A stretch of DNA of 64,000 bases from Escherichia coli. GTDB taxonomy: Bacteria; Pseudomonadota; Gammaproteobacteria; Enterobacterales; Enterobacteriaceae. The stretch is from assembly GCF_048403405.1 (NCBI RefSeq), contig NZ_CP183129.1, one strand, 5' to 3'. The notes under the pieces were generated by a model. That model did no database searches, was not told the origin of the DNA, and was given only the letters and a program-made list of their open reading frames with translations. Positions 1-64,000 of the stretch are shown here, in pieces. The position numbers and the translations under genes were made by a program. How positions within the stretch are numbered: position 1 is the stretch's first letter; every line of letters begins with the position of its first letter.

Positions 1-883
1 ATTTGTCTTCGCTCGCCTCTACGGTACGGGTATCAGTCTGACGCGGCATCGGCGCAGGTGCCCACTCCACCAGACCATCCAGCATATGATCGACGCCGAA
101 GTTACCCAGCGCAGTACCAAAGAATACCGGAGTGATTTCGCCCGCAAGGAACAATTCTTTGTCGAACTCGTTAGACGCGCCTTTCACCAGCTCCAGTTCA
201 TCACGCAGCTGCTGCGCCAGATCTTCACCAACCGCAGCGTCGAGATCCGGGTTATTCAGCCCTTTAACAATACGGACTTCCTGAATGGTGTGGCCTTTAC
301 CGCTCTGATAAAGATAGGTTTCATCTTTATAAAGGTGGTAAACGCCTTTAAACAGCTTGCCGCAGCCAATCGGCCAGGTGATCGGTGCGCAGCCGATTTT
401 CAGCTCGTTCTCAACTTCATCGAGCAGTTCCATCGGGTCGCGGATATCACGGTCAAGTTTGTTCATAAAGGTGAGGATCGGCGTATCGCGCAGACGGGTA
501 ACTTCCATCAGCTTGCGGGTACGATCTTCAACACCTTTTGCGGCGTCGATAACCATCAGGCAGCAGTCCACCGCCGTCAGGGTACGATAGGTATCTTCCG
601 AGAAGTCTTCGTGCCCCGGGGTGTCGAGCAGGTTAACCAGGCAATCGTGATACGGAAACTGCATCACAGACGTAGTAATGGAGATCCCACGCTGCTTTTC
701 CATCTCCATCCAGTCCGACTTAGCGTGCTGGTTGGAACCACGGCCTTTTACTGTACCGGCGGTCTGAATGGCCTGTCCGAACAGCAGCACCTTCTCGGTG
801 ATGGTAGTCTTACCGGCGTCTGGGTGAGAAATAATTGCAAAGGTTCTTCTTTTCGCTACCTCTGCGGCCAAAAGGCTTGTCAT
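1..883 (-). CDS. prfC: Peptide chain release factor 3 (RF3), 5' part; gene runs off the window start
   Basis: My own minus-strand translation from the ATG at 883-881 gives [49 protein letters not shown]...DTPGHEDF (GTPase motifs). It is absent from the ORF track because it is open at the window edge. The 86-988 + ORF is its antisense shadow. Confidence 0.93.
822..835. repeat. att core copy (prfC-body side)
   Basis: GGGTGAGAAATAAT is identical to 49057-49070. Flanking bases diverge on both sides. Confidence 0.85.
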
Positions 884-1041
884 AATTGTTGTCTCTTTGA
901 TTATGTACAATCATATGTACAAAGAAAAATTCATGCCGCTGATTGTACATTTTGGAGGTATCAGAGCATAGCAGAACATGATCAGTAGGTGTATTTGTAG
1001 CCAAAGAACATTTGTACATGCAGCAATCTTTGTTCCATTGA

Positions 1042-1061
1042 CACTGTTTATTCATACAGTT
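1042..1061. promoter_or_regulatory. LexA (SOS) box 1
   Basis: CTGT-tttattcat-ACAG: CTGT at 1044-1047, 8-nt spacer, ACAG at 1056-1059. This fits the CTGT-N8-ACAG consensus. Confidence 0.7.
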
Positions 1062-1069
1062 AAAAATAA

Positions 1070-1089
1070 CACTGTATACAAACACAGTG
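1070..1089. promoter_or_regulatory. LexA (SOS) box 2
   Basis: CTGT-atacaaac-ACAG: CTGT at 1072-1075 and ACAG at 1084-1087. It ends 16 nt before the dinI-like ATG. Confidence 0.75.
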
Positions 1090-1102
1090 TAGAGGGATTT
1101 TT

Positions 1103-1351
1103 ATGCGTATTGAGATCTGCATAGCCAAAGAGAAAATGACTAAAATGCCAAACGGTGCTGTGGATGCGTTAAAGGAAGAATTAACTCGACGCATCAGTAA
1201 GCGTTATGACGATGTAGAGGTGATCGTAAAAGCCACCAGCAACGATGGCCTTTCTGTTACGCGCACCGCCGATAAAGATTCAGCTAAAACTTTTGTTCAG
1301 GAAACTCTGAAAGATACCTGGGAGTCTGCTGACGAGTGGTTTGTTCACTAA
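1103..1351 (+). CDS. DinI-family DNA-damage-inducible protein (prophage copy)
   Basis: 82 aa. MRIE.CIAK...WESADEWFV matches the remembered DinI pattern (MRIEVTIAK...ETWESADDWFV). An AGAGGG RBS is upstream and LexA boxes precede it. Confidence 0.85.
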
Positions 1352-1419
1352 TTAACACGTAAAATCGGTAACGGCTGGAAATCATTCAATACTCGCACTA
1401 TCGGAAGTTCACCAGCCAA

Positions 1420-1458
1420 CCGCAGCACGTTCTTGCATACGACGTGTCTGCGGTTTTT
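1420..1458 (+). terminator. Rho-independent terminator after the dinI-like gene
   Basis: Stem CCGCAGCACGT...ACGTG(T)CTGCGG followed by TTTTT. Confidence 0.6.
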
Positions 1459-1777
1459 CAACCATTCAGATACAGCACTCTCATCACATTCATTCTTCCG
1501 CATTAAAGTATATATGACCATATCACCTTAATATTTTTCTTCTTCAGATAAAAATTGTTATCTATGTATACTTTTAAACCGAATCCGTGTAGAGTCTCTA
1601 CCTAAGTTAGTTCACAGCTACCCCTTCAGTTTGCGCCATTAACTTCCTGACTTTTGCCGCTATCTGTAAGCATTCCTGTATACCTGAAACTACAGGGTTC
1701 ATCTACGAACTTTAAGAACACCCAGGATAAAAATTGTCAACTATATTATATATAACACCATACTAATTCGAGGCTAT

Positions 1778-1891
1778 ATGGACAGCATACTGATAATCAC
1801 TTCACTACTTATCATATTCAGCATTTTTAGTCATGCTCTAATAAAATTAGGGGTTGGCATATCCAATAACCCGGACAAAACCGATGTATAA
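1778..1891 (+). CDS. Candidate 37-aa hydrophobic small protein
   Basis: ATG preceded by GAGG with a 4-nt spacer. Translation is [37 protein letters not shown], giving one predicted TM helix. It is below the ORF-track size cutoff. Confidence 0.3.
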
Positions 1892-1959
1892 GTCAACATA
1901 TCCTGAATCAGACATACAATATTGCAATGAAAACCAATAATATTTTAAGGAATATCTTC

Positions 1960-2193
1960 ATGAAATCAAATGACACCCTAAAGTGGTTCCCCGCGCAGCT
2001 TCCTGAAGTCAGAATTATCCTGGGAGATGCTGTCGTGGAAGTGGCAAAACAGGGAAGACCTATCAATACCAGAACATTGCTTGATTACATTGAAGGAAAC
2101 ATAAAGAAAAAGTCATGGCTGGATAACAAAGAATTATTACAAACAGCGATATCAGTTCTTAAAGACAACCAAAATTTAAATGGTAAAGTGTAA
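1960..2193 (+). CDS. YdfK/YnaE-family cold-shock-induced prophage protein
   Basis: The internal Met of the 88-aa ORF gives a 77-aa product. MKSNDTLKWFPAQLPEVRIILGDAVVEVAKQGRPINTRTLLDYIEGNIKKKSW... matches remembered YdfK (Qin) and YnaE (Rac). Confidence 0.8.
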   Translation: MKSNDTLKWFPAQLPEVRIILGDAVVEVAKQGRPINTRTLLDYIEGNIKKKSWLDNKELLQTAISVLKDNQNLNGKV

Positions 2194-2573
2194 TAAACAC
2201 CCCCTGAAAAATAATTTTTCAATGCATTAAAAAATATCAACAACTACGTTATTCCGCAACAACCTACTTTTTTTACCATTTTTCCACTTTAACAACTTTT
2301 TGCTCCACTTTTCCAAGACCAAACAAATTGAAATCTGGCTAAAACAACATACAACACTATTATTCGTCTTTCTCGAGTCCGCCCGGAGTTCGAAAAACAA
2401 ACCGAGTTAAAGCCATTTTTCAAAAAATCGATTTTAGGTTACACCAAAATTACGGGACTGCATCCAAATTTGTTTATTTTCGAACGTATACATACAAATA
2501 TGTGCAATAATAAGCGAAATAATTTTTGGATATGCATTATGATATGTACACCAATTTCGTATAGAGTCTCACT

Positions 2574-3164
2574 ATGTCTCGAATTTTTGCTTACTGTCGG
2601 ATATCAACTCTGGATCAGACCACCGAAAATCAACGCCGGGAAATCGAAAGTGCAGGCTTTAAAATCAAACCTCAGCAAATAATCGAAGAACACATTAGCG
2701 GCTCAGCAGCAACCAGTGAGCGTCCTGGTTTTAACCGGTTGCTTGCTCGCCTGAAATGTGGTGATCAATTGATTGTGACAAAACTGGATCGCCTTGGTTG
2801 TAATGCAATGGATATCAGGAAAACAGTGGAACAACTGACCGAAACAGGTATCAGAGTGCATTGCTTAGCATTGGGGGGCATTGACCTGACCAGTCCAACA
2901 GGAAAAATGATGATGCAAGTAATTTCAGCAGTCGCTGAATTTGAACGAGACCTTTTACTTGAACGCACTCATTCCGGGATAGTAAGAGCCCGGGGCGCAG
3001 GGAAACGTTTTGGTCGACCACCTGTGTTAAATGAAGAACAGAAACAGGTGGTATTCGAACGAATTAAGTCAGGTGTAAGTATAAGTGCCATTGCCCGGGA
3101 ATTCAAAACCTCGCGGCAAACCATTTTAAGAGCCAAAGCAAAACTTCAGACACCTGACATATAA
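2574..3164 (+). CDS. Serine recombinase, PinQ/PinR type (resolvase/invertase family)
   Basis: 196 aa. The N-terminal catalytic-Ser motif is [11 protein letters not shown] and there is a C-terminal HTH. It sits next to ydfK-like and the tail fibres, as in Qin and Rac. Confidence 0.85.
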
Positions 3165-3391
3165 AAAATAATCTCGGTGTGAGATGCTTTACGTCTTCCA
3201 AGCCCCCTTCCTTGCCGTAAATGGAAAGATACATCTAATTATAGAATTTATATGTTTTACCCTACGGCAGTGCTGGCCATTCAATATCCTGTGCAGTTGA
3301 CGTATCAACACGGTTCAGCAACACCCGATACTTTTTCCAGGCTTCCAGCAACGGGGTTTCTTCCTCCGTTGCATATACAGCTCACCTTTTT

Positions 3392-3691
3392 TCACCCACG
3401 ATTAACCAACAGCCAGACCAGCAGACACGCCACCACCGGCACAGCAAAATCCATCAGGCTTGCCACATCCCACACGCGCGGATCAAAACCGCCCCACCAC
3501 GGCATGTTAATCCTCTTGCCATGCCCAAACATTTCAATCCAGCGATATTCCGCCTGGGTGTGTTCACGCGCAATGAAGAACGTACAACCGGCTATCGCCC
3601 CGTAAGCCCAGTTCCCGGTAAAAAGACCAACCAGTAGCTGCGCAGCCACAGCACAAAGCGCATGAAGGAAAGGTGTTATATCCATTTTCAT
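3392..3691 (-). CDS. Small inner-membrane protein of unknown function (three hydrophobic segments)
   Basis: The 102-aa ORF starts at TTG 3700. ATGs at 3691 and 3685 are more likely starts, with AGGA 5 nt before 3685. Hydrophobic stretches are FLHALCAVAAQLLVGLF, AYGAIAGCTFFIA and FAVPVVACLLVWLLV. Confidence 0.5.
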   Translation of the reverse strand: MKMDITPFLHALCAVAAQLLVGLFTGNWAYGAIAGCTFFIAREHTQAEYRWIEMFGHGKRINMPWWGGFDPRVWDVASLMDFAVPVVACLLVWLLVNRG

Positions 3692-3727
3692 CCTACCCAA
3701 TAAAACGGGGCGCTCGGCCCCTTGATA

Positions 3728-4768
3728 TTATTTAGACGCAAGCGCCGCCTCAATTGCAGATAATCTTTGTCTTAATTCTGCGTTTTCTTCTTCCAGTGCT
3801 GTTATTCTGTCGTCTGACTCTCTGGCTACCTGAACAAGCAAGCCAGTAACACCAGAATAATCTACTGTGTAATAACGTTCACCTTCTTCACCTTCCGATC
3901 CGCTTGCGCCGTCCTGATATTTCATTGCGGAACCTACAACTTCTGGGATTGCTTCCAGAGCTTCCTGTGCAATGACACCAGCATAGGGCATACCGTTTTC
4001 TTTAAGCGTGTATGTATAGCCGTTCATTTTACGGATGCGGTCGGTTGCATTATCGATCACCTGAATGTTGTCTTTCAGATCCCGGTCGGAATGCTGGTTA
4101 AATGCGGTGGCATGACATGCACCATTAACGCTTAACATATAGGTGTTATCGGTATTTTTTTGCGCATAGAACATATAAGCGCCACCATCAACACCGACTT
4201 CATAAACAACAGGACGGCTGGAGTTGCCCCACAATTGAGCAGTAACACCAGCATAAGCGGTTCCCTGTGTGTTTAATGTCATGGTTGACCCATGATTGGC
4301 ATATTTGATCTGTAATGTGTCGGTGTAATCAAATTTAATAAGCGCGTTACTTCCACGCTTGCTGTATGACATAAGGCAGTTACCCATTTTGAGGTATCCG
4401 CTGTCACCGGGAAAAATCATCGTACCGCCATAAAGGTTGGTAAAGTCCCAGCAAATGTTTGTCCCGTTATCGTTCAGGTTAAGGCGCGCCATTGCGTTAC
4501 CTGGACTGTCTATCCATTTTTTGAGGTATAGTTCGCAATACGCATCCTCAACACCTGCCGTCCTGTGAGTTGAGCGGAGTTTTCTCCCAAATATAGCTCC
4601 GCTAGTTGGCAATACCTGCTGATACCATGAAGCAGACCAGTCACCAACGATTTCATCTTTGCTGTCTACATATAATTTTGTTGCGTAGCTTCCTTGATCG
4701 TTTTTTAATTTGCTAACGTCGGATTTTAGCGTTTTGATGTCATCAGGAATTACTGTCGATGTAGCCAT
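3728..4768 (-). CDS. Tail fibre/spike protein with C-terminal intramolecular-chaperone (S74-type) domain
   Basis: 346 aa. The C-terminal ...SDRDLKDNIQVIDNATDRIRKMNGYTYTLKENG...GVIAQE... followed by a coiled-coil tail is the pattern of the endosialidase-type auto-cleaving chaperone domain. Confidence 0.7.
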   Translation of the reverse strand: MATSTVIPDDIKTLKSDVSKLKNDQGSYATKLYVDSKDEIVGDWSASWYQQVLPTSGAIFGRKLRSTHRTAGVEDAYCELYLKKWIDSPGNAMARLNLNDNGTNICWDFTNLYGGTMIFPGDSGYLKMGNCLMSYSKRGSNALIKFDYTDTLQIKYANHGSTMTLNTQGTAYAGVTAQLWGNSSRPVVYEVGVDGGAYMFYAQKNTDNTYMLSVNGACHATAFNQHSDRDLKDNIQVIDNATDRIRKMNGYTYTLKENGMPYAGVIAQEALEAIPEVVGSAMKYQDGASGSEGEEGERYYTVDYSGVTGLLVQVARESDDRITALEEENAELRQRLSAIEAALASK

Positions 4769-4777
4769 TTTTCTTCC

Positions 4778-5059
4778 TCACATCCAGCCACGAAGTTGAT
4801 GCTCAACAGCAACCACGTATTCATCGAATAATGACGATATTTGCGAATCATTAATGATGCGCACGTTTACAAAATATCCGTCTTCCTTAACACATACCGG
4901 TTCGCCATCTTCAGTCAGTTCTCCGGTTTCTTTGTACACGTTACCTATCACGTCAATAAGAATATCATCCTGCATCAACTCGTCATCATAATAGCCAATG
5001 CTCTCCATAAAGGCCGAAAAGTCGGCCCTGTCGGGAAATTTGAGTGTTAAATCTTTCAT
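4778..5059 (-). CDS. Hypothetical protein between the two fibre genes
   Basis: 93-aa acidic ORF. Its ATG overlaps the stf stop (TAATG), which suggests translational coupling. It may be a fibre accessory or assembly factor. Confidence 0.5.
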   Translation of the reverse strand: MKDLTLKFPDRADFSAFMESIGYYDDELMQDDILIDVIGNVYKETGELTEDGEPVCVKEDGYFVNVRIINDSQISSLFDEYVVAVEHQLRGWM

Positions 5060-7434
5060 TAGATTGACTCCCCCACCTGAGCATCAGTCAATGCCTTGTG
5101 CCATATTCTGAAATTCCTTACATGACCAAATAAATGACGTAACCCGGCTGTAGTCTGGCCTCCAATACGGATAATTGCGGTGTTCTGAATACAGGACCAT
5201 GTGGTTTTTGTTTCGCTGGATATACGCCCGTTACTTACTGCGCATGTAGACTGATCAGACTTTACACGCATCCCCATAACCATTTTTTCAAGTGATGCAT
5301 TTTCGTTTATCCGTCTGTTAGACCCACCAATATCGCAATAAGGAAATCCGTCGTAATCTGCTGAAGAACCGAAGCCAAGAATAATAGCCGCTCCGGTTTG
5401 ATGACCGCCGGTATCAAAAACACGCGGTGCTGCATTTGGCGTTTTATACCAGTTCTTATGTACCTCACAAAGAACCGTAAAAGGAAGATTATAAAGATTA
5501 TTCTTAATGGGAACTGTGACTATATCGCTTGCGCGGGTCGCCGCCGTCGTTCCTGATATAATAAAAGATGATACACAAGGCCCATTTTCTACTTGTGGGG
5601 TGGCCAGATAAATATAGTCACCAGATACGGTTGCCCCGCCCTGCTTAGGAGAATACTGTATCTGAGAACCTATTTTTAACTCCCCATCAATTGCCTGAAT
5701 TGTTGCCTCTGCAAAAATCCATCCGATAACTTCGTCCTTTCTGACTCTCGCTGTAATCCTTGAGGCAGCGCCGCCTGTCATATTAATTTCAAGCGTTTGT
5801 GTATCAATATACACATCACCAAGAAAAGTTGTTGCGCTACCGTCATATTTATCAAATCGGATACGCAACCTTACCTGCAGTTCTGTTTTAAAACGACATG
5901 AGGTTGTCACGTATTTATTATCGCCTGAGACATCAACTGACTTTGTTGCAGCAATTGATGCCATATTAATGGCTGAGGTTTGCCCAATCAGAGAATCGTT
6001 ACAGACAAACTTTCCATAGGTAAAACCAAAACTATCCGTCCCGGTTTCGGGAACATCCATATTTGACGATCGCCCCCAACTGGCAGGGCTTTCCGAATTG
6101 AGCATGTAGTTCGTTCTTTGCCCCTCAATAAGCAGGCCATCACGTTCAAACCGTGGCTCGTCAATGGCAGCCTCTGTCAGCACACCAGATTTATTAATAT
6201 AGGTTGCTTTCGATGCGCGTTTAAACTTAACAACCTTGTCGCCAGGCATCGTTATTTCATCATCACCAATAACAATCTTTTTATATGACGGCGAAAAGCC
6301 CGTAATCATATCCAGCGAATCGTTAAATGGTATCCACACATCAGGCAGCGGCTGTAAGACATATTTATACGGCTCCGCAGCCTGGCTTGCGTACTCTCTG
6401 GCTGCATCTTCGCTTGCTTTAGCTGCCGTCTGGCTTGCTGCCGATGCTTTCGCTGAGTTCGCAGCCGCTGTTTCGCTCACCTTTGCGTTGGTTTCACTGG
6501 TTTTTGCTGCTTTTTGACTGTTAGCTGATGCAGTGGCAGAAGCAGCAGCCGCGCTTGCAGAACCAGCTGCAGCACTCTCGCTTTCGGCTGCTGCATCCTG
6601 ACTGCTTTTCGCCGCAGTTTCGCTGGCTTTGGCATTCGTTTCGCTGGTCTTCGCTGCCGTCTGGCTGGACTTTGCGTTAGTTTCACTCGTCTTCGCTGCT
6701 TTCTGACTGTTAGCCGCAGCAGTTGCTGATCCAGCAGCTGAAGTCGCAGAACCGGCTGCCGCGCTCTCGCTTTCGGCTGCTGCATCCTGACTGCTTTTCG
6801 CCGCAGTTTCACTGGCTTTGGCATTCGTTTCGCTGGTTTTCGCTGCCGTCTGGCTGGACTTTGCGTTGGTTTCGCTCGTCTTTGCGGCTGTCTCGCTATT
6901 TTTCGCGTTGGTTTCTGATTTTTTGGCTGCTGTCGCGGAGTTTTCTGATGCAGTCTGTGAGGTCGCTGCCGCCTGTGCACTATTAGCTGCATTCGTTTCT
7001 GAGGTTTTCGCCGCGTTCTTCGATGATGCCGCTGCAGTTTCGGATTTCTTTGCCGCCGCTGCGCTCTGAGAGGCGGCTTCGGCGTTGCGTGCCGCTTCTT
7101 CCACCATTTCCTCAAAACGACGCAATGCCTCCGGCATGACATCATCTTCCGTCATGGCACCGAGAAAATCATTCAGCGTACCTGGTCTGGAACCTTCATA
7201 GACGGTAATGGTTCCGGCATGTGAAGGCGGAAAACCTTCAACAAGCAGGATAACGCTGTACTGGCCATACTCAACATCCATGCTGTAACGCCCGGCTTCA
7301 TCCGGATTTTCAGAGGCCACCGTGTTCACCAGTACCGTGGTGCTGTTACGCTTTGCCTTCAGTTGAATAGTGCAGTTCTGTATTGGTTTTCCCGCACCAT
7401 CTTTCAGCACACCTGAGATTTTTACTGCTGCCAT
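5059..7434 (-). CDS. stf: Side tail fibre (lambda Stf-like N-terminus, divergent C-terminal receptor-binding part)
   Basis: The N-terminus MAAVKISGVLKDGAGKPIQNCTIQLKAKRNSTTV...GRYSMDVEYGQYSVIL matches remembered lambda Stf. The ATG at 7434 follows GGAG; the track ORF starts 2 codons earlier at GTG. There is an Ala/Ser/Thr repeat shaft. The C-terminus ends ...RNFRIWHKALTDAQV, typical of LamG/concanavalin-like domains. Confidence 0.85.
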   Translation of the reverse strand: MAAVKISGVLKDGAGKPIQNCTIQLKAKRNSTTVLVNTVASENPDEAGRYSMDVEYGQYSVILLVEGFPPSHAGTITVYEGSRPGTLNDFLGAMTEDDVMPEALRRFEEMVEEAARNAEAASQSAAAAKKSETAAASSKNAAKTSETNAANSAQAAATSQTASENSATAAKKSETNAKNSETAAKTSETNAKSSQTAAKTSETNAKASETAAKSSQDAAAESESAAAGSATSAAGSATAAANSQKAAKTSETNAKSSQTAAKTSETNAKASETAAKSSQDAAAESESAAAGSASAAAASATASANSQKAAKTSETNAKVSETAAANSAKASAASQTAAKASEDAAREYASQAAEPYKYVLQPLPDVWIPFNDSLDMITGFSPSYKKIVIGDDEITMPGDKVVKFKRASKATYINKSGVLTEAAIDEPRFERDGLLIEGQRTNYMLNSESPASWGRSSNMDVPETGTDSFGFTYGKFVCNDSLIGQTSAINMASIAATKSVDVSGDNKYVTTSCRFKTELQVRLRIRFDKYDGSATTFLGDVYIDTQTLEINMTGGAASRITARVRKDEVIGWIFAEATIQAIDGELKIGSQIQYSPKQGGATVSGDYIYLATPQVENGPCVSSFIISGTTAATRASDIVTVPIKNNLYNLPFTVLCEVHKNWYKTPNAAPRVFDTGGHQTGAAIILGFGSSADYDGFPYCDIGGSNRRINENASLEKMVMGMRVKSDQSTCAVSNGRISSETKTTWSCIQNTAIIRIGGQTTAGLRHLFGHVRNFRIWHKALTDAQVGESI
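6470..6888. repeat. 189-bp (63-codon) in-frame tandem repeat inside stf, 2 full copies plus a partial third
   Basis: Units start at 6888, 6699 and 6510 on the minus strand, each beginning AAKTSETNAK. The 20-mer ctttcggctgctgcatcctg recurs at 6581 and 6770. Confidence 0.85.
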
Positions 7435-7444
7435 ATCCACTCCA

Positions 7445-7473
7445 CAAAAAAGCCCGCCTGAACCGGCGGGCTG
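7445..7473 (-). terminator. Rho-independent terminator after lom
   Basis: Minus strand: AGCCCGCCggttcaGGCGGGCT followed by TTTTTT. Confidence 0.75.
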
Positions 7474-7498
7474 TCATAACACTGTGTTACCTGGCTAA

Positions 7499-8098
7499 TC
7501 AGAATTTATAACCGACACCCACGATGAAACCGTCAGTGCGCCAGTCACCACTGCCGGAACCTTCATAAGCAAGGTCAATGGCCACGGATTCGGTCGGGTT
7601 AAACTGCACGCCAGCCCCCCACGCCAGAGACGTGTTGCTGTGGCGACCGTCATCACTTCCGGTCAGCACATCGTGCGTTTTCCCCTTGTTGTCAGTTACG
7701 CGGAGATAATCCCCGGAGAAGGTCGACACACGGCTGTAAGCCATACCCGCCATCGCATAAGCACTGAACCATTCATTCACGCGTACAGATGGCCCCGCCA
7801 TCATGCTGAACCAGCGGTTACGCACGGAATCTTCATGCCAGCGGGTATCGCTGTAATGCGTTTTTTGCTCATCTTTGGCATTGGCATAACTGAATGACGT
7901 CACCAGCCCCAGCGTGTCCGTAAATTCATAACGGTATTTCACGTTAATGCCCTTCAGGTCATCACTGCCTGGCATATCAGTATGGGTCTGAAGATACCCG
8001 GCGCTTAGTGTGGACTGATGCTCTGCTGCGCTCGCTGGCGTACCAGCGGCAACCAGCCAGACTACTGCGGACAGAATAACAGCACATAATTTACGCAT
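7499..8098 (-). CDS. lom: Lom outer-membrane protein (Ail/Lom family)
   Basis: 199 aa with a signal peptide. The C-terminus ...YEGSGSGDWRTDGFIVGVGYKF is identical to remembered lambda Lom. Confidence 0.9.
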   Translation of the reverse strand: MRKLCAVILSAVVWLVAAGTPASAAEHQSTLSAGYLQTHTDMPGSDDLKGINVKYRYEFTDTLGLVTSFSYANAKDEQKTHYSDTRWHEDSVRNRWFSMMAGPSVRVNEWFSAYAMAGMAYSRVSTFSGDYLRVTDNKGKTHDVLTGSDDGRHSNTSLAWGAGVQFNPTESVAIDLAYEGSGSGDWRTDGFIVGVGYKF

Positions 8099-8122
8099 AA
8101 TTACCTCTCGCTTTTCTGCAAT

Positions 8123-8147
8123 AAAAAAGGCGTCATTTCTGACGCCC
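8123..8147 (-). terminator. Rho-independent terminator after J
   Basis: Minus strand: GGCGTCAgaaaTGACGCC followed by TTTTTT. Confidence 0.7.
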
Positions 8148-8165
8148 GTATTGGGGTTATAAAAT

Positions 8166-11100
8166 TCAGCTGATACTGATGCCTGCGGTGGCTTTCTTCA
8201 TCACCACAACCAGCAAATCGCTGATACTTGCTGTGGGATACCAGTCATTTACCAGCCATGCTGACACCGAAAACTCCAGCGTCATGTGACCGTGACCGGC
8301 AGGCATATCAATAACGCCACTGTAAATCAGCGTATTATCCAGCGCGGTACGGTTATAAATTTCAGCACCGTTTTTCCGCACTATCAGACGGCATGAGGAG
8401 TAAATATCAGTATGCTCTCTCTCATGTTTAGCGCCGCTGAATGCCACCGCCGGAATAACAATCTGCCGGTCAAACGGCTGATCGTCATAAATCCTGACGG
8501 TAATGGTCCCTGATGGCCACCGTTCCGGTGCACGGGAGTCCCGGGGGAAAGCTTTGCCCACTGTTTTAACGAGATCGCCTTCAATCTGGTTCGCGGACAG
8601 TTTTCCCAGAACCCGGCAGTTCTCGTTAATCGTGACGTTGTTGAGCGTCCCGGAGTTCGCATTCACGTTACCGCTGATATCGGCATTTTTCGCCGTCAGC
8701 CGCCCGTCCGGTGTCAGGGAAAATGCCGGAGGATTACCGCCGCTGGTAATGGTGGGAGCCGTCAGATATTTCAGGAACACTTCATTCATAAATATCTGAT
8801 CGCCCTGACCAACAAACATCGGCTTTGTGTTGCCATTCGCAGGATTAACCATCGCAATCCTGTCCGCCGCCAGCAGCACCTGACTCTGCATACCGTCAGG
8901 AGTATTCTCAATACCGGCACCAATACCCGCGATATAAAGGCGTCCGTCCTGCATCTGCTGCAGCTTCACAGCCCACATGCTGTTCAGGTTATTATTTGTA
9001 TCAACCTGAACCTTCTGTATCTGCTGAATTACCGCACTCTGGTCTTCCAGTTTATTATTGACGGTCTGCGTGATTTCATTGCTGACATCCGTAATGGACG
9101 TCCTGATTTCAGCCAGGTCAGGCGCAAGCTGACCGTTATCAATCTGCGTCCACAGCTCCTGAGCCAGATGGCTTTTCCCTATCTCGCCTTTGAAAAAATC
9201 CAGATAGCCGGATGCATCATCACTCGGCTGGCCAACAGCCTCCACAAATGCCGATTTGCCAACGGTGTTCACACTGCGGATGTAAAAATAATAATCATGG
9301 CCCGGTTTGATATTGATACTGGTGGCTATCCAGTACAGCGCCGTGCCAAGATAGCGGGCTGTGGTTTCAACCTGCCTGATATCGGTAATCCGCGTTTCCG
9401 AGAACCAGAACTCAAACTGTACCGTCGGATCATAAACCGCAAGATGCGGCGTGGCAGTTATCTGAAAATAGCCCGGCGTCAGCTCAATCCGCGACGGCGC
9501 TGCCGGTGCGGCAATCCGGAACGATACCGATGCCGGATCGCCCTGCTGTCCCCACGCATTTACCGCCCGGACCGTCAGCGTGTAACGCCCCAGCGCCAGT
9601 TGCCTGAAGCGGTATGTGGTTTCCGTCGTCCTGGCCGTGCTGACCAGCCGCTCACTGCCGTCGTCCGCTGCCACGGTCAGGCGAAGCAGGAAGCTCACGC
9701 CCTTCACCACCTTCGGCGTGTCCCAGCGGGCCAGTACCTGATACTCCCCGCTGTCTGCGGTGACTTCGGCAGTCAGGTGCTGCACCGCTGGCGGCGTGAC
9801 ACCATTCACCGTGCCGCTCTGGTCACCGTCAAAGTGCGCCCCGTTATCCACGATGGCTTCTTTCTCCGGTACATGCTGCACGGCGGTGATGGCATACGTG
9901 CCATCGTCGTTCTCACGGATACTCACACAGCGGAACAGGCGCTGGCGCAGCGTCGGCAGCTTCAGCCCCCATACGCTGTATTCAGCAACACTGTCAGGAA
10001 CACGGCTCACTTTTACCTTCACGCCGTCGGTGACGGACTGAACCTCCACGCTGACCGGATTGCCACTTCCGTCAACCAGGCTTATCAGCGTGGTACCGGA
10101 GGATGGCAGCGTGATTTCACGGTCGAGCGTCAGCGTCCGGGTCTGGCTGTTCACCGCCAGTACACGACCACCGGTGCTGATACCGGCATAGTCATCATCA
10201 CAGATTTCAATAACATCGCCCGGTACATGGCGAAGCCCTTCTGCGCCGACGCTGAAATCCACGGTCTGCGTTTCCAGCAGTTCCGTTTTAATCAGCCACA
10301 GCCCGGCGCGGTGTGCCTGCCCCCGGCTGGTACAGCCAAAGGCATCCATCTTCGTGACGTTACGACCGTAACGGGCAATGGCCTGCGTGTCCTCCACAAG
10401 CTCTGTCGCCGTCTCCCAGCCGTTGTTCGGGTCAATCCAGTTCACCTCAACGGCATTATGGCGGTCCTTCAGGGCGCTGAAGCTGTAGCGGAACGGCGCG
10501 CCATCATCCGGCATCACCACATTACTGCGGTTATAGGTCCACACCTTATCCGACGGTCGGTCCTGCACGAATGTCAGCGTCTGCCCGTTCCATACCGGCA
10601 TACAGCGCATCGCCGAGCAGAAATCACTGAGCACATCCCACGCCTTGCGCTGTGTGGCCAGGTACGCATTACAGGTGATGCGCGGCTCCGTGCCGCCAAA
10701 ACCATCCGGCACCGACTGGTCGCAATACTGGCTGATGACATACAGCGCCCATTTATCCACATCTGCCGCACCAAGACGTTTCCCCATGCCGTAGCGCGGA
10801 TGGGTCAGCATATCCCACAGACACCAGGCCATGTTGTTGCTGTATGCTGGCTTAAACGTTCCGTCCCAGATACCGCTGTATTGCCGCGTCTGCGGGTTAT
10901 AGTTCGACGGCACCTGCAGAATGCGCCCGCGAAGATGATAATTACGGCTCACCTGCTGGCTGCCGAACTGCTCCGAATCCACCTGCACGCCGACCAGTGC
11001 CGTGTTCGGGTAGCACTGTTTCACATCGATGATTTCGGTGTATGACGACCAGAGCGTTTTGTTCTGCAGCTGGTCTGTGGTGCTGTCCGGCGTCATTCTG

Positions 11101-11645
11101 CGCATCCGGATATTAAACGGGCGCGGCGGCAGGTTATCCACCACCACCGAGGCCAGATACTGTGAGGTGGTTTTGCCCTTAATGGTGATGTCTTTTTCCG
11201 TCACCCAGCCACCATTACGCTGTATCTGAACCAGCAGGCGAACTTCCGACAGATTCCGGTCCCCCTTTGAGGTGGTTTCCACCAGTGCCTGCACACCGAA
11301 GGTAAAGCGCAGACGGTCGATGTTTGCAGACGTGATGGTCCGGGTAATCGGCGTGTCGTACTTCACTTCCGTACCCAGCACCGTCTCGGAGCCGGAGGAT
11401 TCAAATCCCTCCGGCGGTGTCTGCTCCTGCTCACCTGCCCGGAACACCACCGTGACACCGGAGATATTGGTATTCCCCTCACTGTCCAGCACTGGCGTAC
11501 TGTTCAGCAGCACACTTTTTAATCCGTCCACCGGACCTTCAACCGGCCCTTCACTGATGGCGTCTATCACGCTCAGCATCTGGGATGATTTCAGGTTGTC
11601 CTTCGCTTCGCGCGGGGTATGCCCCTTACTGCTGCCTTTACCCAT
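8166..11645 (-). CDS. J: Tail tip / host-specificity protein J
   Basis: 1159 aa. [20 protein letters not shown]... and the fibronectin-like repeats match lambda J. Confidence 0.95.
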
Positions 11646-11705
11646 TCGTCATGATCCATAAACGATAAAACCGCCCGGAGGCGGTTTCACATAAAACATT
11701 TTGCA

Positions 11706-12377
11706 TCAGCGACCAATCACCACAACCTGACCACCATCCCCTTCGTCTGCCGTGCTGATCTCCTGAGAAATCACGCGTGACCCCACGCGCATTTCACCGT
11801 ACAGAACGGGCAGAACATTCCCCTGGGCAACCATGTTATCCAGTGAGGAGAAATAGGTGTTCTGCTTACCGTTATCCGTTGTCTGTGTGCGGGGAGTTCT
11901 GGCTTTCGGTGCCAGCATCTGAGCCACACCACCGAGCACCATACTGGCACCGAGAGAAAACAGAATGCCGGTCATACCACCGGCACCAATGGCTGCCCCC
12001 CATGCTGCAAGGGTGGCTCCGGCGGTAAAGAATGATCCGGCAATGGCGGCTGCTCCCAGGACAATCTGGAATACACCACCTGACTTGGCCCCGGCGACTC
12101 TGGGAACAATATGAATCACAGCGCCATCAGGCAGAGTCTCATGTAACTGCGCCGTTAATCCGGACGTGCTGACGTCCCGCCCGGCAATCCGTACCTGATA
12201 CCAGCCGTCGCTCAGTTTCTGACGAAACGCCGGGAGCTGTGTGGCCAGTGCGCGGATGGCTTCAGCCCCCGTTTTCACACGAAGGTCGATGCGGCGGCCA
12301 AATCGTTGCAAATCCCCGTAAAGGCAGATGCGTGCCATTCCCGGTGACGCCAGAGGGAGTGTGTGCGTCGCTGCCAT
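11706..12377 (-). CDS. I: Tail tip assembly protein I
   Basis: 223 aa. MAATHTLPLASPGMARICLYGDLQRFGRR... matches remembered lambda I. Confidence 0.93.
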   Translation of the reverse strand: MAATHTLPLASPGMARICLYGDLQRFGRRIDLRVKTGAEAIRALATQLPAFRQKLSDGWYQVRIAGRDVSTSGLTAQLHETLPDGAVIHIVPRVAGAKSGGVFQIVLGAAAIAGSFFTAGATLAAWGAAIGAGGMTGILFSLGASMVLGGVAQMLAPKARTPRTQTTDNGKQNTYFSSLDNMVAQGNVLPVLYGEMRVGSRVISQEISTADEGDGGQVVVIGR

Positions 12378-13018
12378 TTGTCGGTATACCTCTCTCGTTT
12401 GCTCAGTTGTTCAGGAATATGGTGCAGCAGCTCGCCGTCACCACAGTAAATGGCGGCATGATTCGGCACCGATGAACCAAAGCAGCACAGCAGCACGTCG
12501 CCAGGCTGCGCCTCTGTCAGTGCGACACGGTAAAAACCAGTCGCCTCCATATTGTCAAGATAGAGATTCTGACCGTTACGCCACCAGTCATCCCCGCGAT
12601 GAAAATCCGGCATCTCAATCCCCGCCAGATGATAAGCATCCCGGAACAGCGTGTAACAGTCCGTCACCCCGTGCTCAAAGCGACGCCCGGTGAGATGCGG
12701 CACACAGCGGAACTTGTGAATCGCCCCCCGGCAGACCAGCCACCACGGCAAATCACTCTGCACCTGCAGCCGCCGGTCAGCCTCACTCAGCCAGGGCAGA
12801 CCACCGGGATGACTGTGGACCAGTGCCACAATCTCACCCTGCATCTCTGCCTGCAGCCAGTCCTCCGGAGCCATCCGGAAATAATCCTCCGGCTCACCGG
12901 AGATATTCACGCAGGGAAAATATCTTTCCCCCTCCGGCGTGCTTACCACGAAGCCGCACGACTCCGCTGGCGCACATCGCCGGGCGTGCGCCAGAATCGC
13001 TGATTCTGTCTCTGTCAT
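12275..13018 (-). CDS. K: Tail tip assembly protein K (JAB/MPN + NlpC/P60)
   Basis: The start is at the internal ATG 13018 (MTETESAILAHARRCAPAESCGF...), 5 nt after the L stop. It has an HSHPGG JAMM-like motif, ends ...AASTFV, and overlaps I by 103 nt. Confidence 0.88.
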   Translation of the reverse strand: MTETESAILAHARRCAPAESCGFVVSTPEGERYFPCVNISGEPEDYFRMAPEDWLQAEMQGEIVALVHSHPGGLPWLSEADRRLQVQSDLPWWLVCRGAIHKFRCVPHLTGRRFEHGVTDCYTLFRDAYHLAGIEMPDFHRGDDWWRNGQNLYLDNMEATGFYRVALTEAQPGDVLLCCFGSSVPNHAAIYCGDGELLHHIPEQLSKRERYTDKWQRRTHSLWRHREWHASAFTGICNDLAAASTFV

Positions 13019-13022
13019 GGGA

Positions 13023-13721
13023 TTACTGCGAAAGTTTGTTAATGGAAAGGAAGCCGCCAAAGTTGCCGACGTTATTGCGGAACTTACAGCCACTCAGGCA
13101 TTTGCTGCATTTATCCTTCGTGATATCGAACGTCGGCTGGTCATATTCATCCGCGACCGCCGGACCGCTATAACCGCACTCATCACCGCGATAGGTCCAG
13201 GTGCAGGTGTTGGCCAGCATGATGCGCCCCGGAAAAACAGCACCATCCGTTTCCGTCGGCGTGGACAACACAAAGGAGGCACTGACCGCGCTCAGTTCGC
13301 TGCACTGCTCGACGCGCCAGCGGCTGATCACCTCCTGCTCCGGATCGGCATCGCTGTTTCCGTTGACGAAATTCACCGCATCCAGAAAACGGGCGTAAAC
13401 CTTACGCCTGACCACCGTTCCGCCGACCAGACTCTGCAGATCTTCCACCATCCCGGTGACCATACCGTACAGGTTAGAAACCGTCAGCGTGGGGCGCGTA
13501 CTGGCGCCTTTGCCATTCAGTTCAAAACCGCTCCCCTGAATGGGATACGGCTGATACTGTCGCCCCTGCCAGGTGACCGGCTCACCTTTTTCGTTCTGCT
13601 CATTACAGAAAAAATAACGCTCTCCACCGACCTCTGTCAGATCGATTTCCCAGAGCACCACGCTGGCCGACTGCTCCGCACGGGTGCATTCATTCAGTGT
13701 TTCCTGTTGGATATCCTGCAT
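13023..13721 (-). CDS. L: Minor tail protein L
   Basis: 232 aa. MQDIQQETLNECTRAEQSASVVLWEIDL... is lambda L-like. Confidence 0.93.
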   Translation of the reverse strand: MQDIQQETLNECTRAEQSASVVLWEIDLTEVGGERYFFCNEQNEKGEPVTWQGRQYQPYPIQGSGFELNGKGASTRPTLTVSNLYGMVTGMVEDLQSLVGGTVVRRKVYARFLDAVNFVNGNSDADPEQEVISRWRVEQCSELSAVSASFVLSTPTETDGAVFPGRIMLANTCTWTYRGDECGYSGPAVADEYDQPTFDITKDKCSKCLSGCKFRNNVGNFGGFLSINKLSQ

Positions 13722-14050
13722 CAGTTCACCACCTGTTCAAACTCTGCGCTGAACTCAACACGCAACATACTGACCCGCGACGACCATTTTGCGCAGGTCA
13801 CCTTTATCTGCCGGTAGCCATAAGGCGGCGTCCACAGAAAGGCCTTCCAGCCCCCGTGCTCAGCCAGAAACGACTCCAGCGCCGCGGCCTCCCAACGGGG
13901 AACAGAAAGCGTCACGCTGTACGTTTTCAGGTCAGTGTTCAGCCCGGCAGGCGCTCGCTGGGAATAGCCATCACCAAAGCGCACCTTTCTTACGGAAGGG
14001 GCCGAAGCCACATCCATACCGGGTTTCACTTTCCAGCGGAAGGTTTTCAT
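13721..14050 (-). CDS. M: Minor tail protein M
   Basis: 109 aa, located between H and L, with overlapping start and stop codons as in lambda. Confidence 0.9.
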   Translation of the reverse strand: MKTFRWKVKPGMDVASAPSVRKVRFGDGYSQRAPAGLNTDLKTYSVTLSVPRWEAAALESFLAEHGGWKAFLWTPPYGYRQIKVTCAKWSSRVSMLRVEFSAEFEQVVN

Positions 14051-16608
14051 CGTCCACCTCCGGAGAACAGACCACCATCGCGCATCTGCCCGGTCACAAC
14101 ATCCATTGCCGCCTTACGGGCTACGTCATAAACAGCCTTCAGCGCCTGTGGCCCTATCTGACCGTTCGTGCCGTCGTTGTTAATCACCACATGGTTATTC
14201 TGCTCAAACGTCCCGGACGCCTGCGACCGGCTGTCCGCCATGCTGCCCGGTGTACCGACATAACCACCGGTGGCATAGCCGCGCATCAGCCGGTAGAGAT
14301 TCCCCACGCCAATCCGGCTGGTTGCCTCCTTCGTGAAGACAAATTCACCACGGTGAACAATCCCCGCAGGCTCATATTTGCCGCCGGTTCCCGTAAATCC
14401 CCCGGTCGCAAAATGGAATTTCGCCGCAGCTGCCTGAATGGCTGTACCGCCTGACGCTGATGCGTCACCACCGACAGCACCGCCAATGACACTGCCCACA
14501 CTCCCGACGATCCCCACCATTGCCTGCTTAAGCAGAATTTCTGTCATCATGGACAGCACGGAACGGGTGAAGCTGCGCCAGTTCTGCTCACTGCCGGTCA
14601 GCATCGCCGCCATATTCTGCGCAATACCATCAAAGGTCTGCGTGGCTGCACTTTTAACCTGCGACATACTGTCCGTGGCACTCTCTTTCCACTCGCTCCA
14701 GCCGGACCTGAGGCCTGCCATCCAGTTCCCGCGAAGCAGGTCTTCAGCCGCCCAGGTCTTTTTCTGCTCTGACATGACGTTATTCAGCGCCAGAGGATTA
14801 TCGCCATACTGTTCCTTCAGGCGCTGTTCTGTGGCTTCCCGTTCTGCCTGCCGGTCAGTCAGCCCCCGGCTTTTCGCATCAATGGCGGCCCGTTTTGCCC
14901 GTTGCTGCTGTGCGAATTTATCCGCCTGCTGCGCCAGCGCGTTCAGGCGCTCCTGATACGTAACCTTGTCGCCAAGTGCAGCAAGCTGGCGTTTGTACTC
15001 CAGCGTCTCATCTTTATGCGCCAGCAGGGATTTCTCCTGTGCAGACAGCTGGCGACGTTGCGCCGCCTCCTCCAGTACCGCGAACTGACTCTCCGCCTTC
15101 CACAAATCCCGGCGCTGCTGGCTGATTTTCTCATTTGCTCCGGCATGCTTCTCCAGCGTCCGGAGTTCTGCCTGAAGCGTCAGCAGGGCAGCATGAGCAC
15201 TGTCTTCCTGACGATCGCCCGCAGACACCTTCACGCCGGACTGTTTCGGCTTTTTCAGCGTCGCTTCATAATCCTTTTTCGCCGCCGCCATCAGCGTGTT
15301 GTAATCCGCCTGCAGGATTTTCCCGTCTTTCAGTGCCTTGTTCAGTTCTTCCTGACGGGCGGTATATTTCTCCAGCGGCGTCTGCAGCCGTTCGTAAGCC
15401 TTCTGCGCCTCTTCGGTATATTTCAGCCGTGACGCTTCGGTATCGCTCTGCTGCTGCGCATTTTTGTCCTGTTGAGTCTGCTGCTCAGCCTTCTTTCGGG
15501 CGGCTTCAAGCGCAAGACGGGCCTTTTCACGATCATCCCAGTAACGCGCCCGCGCTTCATCGTTAACAAAATAATCATCCTTGCGCAGATTCCAGATGTC
15601 GTCTGCTTTCTTAAACGCAGCCTCTGCCTTAATCAGCATCTCCTGCGCGGTATCAGGACGACCAATATCCAGCACCGCATCCCACATGGATTTGAATGCC
15701 CGCGCAGTCCTGTCTGCCCAGGTCTCCAGCGTGCCCATGTTCTCTTTCAGGCGGCGGGTCTGGTCATCAAACCCTTTCGTTGCGGCCTCGTTCGCCGCCT
15801 GCAATGCCCCGGCTTCATCGCCGGAACGCTGCAACTGAGCAACATACGCAATCTGCTCCGCCGTCACGTTATGGAACTGGCGTGCCATCGCCGTCAGCCC
15901 CGACGTCGGGTCTGTGGTCAGCTTCCCGAAGGCTTCAGCGACCTTGTCCACCTCCACGCCGGATGCAGAGGAGAAACGCGCCACACTCTGGCTGATGGAC
16001 GCAATCTGAGCCTCACCGCTTACCCCCGCCTTAACCAGTGCGCTGAGTGACTCGCTGGTCTGGTTAAACGTCAGCCCTGCCGCCTGCCCGGCTCTGGACA
16101 GGACCAGCATACGATCTGCCGTCAGTCCCGCCTGATTGCCGGAAAGGACCAGCGTTTTGTTGAAATCGGACAGGGTTGAGTTGCCCTGATACCAGGCATA
16201 CGCCAGTGCACCGGTCGCCACCGCCAGCGAGGTGGCCCCCACCATCGGCAGGGTGATCGCACCGGCAAGCCCCCTGAACATGGGGATCATCCCGCCGAAG
16301 GAGTCCTTCACCTGCCCCCCCTGTTGCAGCAGGATGAGCCACGGATTCTGCCCCCCTGCAAGCTGCGTGGCCACGTCGGTGAACTGTGCAGGCAGCATAC
16401 GCATGGCGGCTTTATACTGCCCGACGGAAATCCCCGCTTTCTGTGCAGCCAGCGCCTGTCGGCTCAGCGACTGTTCAACGACTGCCGCTGTTTTTTTCGC
16501 ATCACTTTCCGTACCGGAAAAATGACGCCTGACTCTGGCCATCTGCTCGTCAAATCTGGCCGCATCCAGACTCAAATCAACGACCAGATCGCCTACCGGT
16601 TCAGCCAT
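14047..16608 (-). CDS. H: Tail tape-measure protein H
   Basis: 853 aa, the same length as lambda H. It is a long coiled-coil protein with Gly-rich hydrophobic segments. Confidence 0.93.
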   Translation of the reverse strand: MAEPVGDLVVDLSLDAARFDEQMARVRRHFSGTESDAKKTAAVVEQSLSRQALAAQKAGISVGQYKAAMRMLPAQFTDVATQLAGGQNPWLILLQQGGQVKDSFGGMIPMFRGLAGAITLPMVGATSLAVATGALAYAWYQGNSTLSDFNKTLVLSGNQAGLTADRMLVLSRAGQAAGLTFNQTSESLSALVKAGVSGEAQIASISQSVARFSSASGVEVDKVAEAFGKLTTDPTSGLTAMARQFHNVTAEQIAYVAQLQRSGDEAGALQAANEAATKGFDDQTRRLKENMGTLETWADRTARAFKSMWDAVLDIGRPDTAQEMLIKAEAAFKKADDIWNLRKDDYFVNDEARARYWDDREKARLALEAARKKAEQQTQQDKNAQQQSDTEASRLKYTEEAQKAYERLQTPLEKYTARQEELNKALKDGKILQADYNTLMAAAKKDYEATLKKPKQSGVKVSAGDRQEDSAHAALLTLQAELRTLEKHAGANEKISQQRRDLWKAESQFAVLEEAAQRRQLSAQEKSLLAHKDETLEYKRQLAALGDKVTYQERLNALAQQADKFAQQQRAKRAAIDAKSRGLTDRQAEREATEQRLKEQYGDNPLALNNVMSEQKKTWAAEDLLRGNWMAGLRSGWSEWKESATDSMSQVKSAATQTFDGIAQNMAAMLTGSEQNWRSFTRSVLSMMTEILLKQAMVGIVGSVGSVIGGAVGGDASASGGTAIQAAAAKFHFATGGFTGTGGKYEPAGIVHRGEFVFTKEATSRIGVGNLYRLMRGYATGGYVGTPGSMADSRSQASGTFEQNNHVVINNDGTNGQIGPQALKAVYDVARKAAMDVVTGQMRDGGLFSGGGR

Positions 16609-17439
16609 ACCGGACTCCTCCTGCGATCCCTTCTGATACTGTCATCAGCATTACGTCATCCTCCGTCATGTCCGCCACATCCGGGGAAGCGGAGATAACT
16701 TCATTCCCGTCCGGGCCAAAGCGGACACCTCCGGCAAGCCCTGCCGCTTTCTGCATCAGCACATCATCTTCAGGCTCTTCGTCAGCCTCGCGCCGGTTCA
16801 GCAGACTGAAATCCAGCGGATGCATATCCGGATCGCTGAAAAACAGGCTGAGCACGGTGTACGTCAGCCCGGAAAAGTGCATATCCAGCAGAACATCATG
16901 AAAATAATGGGTACTGTAAAAACGGTGCCAGTCGGCATACTCCGTGGATGACATCCCGGCAAGCATGGCACGCCAGTCGGGTCGCCCCATCTCACGCGCC
17001 AGTTTCAGGGCAAAACTCAGCTCACCGTCGAACACTTTCCCGCAGAAACAGGCTCTGCGGGCCCGGCGTCCTCTGTCTGTTCAGGGGCATTATTCACAAC
17101 AAACTCATACATACCGGACAGCCGGTACACCACGTTTTCAGCATGAGAAATTGCCTCTGTAGGCCAGGTGGTAAGCACTTCCTGCTCAATCTGTTTAACG
17201 GCTTCATTCATGGAAGGCATCTGCGTCTTCTGCGGATGGTTATGCCACAGGGACATCGCTACCACAAAAGCACCGGTTCTGATGGCGTCTTCCACAGTAA
17301 ACTTCCGGTTGCTGTCTGACTCCGCCTGTTCTGCCTGCCGTTTCATCAGGGCGAGATGCTCAATACGCTGCAGGGCTGACAGTTCAGAAAGCGTGACGGT
17401 CACACCGTTATGTTCAAATGATTCGGTTTTCAGGAACAT
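16601..17439 (-). CDS. T: Tail assembly chaperone G-T (-1 programmed frameshift fusion)
   Basis: The T-frame ORF 16601-17035 overlaps the end of G. The slippery heptamer G GGA AAG lies at the junction. Confidence 0.85.
17017..17439 (-). CDS. G: Tail assembly chaperone G
   Basis: 140 aa. MFLKTESFEHNGVTVTLSELSALQRIEHLALMKRQ... matches remembered lambda G. Confidence 0.93.
   Translation of the reverse strand: MFLKTESFEHNGVTVTLSELSALQRIEHLALMKRQAEQAESDSNRKFTVEDAIRTGAFVVAMSLWHNHPQKTQMPSMNEAVKQIEQEVLTTWPTEAISHAENVVYRLSGMYEFVVNNAPEQTEDAGPAEPVSAGKCSTVS
17035..17041 (-). promoter_or_regulatory. G/G-T -1 frameshift slippery site GGGAAAG
   Basis: The plus strand reads ctttccc, so the minus strand reads GGGAAAG. 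This is the same heptamer as in lambda. Confidence 0.85.
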
Positions 17440-17454
17440 CTCTGACTCTCCGGA

Positions 17455-18195
17455 TTAACTGGCGGTGACGGTGATTTCTGCAACCGCAGCAAACTCACCA
17501 TTACCGGATACGACCGGAATGTTGACCTTACCTGCAGCAACGCCATTCACGGTGATGGTCATACCACTGACCGACACGGTGGCTTTTGTTTTATCCGCTG
17601 ACACCGCACGGAAGCTCTTGTCGGTTGCGCCTTCCGGCTGGAATGCCACGGTCAGCGTGGTGCTCTTCCCTTTCACTACGGAAGCGCTGGCTGGCGTCAC
17701 GGTCATACCGGTTGCCGCTGTTACCGTGCTGCGTTCTTCTGCCATCGACGGACGTCCCACATTGGTGACTTTCACCGTGCGGGTGATCACTTCCTTCGCC
17801 GTCACCGCCTTACCGATACTGCTGACCCAGCCACGGAACACATCGACCGTGCCGTTCGGGAAGCGGATTTTATAGGCACGGGTATCGCCTTCATTAAACC
17901 ACGCCAGCAGCGCCTGCTGCCCCTGCTCTCCGGGCATCCACGCCAGCGTGAAGCTGGTATCTCCGGCAGATTTCTGCCCCTGCCCGGTCGCGGTCCAGTC
18001 TGCATCTTCATCATCGAGATAGCTGTCGTCATAGGACTCAGCGGTCAGTTCGCCGGGCGTCAGGTCTTTAACTTTAGCCAGACGCGACCAGTCAACGTCT
18101 GAAAGCGGGTTCGCATAAGGGTCACCGTTCCCCTTATAAACCCACAGGGTGGTCCCGGCCCCTTTCACCGGCATTACTGGATTTGGTACAGGCAT
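17455..18195 (-). CDS. V: Major tail protein V (with C-terminal Ig-like domain)
   Basis: 246 aa. [22 protein letters not shown]... is lambda V-like. A GAGGA RBS is retained between the ATG and the IS1 end. Confidence 0.93.
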
Positions 18196-18203
18196 ATCGT
18201 CCT

Positions 18204-18212
18204 CACATTTCA
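18204..18212. repeat. IS1 target-site duplication, left copy
   Basis: CACATTTCA immediately abuts the IS1 end and is identical to 18981-18989. Confidence 0.9.
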
Positions 18213-18267
18213 GGTGATGCTGCCAACTTACTGATTTAGTGTATGATGGTGTTTTTGAGGTGCTCCA

Positions 18268-18543
18268 GTGGCTTCTGTTTCTATCAGCTGTCCCTCCTGT
18301 TCAGCTACTGACGGGGTGGTGCGTAACGGCAAAAGCACCGCCGGACATCAGCGCTATCTCTGCTCTCACTGCCGTAAAACATGGCAACTGCAGTTCACTT
18401 ACACCGCTTCTCAACCCGGTACGCACCAGAAAATCATTGATATGGCCATGAATGGCGTTGGATGCCGGGCAACCGCCCGCATTATGGGCGTTGGCCTCAA
18501 CACGATTTTCCGCCATTTAAAAAACTCAGGCCGCAGTCGGTAA
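18268..18543 (+). CDS. insA: IS1 InsA
   Basis: 91 aa. [40 protein letters not shown]... is the canonical InsA sequence. Confidence 0.95.
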
Positions 18544-18965
18544 CCTCGCGCATACAGCCGGGCAGTGACGTCATCGTCTGCGCGGAAATGGACGAACAGT
18601 GGGGATACGTCGGGGCTAAATCGCGCCAGCGCTGGCTGTTTTACGCGTATGACAGGCTCCGGAAGACGGTTGTTGCGCACGTATTCGGTGAACGCACTCT
18701 GGCCACACTGGAGCGTCTTCTAAGCCTGCTGTCGGCCTTTGAGGTCGTGGTATGGATGACGGATGGCTGGCCGCTGTATGAATCCCGCCTGAAGGGAAAG
18801 CTGCACGTAATCAGCAAGCGTTACACTCAGCGAATTGAGCGGCATAACCTGAATCTGAGACAACATCTGGCAAGGCTGGGACGGAAGTCACTGTCGTTCT
18901 CAAAATCGGTGGAGCTGCATGACAAGGTCATCGGGCATTATCTGAACATAAAACACTATCAGTAA
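18462..18965 (+). CDS. insB: IS1 InsB frame (expressed as the InsAB' transposase by a -1 frameshift at A6C, 18519-18525)
   Basis: 167-aa ORF in the -1 frame relative to insA. The AAAAAAC slippery run lies in the overlap. Confidence 0.9.
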
Positions 18966-19375
18966 GTTGGAGTCATTACCCACATTTCATAGGTAATGAC
19001 ATAAGTCAGATCGGCTGAACTCCACAGGCCCGCATCATCGTCGCGCCGGTAGTCATAGCCGCTGGCCACCATACTGGTGATCAAATCTGACAGTGCCGGG
19101 ATATCACTCATCACCGGATAAATCCGGGACTCCATCCACTCATCCAGCTCTGAATCCGGCACCTGAGCAGGCAGGAAAACTTCGATATGCAGCTCCGCCT
19201 GCCAGGTATCGCTGTCCAGCTCTTCGCCCGTGTATTCAGCGCCGGTGAGATAAACGGCAACTGCCGGAAAATCCGCCTCATCAAAAACAGCGGGGCGACC
19301 ATCAAAAAACGTCGCCCCGGTGTCATGCTTCTCCAGTGCATCCAGTACGGCTGCACGGAGTTCAGTATGTTTCAT
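18959..19375 (-). CDS. U: Tail terminator protein U, C-terminally extended by 7 IS1-encoded residues
   Basis: [37 protein letters not shown]...[10 protein letters not shown] matches the 131-aa lambda U. Here the reading frame continues as WVMTPTY into the IS1 end because the insertion split the TGA stop. Confidence 0.88.
18981..18989. repeat. IS1 target-site duplication, right copy
   Basis: CACATTTCA directly follows the IS1 end. Confidence 0.9.
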
Positions 19376-19950
19376 CGCTTTATTACCATTCTCAGTTGAT
19401 GCTGCAGCGCATAGCCCAGCTCTTTCGGAAGACGCTCACGCCGTATCCGCTCAATATTTTGTTTAAACGCCGTGGTCAGCGGCACCGCCATCGGGATTTT
19501 CACTACATCAATGGGGTAACGGTTTTTCCCGGCCACACGCTGCATGACATGCCAGCGGCCATTTTTCAGTTGCTGAATAAACGCGCCGGGAATACGACGG
19601 TTTCCCACCACAAGCACGCTGCCGCCACCTTTCAGGGCTGAACGCTGCCCCTTTTTACGACGCCTGCGTCGGGACAGGACAATCCGCGCGTTACCCAGCT
19701 TGATTACGGGCAAATCCCCCCGGTTAACCTTGATTCTGGCCTGCGGATTTTTAACCGTAGCCCTTTTCAGCCTGGCCCTTTCCTTTACCAGTTTCCGGCG
19801 TACCTTTGTCTCACGGGCAACCTGTGACGCCGACTGCGATATCGCGGATGAAGCAACGCGGTTAATGGCCATTGCGGCGGCACCAGGCACCGCCGTTTTG
19901 CTGATACGGCTGAGGTTTTCAACGGCCTGCTCAAGACCTTTTATGGCCAT
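19372..19950 (-). CDS. Z: Tail completion protein Z
   Basis: 192 aa. MAIKGLEQAVENLSRISKTAVPGAAAMAINRVASS... is lambda Z-like. Confidence 0.92.
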   Translation of the reverse strand: MAIKGLEQAVENLSRISKTAVPGAAAMAINRVASSAISQSASQVARETKVRRKLVKERARLKRATVKNPQARIKVNRGDLPVIKLGNARIVLSRRRRRKKGQRSALKGGGSVLVVGNRRIPGAFIQQLKNGRWHVMQRVAGKNRYPIDVVKIPMAVPLTTAFKQNIERIRRERLPKELGYALQHQLRMVIKR

Positions 19951-19961
19951 ACATCCCCCTT

Positions 19962-20315
19962 TCAGCGGCGACGGTTAACGGCAGGCGGTACGCCCCGCCC
20001 AAGCCAGAGATGACAGCTTCCGCCATCATCCGGCGAAACACGATCTATCCAGAAGTTTTCCTCACCGATGGTCAGCGTGTCTCCACGCCGCAGTTGCCGC
20101 ACATCATCAGTCCGGACAAACAGGGACGGGCTGGAGCCTTCAACGCGCACGCCCTGTCCGGCATAGCTGATATTTTCAGGGTCATCAAAAACACCACGTA
20201 TCACAGCACCGGACTGCTCACCGGATGTCATGGTGGCTGACGTTCCCATGTACCCGCGTATCGTTTCATCAGCGCGGGCAATGGCAGCATCGAACAGGTT
20301 ATCGAAATCAGCCAC
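19962..20315 (-). CDS. FII: Head-tail joining protein FII
   Basis: 117 aa. MADFDNLFDAAIARADETIRGYMGTSA... is lambda FII-like. Confidence 0.92.
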   Translation of the reverse strand: MADFDNLFDAAIARADETIRGYMGTSATMTSGEQSGAVIRGVFDDPENISYAGQGVRVEGSSPSLFVRTDDVRQLRRGDTLTIGEENFWIDRVSPDDGGSCHLWLGRGVPPAVNRRR

Positions 20316-20326
20316 AGCGCCTCCCG

Positions 20327-20725
20327 TTATTGCATTCTGGCCAGGCCACGTTCTGTCATTTCGGCTGCCACACCGGCAGAGACACGAAACGCCGTTCCCG
20401 GCAGCACAAATGCCACAGGTTTATCCCGCGTGGCGTGAAGTGCATCAGTATGCAGCGTCACCAGTGCCACGACCGTGACCAGTTCAGCCGTATCCTGAAT
20501 CACGGTATCCGGCTGCGCTGATACAGCCTCATTTTCATGCCCGGTCAGCACATTTTCCGGGCTGAGAGGGGTGTCCTGACCGGCAGTGTCACCCGTGTCA
20601 TCAAGCTCTTCTTCCAGCTCTGCCACACGGAGCGCCAGTTCTTCTTTCGTCCCCGTCAGGCTGACATCACGGTTCAGTTGTTCACCCAGCGAGCGGAGAC
20701 GGGCAATCAGTTCATCTTTCGTCAT
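20327..20725 (-). CDS. FI: DNA packaging / head completion protein FI
   Basis: The start is at internal ATG 20725 (MTKDELIARLRSLGEQLNRDVSLTGTKEELA...), giving 132 aa as in lambda. Confidence 0.9.
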   Translation of the reverse strand: MTKDELIARLRSLGEQLNRDVSLTGTKEELALRVAELEEELDDTGDTAGQDTPLSPENVLTGHENEAVSAQPDTVIQDTAELVTVVALVTLHTDALHATRDKPVAFVLPGTAFRVSAGVAAEMTERGLARMQ

Positions 20726-20766
20726 GGACTTCTCCACAGAGAGACAATGGCCCCGAAGGGCCATGA

Positions 20767-21792
20767 TTACGCCAGTTGTACGGACACGAACTCATCAGGA
20801 TCAGCCAGCAGCATCAGCGGTGCTGACTGAATCATGGTGAACTCACGCGCCGGATCGCCGGTGGTCACCCAGTTTTTCGGGTAACGGGCAGAGGCGTTAA
20901 TGCCTTCGCGCTGTGCGTCCGCATCCTGAATGCAGCCATAGGTGCGCAGACCGCGAGCCTGAGTGTTCCCCAGCACCATCGTGTTGTCCGGCAGGAAGTT
21001 CTTTTTGACGCCGTTTTCCACGTACTGTCCGGAATACACGACGATGGCCACATCGCCATACATTCCCTTATAGGACACCGCTTTGCCCAGGTCTTTTACC
21101 GCTGTCTCCAGCTCGGAATGAGAGCCGCGACGGGTATCCAGCTTCTCCTTGACGGCTTTGAAGGAACGGAACAGCGCCCAGCCTTTCGGGTCAAACACGA
21201 TGATATTCACCACACCGCTGGCGTTCAGCGCGTAGGCTTCGATATCGTCGGTCGGGTCATACGTGGACTTGTCACGCTTGCTCCACTCCGTGCCGCCGGA
21301 CTGCGTGATGTTATTCGCCTCACTGCGGCCCATATCCACCTCAACCGGATCGAAGGCTTCACCGGTCATGGTATATTTGCCCTTAAGCACGGCAGAAACT
21401 GCCTGCATCTCTTCGACCTGGGCAATCGCCAGATTTTCATCCAGCATATTCTGCCGAATAATACGGCGACGACGGTAAGCCGGGTCAGCCAGGTTCTGCG
21501 GATCTTCATCCGGCAGGCGACGCAGGGTCATCTGCGGATTCACCTCATGCTTGGGTTTGACATAACCCGGCGTAAATTCAGAGGTGGAGCCGCCACGGGA
21601 TCGGATAACCTCACCGGAAACAATCGGCGAAACGTACAGCGCCATGTTTACCAGTCCCGGAATTTGTGAGAGATAGACTTTTTCCGTGGTGAAAGGATAG
21701 GTTTCACGGAAAAACAGGCGCAGAAACAGCGGATCGAACTTAAAGTGATGCTGGGTCGATGCCAGTAATTCTGCAGTTGTATATACAGACAT
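20767..21792 (-). CDS. E: Major capsid protein E
   Basis: 341 aa. ...FKFDPLFLRLFFRE.YPFTTEKVYLSQIPGLVNMALYVSPIVSGEV... is lambda E-like. Confidence 0.95.
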   Translation of the reverse strand: MSVYTTAELLASTQHHFKFDPLFLRLFFRETYPFTTEKVYLSQIPGLVNMALYVSPIVSGEVIRSRGGSTSEFTPGYVKPKHEVNPQMTLRRLPDEDPQNLADPAYRRRRIIRQNMLDENLAIAQVEEMQAVSAVLKGKYTMTGEAFDPVEVDMGRSEANNITQSGGTEWSKRDKSTYDPTDDIEAYALNASGVVNIIVFDPKGWALFRSFKAVKEKLDTRRGSHSELETAVKDLGKAVSYKGMYGDVAIVVYSGQYVENGVKKNFLPDNTMVLGNTQARGLRTYGCIQDADAQREGINASARYPKNWVTTGDPAREFTMIQSAPLMLLADPDEFVSVQLA

Positions 21793-21847
21793 AAATTATT
21801 TCCATAAAAAAAGCCGCACAGGCGGCCTTTGTTGATGAAGGGGAAGA

Positions 21848-22180
21848 TTAAACGATGCTGATTGCCGTTCCGGCAAACGCGGTCCGTTTTTTCGTCTCGT
21901 CGCTGGCAGCCTCCGGCCAGAGCACATCCTCATAACGGAACGTGCCGGACTTGTAGAACGTCAGTGTGGTGCTGGTCTGGTCAACAGCAACCGCCAGAAT
22001 GCCAACGGCTGCACCGTCGGTGGTGCCATCCCACACAACCAGCTTACGGGTAGTGCCATCCAGCATCAGTGGGGTCATTGCAGGCGTTTTCGCACTCAAT
22101 CCGCCAGGCGCAATTGCTGTATGAGCCGGATCACTGTTACCCAGCGGCTGGTAATGGTTAAACTCTTCTTTTGTCGCCAT
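21848..22180 (-). CDS. D: Head decoration protein D
   Basis: 110 aa. ...[30 protein letters not shown]...[11 protein letters not shown] is lambda D-like. Confidence 0.93.
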
Positions 22181-22189
22181 AACTGCCTC

Positions 22190-22807
22190 TTATACCGGTA
22201 AAGCTTCAGGTGTATTAAGTAATTCTTTATTGGTATCAGATGCCAGGTTACCTGCAGCCAGCGGTGCCGCTGCACCCTGCATCAGACGATCCAGCGCAGT
22301 GTCACTGCGCGCCTGTGCACTCTGTGGTGCTGCGGCCAGAATGCGGCGGGCCGTTTCCACGGTCATTCCGGGGGTTTCTGCCAGAACGCGCGCCTGTTCT
22401 TCGCGTCCGTGAGCCTCCTCACAGTTGAGGATCCCCATAATGCGGCTGTTTTCTGCCGCAACCGCTGCGGTGATCTGTGCGTTCACATCCGGCTGCGCCG
22501 CGCTGGCGTTTTCGCCCTCCTTCGCAGGCTCCACGGTGGTGATGTCAGCCTGCGAAGCAGTGGCTGAAACAGTTGTTGATTGAGTCTCTTTGGTCATTCG
22601 CCCTCCTGAGAGACGGGATTTACGTGCATCCAGTGCATCACGCATGACGGTGATCGCATCGGTGCTGTTAACAAGTTCATCAGCCAGTCCGGCATCAATG
22701 GCCTCCTGACCGCTGTACACTGCAGCCTCGGTATCCAGCACAGCCTGCACAGACAGGCCGGTATATGCCGACACCTTCTGCGCAAACATCTGGCGGGTTG
22801 CATCCAT
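22190..22807 (-). CDS. Nu3: Scaffold protein Nu3 (in-frame internal start within C)
   Basis: The internal ATG at 22807 (MDATRQMFAQKV...) is at the same relative position as lambda Nu3 (residue 239 of C). Confidence 0.7.
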   Translation of the reverse strand: MDATRQMFAQKVSAYTGLSVQAVLDTEAAVYSGQEAIDAGLADELVNSTDAITVMRDALDARKSRLSGGRMTKETQSTTVSATASQADITTVEPAKEGENASAAQPDVNAQITAAVAAENSRIMGILNCEEAHGREEQARVLAETPGMTVETARRILAAAPQSAQARSDTALDRLMQGAAAPLAAGNLASDTNKELLNTPEALPV

Positions 22808-23501
22808 CCGGGACTGCAGTGTTTCCCGGACGTCATCCGGAAGATGGCTGTAGGGGTTGCCATCCACCTTATGGCTGCCGCTGTAAATCAGCGTGATTTC
22901 CACGCCCTGTTTCTCCAGCGCAGCACCGTAATTGCTGTGAGCCATCATGACGCCGATGGAGCCTGTCCGGGCGGTCTGCGTGACCAGGCGCCGGGAAGCG
23001 GCACTGGCAAGCAACTGACCTGCACTGCAGTTCATGTCGTTGGCAAGCGCCCATACCGGTTTTATGTCACGCACACGGGCGATGATGTCAGCGCAGTCAA
23101 ATGCCCCCGCCACCATCCCGCCGGGCGTGTCCATATCGAGCAGAATGCCGTCCACCATCGGATCGCTGGCAGCCTGTTGCAGACGGGCGATAATGCCGTT
23201 GTAACCGGTCATCCCCGAATACGGCTGCAGCGCCCGCGTCCGGCTGACCAGCGTGCCGGAAACCGGCAGCACGGCGATGCCGTTCATGACCTGATAACTG
23301 CGGGCCTGTCGTGGCCCGCCATCATCACCGGATAACGCCAGCGTCGCGGGTGCCTCTCCGGCAGCCAAGCTGTCACCGGACACCGCATCCGTCAGGCGGC
23401 TGATCCCAAGCTGACCTGCAAGTGCACAAAAGAAAACCCGCGCATAGGCGGGTTCAAGCATCAGCGGCTCATTAAAGGCCATGCTGGCAATATGCGGGAG
23501 A

Positions 23502-23521
<20 letters not shown>
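22190..23521 (-). CDS. C: Head maturation protease C (S49/ClpP-like)
   Basis: The GTG start at 23521 gives (M)TAELRNLPHIASMAFNEPLMLEPAYARVFF..., as in lambda C. The longer track ORF is an upstream extension that overlaps B. Confidence 0.88.
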
Positions 23522-27202
<3,681 letters not shown>

Positions 27203-27228
<26 letters not shown>

Positions 27229-27748
27229 TCAGCAACCCCGGTATCAGTTCATCCAGCGCGGCTGCTTTGTTCATGGCTTTGATGATATCCCGTTTCAGGA
27301 AATCAACATGTCGGTTTTCCAGTTCCGGAAAACGCCGCTGCACCGACAGGGGGATCCCGTCGAGAATACTGGCAATTTCACCTGCGATCCGCGACAGCAC
27401 GAAAGTACAGAATGCGGTTTCCACCACTTCAGCGGAGTCTCTGGCATTTTTCAGCTCCTGTGCGTCGGCCTGCGCACGCGTAAGTCGATGGCGTTCGTAC
27501 TCAATAGTCCCTGGCTGGAGATCTGTCTCGCTGGCCTGCCGCAGTTCTTCAACTTCCCGGCGCAGCTTTTCGTTCTCAATTTCAGCATCCCTTTCGGCAT
27601 ACCATTTTATGACGGCGGCAGAGTCATAAAGCACCTCATTACCCTTGCCACCGCCTCGCAGAACGGGCATTCCCTGTTCCTGCCAGTTCTGAATGGTACG
27701 GATACTCGCACCGAAAATGTCAGCCAGCTGCTTTTTGTTGACTTCCAT
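27203..27748 (-). CDS. Nu1: Terminase small subunit Nu1
   Basis: 181 aa. MEVNKKQLADIFGASIRTIQNWQEQGMPV... is lambda Nu1. Confidence 0.95.
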
Positions 27749-27749
27749 T

Positions 27750-27960
27750 GTTCATTCCACGGACAAAAACAGAGAAAGGAAACGACAGAGGCCAAAAAGC
27801 TCGCTTTCAGCACCTGTCGTTTCCTTTCTTTTCAGAGGGTATTTTAAATAAAAACATTAAGTTATGACGAAGAAGAACGGAAACGCCTTAAACCGGAAAA
27901 TTTTCATAAATAGCGAAAACCCGCGAGGTCGCCGCCCCGTAACCTGTCGGATCGCCGGAA
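27750..27960 (-). other. cos region; the cosN 12-nt cohesive-end sequence is at 27926-27937
   Basis: The minus strand reads ...CCGACAGGTTACG|GGGCGGCGACCT|CGCGGGTTTTCGCTATTTATGAAAATTTTCCGG.... This is the remembered lambda right end, cohesive end and left end (cosB) sequence, just upstream of Nu1. Confidence 0.9.
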
Positions 27961-28136
27961 AGGACCCGAAAAATGATAATAATTATCATCTACATATCAC
28001 AACGTGCGTGTACGCCATCAAACCACGTCAAATAATCAATTATGACGCAGGTATCGTATTAATTGATCCGCATCAACTTAACGTAAAAACAACTTCAGAC
28101 AATACAAATCAGCAACACAGAATACGGGACAACCTC

Positions 28137-28331
28137 ATGTCAACGAAGAACAGAACCCGCAGAACAACAACCCGCAACATCCGCTTTCCTAACCAAATGA
28201 TTGAACAAATTAACATCGCTCTTGATCAAAAAGGGTCCGGGAATTTCTCAGCCTGGGTCATTGAAGCCTGCCGTCGGAGACTAACGTCAGAAAAGAGAGC
28301 ATATACATCAATCAAAAGTGATGAAGAATGA
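28137..28331 (+). CDS. Small ribbon-helix-helix-like protein (homologue of the lambda right-end ORF; YlcI/YnfO-like)
   Basis: The internal ATG 28137 gives MSTKNRTRRTTTRNIRFPNQMIEQINIALDQKGSGNFSAWVIEACRRRL.... The 5' part of the 155-aa track ORF crosses cosN and is rejected. Confidence 0.6.
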   Translation: MSTKNRTRRTTTRNIRFPNQMIEQINIALDQKGSGNFSAWVIEACRRRLTSEKRAYTSIKSDEE

Positions 28332-28581
28332 ATATCCCGGTTTCTTTACCTCCCCTCCCACCCCGCACAGGACTGGCGAGCGTGTGGGACAAATATGTGA
28401 GTCATAAACGCCTTATCCTCAGAAATGCAGTTGGCATCCGAACAGGACGATATTGTAAATTCACCTAATTACGAGGCATTGCAGTAGTTGAATTGTAGTT
28501 CTGTATTAGCCTGACAGTGACAGAATGCGATATTGACTCTGTCACAGGTGAAATAGTTTGAATGGTTAGCAGTTATGGTGA

Positions 28582-28788
28582 TCAGTCAACCACCAAGGAA
28601 TAATCCTTCGAATTCTTATCGTGCTTCACCAACGCTGCCTCAATTGCCCTGAATGCTTCCAGAGACACTTGATGTTCTATACATGCAATTACAACATCCG
28701 GGTAACCCATCGAAATGGTGCTATTAAGCATAGTTTTTACACGAATCTGCTCCTGGGAGGGGGCATCAGTGTATTGATCTTTATGCAT
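28582..28788 (-). CDS. Hypothetical protein conserved at the lambda right end
   Basis: 68 aa. ...[49 protein letters not shown] matches an ORF I remember from the lambda right arm. Confidence 0.6.
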
Positions 28789-29083
28789 TTTGTCGCTCCA
28801 TGCGTTTGCTCTTCACTTGCGGCTAAAAATATAACGTCAAATCACTCAGCATGAAAGAGTGAAAGTTTCAGCGCGTTTCCCTTACATAATCTGTCATTTG
28901 TATTCTCTTCAGGCATACCGGAAAGACTAGGTATTGTCACACAACCAATACCATCGACAATCGAGATTTATATCTATTCGGTAATGTTTAAATATAACAA
29001 AACCCCGTAAAAACGAGGTTTATGGGTAATTTGTATTGTTGAATAGCATCTGATGAGAAATTGATGCTAATACTATAAACATA

Positions 29084-29257
29084 CTAGATTAAATCAATCT
29101 TGATATCATAGCTTTCAAGACCAGTCATTTTTTCCCGTGCAGTAAACTGGATACTGGTAACTTCTTTCCCGGTCTTTTTCTTAAGCTCAATGATTTTTTT
29201 TGTTATATATTCAGAAATATCTGCTTCTGTTTTTGTTTTTAACTCTTCAATGTTCAT
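29084..29257 (-). CDS. GnsA/GnsB-family protein
   Basis: The internal ATG gives a 57-aa product. MNIEELKTKTEADISEYITKKIIELKKKTGKEVTSIQFTAREKMTGLESYDIKIDLI resembles remembered GnsB. Confidence 0.8.
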   Translation of the reverse strand: MNIEELKTKTEADISEYITKKIIELKKKTGKEVTSIQFTAREKMTGLESYDIKIDLI

Positions 29258-29429
29258 CATTTCCTCTTTTAGTCTGTTATGACTTTCCTGGTACACAGTA
29301 GTGTCAATTATATGGAGCAAACGTATAAAAGATAAGATGAAACATCGCAATAATCAACATACGACGGTCTAAATTTCACACAAACAGATAAAGATGATTA
29401 TCATTTATTATCAATGCATTAGAATCAAA

Positions 29430-29660
29430 TCAATTCAAGAGTCTCATTGCTGCTTCCAGAATTTCTTCTGAAGTTACATGTCGATCCGCTGCTACATAAA
29501 TGACTTTATGATCTCCGGTCAGAGATGGAAACCCTGCAGCCATTACAGTGAGGTGTGTTGTTTCGCCATTTGGATATTCACGCATGATGGTGTTAACTCC
29601 GGTCATCACTGGCACTACCATTGCTGGTTCAGAGTTAAAAAAAACTATTATTTTTTTCAT
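29430..29660 (-). CDS. YnfN-family cold-shock-induced protein (longer N-terminus than K-12 YnfN)
   Basis: The C-terminal 51 aa, MREYPNGETTHLTVMAAGFPSLTGDHKVIYVAADRHVTSEEILEAAMRLLN, match remembered YnfN. The ATG at 29660 (MKKIIVFF...) gives 76 aa. Confidence 0.7.
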   Translation of the reverse strand: MKKIIVFFNSEPAMVVPVMTGVNTIMREYPNGETTHLTVMAAGFPSLTGDHKVIYVAADRHVTSEEILEAAMRLLN

Positions 29661-29931
29661 AATGTTACCGTAATATGTGAGTATCCATCGACTAGACACT
29701 AAGCAAAAAAGCTCCCGAAGGAGCCTTCATTTTCACTTTCTTAAATCTAACGACAGACGGCTAACATTTAAGTATTGTGAAATATTATCAAATGTAATCA
29801 TCATTGATTTACAAAAGATACATTTTGCCCCGAAAGGATTCCTGTCAGAAACATCAAAAGATGATGTTCTATACTGAGAACCATGGCAACACGGGCATCT
29901 AAAGTGAATATGGTTTGTAATATTTTCTACC

Positions 29932-30144
29932 TCAAAGTGCCACTACATGAACAGCCGCGGGGCCTTTAGGTCCGTTCTCAATACCAAATTCGACTTCCTG
30001 ATTCTCAGTTAACGTTTTGAAATCGTTGCTCTGAATAGCTGAGAAATGGACAAACACATCTTTGCTACCATCTTTCGGCGTGATGAAACCAAAACCTTTT
30101 TCAGGGTTAAACCATTTCACTAAACCAGTCATTTTGTTAGACAT
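29932..30144 (-). CDS. cspI: Cold-shock protein CspI
   Basis: [70 protein letters not shown] contains the CSD RNP1 and RNP2 motifs. Confidence 0.92.
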
Positions 30145-30508
30145 CATTATTACCTTTTGAAGAAGTTAGCCCTTGGGCAGAATGGTCCGAAAAAAAAATA
30201 TCAGAGAGAAAAACCAACAAGGAAATCTCAAGAGGTACAAATAATAAATTTATAACAATGACTGCTTCAGATAATTTTGTAACAAACCAGAACACCATTA
30301 ACGCATGATTAACCAACCATAGCAAGGATTACTTTTGTAAAGAAAAACACACGAATGAAACAATAGCTTTATTTATTAATAAAACGTGTCATTCTGTCTA
30401 ATGACCTTTTATCTTACCCTTAAGATTTCAAGGATTTTGACTCATGGAAGAGTCCTTTTTATTTAAATTTCACATTCAGCGCTAAAAATAATCCGATTTA
30501 ATATTAAT

Positions 30509-31536
<1,028 letters not shown>

Positions 31537-31649
31537 GGATATTTATCAGGATTTATCGGCTTCAAATCCCTGGATATGTTAAATCTTACCTCACCAGTGA
31601 TGGGCACTGGCGGGAGGAGGATGTCAATCTGATAAACACAGAGGTGACT

Positions 31650-31910
31650 ATGGATTACACAAATCTACCAAAACAAACTTTTGCTGATTTAATCGCACTC
31701 AGGCAAGCAGTCGTAGCCCTAATCAACTTGTTGCCGGAGAAGGAAAAGGAATTAGTTAAAGCGCTTCTTAACAGAACTGCCGCCGATTTTTCATCATATC
31801 CACTGACAGATGACCTTGCGGACCTTCCTGAATTAATTGCAGCGTCCGCCATTAAGCTTACTGAAGAGATTTACCCTCCTCAAAAATCTTCACAAAATTC
31901 CTGCGAGTAA
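31650..31910 (+). CDS. Hypothetical protein encoded antisense to the lysis cassette
   Basis: The ATG at 31650 follows AGAGG with a 5-nt spacer. It fills the 320-bp gap between the DUF1327-like gene and the endolysin, and overlaps the 3' end of the former by 53 nt. Confidence 0.4.
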   Translation: MDYTNLPKQTFADLIALRQAVVALINLLPEKEKELVKALLNRTAADFSSYPLTDDLADLPELIAASAIKLTEEIYPPQKSSQNSCE

Positions 31911-32409
31911 CTTCAATGCAATAATCGTAAAACGCCGCAAACTGCTCATCGCGGCGTTTTTTTTCATCTTCAGAAGGAATCAGCACCGACAATTTTTTAT
32001 TCAGATCAGCGACGCTGCCCTCCAGTTTTTCAATGGGCGATTCAATATCATCTTTTTCTGACCGCAATGCCGTCGGTGGCGTCTTCAGAGAACCAGTAAT
32101 TCTTCCCGGTAGCTTTCCTTTGTAGGTTATCCACACATTCTGCGCCTCTAAAATTATGGGGCGCTTTTCCGGCGACTGCTCATCCCCTTCACATAACCCG
32201 GCTGCAACTTCCAGGAAGACCTGTCTGATGCTCCTTCTGGCTGCTGCCTCATAAAACTCCAGCGCGGCACCTTCAACACGGTCCAGCGAGATGTCCAGGT
32301 CAAAAATTTCACCGTCAAAGCGTTTTTTGTCCCTTAATGCTACAGTTACCGCAACTTTATTCTCAAAATTGCGGATCCCTTTCACAATCAGTTCATAGTT
32401 TTGTGTCAT
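31858..32409 (-). CDS. DUF1327 (YdfR-like) protein with divergent C-terminal half
   Basis: The ATG at 32409 follows GGGAGAG. MTQNYELIVKGIRNFENKVAVTVALRDKKRFDGEIFDLDISLDRVEGAALEFYEAAARRSIRQVFLEVA matches remembered K-12 YdfR (103 aa). This protein is 183 aa. Confidence 0.75.
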   Translation of the reverse strand: MTQNYELIVKGIRNFENKVAVTVALRDKKRFDGEIFDLDISLDRVEGAALEFYEAAARRSIRQVFLEVAAGLCEGDEQSPEKRPIILEAQNVWITYKGKLPGRITGSLKTPPTALRSEKDDIESPIEKLEGSVADLNKKLSVLIPSEDEKKRRDEQFAAFYDYCIEVTRRNFVKIFEEGKSLQ

Positions 32410-32413
32410 TGAA

Positions 32414-32629
32414 TTACTCTCCCCGTGCAACCTTACGCTTGTCTTCTTTAATCTTGAAATAAAGGTTTGTCAGGTACGTCAGCAAGCCAAATACCAGACT
32501 ACCCAGCACACCGATTGCAGCCCACTGTGACGGAGTTACTTTATCGAGTAACTGCAATGCCCAGAAACCAGCATTACCAGCCGATGTGCCATAGGCGATA
32601 CCTGTTGTTAACTTATCCATTGATTTCAT
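32414..32629 (-). CDS. Class II holin / pinholin (S21, EssQ/EssD type) with a dual-start MKSM motif
   Basis: 71 aa. [66 protein letters not shown] matches remembered S21. Confidence 0.9.
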
Positions 32630-32847
32630 ATCCTCACCCCGATGTACACAGATGGTGCAATATGTTTGAAAAGATCGGAGTCTATGGGGTAGTTTTTATA
32701 GCAAACGTTGTTCTCAACGGCGCTAAAAAACAGACACATTAAAAATGTGGGTAATTATTTTAAAAGAAAATCATATGTTAAATAATAATACGAGATATGT
32801 TTTCATATTTAGTGTACTGTATACGGCCATTTATACAGGAAAAGCCT

Positions 32848-33018
32848 ATGTCAGAACGTAAAGACTCAAAATCACGCCGTAATTATCTCGTTAAATGTTC
32901 CTGCCCAAACTGCACCCAAGAGTCAGAACACAGTTTTTCAAGAATACAAAAAGGTGCCCTTTTGATCTGCCCTCATTGCAACAAAGTATTCCAGACAAAT
33001 CTTAAAGCTGTAGCTTGA
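32848..33018 (+). CDS. Small zinc-ribbon protein (YnfU-like)
   Basis: The internal ATG follows AGGA. The 56-aa product MSERKDSKSRRNYLVKCSCPNCTQ...ICPHCNKVFQ has two CxxC pairs. Confidence 0.65.
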   Translation: MSERKDSKSRRNYLVKCSCPNCTQESEHSFSRIQKGALLICPHCNKVFQTNLKAVA

Positions 33019-33080
33019 TTGATTTTATTCGTAACAAGTATTTTTTATATTTTAATAACATATTTAAAGCAGATAATAAA

Positions 33081-33100
33081 AAACCCGCCTGAGCGGGTTT
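33081..33100. terminator. Bidirectional hairpin terminator between the ynfU-like gene and cspB
   Basis: AAACCCGCctgaGCGGGTTT is flanked by A and T runs. Confidence 0.65.
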
Positions 33101-33381
33101 AATATTGTGGTACTTTTTGTGGGAGTCATCCACTTACGCACTTTGTTTTGCTATGCCAGCAGTTAGCTTCTGCTGTAAAACTATTCATGCAGCAAACCTG
33201 CACTTCACCACAATGGTTAGCATACTTTTCCTGATTAAGTTATTGCCAAATATGCTGGCCATTGTTTCATGTATTGGACCTCCTTACTATTTATTAAAGA
33301 GATCCAATATTCACCACTCTGTCTGTATCTCCACTCAGGCATCAGCCTTCTTCGTTATCGTATACAGACAAACTATGAATT

Positions 33382-33597
33382 TTAATCAGTAATTATGACA
33401 TTTGCTGCTGCAGGACCTTTAGCACCACTCTCTACAGAGAAGGTAACCTTTTGACCTTCAAATAAGGTTCGATAATTATCATTCTGAATCGCAGAAAAAT
33501 GCACAAACACATCTTTACTACCATCAACAGGAGAAATAAAGCCAAAACCTTTATCAGCGTTAAACCATTTTACTAAACCAGTCATTTTATTTGACAT
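33382..33597 (-). CDS. cspB: Cold-shock protein CspB
   Basis: [71 protein letters not shown]. Confidence 0.92.
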
Positions 33598-33896
33598 TCT
33601 ACATTCCTTAACTTGAGCCTTTCGGCATAAATGGCTTGTATAACAGAAACGACTTCGTACTTAATTGGAGAGACTCAAAGAAGGAATAAGTGAATAACAC
33701 CTGAAATGAGAACTGCTTTAGTAAACTACTTCGTATATCGTCTGTTCTTCAAACCGACGCAATCATTAACGCATAGTTGAACATATGAAGCAATGTTTAT
33801 TTTAGACATCCAGCCATCTTCAACCCCATCAAAAAACTATAGCTTTCTTCAGGAACGTGTGTATAGTGCGCCAAGTTATCAGTATTAAGGAATTTT

Positions 33897-34109
33897 TTGT
33901 CCCGTAAAATGACAGGAATTCTCAAAACCTTTGACGGCAAAAGCGGCAAAGGTCTTATAACCCCATCCGATGGTCGTATCGATGTCCAGCTTCATGTTTC
34001 AGCGCTCAATCTCCGCGATGCAGAAGAAATTACCACCGGATTACGCGTGGAATTTTGCCGGATAAATGGTCTGCGTGGACCATCAGCTGCCAATGTTTAC
34101 CTTTCATGA
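33897..34109 (+). CDS. cspF: Cold-shock-domain protein CspF/CspH type
   Basis: (M)[69 protein letters not shown]. The annotated start codon here is TTG, and an in-frame ATG lies 4 codons downstream. Confidence 0.8.
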
Positions 34110-34163
34110 GCTATATTAAAGCTTTAACTTCAAGCCCCATCGAATCAAACATGGAGAGTTTTC

Positions 34164-34253
34164 ATGAATAAACCCGTCTGTCTTGATGACTGGTTGATTG
34201 GCTTTAAAAGCTTATGCTGTACTTTGACCTTAATAGCTCTGCTAATAATGTAA
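34164..34253 (+). CDS. Candidate 29-aa hydrophobic, Cys-rich small protein
   Basis: A GGAGAG RBS lies 5 nt before the ATG. Translation is [29 protein letters not shown]. It is below the ORF-track cutoff. Confidence 0.3.
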
Positions 34254-34400
34254 TAAGCAAACTCATTGTATCTATGGACATTGTACTGGAAGAAAACATT
34301 TTAAACATCAGGCAAAAAACAAAGTCACCCGATAAATAATAAGTAAACTAACATGAATCCCGTAATGAGATTCAACATCTCTATTACCCTATTTAAAGCA

Positions 34401-34426
34401 CAAAAACCCGCTCATCAGCGGGTTTT
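34401..34426 (-). terminator. tR'-like terminator downstream of pR'
   Basis: Minus strand: AAAACCCGCtgatgaGCGGGTTTTTG, about 50 nt downstream of the pR' -10 element. Confidence 0.75.
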
Positions 34427-34471
34427 CTACTTTTTCTTAACTTCGGGTATACAAAGCCCATCGTTGAAAAA

Positions 34472-34500
34472 ATTTTATCCATATTTTTTGAAAAATGCAA
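34472..34500 (-). promoter_or_regulatory. Late promoter pR' (site of Q action)
   Basis: Minus strand: TTGCAT, 17 nt, TAAAAT. It lies immediately downstream of the Q stop. Confidence 0.7.
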
Positions 34501-34531
34501 GCATCACGTCGCCATCTTCGGCGAAAATCAC

Positions 34532-35284
34532 TTATCTCGTCACCTTTCTCAATTGTGCTTCAGCGTAAGATTCCTCCTGCCAGCACTTTGTAACCAGTTT
34601 ATCAATGACATTTGCATATCCTTTATACCACTGATAATCACTCAGGTCCGGTACCAGCTTCTGGACATGATACCGCGCCAGTGTGGTTGGTAAACGACTA
34701 AACCGTTTTCCATTGCAACGCCCACAAATCTTATAAACAGGTGTGCCATGAAGCCGGGTCCTTTTTTCATCCAGGACAATACCTTTACCCTTACACCCTC
34801 TGCACGCTGTGCTGACTTCTCCCTTACCATGGCAATGCTGACATAGTTCCTTCACCCACTCTTCTTTGATAACAGATTCCCCGCTTCTGGAGTGTTTCAC
34901 CACTTCGCGCAATACATTATGAAATCCAGTACCAGCACAATGCTCACAACGAGCCTTACTTGCCGCAGACCTGGAATAATCAGCAAAGGCAAAATTCACA
35001 AGGTAAGGAATAATCTGTAGCCGGGTTTCTTCACTCAATTTATTCAATGTCGGGTTATCCAGTGCCATCGCGTAATTGAGCAGACCTTCAATCGCAAACT
35101 GAGGATCCTGAACACCAACTTTTGCCAGGAATAAGGCAAACCCAAGCGGTGCTTTCGATTGCACCATCCCCTGCGCAGCCATCACATCCGTAATCGTTAA
35201 ACCACCAGAGCCTGTCGCCGGTGCGTCATCACTCAATTTTGGAGATTTTGGGGAGTAATATTTTGGTAAGGCTTCAAGGTTCAT
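34532..35284 (-). CDS. Late antiterminator Q (QuuQ type)
   Basis: 250 aa. MNLEALPKYYSPKSPKLSDDAPATG... has multiple CxxC zinc motifs and matches remembered QuuQ. Confidence 0.88.
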   Translation of the reverse strand: MNLEALPKYYSPKSPKLSDDAPATGSGGLTITDVMAAQGMVQSKAPLGFALFLAKVGVQDPQFAIEGLLNYAMALDNPTLNKLSEETRLQIIPYLVNFAFADYSRSAASKARCEHCAGTGFHNVLREVVKHSRSGESVIKEEWVKELCQHCHGKGEVSTACRGCKGKGIVLDEKRTRLHGTPVYKICGRCNGKRFSRLPTTLARYHVQKLVPDLSDYQWYKGYANVIDKLVTKCWQEESYAEAQLRKVTR

Positions 35285-35297
35285 GCTCGTTCTCCAC

Positions 35298-36293
35298 TTA
35301 CGCCAGTACGCCTATTGCCAGCGCACGATCGATAAAACGAAATATCAGCTCCAGCTGGGAGCCATACTTCTCTTCAAATGCCACGGTATCCGCATGCAGC
35401 TCGTCGTGATGCTTTCTGCACAAAGGCAACACAAAAAGGTCATGCGCTTTTGTACCCATTCCCCCCTGACCGTGGCCTATCAGGTGGTGGGGATCATCAG
35501 CAGGTTTTCCACAACATGCGCACGGCTGCGTCTTAACCCAGCGCGTGTACTTTTCATTAACCCAGCGGTGACGTTTTGGGCGTAACATAAAAGACTCCGG
35601 CGACTCCGGATCCACTTTCAGCGCCAGCACCTTTTTCGCCTTATCCTGGATGATGCTGGTGGCAGGAACCGAAGGCACAAGGTCACTTTCCCGGGTAACA
35701 GACGGCACAACAGGCTTCGGTAATCTCAGTGCCTTACGGGCTGCACTTTCCGGTAAGGCATCCGCCAGATCATTACGAATCAGCCACCAGCACAGTTCCG
35801 GCATTGTCACAACATGACTGTCATCAAAACCGAGATCCCGACGCACAACAGACAACACCCAGCGGGCACAGTTATCCGTTGCCATTGATTCCAGCCGTTC
35901 CGTGAACTGATCGCGCAGCTGGTTATCGCAGTGCCAGCACAGACGGATTGCGCCCGGAGCGTGTCGCATTGTTGTCATATTCTCGCTGTGCCAGTCGGAA
36001 TGAGGCCACTGGCAGCCTTTTTCACGAAGTAACCAGCTTTCAAGACATTCCACGCCACCAGCACGACGGATCACTGCCTCATTGCGGAACACGGCCCGAA
36101 CGGCAGGATCATCCGCCAGCGGTTGTGATGCCGCCGGAACGGCACCACTGGCGAAAGATGAATAACGTTCCGGCTCAGGCTCCAGCAGGACACGCCCCTG
36201 CATAAACAAGGGCATCAGCTCTGAACCTGGTCTGAACAATACGATCCCCATACGCGGGGCAATTTCAGGGGTCAGTAGTGCTCTCACGGTCAC
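35298..36293 (-). CDS. DUF968 (YdfU-like) protein
   Basis: 331 aa. The C-terminal CACCGKPADDPHHLIGHGQGGMGTKAHDLFVLPLCRKHHDELH is an HNH-like DUF968 signature. Confidence 0.75.
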   Translation of the reverse strand: MTVRALLTPEIAPRMGIVLFRPGSELMPLFMQGRVLLEPEPERYSSFASGAVPAASQPLADDPAVRAVFRNEAVIRRAGGVECLESWLLREKGCQWPHSDWHSENMTTMRHAPGAIRLCWHCDNQLRDQFTERLESMATDNCARWVLSVVRRDLGFDDSHVVTMPELCWWLIRNDLADALPESAARKALRLPKPVVPSVTRESDLVPSVPATSIIQDKAKKVLALKVDPESPESFMLRPKRHRWVNEKYTRWVKTQPCACCGKPADDPHHLIGHGQGGMGTKAHDLFVLPLCRKHHDELHADTVAFEEKYGSQLELIFRFIDRALAIGVLA

Positions 36294-36294
36294 C

Positions 36295-37110
36295 TCAATG
36301 AACGGTATCGAGCAGCTTTAACAGCTCAGGGAATCGGGATTCGAAGAAATGCGGCTGCGTCTCGCGCGGATTTGCAGGACTGGTGATGTTCTTGCCGAAC
36401 ATGCAGCCTTTCGCGGTCAGCGACCAGAATTTTTTGATGTTGTTAATCGCGGTACGACTGTATCGTTCGCGTTGTTCAACGATCCCCAGCTTCGCCATCT
36501 GGTGATATGCCTGATTAGCCGTCAGGCGGATACCATACTGCTTCAGCAGTGCACTCAGCGACAGCGTAGGGCGGCTTGAACCATCTGGCGCATCAGCAGG
36601 TGCATCAATGGCATAGATCGGCATAAGTTCAGGAAGACCAGCTACCTTTGATAATTTCTGGTATGCACCAAGTTTCGAGGAGTTTGACAGATTTAGAGTC
36701 TTTGCTGCTGATTCAAGCAGAATGACCCCGGATTTAATTTTGTCGGATGTGGTTTCTTCTGGTGATGAATTATGAAGCGCATCAAAAGTACGTATCACTT
36801 TTAAGCTGAATGCCGGGCTGATCCACATTGCATATGCATAGACCAGCTCTTTACAGACATACGTCCCACCATTGCGCCCCTGAATGGTGATGACAGGAAT
36901 ACTACGGGAATCTCCCGTAGTTTCTTCTTCCAATAATTCCACAAGAGCCTTCGTTTCAGGACGACGCATAAACTCGTGAACTTCCAGCGAACGGGAGGAG
37001 CGATTCTCACCAGCGGCAAGAAGAGCAGCTTTCTGAAGGTCGTTAAGACAGTAGTTAGATTCGAAGTACTGGCGCACAGAAACGCCATCAATTACAAGCA
37101 ACTGATTCAT
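36295..37110 (-). CDS. KilA-N domain protein (antirepressor-like)
   Basis: The ATG at 37110 follows GGAGAA. The N-terminal pattern ...GGTYVCKELVYAYAMWISPAFSLKVIRTFD is typical of KilA-N. Confidence 0.65.
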   Translation of the reverse strand: MNQLLVIDGVSVRQYFESNYCLNDLQKAALLAAGENRSSRSLEVHEFMRRPETKALVELLEEETTGDSRSIPVITIQGRNGGTYVCKELVYAYAMWISPAFSLKVIRTFDALHNSSPEETTSDKIKSGVILLESAAKTLNLSNSSKLGAYQKLSKVAGLPELMPIYAIDAPADAPDGSSRPTLSLSALLKQYGIRLTANQAYHQMAKLGIVEQRERYSRTAINNIKKFWSLTAKGCMFGKNITSPANPRETQPHFFESRFPELLKLLDTVH

Positions 37111-37272
37111 TGGTTTCTCCACAAATTTTTATCCACGAGCGGGACTGCACTCCCTTTTCGTTGATGCAGGATGAACTTACTGCGATTTTTAATAGTTATC
37201 AAGGATACACTGTTCATAAATACAGTATCTTTAACGAGGTAATACCCAAATTTAGGGTGTTGCTCAATTCCG

Positions 37273-37668
37273 TTACCGAGTTGCTAATTTGCAACTCGCT
37301 TTTTCGTACTTACTGATAGTGATCTCGACCTTCCCCTCCGGGATAACCGGTCCCCACTCCACCAGCATTCTTTTCACCTGACTGTCGTCTTCCCACACAC
37401 CCGCGTGGGTCAGGGCGTCAAACAGCGCCTTGTTATAGTTGTCCAGATCGCGGATCCGGTTATCCGGAGGAAACAACACGATCTCCACTGAAGCAGGTGC
37501 CGACGTTGGTTTTGGCAGACGACGTAACTGCTCAACTATTGCTGCACACGCCGCGCTCTGGAATTTTCGCCCCGCCGCGCTTATCAGGCTCTTACCAGCA
37601 AACGCCCCTTTGTTGGGGTGTCGCCAGTACGTGTTCACGCTGGTCGGAAAAGGCAGGATCAGCTTCAT
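37273..37668 (-). CDS. rusA: RusA-family Holliday-junction resolvase
   Basis: 131 aa. ...PFPTSVNTYWRH...RDLDNYNKALFDALTHAGVWEDDSQV... carries the RusA catalytic Asp motif. Confidence 0.85.
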   Translation of the reverse strand: MKLILPFPTSVNTYWRHPNKGAFAGKSLISAAGRKFQSAACAAIVEQLRRLPKPTSAPASVEIVLFPPDNRIRDLDNYNKALFDALTHAGVWEDDSQVKRMLVEWGPVIPEGKVEITISKYEKASCKLATR

Positions 37669-37991
37669 ACTTTCAGGCCCCTCTCATGTAACCAGTGGGC
37701 TGCACGCAGCCTGGCGTTTTCCTCACCGGCAAGCAGTGAGCGGATAATCCCGACCGCCTCGCTGTCGTCGTCCTTCACCACGGTATGAAGCGTGATCCCC
37801 CGGGCCACACCACGCTTTATCGTGATGACGCCTTTTTTCTCCAGTGCGCGAAGATGCTCCACCGCTGCATTCACTGAACGGTATCCCAGCATGGTTGCCA
37901 CCTCCTGATTGGTTGGCGGGAAGCCACGTTCTTTCTGATAAGAAATCAGCATATCCAGCACCTGCTGCTGGCATTGAGTTAAAGTCGTCAT
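37665..37991 (-). CDS. LexA N-terminal DNA-binding-domain protein lacking the S24 peptidase domain
   Basis: 108 aa. LTQCQQQVLDMLISYQKERGFPPTNQEVATMLGYRSVNAAVEHLRALEKKGVITIKRGVARGI parallels the LexA N-terminal wHTH. There is no Ser/Lys protease part. Confidence 0.75.
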   Translation of the reverse strand: MTTLTQCQQQVLDMLISYQKERGFPPTNQEVATMLGYRSVNAAVEHLRALEKKGVITIKRGVARGITLHTVVKDDDSEAVGIIRSLLAGEENARLRAAHWLHERGLKV

Positions 37992-38641
37992 GCCGCCATC
38001 TCCCTGACCAGTTTTTCCGCCTGCTGGCGAACCTGCGCCAGAAACGCCTCACCACATGCCTCAAGTTCATCGCGCCCGATGTAGCTGATTGCCGGTCCCT
38101 TCCAGGTCTTGTCGAAAACAGCAATAGCACCAGCGAAGAAAGCGCCTGTCGGCACCTGCTTCTCATCTTTCGGGATAAACCAGGCAGGCAGTTCAAAACC
38201 AATACGCCCGCGAATAAAAGCAATATGATCTGCATCTTCCGGCCACCACACTTCGCTGGTGGCAGCTTTGATCAGGAAAACATAGCGCCCGCCTTTATCA
38301 CGCATGGCACTGGCATGTTTCATGATGTAACGCATGCCGGTGATGTATTGCCCCTCATGCTGACTGGCGCGGCTGTATGGGGGATTACCAAAGGCAGCAC
38401 CTTTAAGCTCCGCAAGACGTTCTGACCAGTCATGCGCCAGCGCGTTGTCTTCCGCCGTGTAATACGCGGTACATTTGGCGTTATCACCGTCAGTAAACAG
38501 ATCCAGGACAAACGGGCCAAACAGGGTGTTAATTCCCCAGAAAATGTTATCCGGCGTGCGCCACTGATCGCCCACTTCCTTCAGTTCATGGGCTGGTTTG
38601 TTCCGCAGCTCCACCAGCTCCTGGCAATATTTATTACTCAT
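37988..38641 (-). CDS. Phage N6-adenine DNA methyltransferase (Dam-like, PF05869 type)
   Basis: It has an NPPY catalytic motif (FGNPPYS). The start at ATG 38641 overlaps the upstream stop (TAATG). Confidence 0.8.
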   Translation of the reverse strand: MSNKYCQELVELRNKPAHELKEVGDQWRTPDNIFWGINTLFGPFVLDLFTDGDNAKCTAYYTAEDNALAHDWSERLAELKGAAFGNPPYSRASQHEGQYITGMRYIMKHASAMRDKGGRYVFLIKAATSEVWWPEDADHIAFIRGRIGFELPAWFIPKDEKQVPTGAFFAGAIAVFDKTWKGPAISYIGRDELEACGEAFLAQVRQQAEKLVREMAA

Positions 38642-39129
38642 TAAGCCCCCACGTAATTCCCTGACAGATACCACTCATCACCCGATACAGCGCGCTTGCT
38701 GCTTTTCCGTAAGCACCGCTCACGACGTGCCAGAAAATTGTTTCGTTCTGGCTGGGAGTGGCTTTCACGGAATGCCGCCATCCACACGGTTGCAGCACGA
38801 CGGTATAAGCCCCTGGACTCCAGTTCTTCAGCCTGGCGGGTCAGGCACAAAATCACCCGGGGATCGTTAGTGCCGACATAGAAATTGCGCACAGGTCTGG
38901 TTTCACGAACTGGTTGTGGTTCCGGCTCCTGCGCTCTCTCAGTCAGGCGCGGGAAATGTCTGCGTGTATATCCTTCACAACGGTGAGCCACACGCCCACT
39001 CTGACGTAACTTGCTTGCAGACTGCAGAACGCGCTGCCGTGAGTAACCTGCAAAAGCATCCGCAATGTCTCCGGAAGTACACCCCGGATGGGCTTCAATG
39101 AATTTCTGAACTTCATTCAAAAGACTCAT
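38641..39129 (-). CDS. Putative regulator with a PerC/Pch-like C-terminal domain
   Basis: 162 aa. ...AEELESRGLYRRAATVWMAAF...FLARRERCLRK resembles the PerC-family motif (LE.KGL(W/Y)RRAA.RW...RRR..C). Confidence 0.55.
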   Translation of the reverse strand: MSLLNEVQKFIEAHPGCTSGDIADAFAGYSRQRVLQSASKLRQSGRVAHRCEGYTRRHFPRLTERAQEPEPQPVRETRPVRNFYVGTNDPRVILCLTRQAEELESRGLYRRAATVWMAAFRESHSQPERNNFLARRERCLRKSSKRAVSGDEWYLSGNYVGA

Positions 39130-39131
39130 GA

Positions 39132-39950
39132 TTATCCCCTGAATCCTGCCGGGATCTGGCTGTAGTCCACGTTGTCGTAACTGGCTTTGAAGTACGGGTC
39201 CTCGCGTCTGGCTGCAGATACCGCAGGAACTTCCCAGGATTCTTCGAAATGACGATCCGGACCAAAGAACGTGACAGCCTGTTTCACAAATTGTGTGCCG
39301 CTGTTACCCATCGCAGATACCCAGCCCGCGTAGCGTTTCACACCTTCCAGCATGGTTTCGGGTTTTACCCCCTCATTCAAACGGGCTTTCCAGGCTTTGA
39401 AGGCTGCAGATTTTGAATTGCCACCAGCACGTTTGGGGTATGCCAGCCATGCCTGCTCAAACTCCGGAGAGTATTCCGGTCGGTTTGAACGAACTCGCAC
39501 AGACTCATCAGCAGATGCACCAACAGCTATTGGTTCATTGACTGGTTCTTTGACTGGTTCAAAAGAGTGACTGGTTCTGGGTGAATCTCCTGCACCACCC
39601 CCTGGTGCAACTCCTGCACTACCTGGTGAATTTGCTGCACCAGATAGTGAATTATTTGCACTACCCCCTAGTGAATCTCCTGCACCATCAAGATGAAGGA
39701 GATAGATATTACTTGAGTTACCTTTTTCACCTTTCCGGGTGACTTTTTTTACCAGCCCGGAATCACAAAGGGCCGCAATATGATTCATCACAGAACGTTT
39801 GCTAATCTCGCACTGGTCAGCAATATGCTGGTAGCTGGGCCAGCACTCACCCTGATCGCTGGCATTATCAGCCAGCTTGATCAGAACCAGTTTTCGCAAT
39901 GGATTACCCACTCGAATTTTCATCGCTTTAACCATCAGCTCCATACTCAT
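39132..39950 (-). CDS. Replication initiator (O-like; N-terminal wHTH, internal iterons, DnaT-like C-terminal tail)
   Basis: The ATG at 39950 follows GGAGG and overlaps the upstream stop (ATGA). The wHTH is ...LVLIKLADNASDQGECWPSYQHIADQCEISKRSVMNHIAAL.... The protein ends ...DYSQIPAGFRG. Confidence 0.7.
   Translation of the reverse strand: MSMELMVKAMKIRVGNPLRKLVLIKLADNASDQGECWPSYQHIADQCEISKRSVMNHIAALCDSGLVKKVTRKGEKGNSSNIYLLHLDGAGDSLGGSANNSLSGAANSPGSAGVAPGGGAGDSPRTSHSFEPVKEPVNEPIAVGASADESVRVRSNRPEYSPEFEQAWLAYPKRAGGNSKSAAFKAWKARLNEGVKPETMLEGVKRYAGWVSAMGNSGTQFVKQAVTFFGPDRHFEESWEVPAVSAARREDPYFKASYDNVDYSQIPAGFRG
39580..39687. repeat. Five ~18-bp iterons (candidate ori) inside the O-like gene
   Basis: (G/A)GTG(A/C)A(A/T)NT(C/T/A)(C/G/T)(T/C)TGCAC(C/T)A occurs at 39580, 39604, 39625, 39646 and 39670, spaced 21-24 bp. 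Three GACTGGTTC repeats precede it at 39535-39578. Confidence 0.65.
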
Positions 39951-40183
39951 GCTGCACCTCCGAGATGCTTCATGTTTTTTCCGGAGCAAAAGGCTATAAG
40001 CGGCATACTGATGCGGTAATTACGGCCCAGCGGTTCACAAATCACCTTCTGACATTCACGGTCAACCAGGCTAACACGTAGAACATGCCCTGCAGGCGTG
40101 GTGTACCACTGCCCAACTGTAGGAATTGATGTTTTTTTACGCTGAAGCAAACGGCAAATATTGAGGATCAACGGATTAAGCAT
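39947..40183 (-). CDS. Hypothetical protein (78 aa)
   Basis: Both ends overlap neighbouring genes (8 nt upstream, ATGA downstream). I recognise no family. Confidence 0.5.
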   Translation of the reverse strand: MLNPLILNICRLLQRKKTSIPTVGQWYTTPAGHVLRVSLVDRECQKVICEPLGRNYRISMPLIAFCSGKNMKHLGGAA

Positions 40184-41012
40184 GACGATGCCCTCCGCTG
40201 ATATTCAGGAGACGGTGAATATGAAAATTAGCCTTATCCGCCAGACGAATACGTTCAGCCTGCAAGTTAAGAAGGGTTTCTACCAAAACCTGATGCGCCT
40301 GCGGATCCGAAAGAGTTACCTTGCGCAGAGCACGTAGTGCAGTTGTTACATAACTGAGTTTATGTAAGTCTTCATCATTCAGACGAGTGAGGGCTGGGAC
40401 AGTAGCCATGATGGCAGCCTCCGATAACAGTGAATTACCTTCACCACCGGAAACGCCAATTTCGCTGGTGGTGAACTGAACGGGGTTGGCGTAACCGGCG
40501 TTATCGGAAACCGGCGCACCTTTCGGTGCCCCCGTCCAGCCCACCATAATTTGGGTGTGCACAGACGCAGACGATAAAAAAGACGCTGGCGCGTCATATA
40601 TCGCCGATAACATTTCCAGGACGCCAATCCCGTCACCCGCTTTATAAGGTGCCTGAACAGTGTAACGTCCCGGAATGGCAGAATCAATGTGCTGGTGGTC
40701 CTTCACACTCAACAAAATCACGCCTGAATTTCCACAAAGGACTAAAGCACTCATGCGGGTAGTCTTTGCGAAGATAGATAACGCGCTGTGTTTCTGGTTC
40801 CCAACGAATAACATGGACATAAAGCCCTCTTCCGTCACGAAACCAGCGGTTAAGTTCCCGCACAACTCGCCCCCCACAGTCAGGTAAAGTTCTCTGTGGT
40901 TACTTACAGCCAGGTAATTTGGTAATCTGCATTCATGCCGTAACAACAGGTGTTCAGCGACACTGACCACCAGCTGTTGCGACAAACGGTTATTTGCCGT
41001 TAAACTGTTCAT
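40176..41012 (-). CDS. Hypothetical protein (278 aa)
   Basis: The start overlaps the cII-like stop (ATGA). I recognise no family. Confidence 0.6.
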   Translation of the reverse strand: MNSLTANNRLSQQLVVSVAEHLLLRHECRLPNYLAVSNHRELYLTVGGELCGNLTAGFVTEEGFMSMLFVGNQKHSALSIFAKTTRMSALVLCGNSGVILLSVKDHQHIDSAIPGRYTVQAPYKAGDGIGVLEMLSAIYDAPASFLSSASVHTQIMVGWTGAPKGAPVSDNAGYANPVQFTTSEIGVSGGEGNSLLSEAAIMATVPALTRLNDEDLHKLSYVTTALRALRKVTLSDPQAHQVLVETLLNLQAERIRLADKANFHIHRLLNISGGHRHA

Positions 41013-41572
41013 GCGTTAGTTTCTCCACAGACACAAAACGCCACGACGCCCGGAGCTGCACACTCGCGGGCGTCACTCTTTTCTGGAGCGCAAAAGATTT
41101 TGTAGACCAGTGCTGCATGCTCTTGGAGCTTCGAAATTGACAGATACAACTCATCATTAATTGCTGTCTGCTCGTGTGGCTCCACGACCCCATCTTCGAT
41201 TGCCGAACGAATCTGCTTTGAGTAATTCCCGATCTGTTCGATGACTTCCAGCAGGCGCTGGTTTATATCGGCGTTCTCTACTTCCTCAATTTCAGGAAGC
41301 GATACGAACACCCCACCAGCAGACTGTGCGACAGCATCCGCAATGTAGTGAGTGCCAGCCGCGCGCTGTAAAACCATTGCCCATCCCAGCGGGAAAATCT
41401 GATCGCCATCGGCACGAAGGCGGTTAAATAATGCGTTCTCTGTTACATCCAGCCAGTCAGCTGCTTCAGCGTAACCACCCGGCAACGCTGCGATAGTTTT
41501 TCTGACAGCTTTCACGTACCACTCAGGCTGTTTTTCTACTTTCCAGTGATACTTACCCACGGTTAGCCTCAT
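41009..41572 (-). CDS. Phage regulatory CII-family protein (CP76 type)
   Basis: 187 aa, immediately downstream of cro-like. ...YAEAADWLDVTENALFNRLRADGDQIFPLGWAMVLQRAAG... is as I remember for the PF06892 family. Confidence 0.6.
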   Translation of the reverse strand: MRLTVGKYHWKVEKQPEWYVKAVRKTIAALPGGYAEAADWLDVTENALFNRLRADGDQIFPLGWAMVLQRAAGTHYIADAVAQSAGGVFVSLPEIEEVENADINQRLLEVIEQIGNYSKQIRSAIEDGVVEPHEQTAINDELYLSISKLQEHAALVYKIFCAPEKSDARECAAPGVVAFCVCGETNA

Positions 41573-41603
41573 CGTTCTGTGGTTAAAAATTGAAGGTGTT
41601 CTG

Positions 41604-41804
41604 TTAATCTTTCGGATAGATATCCGGTCTTAAGTCAGATTTCGTAATTGCACCTGACGTGCATTGCTCAAGTTTTTTCGCCAGCACAAAACTGGCTTTT
41701 TTATAACCATTGAAAACCAGCCGTAAGTAGCCAGGTGTTGAGCCAACTTTTCCGGCCAACTCGCCCTGCTGTTCTTTGGTTAAAGAGTCCCAATACGCTT
41801 TCAT
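41604..41804 (-). CDS. Cro-like HTH regulator
   Basis: The internal ATG at 41804 follows GGAGG. The 66-aa product MKAYWDSLTKEQQGELAGKVGSTPGYLRLVFNGYKKAS... is divergent from cI. Confidence 0.75.
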   Translation of the reverse strand: MKAYWDSLTKEQQGELAGKVGSTPGYLRLVFNGYKKASFVLAKKLEQCTSGAITKSDLRPDIYPKD

Positions 41805-41894
41805 ACAATATGTACCTCCGGTATACATATTACATGATTGAAATGAACCTTCAAGATACTTGTACCTTATCGGTACAAAGGTTTTAATTTCGTT
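41805..41894. promoter_or_regulatory. Divergent immunity control region (pR / pRM-like, two 19-bp operator-like palindromes)
   Basis: ATGTACCtccggTATACAT lies at 41810-41828 and TTGTACCttatcGGTACAA at 41860-41878. The minus strand has TTGAAG, 16 nt, TAATAT (41854-41827) reading towards cro. The cI ATG has almost no leader. Confidence 0.6.
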
Positions 41895-42569
41895 ATGAAA
41901 ACAATCCATGACATCCGGCGGTCTAACGCCAGAAAACTGAGAGATGGTGTTGGCGGAAATTCATCCTTTGCCACCATGATTGATCGCGAGCCAACCCAAA
42001 CCAGCAGGTTTATGGGGGATGGCGCTACTAAAAATATCGGTGACAGCATGGCACGGCACATCGAAAAATGTTTCGACCTGCCTGTCGGATGGCTTGATCA
42101 AGAACACCAGACAACGAACATCACAAAAAAACCTGATGTTTCAATCACTAACAAACAAATAACGTTAGTCCCTGTCATATCATGGGTACAGGCCGGAGCA
42201 TGGAAAGAAGTTGGCTATTCTGAGGTTGATTTGAGCACAGCAGAAACGTATCCCTGCCCTGTACCCTGTGGCGAAATGACTTATATCTTGCGGGTGATTG
42301 GTGATTCAATGATTGATGAGTACCGCCCTGGAGACATGATTTTTGTTGATCCCGAAGTCCCTGCCTGCCACGGTGACGACGTTATTGCATTGATGCACGA
42401 TACAGGCGAAACCACCTTCAAGCGATTGATAGAAGATGGAACACAGCGTTATCTCAAAGCATTAAACCCAAACTGGCCTGAGCCTTACATTAAGATTAAC
42501 GGTAATTGCTCTATAATTGGTACAGTGATTTTCTCGGGAAAACCAAGAAGATACACAATAAAGGCCTAA
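41895..42569 (+). CDS. cI: CI-type repressor (HTH + S24 LexA-like autopeptidase domain)
   Basis: 224 aa. It has an Ala-Gly cleavage-site context (VQAGAW), a catalytic Ser (VIGDSM) and a Lys (TFKRL). Confidence 0.88.
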   Translation: MKTIHDIRRSNARKLRDGVGGNSSFATMIDREPTQTSRFMGDGATKNIGDSMARHIEKCFDLPVGWLDQEHQTTNITKKPDVSITNKQITLVPVISWVQAGAWKEVGYSEVDLSTAETYPCPVPCGEMTYILRVIGDSMIDEYRPGDMIFVDPEVPACHGDDVIALMHDTGETTFKRLIEDGTQRYLKALNPNWPEPYIKINGNCSIIGTVIFSGKPRRYTIKA

Positions 42570-42581
42570 TCAATATTTATG

Positions 42582-42605
42582 AACCTGCTTCGGCAGGTTT
42601 TTTTA
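42582..42605 (+). terminator. Rho-independent terminator after cI
   Basis: AACCTGCttcgGCAGGTT followed by TTTTT. Confidence 0.8.
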
Positions 42606-42608
42606 TAC

Positions 42609-42637
42609 TTGACAATGTACCCATGAGATACATAATG
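42609..42637 (+). promoter_or_regulatory. pL-like early-left promoter with overlapping operator
   Basis: TTGACA, 17 nt, ATAATG. The spacer holds the 19-bp palindrome ATGTACCcatgaGATACAT (42615-42633), which shares its half-site with the cI/cro operators. Confidence 0.65.
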
Positions 42638-42639
42638 TA

Positions 42640-43054
42640 TCCAAAAGAAACATGAGGCAGGCAAGATTCAAACAAAATTTGGTTGTAACACGGCGTATGG
42701 CACATGCGTCGTTAGCGGTCTGGGGACGTTAAAGGGGACAATCCACTTCTTGCTCGGGCAAACAAACCAGGTAGTCGGAATGTGCAAGTCAATGATGATG
42801 CTGATAAGACGCCTAACCAGCGTGGCGATCCGGTTTGACGCCTGGGAAGAGACCAGGGTGCAACGATGAGGGCATTTATGGAGCCGCGACAAAGTGTGGT
42901 GCCGTAACTGGCTAAGTGCTCTCAGCGTTGTGGTAATCCGCGAAATGGCGCGGCGGTAAGTATGGCGGGGTTACTCTTTCCCCGTTGAGGACACCGGATT
43001 GTCAGGTTGACCATACGCCTGAGTGACAACCCCACCACAACAGCCACTGCTTTG
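42640..43054 (+). other. ORF-free, hairpin-rich leader of the early-left transcript (candidate cis-acting or non-coding RNA)
   Basis: There is no ORF of 60 aa or more with an RBS; only ORFs of 30 codons or fewer. Short GC stems occur at 42841-42857, 42938-42953 and 42966-42984. Confidence 0.4.
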
Positions 43055-43100
43055 GCGGTACCAGTTTGTACACTTGCTTCCGGCTGGTACCGCTCTTTTT
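43055..43100 (+). terminator. Strong rho-independent terminator inside the early-left leader
   Basis: A perfect 10-bp stem GCGGTACCAG...CTGGTACCGC is followed by TCTTTTT. Confidence 0.8.
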
Positions 43101-43189
43101 ACAAAACAGAGAAGAGCATCACCGGACGACAGGCTCATAACCCAATCCATCCGGGCGGCTGCCACCGCAGGTGTTCTTCTCTGTTTTGT
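43101..43189 (+). other. Long hairpin (15 perfect bp, extendable to ~20 bp) just upstream of the first early-left gene
   Basis: ACAAAACAGAGAAGA at 43101-43115 pairs with TCTTCTCTGTTTTGT at 43175-43189. An inner GCGGctgccaCCGC hairpin is also present. Confidence 0.6.
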
Positions 43190-43237
43190 GGAGAAACCAA
43201 CCGACCTTGCAGGGTCGATATGATGAGGAGCAGCAAA

Positions 43238-43600
43238 ATGGCTAGCGAACGCAGTACTGATGTGCAGGCATTTATCGGGGAGCTGGACGGCGGCGTATTT
43301 GAAACCAAAATCGGCGCAGTTCTCAGTGAAGTCGCTTCCGGTGTGATGAACACGAAAACCAAAGGTAAGGTCTCACTCAACCTGGAAATCGAACCATTTG
43401 ATGAGAACCGTGTGAAAATCAAACACAAACTCTCATATGTTCGCCCGACTAACCGCGGGAAAATTTCCGAAGAAGACACCACCGAAACGCCGATGTATGT
43501 CAATCGCGGTGGTCGCCTGACTATTCTGCAGGAAGACCAGGGACAATTACTGACTCTTGCCGGTGAACCTGACGGAAAACTACGCGCAGCAGGTCATTAA
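43238..43600 (+). CDS. YfdP-like protein
   Basis: The ATG at 43238 follows GAGGAG with a 7-nt spacer. The product is 120 aa, in the position and size of CPS-53 yfdP. The track ORF's 5' extension lacks coding support. Confidence 0.65.
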   Translation: MASERSTDVQAFIGELDGGVFETKIGAVLSEVASGVMNTKTKGKVSLNLEIEPFDENRVKIKHKLSYVRPTNRGKISEEDTTETPMYVNRGGRLTILQEDQGQLLTLAGEPDGKLRAAGH

Positions 43601-43665
43601 TATCGTTCTTAATTAACTGATTATTTATCTCATCACTGAATATCTTTATATAGTGAGGACTTATT

Positions 43666-44490
43666 ATGTCTCAGAACTTAGACGCAACCGCAATTAATCA
43701 AATCCATGCCCTTATTTCTGCTCAGGGTGTTAATGAAATTATCAGTAATATTGGTGCCGATGCTGTGGCATTGCCTGAGAATTTCCGCATTCATGATCTG
43801 GAAAAATTTAATTTAAATCGCTTCCGTTTCCGTGGTGCGCTTTCCACTGCCAGCATCGATGACTTTACCCGTTATTCTAAAGATCTTGCAGATGAAGGCA
43901 CCCGCTGCTTTATCGATGCTGATAATATGCGTGCCGTCAGTGTACTTAACCTGGGTACTATTGATGAACCAGGTCACGCAGATAACACCGCCACTCTCAA
44001 ACTGAAAAAGACAGCACCGTTCTCTGCCCTGTTGTCTGTTAACGGCGAGCGTAACTCCCAGAAGTCACTGGCAGAATGGATTGAAGACTGGGCCGACTAC
44101 CTTGTGGGCTTTGATGCTAATGGTGACACCATTCAGGCAACAAAAGCGGCTGCGGCAGTCCGTAAAATCACGATTGAAGCAAACCAGACCGCTGATTTTG
44201 AAGATAATGACTTCAGCGGCAAACGCTCCCTGATGGAATCTGTCGAAGCGAAGACCAAAGACATTATGCCAGTGGCATTTGAATTTAAATGCGTTCCGTT
44301 TGAAGGTCTGAAAGAACGTCCGTTTAAATTACGCCTCAGCATTATCACTGGCGATCGTCCTGTACTGGTTCTGCGCATTATTCAGCTGGAAGCGGTGCAG
44401 GAAGATATGGCTAACGAATTTCGTGATCTGCTTGTTGAGAAATTCAAAGACAGCAAAGTAGAAACCTTTATTGGTACTTTCACCGCCTGA
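43666..44490 (+). CDS. YfdQ-like protein (DUF2303)
   Basis: 274 aa, the same length and gene order as remembered CPS-53 yfdQ. Confidence 0.7.
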
Positions 44491-44617
44491 TTTCATTACT
44501 GCAAATGCCCCTGCGGGGGCATTTATGGAAACGTAATTAACTCAATAATCACCGGATGGTGAGGGCTTCCTTTTACCCAAACTCAGCGCGGTGCAGCGCA
44601 TATACGTGGAGAACAAA

Positions 44618-45154
44618 ATGTCATTTATTAAAACTTTTTCCGGGAAGCATTTTTATTATGACAAGATAAATAAAGACGACATCGTGATTAACGATATCGC
44701 GGTTTCCCTTTCAAATATCTGCCGCTTTGCCGGTCATCTTTCTCACTTCTACAGTGTCGCCCAACATGCGGTGCTTTGCAGCCAGCTGGTGCCGCAGGAA
44801 TTTGCTTTTGAAGCGTTAATGCATGATGCAACAGAAGCGTATTGCCAGGATATTCCCGCTCCACTGAAACGCCTTCTTCCTGACTATAAACGGATGGAAG
44901 AAAAAATTGACGCCGTAATCCGTGAGAAATACGGGTTACCCCCAGTTATGAGTACGCCCGTGAAATATGCCGATCTTATCATGCTGGCAACCGAACGCCG
45001 CGATCTCGGGCTTGATGATGGCTCTTTCTGGCCTGTACTGGAAGGCATCCCGGCAACAGAGATGTTCAACGTGATTCCACTGGCACCTAGCCATGCCTAC
45101 GGGATGTTTATGGAACGTTTTAACGAGTTATCGGAGTTACGCAAATGCGCATGA
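44618..45154 (+). CDS. HD-domain phosphohydrolase (YfdR-like 5'-deoxynucleotidase)
   Basis: The ATG at 44618 follows GGAGA. The product is 178 aa with HD-motif residues (...SVAQHAV...ALMHDATEAY...). Confidence 0.75.
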   Translation: MSFIKTFSGKHFYYDKINKDDIVINDIAVSLSNICRFAGHLSHFYSVAQHAVLCSQLVPQEFAFEALMHDATEAYCQDIPAPLKRLLPDYKRMEEKIDAVIREKYGLPPVMSTPVKYADLIMLATERRDLGLDDGSFWPVLEGIPATEMFNVIPLAPSHAYGMFMERFNELSELRKCA

Positions 45155-45507
45155 ATGTTTTCGAAATGGAAGGGTTTCTTCGCGGGAAATGTGTACCGCG
45201 AGATCTGAAAGTGAACGAAACAAATGCTGAGTACCTGGTACGTAAATTCGACGCGCTTGAAGCTAAATGTGCGGCACTGGAAAACAAAATAATACCAGTG
45301 TCAGCTGAACTGCCACCAGCAAATGAAAGTGTTCTGTTATTTGATGCTAACGGAGAAGGCTGGCTGATTGGCTGGCGTTCTCTCTGGTACACCTGGGGAC
45401 AAAAAGAAACCGGAGAATGGCAGTGGACATTTCAGGTCGGGGACCTTGAAAACTTCAATATCACTCACTGGGCAGTAATGCCAAAAGCGCCGGAGGCTGG
45501 AGCATAA
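45145..45507 (+). CDS. YfdS-like protein (DUF551-type C-terminus)
   Basis: 120 aa. It ends ...THWAVMPKAPE, which is typical of DUF551. Confidence 0.6.
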   Translation: MRMNVFEMEGFLRGKCVPRDLKVNETNAEYLVRKFDALEAKCAALENKIIPVSAELPPANESVLLFDANGEGWLIGWRSLWYTWGQKETGEWQWTFQVGDLENFNITHWAVMPKAPEAGA

Positions 45508-46127
45508 TGACCACATTTACCAATAAAGAACTGATTAAAGAAATCAAAGAACGAATCAGCAGCCTAGAGGTTCGAGACGATATTGAGCGCCGTGCTTATG
45601 AAATTGCTCTGGCATCGCTAGAAGAGGAGCCGGTGGCATGGCTGCATTCAGAAAATGGCTTAGGTATTCCGGCAATAACGAGGAGTAAAAACATTGCTGA
45701 CAGTTGGTTATCAAAGGGCTGGTATGTTCAGCCGCTATATATAGCCAAGCCAGTGCCGATGGTGCCAGATGCTCGTCCGTCTTTAAATAATGGCATAGTC
45801 GGCTTTGATGAAGGCTGGAACGCCTGCCGCGCCTCCATGCTTAATGGTGCCGAACCTGTAAGCCAGACTTATAAGTTGAACGAGCTGTCGGGCAACTCTC
45901 CGGTAACTCCGGATGGTTGGATAAGCTGTAGTGAGCGAATGCCGAACGATAAACAGTATGTTTGGTGTTGGGGTAAGTCTTACGGCTGGACTGAGTGCGA
46001 TACCTTCGAAGGGTATTACGATTGTTCGAGAAACAAATGGTGGGCAGTTACTGACAATGGGGAAGAACCGGCATCGAAAGTAACCCACTGGATGCCGCTA
46101 CCGGAGCCGCCGCAGGAGGTGAAGTAA
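45507..46127 (+). CDS. DUF551 domain protein
   Basis: 206 aa. The C-terminal WISCSERMPNDKQYVWCW...VTHWMPLPEPP is a DUF551 signature. Confidence 0.6.
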   Translation: MTTFTNKELIKEIKERISSLEVRDDIERRAYEIALASLEEEPVAWLHSENGLGIPAITRSKNIADSWLSKGWYVQPLYIAKPVPMVPDARPSLNNGIVGFDEGWNACRASMLNGAEPVSQTYKLNELSGNSPVTPDGWISCSERMPNDKQYVWCWGKSYGWTECDTFEGYYDCSRNKWWAVTDNGEEPASKVTHWMPLPEPPQEVK

Positions 46128-46321
46128 TGAACAACTTAATGACAACTAAACAAGTCGCCGATTTCTGTGGTGTTTCAGTATCGACAGTTCTTCGCTGGAA
46201 CAGCGTAAACAGGAGAACTGGCCAGAAATACAGGCCTGACTTTCCAGATCCTGATATTAAATCCTGCCCAAATAAATGGGCATCACACAAGATTTACAGA
46301 TTTGCGGGAGTGATTGATTAA
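46127..46321 (+). CDS. AlpA/Xis-type small HTH protein (candidate excisionase)
   Basis: 64 aa. LMTTKQVADFCGVSVSTVLRWN is an MerR/AlpA-like HTH. It is the last gene of the early-left operon and faces int. Confidence 0.65.
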   Translation: MNNLMTTKQVADFCGVSVSTVLRWNSVNRRTGQKYRPDFPDPDIKSCPNKWASHKIYRFAGVID

Positions 46322-46597
46322 TATGTATTAGCTTAGATGTGAGCTGACACATCTATGATTAGATGCCAAACCTAATCTGAGCGTCCACTCTTTACCAAGA
46401 GCGGACGTTACCAATGACCATATGACATGAATCGATAAGATCAAAACATTATCGCCAAGAAATGTATTGATACAAATAAAATTGATTACCCCCTTACTCT
46501 TGTTGAAAAGTTAGTCGTAGAGTACCTATCGCAATGTAATCAGCTTTAATCATCTGAAAATTACTCCTTAAAAATTAGCTTTTATATACTGAACAAA

Positions 46598-47317
46598 TTA
46601 AATCTCTGTTTCTTTTCCTGTTCGGCTCAACCAATACTCCATTGTTTGAGTATGAATCTTTTCAGCGTATATTTTTTCAATTAATTTATCTCGTTTTTCT
46701 TTAATGACTTTACGCAGTGAATCATATAACATAAAAAAACGTTCATCATCTTCCTCATTATTACCGTAATTTATTTGATTGAGTTCTGAAAAAATATGAT
46801 AGCACCTTTTTTTCTTGGTCCCCGGCAATATTAAAACCAAGCCGCATTGATCATATTCAAATTCACCTTTATGGGCAGCAAAGTTATGTCTAACATTCAT
46901 AATAGAATCATGTAAATCTCTGTATTTTTCTGGCACATGCTTTCTCTGCAATGTGAATCGACGCCCTTTCGCCTCTGTAAAACACTTACCGTAAGTAACA
47001 ACTTTTGATATAAATAAAGACTTTAATATTAGATTCTTTTCTAAATCAGGATAAATAAAGTGTTGTTCTCTATTAATGTTATTACAAATGTTTTTTATTA
47101 TATTCTCCCAACCAATAACATTCCGAAGATCTTTATCCAGCAACTGTAAGGCCACATATTGTTCTACAAAGCGGCCTTTTAAAGGTATTCGTGGTAATAT
47201 TACACCTTTCTGCTTATAAACTCTTTCTATCGTATTATCTGGATATTGGATCTTCCTTATTTCTATTCCGTCTTCTTCTGATACCCTTACTAATGGTTCA
47301 TTTTTTAACTTTGACAT
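46598..47317 (-). CDS. Orphan AT-rich gene downstream of int; unknown function (Rx5H HEPN-like motif)
   Basis: 239 aa, visibly AT-rich compared with its neighbours. The motif is NVRHNFAAHKG. I recognise no family. Confidence 0.6.
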   Translation of the reverse strand: MSKLKNEPLVRVSEEDGIEIRKIQYPDNTIERVYKQKGVILPRIPLKGRFVEQYVALQLLDKDLRNVIGWENIIKNICNNINREQHFIYPDLEKNLILKSLFISKVVTYGKCFTEAKGRRFTLQRKHVPEKYRDLHDSIMNVRHNFAAHKGEFEYDQCGLVLILPGTKKKRCYHIFSELNQINYGNNEEDDERFFMLYDSLRKVIKEKRDKLIEKIYAEKIHTQTMEYWLSRTGKETEI

Positions 47318-47602
47318 GTTAACCCTCTTAAATAAAAAACTAACTTTATCCAGATAGTGTCCGTTAAGAAGTTTTCGTTACAACTAAGTTTCTAGGTAAA
47401 TCATGAATCAACCTATAGTATCAAAAACATTTGGTGGTAAACATCTGCATTTATCAAATAGCAGGAGCGATTTAGGGGCATAGGGATAGTGATGATATCT
47501 ATACCCGTGCCCTCTTATGTCAACACAATGGCGTAAACTTAACGCTCACATCTCGCTCAAAGTGTGCTAGGAGATTTGGTTATGTTCAGGTGATACAAAC
47601 CG

Positions 47603-48826
47603 TCAGTTTGAATCAGAGATAGTACAATTAACAATCGATTCAACCCTCTTCCACCATGCCAGGTAAGCTTTACGCTGTTCTTCTAGATAATCGCTCTTAT
47701 CATAAACTTGCCATACCCCTGGCAGCTTATGACCAAGCATAATTTCTGCGATATGAGGCGCAGTAAGATCAGAAAAATTTGTTCGTGCTGTCCGTCTCAA
47801 GTCATGAAGAGACCAATGAGGGAATTGATATCCTAAACGCCGCCACGCGTACTGCATTAAATTGTAAGGCAGCGACTGTAATGATGTCCTACCGACTGGC
47901 TCCCTGCTTCCTTCCTTAGTAAAAAGCATATCGGAACCGTTGTTCATAGAGATAACGTATTTTATAAGCTCTTCAACCGGTTCAATAATGGGCCGCTTTA
48001 GCGGTTCGCCTGTTATGTCCCCTGTCTTATGTCGTTCAGGTGGTACAGTCCATACCTTATTTATGAAATCAAAATCACCCACCCTAGCAGTAATTAGCTC
48101 CGAACTACGGCAACCAAAATGCAGTAATAGTTTAATGAAGGCCCTGTATTTGGGAACCATTCTAGAGCCATCGATCGCAGCATAAAGAATTTTAATTTCA
48201 TCGTGTGTCAGAAACCGTTTCTTCTGACCTTTACGGATATCCATATCTTTACCCGTGATATCCGACAGCGGGCGAGTTTCAATAAGCTTTCTCTTATACG
48301 CCCAGACATGGGCCTGCTTTGCGTTAATTAGCAATCGGTCTGCTATTGCTGGAGTCTTAGTGCTAAGAGGCTCCAGGACTTCTAACCAATCATGCAATGT
48401 AGCTGCATCGTGAGGGATATTCCCGATTTTAGAGAACAGGTGCAGCTCAAACGAGCGGAGTATCTGTTCAGAACTCTTTTTATTTTTTACACAATATGCT
48501 TCATACCAGGCACGGATCACAGACTCTACCGTCATGGCTTCAGTAGCTTTTCGTTTTTCAGCCTGCTTGACCAATCGTGGATTACGGTTTGACTCGAGTT
48601 CACCACGGAGACGGATAACTTCTTCTCTGGCCTCTTTTAATCCAGTTGCCGGGTAAGTTCCGATATCAAGACGCTCACCTTTCCCTGCCCATTGATAACG
48701 ATATTGGAACACTACGCGACCTTTCGGTGATACTCTGACAGACAGACCATCACGATCGGATTTAACCAAAACCTTATCACGTTCCTTTCCAACGACTGAA
48801 CGCAACCACGCATCAGACAGCGCCAT
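47603..48826 (-). CDS. int: Tyrosine integrase (P4-type, DUF4102-like N-terminal arm-binding domain)
   Basis: 407 aa. It has a catalytic-region HDLRRTARTN...LGH...Y pattern. The 5' end faces the att core 230 bp away. Confidence 0.92.
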   Translation of the reverse strand: MALSDAWLRSVVGKERDKVLVKSDRDGLSVRVSPKGRVVFQYRYQWAGKGERLDIGTYPATGLKEAREEVIRLRGELESNRNPRLVKQAEKRKATEAMTVESVIRAWYEAYCVKNKKSSEQILRSFELHLFSKIGNIPHDAATLHDWLEVLEPLSTKTPAIADRLLINAKQAHVWAYKRKLIETRPLSDITGKDMDIRKGQKKRFLTHDEIKILYAAIDGSRMVPKYRAFIKLLLHFGCRSSELITARVGDFDFINKVWTVPPERHKTGDITGEPLKRPIIEPVEELIKYVISMNNGSDMLFTKEGSREPVGRTSLQSLPYNLMQYAWRRLGYQFPHWSLHDLRRTARTNFSDLTAPHIAEIMLGHKLPGVWQVYDKSDYLEEQRKAYLAWWKRVESIVNCTISDSN

Positions 48827-49046
48827 TACTCACCTTGTACAAATCGCAAAACACCTCTGCTGCTTTGTACATTATGTACAAGCATATGTACAGATTTTTG
48901 ATGAAAGCAACCTGATCGATTTAAAGTTACATGAAAGAATTTTCAATTAAAGAAGCCACATAACCATATGTATTTAAATGAGTTATATAACCAGACCTCA
49001 ATTAACTGAAAGGATTTTGAAAGAGTAAAAGAGCTTTAATTTGGGA

Positions 49047-49121
49047 TTAATTATTGGGGTGAGAAATAATGGCAAAAGTGCGGCGCTTCGCCACCTCTTG
49101 CAAATAAGGAGACAACGTCAT
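49047..49121 (-). pseudogene. prfC: Displaced native 5' end of prfC (24-codon stub)
   Basis: The minus strand from ATG 49121 reads [22 protein letters not shown] then NN-stop. This is the K-12-type RF3 N-terminus up to the att core, followed by phage sequence. Confidence 0.85.
49057..49070. repeat. att core copy (yjjG side)
   Basis: GGGTGAGAAATAAT is identical to 822-835. Confidence 0.85.
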
Positions 49122-49210
49122 AATTCTTTCTTCTTGAGTAAGCGGCATCGCGCCGCGCTTGTTGAAAACGAAAAATTGCGGCTATTTTACCCATCAACGG
49201 GGGGAGGCAA

Positions 49211-49888
49211 TCAGTGTTTACACAGGAGCTGCTCCAGTTCGTGCAACGAAGAAACGGTCCAGGTGGGCGCGATGCCTTCTGGTTGCTCGCGATTGTGCGC
49301 ATTCAGCCAGCAGGTCGCAAGCCCGGCGTTGATGCCACCGAGAATATCGGACTCGGCAGTGTCGCCAACCATCAGCACGCGTGAACGGTCAGGATTGCCC
49401 GCCTGTTCCAGCGCATAATCGAAAATTTTCTTATTCGGTTTGGCAACGCCAACTTCTTCGGAAATCACCAGCAAATCGAAATAATCACGCAGGCCCGTGC
49501 GTTCCAGACGCACTTGCTGCAAGGCGCTAAAGCCGTTGGTGATGATGCCAATTTTAGCGTTGCCACGAATGGCGTTAAGCAGAGAAACCGCGCCCGGCAG
49601 CGGCGTACAGATTTCCGCCATCGCATTAATAAAGGCTTCGTTGAGTTTACCCGGCTCGACGTTCAGCCGTTCGGCCCAGCTCTCAAACCGCCCGTGCTGA
49701 AGCTGTAATGAAGTGATCGCGCCGTTTTGATAATCCACCCACAGTGGCTTGTTAACGGCCTGATAGTCCTGAAAATCTTCAGCGGTAAAGGTGACGCTGT
49801 AATCAAGAAACATCCGCTGCAGGCCGGTGAATGAGTCAAAGGTAAACAGCGTTTCATCGGCATCAAAGAAAATCCAGTCCCACTTCAT
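49211..49888 (-). CDS. yjjG: Pyrimidine 5'-nucleotidase YjjG (HAD family)
   Basis: 225 aa. [20 protein letters not shown]... carries the HAD motif DxDxT. Confidence 0.92.
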
Positions 49889-49902
49889 TATTCCACCTTG
49901 TC

Positions 49903-50349
49903 TTACATACTGATTGGCAACGCCATGATGATGGCGTCTTCGCGACCGTCCGTGGTGGGGTAGTAATTGCGGCGAATTGTCGCCTCGTTAAAGCCTAAAC
50001 TTTCGTACAGGGCAATGGCGGCAGCGTTTGAAGCACGGACTTCCAGCCATAGTGTCGCCACGCCGCGTTTTTCCAGTTCGTCGATCAGATGTTCCAGCAG
50101 CGCCCTTCCCAATCCCTGACGCTGATAGTCAGGATCGACCGCAATATTGAACAATGTAGCTTCATCCAGCACCACTTGCGTAATCGCAAACGCCGCCATT
50201 TTGCCGTTTTGCGTTAACTGAAAGTTGAGATAACGCTCGCCCTGGTTGCTGGCAAAGGTTTTTTCACTCCACGGAAAGGCGTGGGCGCGTTGTTCAATGT
50301 GGTAAGCCGCTGGTAAATCAGTCGTTTCGAGGGAAGAAATCGTGTTCAT
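49903..50349 (-). CDS. rimI: Ribosomal protein S18 alanine N-acetyltransferase
   Basis: 148-aa GNAT fold ([13 protein letters not shown]), located between yjjG and holD. Confidence 0.92.
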
Positions 50350-50731
50350 ATGTGCAAATTTGTTGCCATAACGCGGCGCGTGCCGTTGGGTTTGCCCGTA
50401 ATTCGGTGAGCGCCGGTGATGCCACCTGAGCGCCTTCCAGTGATAGCGGTTCGTCAGTACCCAACCGCCAGCTGTTGCAGCGACTGCCTTGTGGCAGCAT
50501 CGCGATTTTTTCTGGCGTCAGTTGCAGCACTTGATCGGGGCTGACGGTTAATGCGCGCAGAACATCGCTCACCAGAGGATCGGTCAGGGCGGGAAGATCG
50601 TTTGCCACCATCACCAGACGGACGTGTGCCGGGATCGCAATCGCAATCTCCCCCTGCAACGCGCCAGGGCGACGCAGCGACCACTGGGTAATGCCCAGTT
50701 GCTGTAACTGCCAGTCTCGTCGGGATGTCAT
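50318..50731 (-). CDS. holD: DNA polymerase III psi subunit
   Basis: 137 aa. MTSRRDWQLQQLGITQWSLRRP.... It overlaps rimI as in K-12. Confidence 0.92.
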   Translation of the reverse strand: MTSRRDWQLQQLGITQWSLRRPGALQGEIAIAIPAHVRLVMVANDLPALTDPLVSDVLRALTVSPDQVLQLTPEKIAMLPQGSRCNSWRLGTDEPLSLEGAQVASPALTELRANPTARAALWQQICTYEHDFFPRND

Positions 50732-50833
50732 AGCGAATCGCTCCTGTTGTCAGGGGCGCAAATATAGCAAATTCGTCGATACCGCGCCAACATATGGCTA
50801 TAATCGCCGCCAGTATCAATTGAGGAGCATTCC

Positions 50834-51865
50834 ATGTCTGCATTTACCCCGGCAAGTGAAGTCTTGCTGCGTCACAGTGATGATTTCGAACAAAGCCGTA
50901 TTCTGTTTGCCGGAGACTTACAGGATGACCTGCCCGCGCGTTTAGATACCGCGGCCAGCCGTGCTCATACCCAGCAATTCCACCACTGGCAGGTATTAAG
51001 CCGCCAGATGGGGGATAACGCCCGTTTCAGTCTGGTCGCCACGGCGGATGATGTCGCAGATTGCAATACGCTGATTTACTACTGGCCGAAGAACAAACCG
51101 GAAGCCCAGTTCCAGTTGATGAATTTACTTTCTCTACTGCCGGTGGGCACGGATATTTTTGTCGTTGGCGAGAACCGCAGCGGCGTGCGCAGCGCCGAAC
51201 AGATGCTGGCAGATTATGCGCCGTTGAATAAAGTCGATAGCGCCCGTCGCTGTGGCCTCTATTTTGGTCGTCTGGAAAAACAACCGGAATTTGATGCCGA
51301 TAAATTCTGGGGCGAATACAGCGTCGATGGCCTGACAGTCAAAACGCTGCCTGGCGTGTTTAGCCGCGACGGTCTGGATGTCGGTAGCCAGTTGCTGCTC
51401 TCGACGTTAACTCCGCACACGAAAGGTAAAGTGCTGGATGTCGGCTGCGGCGCGGGCGTGCTTTCGGTTGCCTTTGCGCGCCATTCACCGAAAATTCGTC
51501 TCACTCTGTGCGATGTCTCTGCACCAGCGGTAGAAGCCAGCCGCGCAACACTTGCGGCCAACGGTGTTGAAGGTGAAGTCTTTGCCAGTAACGTCTTTTC
51601 CGAGGTGAAAGGTCGTTTTGATATGATCATCTCCAACCCGCCGTTCCACGATGGGATGCAAACCAGCCTCGATGCGGCGCAAACGCTGATTCGCGGCGCG
51701 GTGCGTCATCTTAATAGCGGCGGCGAGCTGCGAATTGTAGCGAACGCCTTCCTGCCTTACCCGGACGTGCTGGATGAGACATTTGGCTTCCACGAAGTGA
51801 TCGCGCAAACCGGGCGCTTCAAGGTGTATCGCGCCATTATGACCCGCCAGGCGAAGAAAGGTTGA
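50834..51865 (+). CDS. rsmC: 16S rRNA m2G1207 methyltransferase
   Basis: 343 aa with a SAM motif ([11 protein letters not shown]) and NPPFH. It is divergent from holD. Confidence 0.92.
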
Positions 51866-51995
51866 GTATCTGATATCTGTCGCCGCATACCGTGTCGGAT
51901 GCGGCGTACACGCCTTCTCTGACCGACAAACGAATTATCCACAATCCGCTGATGGACATTTTTCCAGCAATTACACCTCCGGCGATAATTAACTA

Positions 51996-52023
51996 TTGAC
52001 GAAAAGCTGAAAACCACTAGAAT
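51996..52023 (+). promoter_or_regulatory. leuQPV promoter
   Basis: TTGACG, 16 nt, TAGAAT, followed by the GC-rich discriminator GCGCCTCC. It lies 40 nt upstream of the first tRNA. Confidence 0.7.
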
Positions 52024-52064
52024 GCGCCTCCGTGGTAGCAATTCTTTTTAAGAATTGATGGTAT

Positions 52065-52150
52065 GCGAAGGTGGCGGAATTGGTAGACGCGCTAGCTTCA
52101 GGTGTTAGTGTCCTTACGGACGTGGGGGTTCAAGTCCCCCCCTCGCACCA
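52065..52150 (+). tRNA. leuQ: tRNA-Leu (anticodon CAG), copy 1
   Basis: GCGAAGGTGGCGGAATTGGTAGACGCGCTAGCTTCAGGTGTTAG...GGGGGTTCAAGTCCCCC...TCGCACCA has a long variable arm. It is 86 nt with a 7-C run. The name is assigned by position next to rsmC. Confidence 0.9.
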
Positions 52151-52178
52151 AAAACCACGTTGATATTGCTCGCACTGG

Positions 52179-52264
52179 GCGAAGGTGGCGGAATTGGTAG
52201 ACGCGCTAGCTTCAGGTGTTAGTGTTCTTACGGACGTGGGGGTTCAAGTCCCCCCCTCGCACCA
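52179..52264 (+). tRNA. leuP: tRNA-Leu (CAG), copy 2
   Basis: Same sequence as copy 1 except for a C-to-T change in the variable arm (GTGTTCTTAC). 86 nt with a 7-C run. Confidence 0.9.
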
Positions 52265-52298
52265 AACGAGGCGATATCAAAAAAAGTAAGATGACTGT

Positions 52299-52385
52299 GC
52301 GAAGGTGGCGGAATTGGTAGACGCGCTAGCTTCAGGTGTTAGTGTCCTTACGGACGTGGGGGTTCAAGTCCCCCCCCTCGCACCA
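52299..52385 (+). tRNA. leuV: tRNA-Leu (CAG), copy 3
   Basis: 87 nt with an 8-C run. It matches the remembered canonical tRNA-Leu1 sequence. Confidence 0.9.
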
Positions 52386-52423
52386 ATTATCTTTACTTCC
52401 TTTCTTGTTTCTTCCCTGTTTTA

Positions 52424-52660
52424 TCATCCCTGATTCAAATTCATTAGCATCAGCATGATGCCAGCACTAAGCGCCAGGCACGATGGCAGCAAAACGTAAT
52501 GCCGCAACTGTTTGTGATACAACATCACCGGCGTCAATATTAATCCCATCAGAATGACAATCCGCCACTGATCCGGCGATAAATCCGCATACATCAGCCC
52601 TGCAATCAGCAATCCCGGCAGCAACACTCCCCAGCCACTGCCCAGCGTACGTTGCAACAT
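52424..52660 (-). CDS. yjjZ: Small membrane protein YjjZ
   Basis: The internal ATG at 52660 gives 78 aa. MLQRTLGSGWGVLLPGLLIAGLMYADLSPDQW.... Confidence 0.8.
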   Translation of the reverse strand: MLQRTLGSGWGVLLPGLLIAGLMYADLSPDQWRIVILMGLILTPVMLYHKQLRHYVLLPSCLALSAGIMLMLMNLNQG

Positions 52661-52675
52661 GGTTTCATCTCTTTC

Positions 52676-52783
52676 ATTGATAATGATAACTAATATCATA
52701 TGATAATTTTTATCATTTGCAAGCCAGAGAAATCCCTTGCTATCGGGTAAACCTATCGCTAGGATTAGCAATCATTATCATTT
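52676..52783. promoter_or_regulatory. Fur-box cluster in the yjjZ-fhuF divergent region
   Basis: Fur-consensus-like sequences are ATTGATAATGATAACTAATATC (52676-52697), ATGATAATTTTTATCATT (52700-52717) and GCAATCATTATCATTT (52768-52783). The consensus is GATAATGATAATCATTATC. Confidence 0.7.
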
Positions 52784-52800
52784 AGATTACTATCACGATT

Positions 52801-53589
52801 ATGGCCTATCGTTCCGCACCGCTCTATGAAGATGTTATCTGGCGAACGCATCTCCAGCCGCAGGATGCTGGGCTTGCACAAGCCGTACGGGCGACGATCG
52901 CCGAACATCGTGAACATTTGCTCGAGTTTATCCGCCTGGATGAACCCGCTCCGCTTAACGCCATGACGCTGGCGCAATGGTCATCACCGAATACGCTAAG
53001 TTCTCTACTGGCGGTCTATTCCGATCATATCTACCGCAACCAACCCTTGATGATCCGCGAGAACAAACCGCTGATCTCACTATGGGCGCAATGGTATATC
53101 GGCCTGATGGTGCCACCATTAATGTTGGCGCTGCTGACGCAGGAAAAAGCATTAGATGTGTCGCCGGAACATTTCCACGTTGAGTTTCACGAAACCGGAC
53201 GCGCCGCCTGTTTCTGGGTCGATGTGTGTGAAGATAAAAACGCAACACTACATTCGCCGCAGCAGCGAATGGAAACGTTAATCAGTCAGGCGCTTGTTCC
53301 GGTAGTGCAGGCATTAGAAGCAACGGGAGAGATCAACGGCAAACTTATCTGGAGCAATACCGGTTATTTGATCAACTGGTATCTGACTGAGATGAAACAG
53401 CTGCTCGGCGAGGCGACGGTTGAATCGCTGCGCCATGCCCTCTTTTTTGAGAAAATGCTCACGAACGGTGAAGATAATCCACTCTGGCGTACCGTGGTAC
53501 TGCGCGACGGCCTGCTGGTGCGCCGCACTTGCTGTCAGCGTTATCGCTTACCGGATGTGCAGCAATGTGGCGATTGTACGCTGAAATGA
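52801..53589 (+). CDS. fhuF: Ferric-siderophore reductase FhuF (2Fe-2S)
   Basis: 262 aa with the C-terminal motif CCQRYRLPDVQQCGDC. Confidence 0.92.
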   Translation: MAYRSAPLYEDVIWRTHLQPQDAGLAQAVRATIAEHREHLLEFIRLDEPAPLNAMTLAQWSSPNTLSSLLAVYSDHIYRNQPLMIRENKPLISLWAQWYIGLMVPPLMLALLTQEKALDVSPEHFHVEFHETGRAACFWVDVCEDKNATLHSPQQRMETLISQALVPVVQALEATGEINGKLIWSNTGYLINWYLTEMKQLLGEATVESLRHALFFEKMLTNGEDNPLWRTVVLRDGLLVRRTCCQRYRLPDVQQCGDCTLK

Positions 53590-53626
53590 AAGCACTGCCG
53601 GGGAAGTAAACCCGGCATCATGCGGA

Positions 53627-54304
53627 TTAATAGGGATGCAACACATTACTTGCTTCGCAATGCCGCATACATAACAGAATATCTGCGGCCTCCAACAACC
53701 CTGCATCAGAACTGACGCCCAGTTTCGACATCACATTAAATTTATGTGCACGGATCGTTTTGATATTGCGTTTAAGCTGCTCGGCAATTTGTGTCATTGA
53801 GTAGCCACGCGACATAAAGCGCAATATTTCTCTCTCCGTCGGGCTTAGCGTTCGGCTTTGATTAATGTACCACTGATTGTTCAGTCGGTCGGTCGCCTGA
53901 CGTACACCATTTAATGACAAAAAGAGTTCCTGATGAAAAATCTCCAGCGTTGACGCTTTACTTAATACACCGTCCAACGGTGATGGCGACAAAGAACCAA
54001 TCAGCCGAGCTTCAATATCATCATCCGCAATAACTAAACGCCGGGTACGCGGAAACTTAATCGCCAGTTCAGTCAGGCAAGATAATCCCTCTCTGCGCTC
54101 ACTTCTCATGGCAGAAAAAGAAAAAATGACCGCCGCAAACGAGATCCGCGACATGGCATCCTGAAATGACTCCTGACTGGTATAGGTATGGAGCTTATAA
54201 GGGTTACCCGCAAACTTTCTGAATAAACTCTCAATACCGATACTACTCATGACGCATTTTTCTATGAGTGCGACATTTCTCTTCTTAATTCGGCTGTGTT
54301 CCAT
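53627..54304 (-). CDS. bglJ: LuxR-family transcriptional activator BglJ
   Basis: 225 aa with a C-terminal LuxR HTH ([25 protein letters not shown]). It overlaps yjjQ. Confidence 0.9.
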
Positions 54305-54987
54305 TCTGCGGCATCTCCATAAACAGAAGGCAAGTTAAGTTCTCTTGCACCCTGCGCGCTATTTATCCATGCATACATTTCAGCGTTGCTGTGAATTGCC
54401 AGTCGACGCATCGCACTGTTTTTTTGGGCGCTGATAGTTTTATTACTTTTCTTAAGCAATGAAGCTATCTGGTTGATGCCCCATCCTTTACCTAATAGCC
54501 GCAGTACCTTGCGCTCTGAAAGAGTGAGAATGACGGAGCGATAGCTAAAATCATGAGTTTCAGTCATTGCCGGAGAGGTCAGCATGGCGCTGATACGCTC
54601 TGCGTGCGTATTGCCGGAACGTACGGTCTTGACCAGATTCTCAATGGGTTCAACATCAGACAATAACGTCGCCGTAGGGCACATGAGCAATTCTACTGCC
54701 TGGGAATACCAGGAGCGTGACACCATGAAAACCCAGTGAATTTCCCGATATTGCGAGATTAAAGAATAATAATGTTCACAAACAGAACGTGGATCTTCAC
54801 TTTCACCGGCTAAATCAGCAATGACTAATCCGGAACGACGTAATTGTAATAAGGTAAGGTCCTCCGCAGAGGCGCTGGATATTATTTCATATTCAGGGAA
54901 GTGAGTCCTCATGACCTCTTTTAACCCTGCTTGCATAACAGGTATTTTACTGATAACAATTCCATTTTTGCAGCATCCTGGCAACAT
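54262..54987 (-). CDS. yjjQ: LuxR-family regulator YjjQ
   Basis: 241 aa with a C-terminal LuxR HTH ([23 protein letters not shown]). Confidence 0.9.
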
Positions 54988-55605
54988 ATTTCCTCCACAT
55001 CCACTGTCTAAAAATCATGATGGTTTATTCAGGATATTCATTCCTTAAATGTTTCCAGCAAATTAATAGATTAAGCGAATAAATTATCCTTAGCATTCAC
55101 TTTCATATCAGCATACTCCTGCTGCACAACAACTCCACTGCATGTGTCAGAAGGTTAGCATCAAATGATAACCTGGTGAAATAGCCTGGAGACATTTAAA
55201 ATATCTACATTAAGTTGTTAGAAATACTTAATGAAAAACAGAATTCTCATTCATTTAATTTATAATTAACTGATATCCCTTCCTGCAGAATACAAAATCA
55301 CACAATCAATATTTATTCAATAAAATCTGATAGTTTTAACTTGTAAAAATTAAAAAACGCGCCCAGTTATCTTTTATCCTGATTCGTAAAGGCTAAACAA
55401 TAAATTCATTATAGTGATAATATTCATGTGATAATTTGTTTGCGACGAGAGATAATTCGCTTTTTATCACCGAGCTTCTCCTGATAACCAGGATTAATCA
55501 GCGCAATTTTGATCTTAACCTACCGCAAAACAACCGTGCTTCATGATACAAATGGATTCTCATTATCTGAACAATACGCAGCACGTCTATGACAAAGGGC
55601 GAGTT

Positions 55606-56376
55606 ATGCAAACTGAGCAACAGCGAGCCGTAACACGGCTTTGTATCCAGTGTGGATTATTTCTTTTGCAACATGGTGCGGAAAGCGCGTTGGTTGATGA
55701 GCTTTCCTCACGACTGGGTCGGGCGTTGGGAATGGACAGCGTCGAAAGTTCTATCTCTTCGAACGCCATAGTGCTGACAACCATCAAAGATGGGCAATGC
55801 CTGACATCGACACGAAAAAATCACGATCGCGGCATTAATATGCATGTGGTGACTGAAGTCCAGCACATTGTGATTCTGGCGGAGCATCATCTGCTGGATT
55901 ACAAAGGTGTAGAGAAACGATTTAGCCAAATTCAGCCATTACGTTACCCGAGATGGCTGGTAGCCTTAATGGTCGGCCTTTCTTGCGCCTGTTTCTGTAA
56001 ACTCAATAAAGGTGGCTGGGATGGTGCCGTCATCACCTTCTTTGCCAGTACGGTCGCGATGTATATCCGCCAGCTGCTGGCACAACGTCATCTTCATCCA
56101 CAGATCAACTTTTGCCTCACCGCTTTCGCCGCCACCACCATTTCCGGTTTGCTTTTGCAACTTCCCACTTTCAGCAATACACCCACTATCGCGATGGCCG
56201 CCAGCGTTCTGCTGCTGGTGCCGGGTTTTCCGTTGATTAATGCCGTCGCCGATATGTTTAAAGGCCACATCAATACCGGACTGGCACGCTGGGCGATCGC
56301 CAGTCTGCTGACACTGGCTACCTGCGTCGGCGTAGTAATGGCACTGACGATTTGGGGGCTACGCGGATGGGTGTGA
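55606..56376 (+). CDS. yjjP: Inner-membrane protein YjjP (YjjPB exporter subunit)
   Basis: The internal ATG ([21 protein letters not shown]...) gives 256 aa as in K-12. Confidence 0.88.
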
Positions 56377-56840
56377 TCGAATTTCTGTTAGCGTTGGCGC
56401 AGGATATGATCCTCGCCGCCATTCCTGCGGTCGGCTTTGCGATGGTGTTCAACGTTCCCGTGCGGGCGTTACGCTGGTGTGCGCTGCTTGGCTCGATAGG
56501 TCATGGTTCCCGAATGATCTTAATGACCAGCGGGCTGAATATTGAGTGGTCAACTTTTATGGCTTCTATGCTGGTCGGCACCATTGGTATTCAATGGTCG
56601 CGCTGGTATCTGGCGCATCCGAAAGTGTTTACCGTGGCGGCTGTTATTCCTATGTTCCCTGGCATATCGGCTTATACCGCAATGATTTCGGCGGTAAAAA
56701 TCAGCCAGCTAGGTTACAGCGAACCGTTGATGATTACCCTGTTAACCAACTTTCTTACAGCTTCATCAATTGTTGGTGCGTTATCCATCGGTCTTTCCAT
56801 TCCTGGATTATGGTTGTACCGCAAGCGCCCTCGCGTATAA
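56367..56840 (+). CDS. yjjB: Inner-membrane protein YjjB
   Basis: [28 protein letters not shown]..., 157 aa. It overlaps the yjjP end. Confidence 0.88.
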
Positions 56841-56946
56841 AATTGCCTCGCTTAAGCACACGGATGAGAGACAGCCTCCTCTCCTCCGTGTGTTACTATA
56901 AAAGTTATCTCCCTTCTCGTTCATCGTTCCATATTTGAGAAACAGT

Positions 56947-57486
56947 ATGTCTTCCAGAGTTTTGACCCCGGACGTCGTTGGTATTGACGCCCTGGTACAC
57001 GATCACCAAACCGTTCTGGCAAAAGCTGAAGGCGGTGTGGTTGCCGTATTTGCTAACAATGCCCCGGCGTTTTATGCCGTCACGCCTGCACGCCTGGCTG
57101 AACTGCTAGCGCTGGAAGAAAAGCTGGCGCGTCCGGGAAGCGATGTCGCTCTGGACGATCAACTCTATCAGGAACCGCAAGTTGCTCCCGTTGCTGTACC
57201 CATGGGGAAATTCGCCATGTATCCGGACTGGCAACCCGATGCCGACTTTATCCGCCTGGCGGCGCTATGGGGCGTGGCACTAAGAGAGCCGGTGACCACC
57301 GAAGAACTGGCCTCATTCATTGCCTACTGGCAGGCGGAAGGTAAAGTCTTTCACCATGTGCAGTGGCAACAAAAACTGGCGCGCAGCCTGCAAATCGGTC
57401 GTGCCAGCAACGGCGGACTGCCGAAACGAGATGTGAATACGGTCAGTGAACCTGACAGCCAAATTCCACCAGGATTCAGAGGGTAA
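56947..57486 (+). CDS. dnaT: Primosomal protein DnaT
   Basis: [30 protein letters not shown]..., 179 aa. It ends ...[13 protein letters not shown], 2 nt before dnaC. Confidence 0.92.
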
Positions 57487-57488
57487 CG

Positions 57489-58226
57489 ATGAAAAACGTT
57501 GGCGACCTGATGCAACGCCTGCAAAAAATGATGCCTGCCCATATCAAACCTGCGTTCAAAACGGGTGAAGAACTACTGGCCTGGCAGAAAGAACAAGGGG
57601 CGATCCGCTCCGCCGCTCTCGAACGTGAAAATCGGGCGATGAAAATGCAGCGCACCTTTAACCGCTCCGGTATTCGTCCACTGCATCAGAACTGCTCCTT
57701 TGAGAACTATCGCGTTGAGTGTGAAGGGCAGATGAATGCGTTAAGCAAAGCGCGCCAGTATGTCGAAGAGTTTGACGGCAACATCGCCAGCTTCATCTTT
57801 TCTGGTAAGCCAGGAACCGGCAAAAACCATCTGGCGGCGGCAATCTGCAACGAGCTGCTGCTACGCGGTAAATCCGTATTGATTATCACCGTGGCCGATA
57901 TTATGTCGGCGATGAAAGATACCTTCAGGAATAGCGGTACCAGCGAAGAACAACTGCTTAACGATCTGAGCAATGTTGATCTGCTGGTGATCGATGAGAT
58001 CGGCGTGCAAACCGAATCGAAATACGAAAAAGTGATCATCAACCAGATCGTCGATCGCCGCTCTTCTTCCAAACGCCCAACCGGGATGCTGACCAACAGT
58101 AATATGGAAGAGATGACCAAGTTGCTGGGCGAACGCGTGATGGACCGTATGCGCCTGGGTAACAGTTTGTGGGTGATCTTCAACTGGGATAGCTACCGTA
58201 GCCGGGTAACGGGTAAAGAGTATTAA
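57489..58226 (+). CDS. dnaC: Replicative helicase loader DnaC
   Basis: 245 aa with a Walker A motif (GKPGTGKNHL). Confidence 0.93.
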   Translation: MKNVGDLMQRLQKMMPAHIKPAFKTGEELLAWQKEQGAIRSAALERENRAMKMQRTFNRSGIRPLHQNCSFENYRVECEGQMNALSKARQYVEEFDGNIASFIFSGKPGTGKNHLAAAICNELLLRGKSVLIITVADIMSAMKDTFRNSGTSEEQLLNDLSNVDLLVIDEIGVQTESKYEKVIINQIVDRRSSSKRPTGMLTNSNMEEMTKLLGERVMDRMRLGNSLWVIFNWDSYRSRVTGKEY

Positions 58227-58271
58227 TCCCCGTTTCTGGCGGTATACTGCGACACAATTCCACCTTGAGTA

Positions 58272-58769
58272 ATGATGATGAAAACTGTTAAACATCTTCT
58301 GTGCTGTGCCATTGCCGCCAGCGCATTAATTTCCACCGGGGTGCATGCTGCGTCCTGGAAAGATGCGCTCTCCAGCGCCGCCAGCGAACTTGGCAACCAA
58401 AACAGCACGACACAGGAAGGCGGTTGGTCGCTCGCGTCATTAACTAACTTGCTTAGCAGCGGAAACCAGGCCTTAAGCGCAGATAACATGAACAATGCCG
58501 CAGGCATTCTGCAATACTGCGCGAAGCAAAAGCTGGCTTCGGTAACCGATGCCGAAAACATCAAGAATCAGGTACTGGAAAAACTGGGCCTGAACAGTGA
58601 AGAGCAAAAAGAAGACACCAACTATCTGGATGGCATTCAGGGTTTGCTGAAAACTAAAGATGGTCAGCAACTCAATCTGGATAATATCGGAACGACTCCG
58701 CTGGCAGAAAAGGTGAAAACCAAAGCCTGCGATCTGGTGTTAAAGCAGGGGCTGAACTTCATTTCCTGA
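58272..58769 (+). CDS. yjjA: Secreted protein of unknown function YjjA
   Basis: 165-aa ORF with a signal peptide (KHLLCCAIAASALISTGVHA). The first of three Met codons is taken as the start. Confidence 0.8.
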   Translation: MMMKTVKHLLCCAIAASALISTGVHAASWKDALSSAASELGNQNSTTQEGGWSLASLTNLLSSGNQALSADNMNNAAGILQYCAKQKLASVTDAENIKNQVLEKLGLNSEEQKEDTNYLDGIQGLLKTKDGQQLNLDNIGTTPLAEKVKTKACDLVLKQGLNFIS

Positions 58770-59022
58770 ACCGCGAAACGCCGCGTTTTAGCTGTTACCC
58801 GGCTGACGCGGCTCTCTCCTGCCCTTTTCCCTGCTCCTGGACGGTTTTCCCCCTGTTACACGGGAAGCGACCGTAATCAAAAAAGTCTGTTTATAAACTA
58901 ATTCCTAACAACATCGCATTTTTTTGACACTAGAATTGCAGCAATATGGCGACGCCATTACATTGTGCTTCTCAAAAAGCTTAAACGTTGGCTAAACGGC
59001 CCGGTTTAGTGAGGATCGCCCG

Positions 59023-61314
59023 TTGTCAGAACTACTCTCTTTCGCCCTTTTTCTCGCCTCTGTGCTGATTTACGCATGGAAAGCGGGACGTAACACCTGG
59101 TGGTTTGCAGCCACATTAACGGTACTGGGGCTATTTGTCGTTTTAAATATCACCCTGTTTGCCAGCGACTATTTTACTGGCGATGGTATTAACGACGCGG
59201 TTCTCTATACCTTAACCAACAGCCTGACCGGTGCTGGTGTCAGTAAATACATCCTGCCTGGTATCGGCATTGTGCTGGGGCTGACGGCGGTGTTCGGTGC
59301 GCTGGGCTGGATCCTGCGCCGTCGTCGCCATCATCCGCACCATTTTGGTTACAGCCTGCTGGCACTCTTACTGGCGCTGGGCTCAGTGGATGCCAGCCCG
59401 GCATTTCGTCAGATAACGGAACTGGTGAAATCCCAGTCACGCGACGGCGACCCGGACTTTGCGGCTTATTATAAAGAGCCGTCGAAAACTATCCCTGACC
59501 CGAAACTCAACCTGGTTTATATCTACGGCGAAAGTCTCGAGCGGACCTATTTTGATAACGAGGCTTTCCCGGATCTCACGCCTGAACTGGGCGCGTTGAA
59601 AAATGAAGGCCTGGATTTCAGCCACACGCAGCAGCTGCCGGGAACAGATTACACGATTGCGGGCATGGTGGCTTCTCAGTGTGGCATTCCGCTTTTTGCC
59701 CCCTTTGAAGGCAACGCCTCCGCTTCTGTCTCCAGCTTCTTCCCGCAGAACATCTGTCTGGGCGATATCCTGAAAAACTCGGGTTATCAGAACTATTTCG
59801 TGCAGGGCGCGAATCTGCGTTTTGCCGGTAAAGATGTGTTCCTGAAGTCGCATGGCTTCGACCACTTATACGGCTCAGAAGAGCTGAAAAGCGTGGTGGC
59901 CGACCCGCACTATCGCAACGACTGGGGATTCTACGACGATACCGTTCTCGATGAAGCGTGGAAAAAGTTTGAAGAGCTTTCCCGCTCAGGTCAGCGATTC
60001 TCACTGTTTACCCTGACAGTCGATACCCATCACCCGGATGGTTTTATCTCGCGTACCTGTAACCGCAAAAAATATGATTTTGACGGTAAGCCGAATCAGT
60101 CATTCAGCGCGGTAAGTTGCAGCCAGGAGAATATCGCGACGTTTATCAACAAAATCAAAGCGTCACCGTGGTTTAAAGATACTGTTATCGTCGTCTCTTC
60201 TGACCATTTAGCGATGAACAACACGGCGTGGAAATACCTTAATAAGCAGGATCGCAATAACCTGTTTTTTGTCATCCGTGGCGACAAGCCGCAGCAAGAG
60301 ACGCTGGCAGTGAAGCGTAACACGATGGATAACGGCGCGACGGTGCTGGACATTCTCGGTGGCGATAACTATCTCGGACTTGGTCGTAGCAGTTTATCCG
60401 GGCAGTCGATGTCGGAAATCTTCCTCAATATCAAAGAGAAAACATTGGCGTGGAAGCCGGATATCATCCGCCTGTGGAAATTCCCTAAAGAGATGAAAGA
60501 GTTCACCATCGACCAGCAGAAAAACATGATTGCCTTCTCGGGTAGCCATTTCCGTTTGCCGCTGCTGTTGCGGGTTTCAGACAAACGCGTGGAACCGCTG
60601 CCGGAAAGTGAATACTCAGCACCGCTGCGTTTCCAGCTGGCCGATTTCGCTCCACGCGACAATTTCGTCTGGGTTGACCGTTGCTACAAGATGGCACAAC
60701 TTTGGGCTCCGGAACTGGCACTCTCCACCGACTGGTGTGTCTCGCAAGGGCAGCTTGGCGGTCAGCAAATTGTCCAGCATGTTGACAAAACAACATGGAA
60801 GGGCAAAACGGCATTTAAAGATACGGTCATCGACATGGCGCGTTACAAAGGCAATGTCGATACGCTGAAGATTGTTGATAACGATATTCGCTACAAAGCC
60901 GACAGTTTCATCTTTAACGTCGCTGGTGCGCCAGAAGAGGTGAAACAGTTTAGCGGGATTTCTCGTCCAGAGTCGTGGGGCCGCTGGTCCAACGCACAGC
61001 TGGGCGATGAAGTAAAAATCGAGTACAAGCATCCGCTGCCGAAGAAATTTGACCTGGTGATTACCGCCAAAGCATACGGCAATAACGCCAGCCGTCCTAT
61101 TCCGGTACGCGTAGGCAATGAAGAACAAACCCTTGTGCTGGGCAATGAAGTGACCACCACCACACTGCATTTCGATAACCCAACCGATGCAGACACACTG
61201 GTAATTGTGCCGCCGGAACCTGTCTCAACCAACGAAGGGAATATCCTCGGACACTCGCCGCGTAAGCTCGGGATCGGCATGGTGGAAATTAAAGTGGTAG
61301 AACGTGAAGGGTAA
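59023..61314 (+). CDS. opgB: Phosphoglycerol transferase I (OPG biosynthesis)
   Basis: 763 aa with a TTG start, N-terminal TM helices and a sulfatase-like domain. Confidence 0.92.
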
Positions 61315-61326
61315 TTCCTGACTGAT

Positions 61327-61375
61327 GTGTAGGTCGCATAAGGTGCGACCTACACACCTTCTCCGGCCTACAAAA
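61327..61375. repeat. REP-like palindromic element / convergent terminator between opgB and lgoD
   Basis: GTGTAGGTCGCAtaagGTGCGACCTACAC is followed by ...CCGGCCTACA. Confidence 0.5.
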
Positions 61376-61452
61376 CATCATTGAGAAACAGAAAAAAACA
61401 GCGCCCAACACTTCCCCGGACGCTGCATGGCAACTTTAATAATCTCGCCTTA

Positions 61453-62475
61453 TCAGAAAGTAATTACACCCTTAATCAACTCACGATTGTTAATCACATC
61501 GCGCTCGTAGGTTTCTGCCAGCGTGGCGAACGGATAGCGATGGGTTAACATCATGTCGGCAGTGATTTTCCCTTCCGCCATCAGTCGACCGACTTTAGCG
61601 AAATCTTCCGGCGTGGCGTTGCGGCTGCCCATCATCGTCGTTTCTTTTTTATGGAATTCCGGATCGGAGAACTGCAACTCACCTTTAAACAGGCCGACAA
61701 ATACCACCGTGCCGCCGTGACGAATCAGATTCACGGTGTTATTCATCGCATGTTGATTACCTGTCGCGTCGATCACTTTCTGCGCCAGAGAACCACCAAA
61801 CTGCGCCCGCAGCTGCGCGTCAAAATCTTCGGCTGACGGGTCCAGTACAGGTAATTCCAGACGTGTTGCCACATGTTCACGGCGCGCCGGACTGGTATCC
61901 GCCACCACCACCTGTGCGCCATCGGCTTTAGCGATTGCCGCCGCGCCCAGACCGATTGGCCCCGCCCCGACCACCAGCACCTGCTCGCCGGGAGCAATGG
62001 CTGCGCGACGCACCGCATGAGCGCTAATAGCGAAAGGTTCAATCAATGCTGCCGCCTGCGGGTCAATACCATCTGCGGGCAAAATGTTCGCCACCGGCAC
62101 GCTCAAATACTCACTAAAACCGCCATCCTGATGCACGCCAATGACTGAAATTTTTTCACAGCAATTGGTACGCCCGCTTTTACACGCCGGGCATTGCTGA
62201 CAGGCAACATAAGGGATCACCGCTACTTGCTGTCCATTTTTAAGATTTGCAATATTTTTACCCAGCCCAACAATCTCCCCACATATTTCATGGCCTAAAA
62301 CGCGTGGATAACTAAAAAATGGTTGATTTCCACCCCAGGCATGAATATCGGTACCGCAAATCCCGACAGACTTAATTTTTATTAATGCTTCATTGTCACC
62401 CGGAATAGGTATCTCGCGTTGTTTCCAGACTAATTCTTTCGGCTGCTGGCAAATTAAAACATTCATCGTAGACAT
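61453..62475 (-). CDS. lgoD: L-galactonate-5-dehydrogenase (Zn-dependent MDR family)
   Basis: The internal ATG (MSTMNVLICQQPKELVWKQ...) gives 340 aa. It has GHE and GxGxxG motifs. Confidence 0.88.
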   Translation of the reverse strand: MSTMNVLICQQPKELVWKQREIPIPGDNEALIKIKSVGICGTDIHAWGGNQPFFSYPRVLGHEICGEIVGLGKNIANLKNGQQVAVIPYVACQQCPACKSGRTNCCEKISVIGVHQDGGFSEYLSVPVANILPADGIDPQAAALIEPFAISAHAVRRAAIAPGEQVLVVGAGPIGLGAAAIAKADGAQVVVADTSPARREHVATRLELPVLDPSAEDFDAQLRAQFGGSLAQKVIDATGNQHAMNNTVNLIRHGGTVVFVGLFKGELQFSDPEFHKKETTMMGSRNATPEDFAKVGRLMAEGKITADMMLTHRYPFATLAETYERDVINNRELIKGVITF

Positions 62476-62613
62476 GATTCGGCTCTCCATTTTTTGTTGC
62501 CTTAGATATCAATGAAAATGAAAAATGGCAGCGGAACGGAAAATCTGTTTTGTGAAAACACACGCATAAAAATGTTTTAAATCGGGTTTTAATGGACTCA
62601 CAAGGAGGAAAAT

Positions 62614-63528
62614 ATGAGTCGTTCACAAAATTTACGCCACAATGTGATTAACCAGGTCATTGATGATATGGCGCGGGGTCATATCCCTTCCCCACTTCCA
62701 TCGCAAAGTGCGCTGGCGGAAATGTACAACATCAGCCGCACTACAGTGCGTCATATTCTCAGCCACTTACGCGAATGCGGCGTCTTAACGCAGGTTGGAA
62801 ACGACTATGTTATTGCGCGTAAACCTGACCATGATGACGGTTTCGCCTGTACTACCGCTTCAATGAGTGAACAAAACAAAGTGTTTGAGCAGGCTTTTTT
62901 CACGATGATAAACCAGCGCCAGTTACGCCCTGGGGAAACTTTTTCTGAACTGCAACTGGCTCGGGCCGCGGGTGTCAGCCCGGTTGTAGTAAGAGAATAT
63001 CTTTTAAAATTCGGCCGTTATAATCTTATTCAAAGCGAAAAGCGCGGCCAGTGGAGCATGAAGCAATTCGATCAATCCTACGCCGAGCAGCTGTTTGAAC
63101 TACGCGAAATGCTCGAAACACATTCACTTCAGCACTTTCTCAACCTGCCTGATCATGATCCCCGCTGGCTGCAGGCGAAAACCATGCTCGAACGTCATCG
63201 GCTACTGCGTGACAACATCGGCAATAGCTTTCGCATGTTCTCGCAACTTGACAGAGATTTTCACTCCTTACTGCTTTCAGCTGCCGACAATATCTTTTTT
63301 GATCAATCTCTTGAGATCATCTCAGTCATCTTTCATTTTCACTATCAATGGGACGAAAGCGATCTTAAACAGCGCAATATCATTGCCGTTGATGAGCATA
63401 TGACCATTCTCAGCGCTCTGATTTGCCGCAGTGACCTTGATGCCACCCTTGCGCTCCGTAACCATTTGAATTCAGCTAAACAATCAATGATTCGATCCAT
63501 TAATGAGAACACGCGTTATGCTCATTAA
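62614..63528 (+). CDS. lgoR: GntR/FadR-type regulator of L-galactonate utilisation
   Basis: 304 aa with an N-terminal GntR wHTH (LPSQSALAEMYNISRTTVRHIL). Confidence 0.85.
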   Translation: MSRSQNLRHNVINQVIDDMARGHIPSPLPSQSALAEMYNISRTTVRHILSHLRECGVLTQVGNDYVIARKPDHDDGFACTTASMSEQNKVFEQAFFTMINQRQLRPGETFSELQLARAAGVSPVVVREYLLKFGRYNLIQSEKRGQWSMKQFDQSYAEQLFELREMLETHSLQHFLNLPDHDPRWLQAKTMLERHRLLRDNIGNSFRMFSQLDRDFHSLLLSAADNIFFDQSLEIISVIFHFHYQWDESDLKQRNIIAVDEHMTILSALICRSDLDATLALRNHLNSAKQSMIRSINENTRYAH

Positions 63529-63742
63529 GTACGGATTAAAAACAGCAAACTATTAGCGGGTGCACGGTTTTATCAAAAGATAAATACCGGGAAATTCCCG
63601 CTTACCTATGCTCACAATCAGTCGACTAAAAATGTTTTTGTGAGCGGTAGTAAAGTCCTAAAACTTTAACCTGCCGTTAATGTCAACCTTGCGTAATGCA
63701 CAATTACGTAAACAATTAAAATTATAAATACAGGAGTCCGGC

Positions 63743-64000
63743 GTGGAAAAAGAAAATATCACCCTCGATCCGCGTTCTTCATTTACTCCATCTTCGTCGG
63801 CAGATATTCCCGTGCCACCAGATGGATTAGTTCAACGCAGTACCCGAATTAAACGCATTCAAACCACCGCCATGTTGTTATTATTTTTTGCGGCGGTAAT
63901 CAATTATCTCGACCGCAGTTCGCTGTCGGTAGCAAATTTAACGATTCGTGAAGAATTGGGATTAAGTGCCACCGAAATCGGCGCTTTGCTCTCCGTGTTT
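63743..64000 (+). CDS. lgoT: L-galactonate:H+ symporter (MFS), 5' part; runs off the window end
   Basis: The GTG at 63743 follows AGGAG. ...RIQTTAMLLLFFAAVINYLDRSSLSVANLTIREELGLS is an ACS-family MFS N-terminus. Confidence 0.8.
   Translation, partial: MEKENITLDPRSSFTPSSSADIPVPPDGLVQRSTRIKRIQTTAMLLLFFAAVINYLDRSSLSVANLTIREELGLSATEIGALLSVF

Follow-up and report, generated by a model that had tools for sequence, protein, structure and literature searches.

An apparently undescribed pseudoknotted RNA family in the early-left leader of an N-less lambdoid prophage of Escherichia coli

Long RNase III-site hairpins punctuate the early transcript between functional units in the lambda N-leader and in T7 early RNA. 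RNA antiterminators may also sit inside operons, as the EAR element of B. subtilis does, and GOLLD and ROOL are complex pseudoknotted RNAs, borne by phages or prophages, that often adjoin tRNA genes. Among the described systems closest to the locus studied here are put and DicF. The put RNAs of phages HK022 and HK639 are structured, lie just past pL in N-less lambdoid phages and have terminators downstream, and in each of these respects the element described below is like them. The DicF locus of the Qin prophage (dicBF), like ours, is an untranslated stretch in a repressor-controlled, early-left-type prophage operon; there, 190-nt (RNase III) and 53-nt (RNase E) forms of DicF are cut from the polycistronic RNA of dicBp (10.1101/2023.04.14.536235).

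Here we analyse the stretch between pL and yfdP in a 64-kb piece of E. coli DNA (the window, meaning the whole stretch that was analysed), which an earlier note had singled out as a candidate antitermination or regulatory RNA. We read it as a composite non-coding transcription unit and not as a put-like antiterminator, a reading to which we give a probability of roughly one half. The transcript begins within the following arrangement.

41895 to 42569: ymfK, a cI-type repressor gene, upstream of its terminator.
42581 to 42607, + strand: intrinsic terminator of ymfK, an 8-bp GC stem followed by a T-run.
42609 to 42636, + strand: promoter pL, TTGACA-16-CATAAT, with 11 of 12 consensus positions; the top site within 2.5 kb.
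42615 to 42634: operator copy ATGTACCCATGAGATACATA, within the spacer of the pL promoter.

The position of the ymfK terminator is annotated as a terminator in the SfV and Ayreon records too. The promoter had been described with a 17-nt spacer and ATAATG; the site is real, and that description is the same site read one base off the 16-nt spacer and CATAAT given here. The embedded operator that had also been proposed is there as well, as a repeat of ATGTACCTCCGGTATACATA at 41810-41829 in the cI/cro intergenic region. Going by the position of the -10 element, the predicted pL transcription start lies at ~42643.

On the + strand of 42640-43237 there is no ORF of more than 39 aa, and across the identical 669-bp gap of strain YDC107 RefSeq/PGAP annotates nothing. 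Several leader homologues have stops in all six frames, with no conserved frame and no family ORF among them, and the homologues vary by indels that are not multiples of three, their lengths falling in every residue class modulo 3. The earlier note had called the stretch free of ORFs, short ones of 30 codons or fewer apart, and of any N- or Nun-type gene. Its first statement is right in that nothing conserved is found, with the correction that one ORF, of 26 aa at 42652-42732 (MRQARFKQ...), has a mildly basic N-terminus. Its second stands: a conserved arginine-rich small ORF after pL was sought, and no conserved frame was seen. The 26-aa ORF starts outside the block common to other phages, where homology sets in at ~42662, and is not conserved. 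That the region codes, or once coded, for a small protein, be it an N-like factor or the product of a gene now decayed, might be suggested by this basic N-terminus and by the short hypothetical ORFs annotated here in the Ayreon, cdtI, mEp460 and mEp390 records. Against it stand the six-frame stops and the indel pattern, the compensatory nature of the helix substitutions described below, the absence of PGAP calls, the start of the 26-aa ORF beyond the conserved block, and the product of SfV orf33, which takes the place of the structured core and is acidic and without a Pfam match. We hold a small protein to be exceedingly improbable, the ORF scan and the stops and lengths of the homologues ruling out an N-like ORF or coding region, and with the stretch recognised as a structured RNA, the 'hypothetical protein' annotations that several phage records carry here prove spurious.

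The stretch is richer in GC than its surroundings, as had been noticed before (0.54-0.575 over 42700-43300 vs 0.36-0.47 in the flanks), and the predicted 458-nt transcript folds with z = -3.6. It is also a mosaic, with BLAST block boundaries at ~42662, 42933 and 43033. Judged by these blocks, the leader is made of three or more modules, each of which has had its own evolutionary history, and is not the single RNA that it had been taken for.

42687 to 42935, + strand: module 1, a structured RNA with two pseudoknots and covariation.
About 42860 to 43100, + strand: module 2, homologous to the upstream region and dicF of the K-12 Qin prophage.
43101 to 43189, + strand: module 3, a conserved long hairpin before yfdP.

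The first module carries the main finding. Its helices, described by covariance model R1, are as follows.

42687 to 42865, + strand: 5' core of the structured RNA (model R1, 136.9 bits, E 1e-43).
42691-95 with 42707-11, + strand: helix P1, with loop UAUGGCACAUG.
42700-05 with 42780-85, + strand: pseudoknot PK1, formed by complementary strands.
42715-22 with 42768-75, + strand: helix P2, enclosing a variable hairpin.
About 42790 to 42808, + strand: second variable hairpin.
42809-12 with 42820-23, + strand: helix P5.
42815-18 with 42832-35, + strand: pseudoknot PK2.
42841-45 with 42853-57, + strand: helix P6, with loop GAAGAGA and compensatory changes in 4 of 5 pairs.

This is the sole copy that model R1 finds in the 64-kb window. 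The covariation check that the earlier note had proposed came out positive: in two independent alignments 96.3% and 97.7% of cells are paired, against 25-46% in slid controls, and 15 and 12 pairs, respectively, are changed on both sides. For most measures the observed values are reached by 0-1 of 500 shuffles, and in the alignment with 97.7% of cells paired by none of the 500; G-U pairs set the strand of the element as +. The helices of model R1 are thus supported by covariation on one strand and kept across divergent phages. Of the pseudoknots, PK1 is backed solely by the invariance of its two complementary strands and PK2 by one compensatory event, confined to a single lineage. The short GC stems that had been pointed out in the leader are also accounted for: CCTGG/CCAGG (42841-57) is the covarying helix P6, and CCGCG/CGCGG (42938-53) and CGGGG/CCCCG (42966-84) are hairpins of the minimum-energy fold, in a block ~90% identical to K-12 Qin. 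Unpaired and pseudoknot nucleotides of the element are nearly invariant. Most family members were gathered by an exact 19-mer, and some by BLAST; the invariance of the 19-mer is for this reason partly by construction, and the members fetched by BLAST also retain it. When one genome per species was searched with the 19-mer, the matches listed were mostly Collinsella contigs, and none of them matches model R1.

Searched against Rfam 15, both at the gathering threshold and up to E = 10, the interval 42640-43237 gives nothing of note; the 5' core has no + strand match, and the sole match in its interval is on the minus strand, to CC0196, at noise level (11.8 bits, E 5-9). The ~250-nt element bears no PGAP/RefSeq annotation, and a search of the accessible literature found no account of it; its motif is also absent from one supplementary file of the Pas sRNA preprint. 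An earlier bulk computational prediction of the element is possible. The ~250-nt pseudoknotted RNA is apparently an undescribed, widespread family, and was apparently overlooked though phage P1 carries it, as do a third of the complete E. coli genomes, sequences that rank among the most studied in biology.

We find the element in 1830 of 5426 complete E. coli genomes (34%), including 554 places on plasmids. Further carriers are Kosakonia, Phytobacter, Superficieibacter and E. whittamii; the family does not extend beyond the Enterobacteriaceae. Lambdoid copies lie directly after cI-type repressor genes, as pL leaders, in at least five immunity types. The element is not specific to such leaders, being found also in the ban operon of phage P1 and at the tRNA-Arg site of Uetakeviruses. 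In P1, P7, D6 and SJ46 the core begins 12 nt past tRNA-Ile; the P1 copy is 2.3 kb from the promoter, with the core directly in the ban 5' UTR and no terminator. In Uetakeviruses the element stands between the terminase and portal genes, just before tRNA-Arg and overlapping the tRNA start, and the order there is element, tRNA and, at about +400, a homologous terminator before an unrelated gene. That gene belongs to Phage_gp49_66, and YfdP was accordingly rejected as part of a conserved cassette; genes downstream of the copies are in general mutually unrelated. In several lambdoid loci a crude scan finds no terminator after the element, and a terminator of its own is for that reason not universal. 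Conversely, the 5' core is absent from SfV and F1055, both isolated as phages, and from ST64B and Qin, all of which keep the terminator. The ST64B leader was considered as a divergent full homologue, and was rejected as such: the 3' domain alone aligns and the 5' part does not.

Beyond the core, the element runs into the DicF-related module through a 3' domain and a block that we call the slot.

42859 to 42933, + strand: P7/P8, 3' domain of the element, closing a variable insert.
42859-64 (UGCAAC) with 42927-32 (GUUGUG), + strand: P7, with one-sided variation that keeps the pairing.
42868-74 (GAGGGCA) with 42917-23 (UGCUCUC), + strand: P8, with double changes in 3 pairs.
42930 to 43050, + strand: module B, the slot, homologous to the 5' part of the 190-nt Qin DicF precursor.

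P7/P8 and the adjoining GTTGTGG are common to the window and K-12 Qin, and 42930-43050 is ~90% identical to Qin (L263 958-1080) and to the PPompW/689R5 phages. The P7/P8 hairpin is likely an RNase III processing site, and mapping by length alone would place the RNase III 5' end of the 190-nt Qin DicF in the 3' strand of P8 (L263 about 946). Module B takes a cloverleaf-like fold closed by GUGGU/ACCAC. Its slot is filled in Uetakeviruses by a real tRNA-Arg(UCU) and in EPEC E2348/69 by a pseudogenic tRNA (a PGAP pseudo-tRNA), and in about 28 loci tRNA-Arg starts at the GTGG of GTTGTGG. As a tRNA in its own right module B (42930-43038) is called neither by ARAGORN nor by the Rfam tRNA model; the hints of a tRNA origin are the positional match to tRNA-Arg and a T-arm-like CAGGUU..CCUG, and nothing else. 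In 689R5/PPompW the aligned position gives the Rfam DicF model (RF00039) a score of 76.7 bits, and in the window there is no DicF match at E up to 10. Aligned with dicF, the window has lost about 18-19 nt just upstream of the terminator, including the first 13 nt of DicF (the 5' seed UUUCUGGUGACG). Identity as a full DicF sRNA was rejected on this deletion and the missing RF00039 match. The scaffold of the precursor (RNase III hairpin, upstream block and hairpin-terminator) is present in the window, and by this homology module 2 is a seed-less relative of the E. coli DicF precursor.

Between the slot and the first gene lie the following elements.

43054 to 43100, + strand: DicF-type hairpin-terminator, a 10-bp stem (43055-64 with 43084-93), a 19-nt loop and the tail TCTTTTT.
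43101 to 43123 with 43170 to 43189, + strand: arms of the module 3 hairpin, ~20 bp, abutting the U-tract and present in the minimum-energy fold.
43200 to 43219, + strand: small hairpin upstream of yfdP.
43225 to 43230, + strand: yfdP Shine-Dalgarno sequence GAGGAG, with the ATG at 43238.

The 10-bp stem and U-tract that had been claimed at 43055-43100 are indeed there, and by its GC hairpin and U-tract the feature is a predicted intrinsic terminator (-17.7 to -22.4 kcal/mol; z = -2.6); with its 19-nt loop it escapes a simple terminator scan. In alignment it falls on the hairpin-terminator of dicF, both in K-12 Qin and in 689R5, and it is kept with compensatory stem changes in ST64B, F1055, Kp4866-6 and the Uetakevirus loci: the stem GGCGGUACC/GGUACCGC becomes GUCGGCGUC/GACGCCGAC and GGCGGUUAUCC/GGAUAACCGCC in relatives, with CUUUUUACA unchanged throughout. 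The homologous DicF terminator reportedly ends transcription in vivo, as the title of Faubladier's 1990 paper has it. The hairpin at 43101-43189 also shows compensatory changes (G-C to A-U, G-U to G-C) in ST64B, F1055 and Kp4866-6, and is a candidate for another cleavage site of RNase III or for an element in the 5' UTR of yfdP mRNA. The early-left operon as a whole is short (about 3 kb) and has no second strong terminator.

Read as a composite transcription unit, the stretch would work as follows. On loss of the repressor, pL would fire at ~42643, and its first product would be an untranslated RNA with a compact, double-pseudoknotted domain of ~180 nt (42687-42865) whose structure is conserved. 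Next would come the long, irregular P7/P8 hairpin (42859-42933), presumably cut by RNase III if homology with Qin dicBF and the mapping by length are a guide, and then the ~170-nt homologue of the 190-nt DicF precursor, its seed lost, ending at the terminator at 43055-43100. Most transcripts would end there, giving a primary RNA of ~460 nt that would be processed into two stable pieces; polymerases passing this imperfect terminator (19-nt loop, five U's) would continue into yfdP-yfdQ-yfdR, with the hairpin at 43101-43189 parting the non-coding section from the mRNA. The stand-alone ncRNA of ~460 nt that the earlier note had offered as a fallback comes close to this. Read-through of the terminator would be independent of the 5' domain, because relatives without the core retain the terminator. 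The 5' domain itself would be a mobile RNA module, carried along with tRNA genes and with the early, repressor-controlled operons of enterobacterial phages; its most likely role is that of a separate RNA, expressed early, with a conserved component of the host as its binding partner.

Among the points against this reading are the several lambdoid loci without a terminator and the steady place of the element after pL across immunities and downstream genes, which is what one expects of a cis element such as nutL or putL; the phage P1 core, in the ban 5' UTR without a terminator, is as compatible with action in cis as in trans. If the 5' RNA were a processive antiterminator that acts in cis, as a functional counterpart of HK022 put, it would attach while nascent to the RNA polymerase transcribing it and take the enzyme past the DicF-type terminator and any Rho-dependent sites into the early-left operon. 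The place of the element in the nutL/putL slot, directly downstream of pL, in lambdoid phages that lack N and represent at least five immunity types speaks for this, as do the conserved terminator downstream both here and in Uetakeviruses, the near-invariance of unpaired and pseudoknot nucleotides together with the Enterobacteriaceae-only range (as expected of something that binds a host machine), and a resemblance of the hairpin and junction of helix P1, ACGGCG..CAUGCGUCG-NN-AGCG, to put stem I and its junction. An antiterminator internal to an operon would also fit the position in phage P1. However, covariance models place the leader outside the put type in the direct comparison with HK022 putL/putR that the earlier note had called for. 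A put model (R2), built from 7 put sequences, scores 90-97 bits on HK022 and HK639 putL and 47.5 bits on HK022 putR, all of them training rows, but up to E = 10 finds nothing in 42640-43237, its best hit in the surrounding 10 kb being 7.3 bits (E 0.48, 40940-41009); nor does R1 match HK022 or HK639 put. Membership of the put family was rejected on this failure to cross-match in either direction. The element has ~250 nt and two pseudoknots, put ~70 nt and two stem-loops; it is single-copy, and the pR operon holds neither a put-model match nor a second R1 copy in the 64-kb window. This last point may not be a strict criterion, because HK639 is annotated with a putL-like site alone in the stretch examined. 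SfV, F1055 and ST64B lack the core and retain the terminator before the same genes, and Qin lacks it too, yet dicB, past the homologous terminator, is expressed on derepression (10.1101/2023.04.14.536235). The distance of the phage P1 copy from its promoter and the shortness of the present operon, with no second strong terminator to overcome, weigh on the same side. A put-like role is unsupported, because the models do not cross-match and core-less relatives keep the terminator, and the suggestion of a put analogue finds no direct support; antitermination is a possible function, and as an account of this RNA we think it unlikely.

Equally doubtful is a cis-acting 5' stabiliser or insulator that makes no contact with RNA polymerase, and that would shield the long untranslated RNA and its cargo (tRNA, sRNA or ban mRNA) against Rho loading or against 5'-end-dependent decay, or would guide processing. 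The domain is always upstream of its cargo and on the same strand, whether before tRNA-Arg, before ban or at the head of the transcripts from pL; structure is extensive in the region; and the acceptor stem of tRNA-Arg shares its first three nucleotides with P7, which hints at a link to processing by RNase P. A simple stabiliser, however, would need neither two pseudoknots nor near-invariant loops, and a cut by RNase III at P7/P8, if real, would part the domain from its cargo. A riboswitch or attenuator aptamer that tunes the terminator at 43055-43100 by a ligand could have just such a compact, pseudoknotted and highly conserved core, of aptamer-like size and upstream of a terminator. Here, however, a variable spacer of ~190 nt, which in some phages includes a functional tRNA, lies between core and terminator, no conserved alternative pairing with the terminator arm is seen though the sequence of the stem varies freely, phage P1 and several lambdoid loci have no terminator after the core, and the downstream genes are mutually unrelated. 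We did not find an aptamer adjoining an expression platform with alternative pairing, and regard a ligand-responsive role as very unlikely. A bolder and improbable proposal makes the 5' domain a phage RNA of a new class, with a core host machine as its partner, which P1-like, epsilon15-like and lambdoid phages would have acquired in company with tRNA genes; in the most striking version it would be a second, larger kind of processive antiterminator that needs no protein, either a distant relative of put stem I or the product of convergence on it.

Taking the stretch as a composite non-coding unit bears on early-left gene expression in phages without N or put, and lets N-less lambdoid early-left leaders be seen as sets of exchangeable RNA modules, namely a 5' core, an RNase III hairpin, a tRNA/sRNA slot and a DicF-type terminator. 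Set beside the known systems, the element is, like put, restricted to enterobacteria, and has in common with it a short string in helix P1 and the junction beside it, ACGGCG..CAUGCGUCG..AGCG, which is a lead only. Unlike put, it is also found near tRNAs, in the ban operon of phage P1 and, in Uetakeviruses, between the genes for terminase and portal, and relatives without it still carry the terminator. Compared with GOLLD and ROOL it is much smaller, has no Rfam match to either, and belongs to early operons of Enterobacteriaceae, whereas those RNAs come from Firmicutes or environmental taxa. STnc100/PasD (RF02076) touches the slot, which lies between P7/P8 and either the terminator or the next gene: a segment from ..GTTGTGG, or just past DicF, scores 35-39.5 bits in SfV, ST64B and Qin-like loci, below the 47-bit gathering threshold. 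The slot of the window gives no STnc100 match at E up to 10, and was rejected as a member; 14 other element-bearing loci have none at the gathering threshold, and STnc100 does not span the 5' core. The RNase III sites of lambda and T7 have candidate counterparts here in P7/P8 and 43101-43189, with the differences that cleavage in the window is suggested by Qin alone and that the units separated would be non-coding RNAs. With Qin dicBF there is ~90% identity upstream of dicF, the terminators align, and P7/P8 and GTTGTGG are present in both. The window is without the first 13 nt of DicF and a few bases upstream, and the hairpin interior differs; Qin is without the 5' double-pseudoknot core that the window has, and the downstream gene is dicB in Qin and yfdP in the window. 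The DicF locus is thereby recast as one variant of a wider modular system.

The prophage in the window is lambdoid, with an immunity region of the e14/SfV type, and the 669-bp gap between its repressor gene and yfdP has no RefSeq annotation in strain YDC107, where the sequence is identical.

Genes of the immunity region and of the early-left operon
41895-42569, plus strand: repressor gene, LexA-like (Peptidase_S24)
minus strand: cro-like gene, CII-like gene (Phage_CP76) and Ash-family gene
plus strand: yfdP (43238), yfdQ (DUF2303) and yfdR

The earlier note had described this gap as a GC-rich leader free of sizeable ORFs, running from a promoter with an embedded operator to a terminator, and our inspection bears this out. 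The pL promoter reads TTGACA-16-CATAAT at 42609-42636 (11 of 12 positions matched) and its spacer has a copy of the operator-like palindrome from the cI-cro intergenic region; GC content is 0.54-0.575 against 0.36-0.47 in the flanks; plus-strand ORFs are all of 39 aa or less; and the terminator hairpin (43055-43064/43084-43093, tail UCUUUUU) has a folding energy of -18 to -22 kcal/mol and escaped our pattern scan solely because its loop is 19 nt. A 26-aa ORF at 42652 has a mildly basic N-terminus, and its start falls outside the block common to other phages. Elsewhere in the window, matches to two Rfam families, C4 antisense RNA at 82.8 bits and isrK at 55.4 bits, adjoin at 40464-40652 (-), in the part of the pR operon with the Ash-family ORF; SfV has the same pair, which is a P1/P4-type RNA module in a lambdoid immunity region. 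Further matches, two to the cspA thermoregulator (112 and 157 bits) and three to the tRNA model, lie at 29886-30292 and 33319-33758 on the minus strand and at 52065-52382 on the plus strand.

BLAST searches of phages and E. coli genomes split the leader into blocks of differing distribution.

Blocks of the leader
~42662-42933: common to phage P1/P7 and epsilon15-like Uetakeviruses
~42927-43050: common to PPompW/Qin-like phages
~43033-43240: moves together with yfdP (SfV, SfII, ST64B and others)

The first block contains a structured RNA element (42687-42935), composed of a 5' core (42687-42865) and a 3' domain. We collected members through an exact 19-mer from its most conserved part, obtaining at least 120 IMG/VR contigs that reduce to 108 unique sequences, which form 37 clusters at 90% identity. 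The 19-mer is also kept in members fetched by BLAST, so its invariance is not solely an artifact of collection. Among the matches listed, the same string (GGTAGNCGGAATGTGCAAG) occurs in about 100 Collinsella assemblies (L135-L233 and others), none of which fit R1, our covariance model of the 5' core.

Helices (from the alignments) and pseudoknots of the element
P1: hairpin with the invariant loop UAUGGCACAUG
P2: long-range helix around a variable hairpin, with a second variable hairpin next to it
P5: hairpin, loop YUCACCA
P6: hairpin, loop GAAGAGA; the CCTGG/CCAGG stem of the earlier note
P7/P8: 3' domain, closing a variable insert
PK1 (candidate): P1 loop complementary to a downstream invariant AUGUGC
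PK2: P5 loop with downstream GGUG

The covariation check proposed for homologous leaders is positive for this element: standard pairs fill 96.3% and 97.7% of cells in two alignments, versus 25-46% when partners are slid, and both partners change in 15 and 12 pairs. These values are matched by 0-1 of 500 shuffles; only the count of extra pair types does not rise above the shuffles (33/500 and 204/500). The G-U pairs indicate that the plus strand is the one that folds. PK1, proposed from complementarity, does not vary across the alignments, while PK2 draws on one compensatory event in a single lineage (CACC/GGUG to AACC/GGUU). Rfam 15 has no plus-strand match to the element up to E = 10, and PGAP places no annotation under it in any of the 1830 of 5426 complete E. 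coli genomes that carry it. The window holds a single R1 match (136.9 bits); others lie in Kosakonia, Phytobacter, Superficieibacter, E. whittamii, Klebsiella phage Kp4866-6, mEp390, Tyrion, 65FD and EPEC E2348/69.

Lambdoid phages carry the element directly 3' of a cI-type repressor gene and promoter, an arrangement seen with several immunity types and with several different genes downstream. The 5' core in P1-like plasmid prophages begins 12 nt past the annotated end of tRNA-Ile2 and makes up the ban 5' UTR, at a distance of 2.3 kb from the promoter that C1 controls. The ban operon of phage P1 (L004) also has an annotated 'dicF-like region' near that promoter (282-383), 2.3 kb upstream of the 5' core (2511-2696); in the window the two kinds of module adjoin. 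Uetakeviruses carry the element between terminase and portal genes that lie on the opposite strand, and there tRNA-Arg(UCU) starts at the GTGG of the GTTGTGG that ends the element. The P7 3' strand (GUUGUG; from the 3' domain, 42859-42933 in the window) overlaps the first three acceptor-stem nucleotides of this tRNA (compared at L005 2739-2745), so that P7 and the full acceptor stem are mutually exclusive and RNase P cleavage would shorten P7. This element-tRNA unit is closed by a terminator of the same family as that of the window, in both cases about 400 nt past the point where the element begins, and the gene that follows is unrelated to yfdP. The Uetakevirus-like prophage of EPEC E2348/69 (element at L259 1137-1482, NZ_LT827011.1 2,796,037-2,796,382) has a PGAP 'pseudogenic tRNA-Gly' in the slot, the segment between the P7/P8 hairpin and the terminator or downstream gene. 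P8 inserts of SPN1S, F1055, Kp4866-6 and others (L006, L102, L255, L256) hold tRNA-like T-arm sequences (GGTTCGATTCC), in L102 with an anticodon-like UAU loop; ARAGORN calls no tRNA in the two inserts scanned (L006, L102). In L096 an element copy with an alternative 3' domain is followed, about 370 nt downstream, by a 127-nt tRNA-model match (1077-1203, minus strand), which may be a tRNA with an insertion; ARAGORN makes no call there.

The second part of the leader (~42860-43100) is a DicF-locus scaffold without DicF. Homologues of 42927-43050 in PPompW/689R5 lie between ydfC and dicB, with Rfam DicF scoring 76.7 bits at the place that aligns with the window terminator. In K-12 Qin (L263) the sequence upstream of dicF matches window 42930-43050 at ~90% identity, the P7/P8 hairpin and GTTGTGG are also present, and the DicF hairpin-terminator aligns with that of the window (TTTGGCGGTA.CAGTTT...CCGCYCTTTTTA). 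The window lacks ~18-19 nt, among them the seed-bearing first 13 nt of DicF, which is why Rfam DicF gives no match. The terminator stem covaries in ST64B, F1055 and Kp4866-6, with CUUUUUACA unchanged. Immediately after its U-tract comes a hairpin of ~20 bp (43101-43189), kept with compensatory changes in the same three phages, which could be a second RNase III-type punctuation or a yfdP 5' UTR element.

In Qin, DicF is excised from the dicBp polycistronic RNA, by RNase III to a 190-nt form and by RNase E to a 53-nt form (10.1101/2023.04.14.536235, citing Faubladier 1990). A length of 190 nt measured upstream from the 3' end of dicF as annotated reaches the P8 3' strand (L263 ~946), and from this length, rather than a mapped base, the P7/P8 hairpin is likely the RNase III site. 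As the most likely account we propose, with a probability of about one half, that pL would yield an untranslated precursor, that RNase III would cut it at P7/P8 to set free the 5' pseudoknotted domain, that the ~170-nt 3' piece ending at the terminator would be a long-DicF homologue without the seed, and that some polymerases would pass the terminator into yfdP-yfdR. The near-invariant loops, the confinement to Enterobacteriaceae and the linkage with tRNA genes and early operons suggest that the 5' domain binds a conserved host component.

That the 5' core acts in cis as an antitermination RNA we consider unlikely. By analogy with relatives, it is probably not needed for passage through the terminator: SfV has a deletion remnant, its upstream flank joined to ..CGTTGTGG, the upstream flank of F1055 runs straight into P7/P8, and R1 finds no match in ST64B or Qin, yet all four keep the terminator ahead of genes that are the same or analogous. 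DicB, encoded downstream in Qin, is made when that prophage is derepressed (10.1101/2023.04.14.536235), and the early-left operon in the window spans only ~3 kb, with no second strong terminator seen. A role as a cis stabilizer or insulator is equally doubtful, and a riboswitch is improbable. Least credible is a coding leader: the element family shares no reading frame, so the short 'hypothetical protein' CDSs over it in Ayreon, mEp390, cdtI and mEp460 (L001, L258 and others) are probably spurious.

Nor does the leader belong with the put RNAs, to which the earlier note had likened it. A covariance model (R2) of HK022 putL and putR (from the genome) and five further put sequences, among them the one annotated in HK639 as 'putL-like antiterminator RNA', gives its own HK022 and HK639 training sequences 47-97 bits but does not exceed 7.3 bits in the 10 kb surrounding the leader, the whole window, SfV, ST64B, F1055 or Kp4866-6, and R1 has no match in HK022 or HK639; searches in both directions thus rule out membership in that family and count against antitermination. 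A short likeness of the P1 hairpin and junction (ACGGCG..CAUGCGUCG-UU-AGCG) to putL (ACGGCG..CAUGCGUCG-GG-AGCG) is kept as a lead only, since half of the element family has CGGCA/UGCCG instead.

Slots of SfV, ST64B and Qin-like phages score as sub-threshold STnc100, whereas the window slot does not. ST64B (L254 228-700) has an 816-nt ORF-free leader between cI-like and yfdP-like genes with P7/P8 hairpin, STnc100-like slot and terminator; its first ~250 nt are unrelated sequence and may be another RNA module. Already known are DicF, its processing and STnc100/PasD; for the 5' core we found no description in Rfam, in RefSeq annotation or, by sequence string or context, in the full-text literature, a search that covered sources other than bulk phage structured-RNA catalogues. 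The leader is a DicF-type multi-RNA leader of the early-left operon, and it looks as if it contains, in the 5' core, a new RNA family.

Follow-up and report, generated by a model that had tools for sequence, protein, structure and literature searches.

What the single AT-rich open reading frame (ORF) between the integrase gene and an excisionase-like gene of an Escherichia coli prophage does is the question raised by this locus, as its 239-residue product is annotated only as a hypothetical protein. The original prediction, made from the sequence alone, had read it as phage-defence cargo with a HEPN-like R-x5-H motif. We followed up this reading in a stretch of 64,000 nt of E. coli DNA (contig NZ_CP183129.1; hereafter the window, to which all coordinates refer), using homology searches, slot comparison and structure prediction.

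The gene and its slot at the int end

The three genes that define the locus are listed below.

46127-46321, plus strand: 64-aa xis-like HTH gene with a weak match to HTH_17 (E 1.4e-4, under the Pfam cutoff); called an excisionase in the annotation of phage 2H10
46598-47317, minus strand: 239-aa ORF with an ATG start, a protein-coding gene by the ORF list, dN/dS and 925 homologue clusters
47603-48826, minus strand: tyrosine integrase gene int (Pfam Phage_integrase, Arm-DNA-bind_3 and Phage_int_M; PGAP annotation)

The host genes yjjG, rimI, holD and rsmC start at 49211, which places the locus at the integrase end of an E. coli prophage. Escherichia phage 2H10 (Glaedevirus) matches it at 99.3% identity, and the 1281-bp region 46322-47602 is 100% identical in E. 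coli YDC107. Carried by 70 of 5426 complete E. coli genomes, the gene belongs to the accessory cargo of a lambdoid (Glaedevirus/2H10-like) prophage that has integrated beside yjjG. Domains and annotation bear out both neighbours between which the original prediction had placed it: int, directly upstream and co-oriented, is the right-hand anchor of the slot (attR and host yjjG lie beyond), and the xis-like gene, the final gene of the converging early-left operon, is the left-hand anchor.

The ORF itself was found exactly as first described. Its product (RefSeq WP_000040220.1, 'hypothetical protein' by PGAP, also in YDC107) is gp29 of phage 2H10, and the sole library entry for it, phrog_8440, is a full-length match (E 1.7e-144) whose function is not annotated. 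At 0.315 (GC3 0.263), the GC content of the ORF is below that of int (0.445) and of the prophage and host DNA (0.50 each), so the gene is indeed more AT-rich than the rest of the prophage. The non-coding flanks, 276 bp (46322-46597) and 285 bp (47318-47602), agree with the roughly 280 bp of AT-rich DNA noted on each side; the ORFs in them are of chance size (22-43 aa), none of these small ORFs is conserved, and Rfam gave no family (a snoU6-53 match with E 0.24 was set aside as chance). Pairwise dN/dS against diverged copies ranges from 0.03 to 0.26 and is about 0.1-0.2 for most informative pairs, so the protein is under purifying selection; together with the size of the family, this rules out that the ORF is not a gene.

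Searching with the xis-side DNA, the gene and int together, we found the whole arrangement in 69 genomes only. In other prophages, whose int and left-hand genes are about 95% identical to those here, the same slot is filled by different cargo:

AIPR protein (PADLOC AbiU match, E 3e-111)
dGTPase (E 8e-105), in the variant L041
331-aa unannotated protein
413-aa unannotated protein

The moron slot beside int that had been proposed is therefore a cargo hotspot, in which genes are swapped between sister prophages. Homology with three of the slot variants (L040, L042 and L043) stops at 46406-46415, just beyond the second of two hairpins, and homology with the dGTPase variant L041 stops at 46353, after the first one; among the slot variants it restarts at 47552-47621, around the int stop codon. 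The swapped module thus runs from about 46416 to about 47595 and excludes the hairpins, which are phage backbone. The non-coding features around the gene are as follows.

46335-46356, not assigned to a strand: perfect 8-bp inverted repeat (TAGATGTG, 6 nt, CACATCTA) just past the xis-like gene, in the segment common to all slot variants
46380-46409, not assigned to a strand: strong hairpin with a 12-bp stem, at the left edge of the swapped module, with no T-run on either strand
46416-46597, minus strand: cargo-specific AT-rich non-coding DNA downstream of the ORF, beyond the end of slot-variant homology; no ORF of note and no Rfam match
47318-47595, minus strand: cargo-specific upstream region with a Shine-Dalgarno sequence and a promoter-like element

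Both hairpins, which the original prediction had pointed out as separating the gene from the early-left operon, are real, though they are part of the conserved backbone and not of the cargo module. The 101-nt hairpin segment folds at -31.7 kcal/mol (shuffled sequences: -15.5 +/- 2.9 kcal/mol; z = -5.55), and 0 of 200 shuffles folded as well; the pattern of the 46380-46409 hairpin occurs once in the window, with 0 occurrences expected by chance. Since a T-run follows neither of the two, they do not qualify as canonical intrinsic terminators. A stem with the same 9-mer is found at the upstream module edge in L027, a homologous locus on a different phage backbone.

The gene sits in a variable mobile-element hotspot that also houses established defence genes, a location which counts towards a defence role. 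The int/xis interval of 2H10-like E. coli prophages can be read as a clean single-gene defence hotspot, and its 331-aa and 413-aa occupants as further candidates.

Expression in the lysogen is plausible by either of two routes. A Shine-Dalgarno sequence (AAGAGGG, 47323-47329) lies 5 nt before the ATG. A strict scan found no promoter for the gene's strand and no canonical terminator at the expected places; a relaxed scan gave a candidate promoter with a -35 element TTTACC (47436-47441) and an extended -10 element TGATACTAT (47415-47423). The proximal 150 nt or so upstream of the gene are conserved between the window and L027, where umuC and not int is upstream; since this stretch moves with the gene into the L027 backbone, the gene carries its own upstream region. 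Read-through from int is also possible, because there is no terminator between int and the gene.

A family of unannotated homologues and its genomic contexts

The gene had been called an orphan, and this does not hold. With E<=1e-3, an exhaustive profile search identified 925 homologue clusters, of which 398 also pass E<=1e-10; almost all have lengths of 220-250 aa. A word-indexed search identified 25 clusters in Enterobacterales. Named homologues come from Enterobacterales, Vibrio, Photobacterium, Psychromonas, Pantoea, Pseudomonas and Alteromonadaceae. Each of them is a 'hypothetical protein' without a Pfam domain, so the gene is unannotated rather than orphan.

That no family could be recognised was confirmed at the level of thresholds. 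The single protein had no match in Pfam, NCBIfam, PADLOC or PDB sequence searches; Pfam, NCBIfam and PADLOC scans of 109 family members gave no HEPN model at threshold, and the consensus sequences likewise gave none. PDB sequences searched with the single protein and with the family profile returned no HEPN protein. A PADLOC search had been suggested with the original prediction as one check of a defence role, and here it gave no match: in PADLOC-DB v2.0.0 the protein has 0 matches to any known or candidate defence model, and among the 109 members there were only seven single-member matches (E 0.0004-0.008). Matches to Tcp10_C, Sel1, FAM186 and Fic were discarded as noise.

We then compared the genomic neighborhoods of 39 sequences (including the window; many are near-identical lambdoid copies). 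A scan of genome contigs with the family alignment yielded a single locus. In 27 of the 39, a tyrosine integrase is found immediately upstream on the same strand, with a gap to the gene of 285 nt in the lambdoid group and of +35 to -47 nt (i.e., overlapping) in P2-like prophages. Enterobacter and Yersinia carry the homologue in P2/186-like prophages, where it comes right after int, overlaps its last codons and closes the repressor-int operon at the edge of the prophage; the interval between int and att has been reported as a minor defence hotspot of P2 (PMC13586616). Another phage group has the gene after a umuD/umuC-like pair at the contig end (identities read from N-terminal sequences). A Psychromonas P2-like prophage has the homologue between its int and repressor genes, in an array of cargo that also includes genes for HEPN_AbiV, TIR and an ion channel, and in Vibrio alginolyticus it is found near TacA/TacT and CBASS. 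In Photobacterium sp. J15 two consecutive attC-type repeats, out of an array of about 17, enclose the homologue and no other gene, so that it forms a single-gene integron cassette there.

No partner gene recurs across the lambdoid, P2-like, umuDC-linked, integron, Vibrio and Pseudomonas contexts examined, and an MNT antitoxin gene, as in HEPN-MNT (HepT-MntA) systems, is adjacent in none of them. The proposal of a single-gene candidate is well founded in this respect, the integron cassette having one gene only.

The R-x5-H motif and the predicted fold

The HEPN superfamily is defined by an Rx4-6H motif whose R is followed by a polar residue, in most cases N, D or H (PMC3710099). The candidate motif in the 239-aa protein lies within the peptide HDSIMNVRHNFAAHKGEF (residues 136-153).

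46871-46891, minus strand: codons R143-H-N-F-A-A-H149, a candidate HEPN Rx4-6H catalytic motif, read from the sequence

In an alignment of the 109 diverse members (mean column identity of 26%), D63, Y109, R119, H136 and R143 are invariant (109/109), and H149 is conserved in 108. The spacing from R to H is always 5 across the alignment, within the HEPN range as originally stated. Of the 108 motif-bearing members, 61 have H directly after the R, 46 have N and one has D; the motif is followed by S, A, K or G and then by G. Both the conserved Rx4-6H and the polar residue (N/D/H) after R that mark the HEPN superfamily (Pfam clan KNTase_C) are thus found.

A significant sequence-profile match to HEPN was obtained neither for the protein nor for the 109 members or their consensus sequences. 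With relaxed E-values, HEPN_AbiU2 alone among Pfam models matched more than three of the 109 members (five members, best E 0.015), and hhalign against the AbiV protein of L014 gave an uninformative probability of 0.2.

AlphaFold2 models were built for the 239-aa protein (monomer; pLDDT 86.3, pTM 0.75) and, from a different alignment, for a 32%-identical Photobacterium member (pLDDT 91.6, pTM 0.84). The first is predicted to form a four-helix bundle (helices 49-79, 92-111, 130-148 and 188-221), in which the loop 112-129 holds the invariant R119 and helix 130-148 carries R143 and reaches the vicinity of H149; in the Photobacterium model the equivalent helix is 123-140, with R136 and H142. The motif falls where helix 3 ends and the next loop begins, and in both models the predicted helical bundle has it in the HEPN position. 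Beyond the HEPN core, the model has two beta elements, one N-terminal (about residues 9-47) and the other a hairpin (157-180) that comes straight after the motif and is inserted between helices 3 and 4. Conservation peaks at residues 92-151 (entropy of about 2.0 bits), and the beta elements are more variable (about 3.0 bits). A Foldseek search of the predicted structure against the PDB gave no significant match.

Judging from the motif and the models, the family is probably a new and very divergent HEPN family. As a HEPN-like defence candidate the gene is supported computationally by motif conservation, predicted topology and context.

Proposed mode of action, alternatives and known systems

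The most likely reading of the gene is a stand-alone HEPN-type RNase for anti-phage defence. In the full form of this proposal, which we favour by a modest degree, the protein would be a solo HEPN-type, metal-independent RNase acting as a self-contained anti-phage defence factor. In the lysogen, transcription of the gene would start in its own upstream region or reach it by read-through from int. The protein may rest as an inactive oligomer, as HepS and other HEPN enzymes suggest by analogy, and hence would need no antitoxin. A component of an infecting phage would then be sensed, probably via the variable N-terminal beta region and the inserted hairpin. If the HEPN assignment is right, two R-[HND]-x3-A-H motifs from two protomers would form a composite site that cleaves tRNA, rRNA or mRNA, upon which translation would halt and the infection would abort.

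A wider version of the proposal, to which we give somewhat less than even credence, takes the protein as the founder of a large HEPN clade that has no name so far and comprises, among Gammaproteobacteria, at least 900 clusters at 50% identity; in this clade a conserved RNase core (92-151) would be joined to a fast-evolving beta sensor module. Such a one-protein sensor-effector would move between lambdoid and P2-like int slots and integron cassettes, and in P2-like phages its coupling to int would let immunity be expressed from the lysogeny operon.

The gene has been predicted as a defence gene by a published screen, without a name or a proposed mechanism. In Table S10 of DefensePredictor (Science 2026, PMC13092281), which covers 3,000 E. 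coli genomes, the cluster with representative WP_000040220.1 and member WP_000040218.1 (239 aa) is listed as 'Predicted novel defense gene', with no remote homologue and a mean log-odds of 9.62 (range 6.3-11.6; cutoff 4). The validation rate of that screen was 45% overall and higher with increasing log-odds (PMC13092281). WP_000040220.1 is absent from its 94 cloned units and validated systems (Tables S6-S8), and the family's signature peptides were found in none of the supplementary sequences examined (PMC13092281). Our literature search found no paper naming WP_000040220.1.

Three other readings were weighed against the RNase. The first, which we hold to be unlikely, is a non-nucleolytic accessory protein with a helical bundle that serves superinfection exclusion, regulation or as an adaptor; the conserved R and H would then be there for binding or structure, and the protein may still be defensive.

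Still less probable is an addiction or stabilisation toxin of the prophage or integron, whose antitoxin would be an unrecognised sRNA or peptide encoded in the AT-rich flanks. Neither an MNT gene nor any other partner is conserved across contexts, and the flanks show no conserved small ORF and no Rfam family. There is also no room for a partner in two of the contexts, because the P2-like gene overlaps the end of int and the integron cassette has only about 110 nt upstream, with the last codons of the gene lying in the next attC repeat. Moreover, HepS is kept inactive without an antitoxin (PMC13043305).

An accessory factor of the integrase, e.g. for directionality or integration control, is suggested by the adjacent, co-oriented int in the 27 sequences and by the gap in P2-like prophages, whose overlap suggests translational coupling, but we regard it as very improbable, since int works without the gene in sister prophages that have a nearly identical int and fill the slot with unrelated genes, homologues in the integron cassette, Pseudomonas, Vibrio and umuDC-linked phages have no integrase nearby, lambdoid and P2-like integrases differ in length and domain set, and no DNA-binding domain was detected in the protein.

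If the HEPN RNase reading is true, a name and a function would be given to about 900 clusters of 'hypothetical' proteins, and the 239-residue protein would offer a compact sensor-plus-RNase for studying how solo HEPN proteins are silenced and triggered.

Among known HEPN proteins, the HepT/HEPN toxins (7ae2, 5yep and 8xdj) and YutE/DUF86 (1ylm) share 9-10% sequence identity with the 239-aa protein, which, owing to its added beta elements, is about 100 residues larger than the HepT/HEPN toxins. Unlike HepT of the HEPN-MNT pairs, it has neither an adjacent MNT antitoxin nor the RX4HXY tyrosine for AMPylation. With 3jrt, a HEPN protein from a Vibrio paracholerae cassette, the family profile shows no sequence-level relation, and size and domain additions differ. 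HEPN_AbiU2 (PF18734), a Lactococcus Abi family, resembles the present family in that both are Abi-type HEPN proteins on mobile elements and in that the segment of helix 3 and R-x-x-x-x-A-H aligns to profile positions 113-142 of 193. However, the best member scores 15.2 bits (gathering threshold: 26.8) over about 30 residues and the 239-aa protein itself has no match, so we do not assign it to HEPN_AbiU2. AbiU2 is typically found in operons with Sel1-repeat or restriction-modification genes (PMC3710099), whereas the 239-aa family is solo.

Closer in kind are two prophage-encoded defences. Tha, a tail-activated HEPN-domain defence of Staphylococcus aureus prophages, is reported to be triggered by structural proteins of incoming phages (PMC11087260), which would be a plausible mode of triggering for the E. 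coli protein as well; it belongs to another phylum and family. HepS (STM14_3211) of Salmonella Gifsy-1 is a solo HEPN abortive-infection protein on a prophage; it is silent as a tetramer until tail-tip proteins of siphophages activate it, and it then cuts the anticodon loops of tRNAs (PMC13043305). It differs in its motif (R100-x4-H105, as compared to R143-x5-H149) and lacks the extra N-terminal beta region and beta hairpin. PDB searches with the 239-aa protein or the family profile gave no HEPN protein, in a PDB copy in which the presence of a HepS entry is unconfirmed, and the LT2 Gifsy-1 record has no ORF with R100 and H105. As solo prophage HEPN defences (HepS and Tha) are established and the cluster has already been listed by DefensePredictor, the present finding is no conceptual surprise; if true, the single-protein abortive-infection systems, of which HepS is an example, would gain a new and widespread HEPN family.

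Edges and immediate surroundings of the cargo module

For the gene under study (the 239-aa HEPN-like defence candidate at 46598-47317, minus strand), a perfect -35 hexamer, TTGACA, is found on the minus strand (window 47519-47524), at a distance of about 200 nt from the start codon on its upstream side. No good -10 element lies 16-18 nt from this hexamer, while TATAGA is present at a spacing of 14 nt; judged from these motifs, TTGACA could belong to a second promoter that is weak or activator-dependent. The window is 100% identical to E. coli YDC107 across 45500-48826, and in YDC107 PGAP left the 64-aa xis-like ORF (window 46127-46321) unannotated. The DUF551 gene upstream of this ORF is called as two partial pseudogenes by PGAP in YDC107, but the window contains an intact ORF of 206 aa there (45507-46127).

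One hairpin of the window has a counterpart in L027, a viral contig with a different phage backbone.

Window 46380-46409: hairpin bordering the cargo module on the left
L027:7740-7765: hairpin bordering the homologous module on its upstream side, after the umuC-like gene

The two hairpins have a 9-nt stem (ACGTCCGCT/AGYGGACG) in common. Such a hairpin could represent a terminator that has been reused, or else a junction element through which modules are exchanged.

Other occupants of the slot and damaged copies

L042 and L043, sister prophages that share the window's integrase, each carry one gene in the xis-int slot equivalent to window 46416-47595.

L042:1494-2489, plus strand: single gene of 331 aa, no annotation
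L043:795-2036, minus strand: single gene of 413 aa, no annotation

Since this slot is elsewhere occupied by a PADLOC AbiU/AIPR gene, a dGTPase gene or the HEPN-like gene, and since neither protein has a Pfam or PADLOC match, we consider both genes additional defence candidates. Some copies of the HEPN-like gene itself are damaged.

L030:1510-2067: truncated homologue of 185 aa
L031:1510-2066: homologue split into ORFs of 91 and 116 aa

Two E. coli hits, H37 and H45, are affected as well: in one genome the region is interrupted by IS1, and in one the copy is partial (62%). The damaged copies could reflect decay, or counter-selection against a costly gene.

Homologues in other genomic contexts

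In a separate group of viral contigs (L027, L029, L032 and L033, at about 6000-8000; L007:682-1005), the homologue follows a gene pair at the contig end. By eye, the N-termini of this pair look like umuD and umuC (SOS mutagenesis polymerase), and that of the protein encoded directly downstream of the homologue in L033, on the opposite strand, looks TIR-like.

In a P2-like prophage of Psychromonas aquimarina (L014:2783-7720), seven cargo genes lie in an array flanked by int and the S24 repressor gene. One of them is the homologue, and three others encode HEPN_AbiV, a TIR_2 protein and an ion-channel-like protein; the remaining three genes (93, 216 and 122 aa) have no Pfam match. In Photobacterium sp. 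J15 (L009:1-14702), the homologue is found in a chromosomal integron array whose attC-type repeats number about 17 and are each about 110 nt long. With domain proteins such as SAD_SRA-HNH, DUF2971, DUF2726/Zn-ribbon, FRG and OGG among its cassettes, this array resembles a collection of defence-like cassettes.
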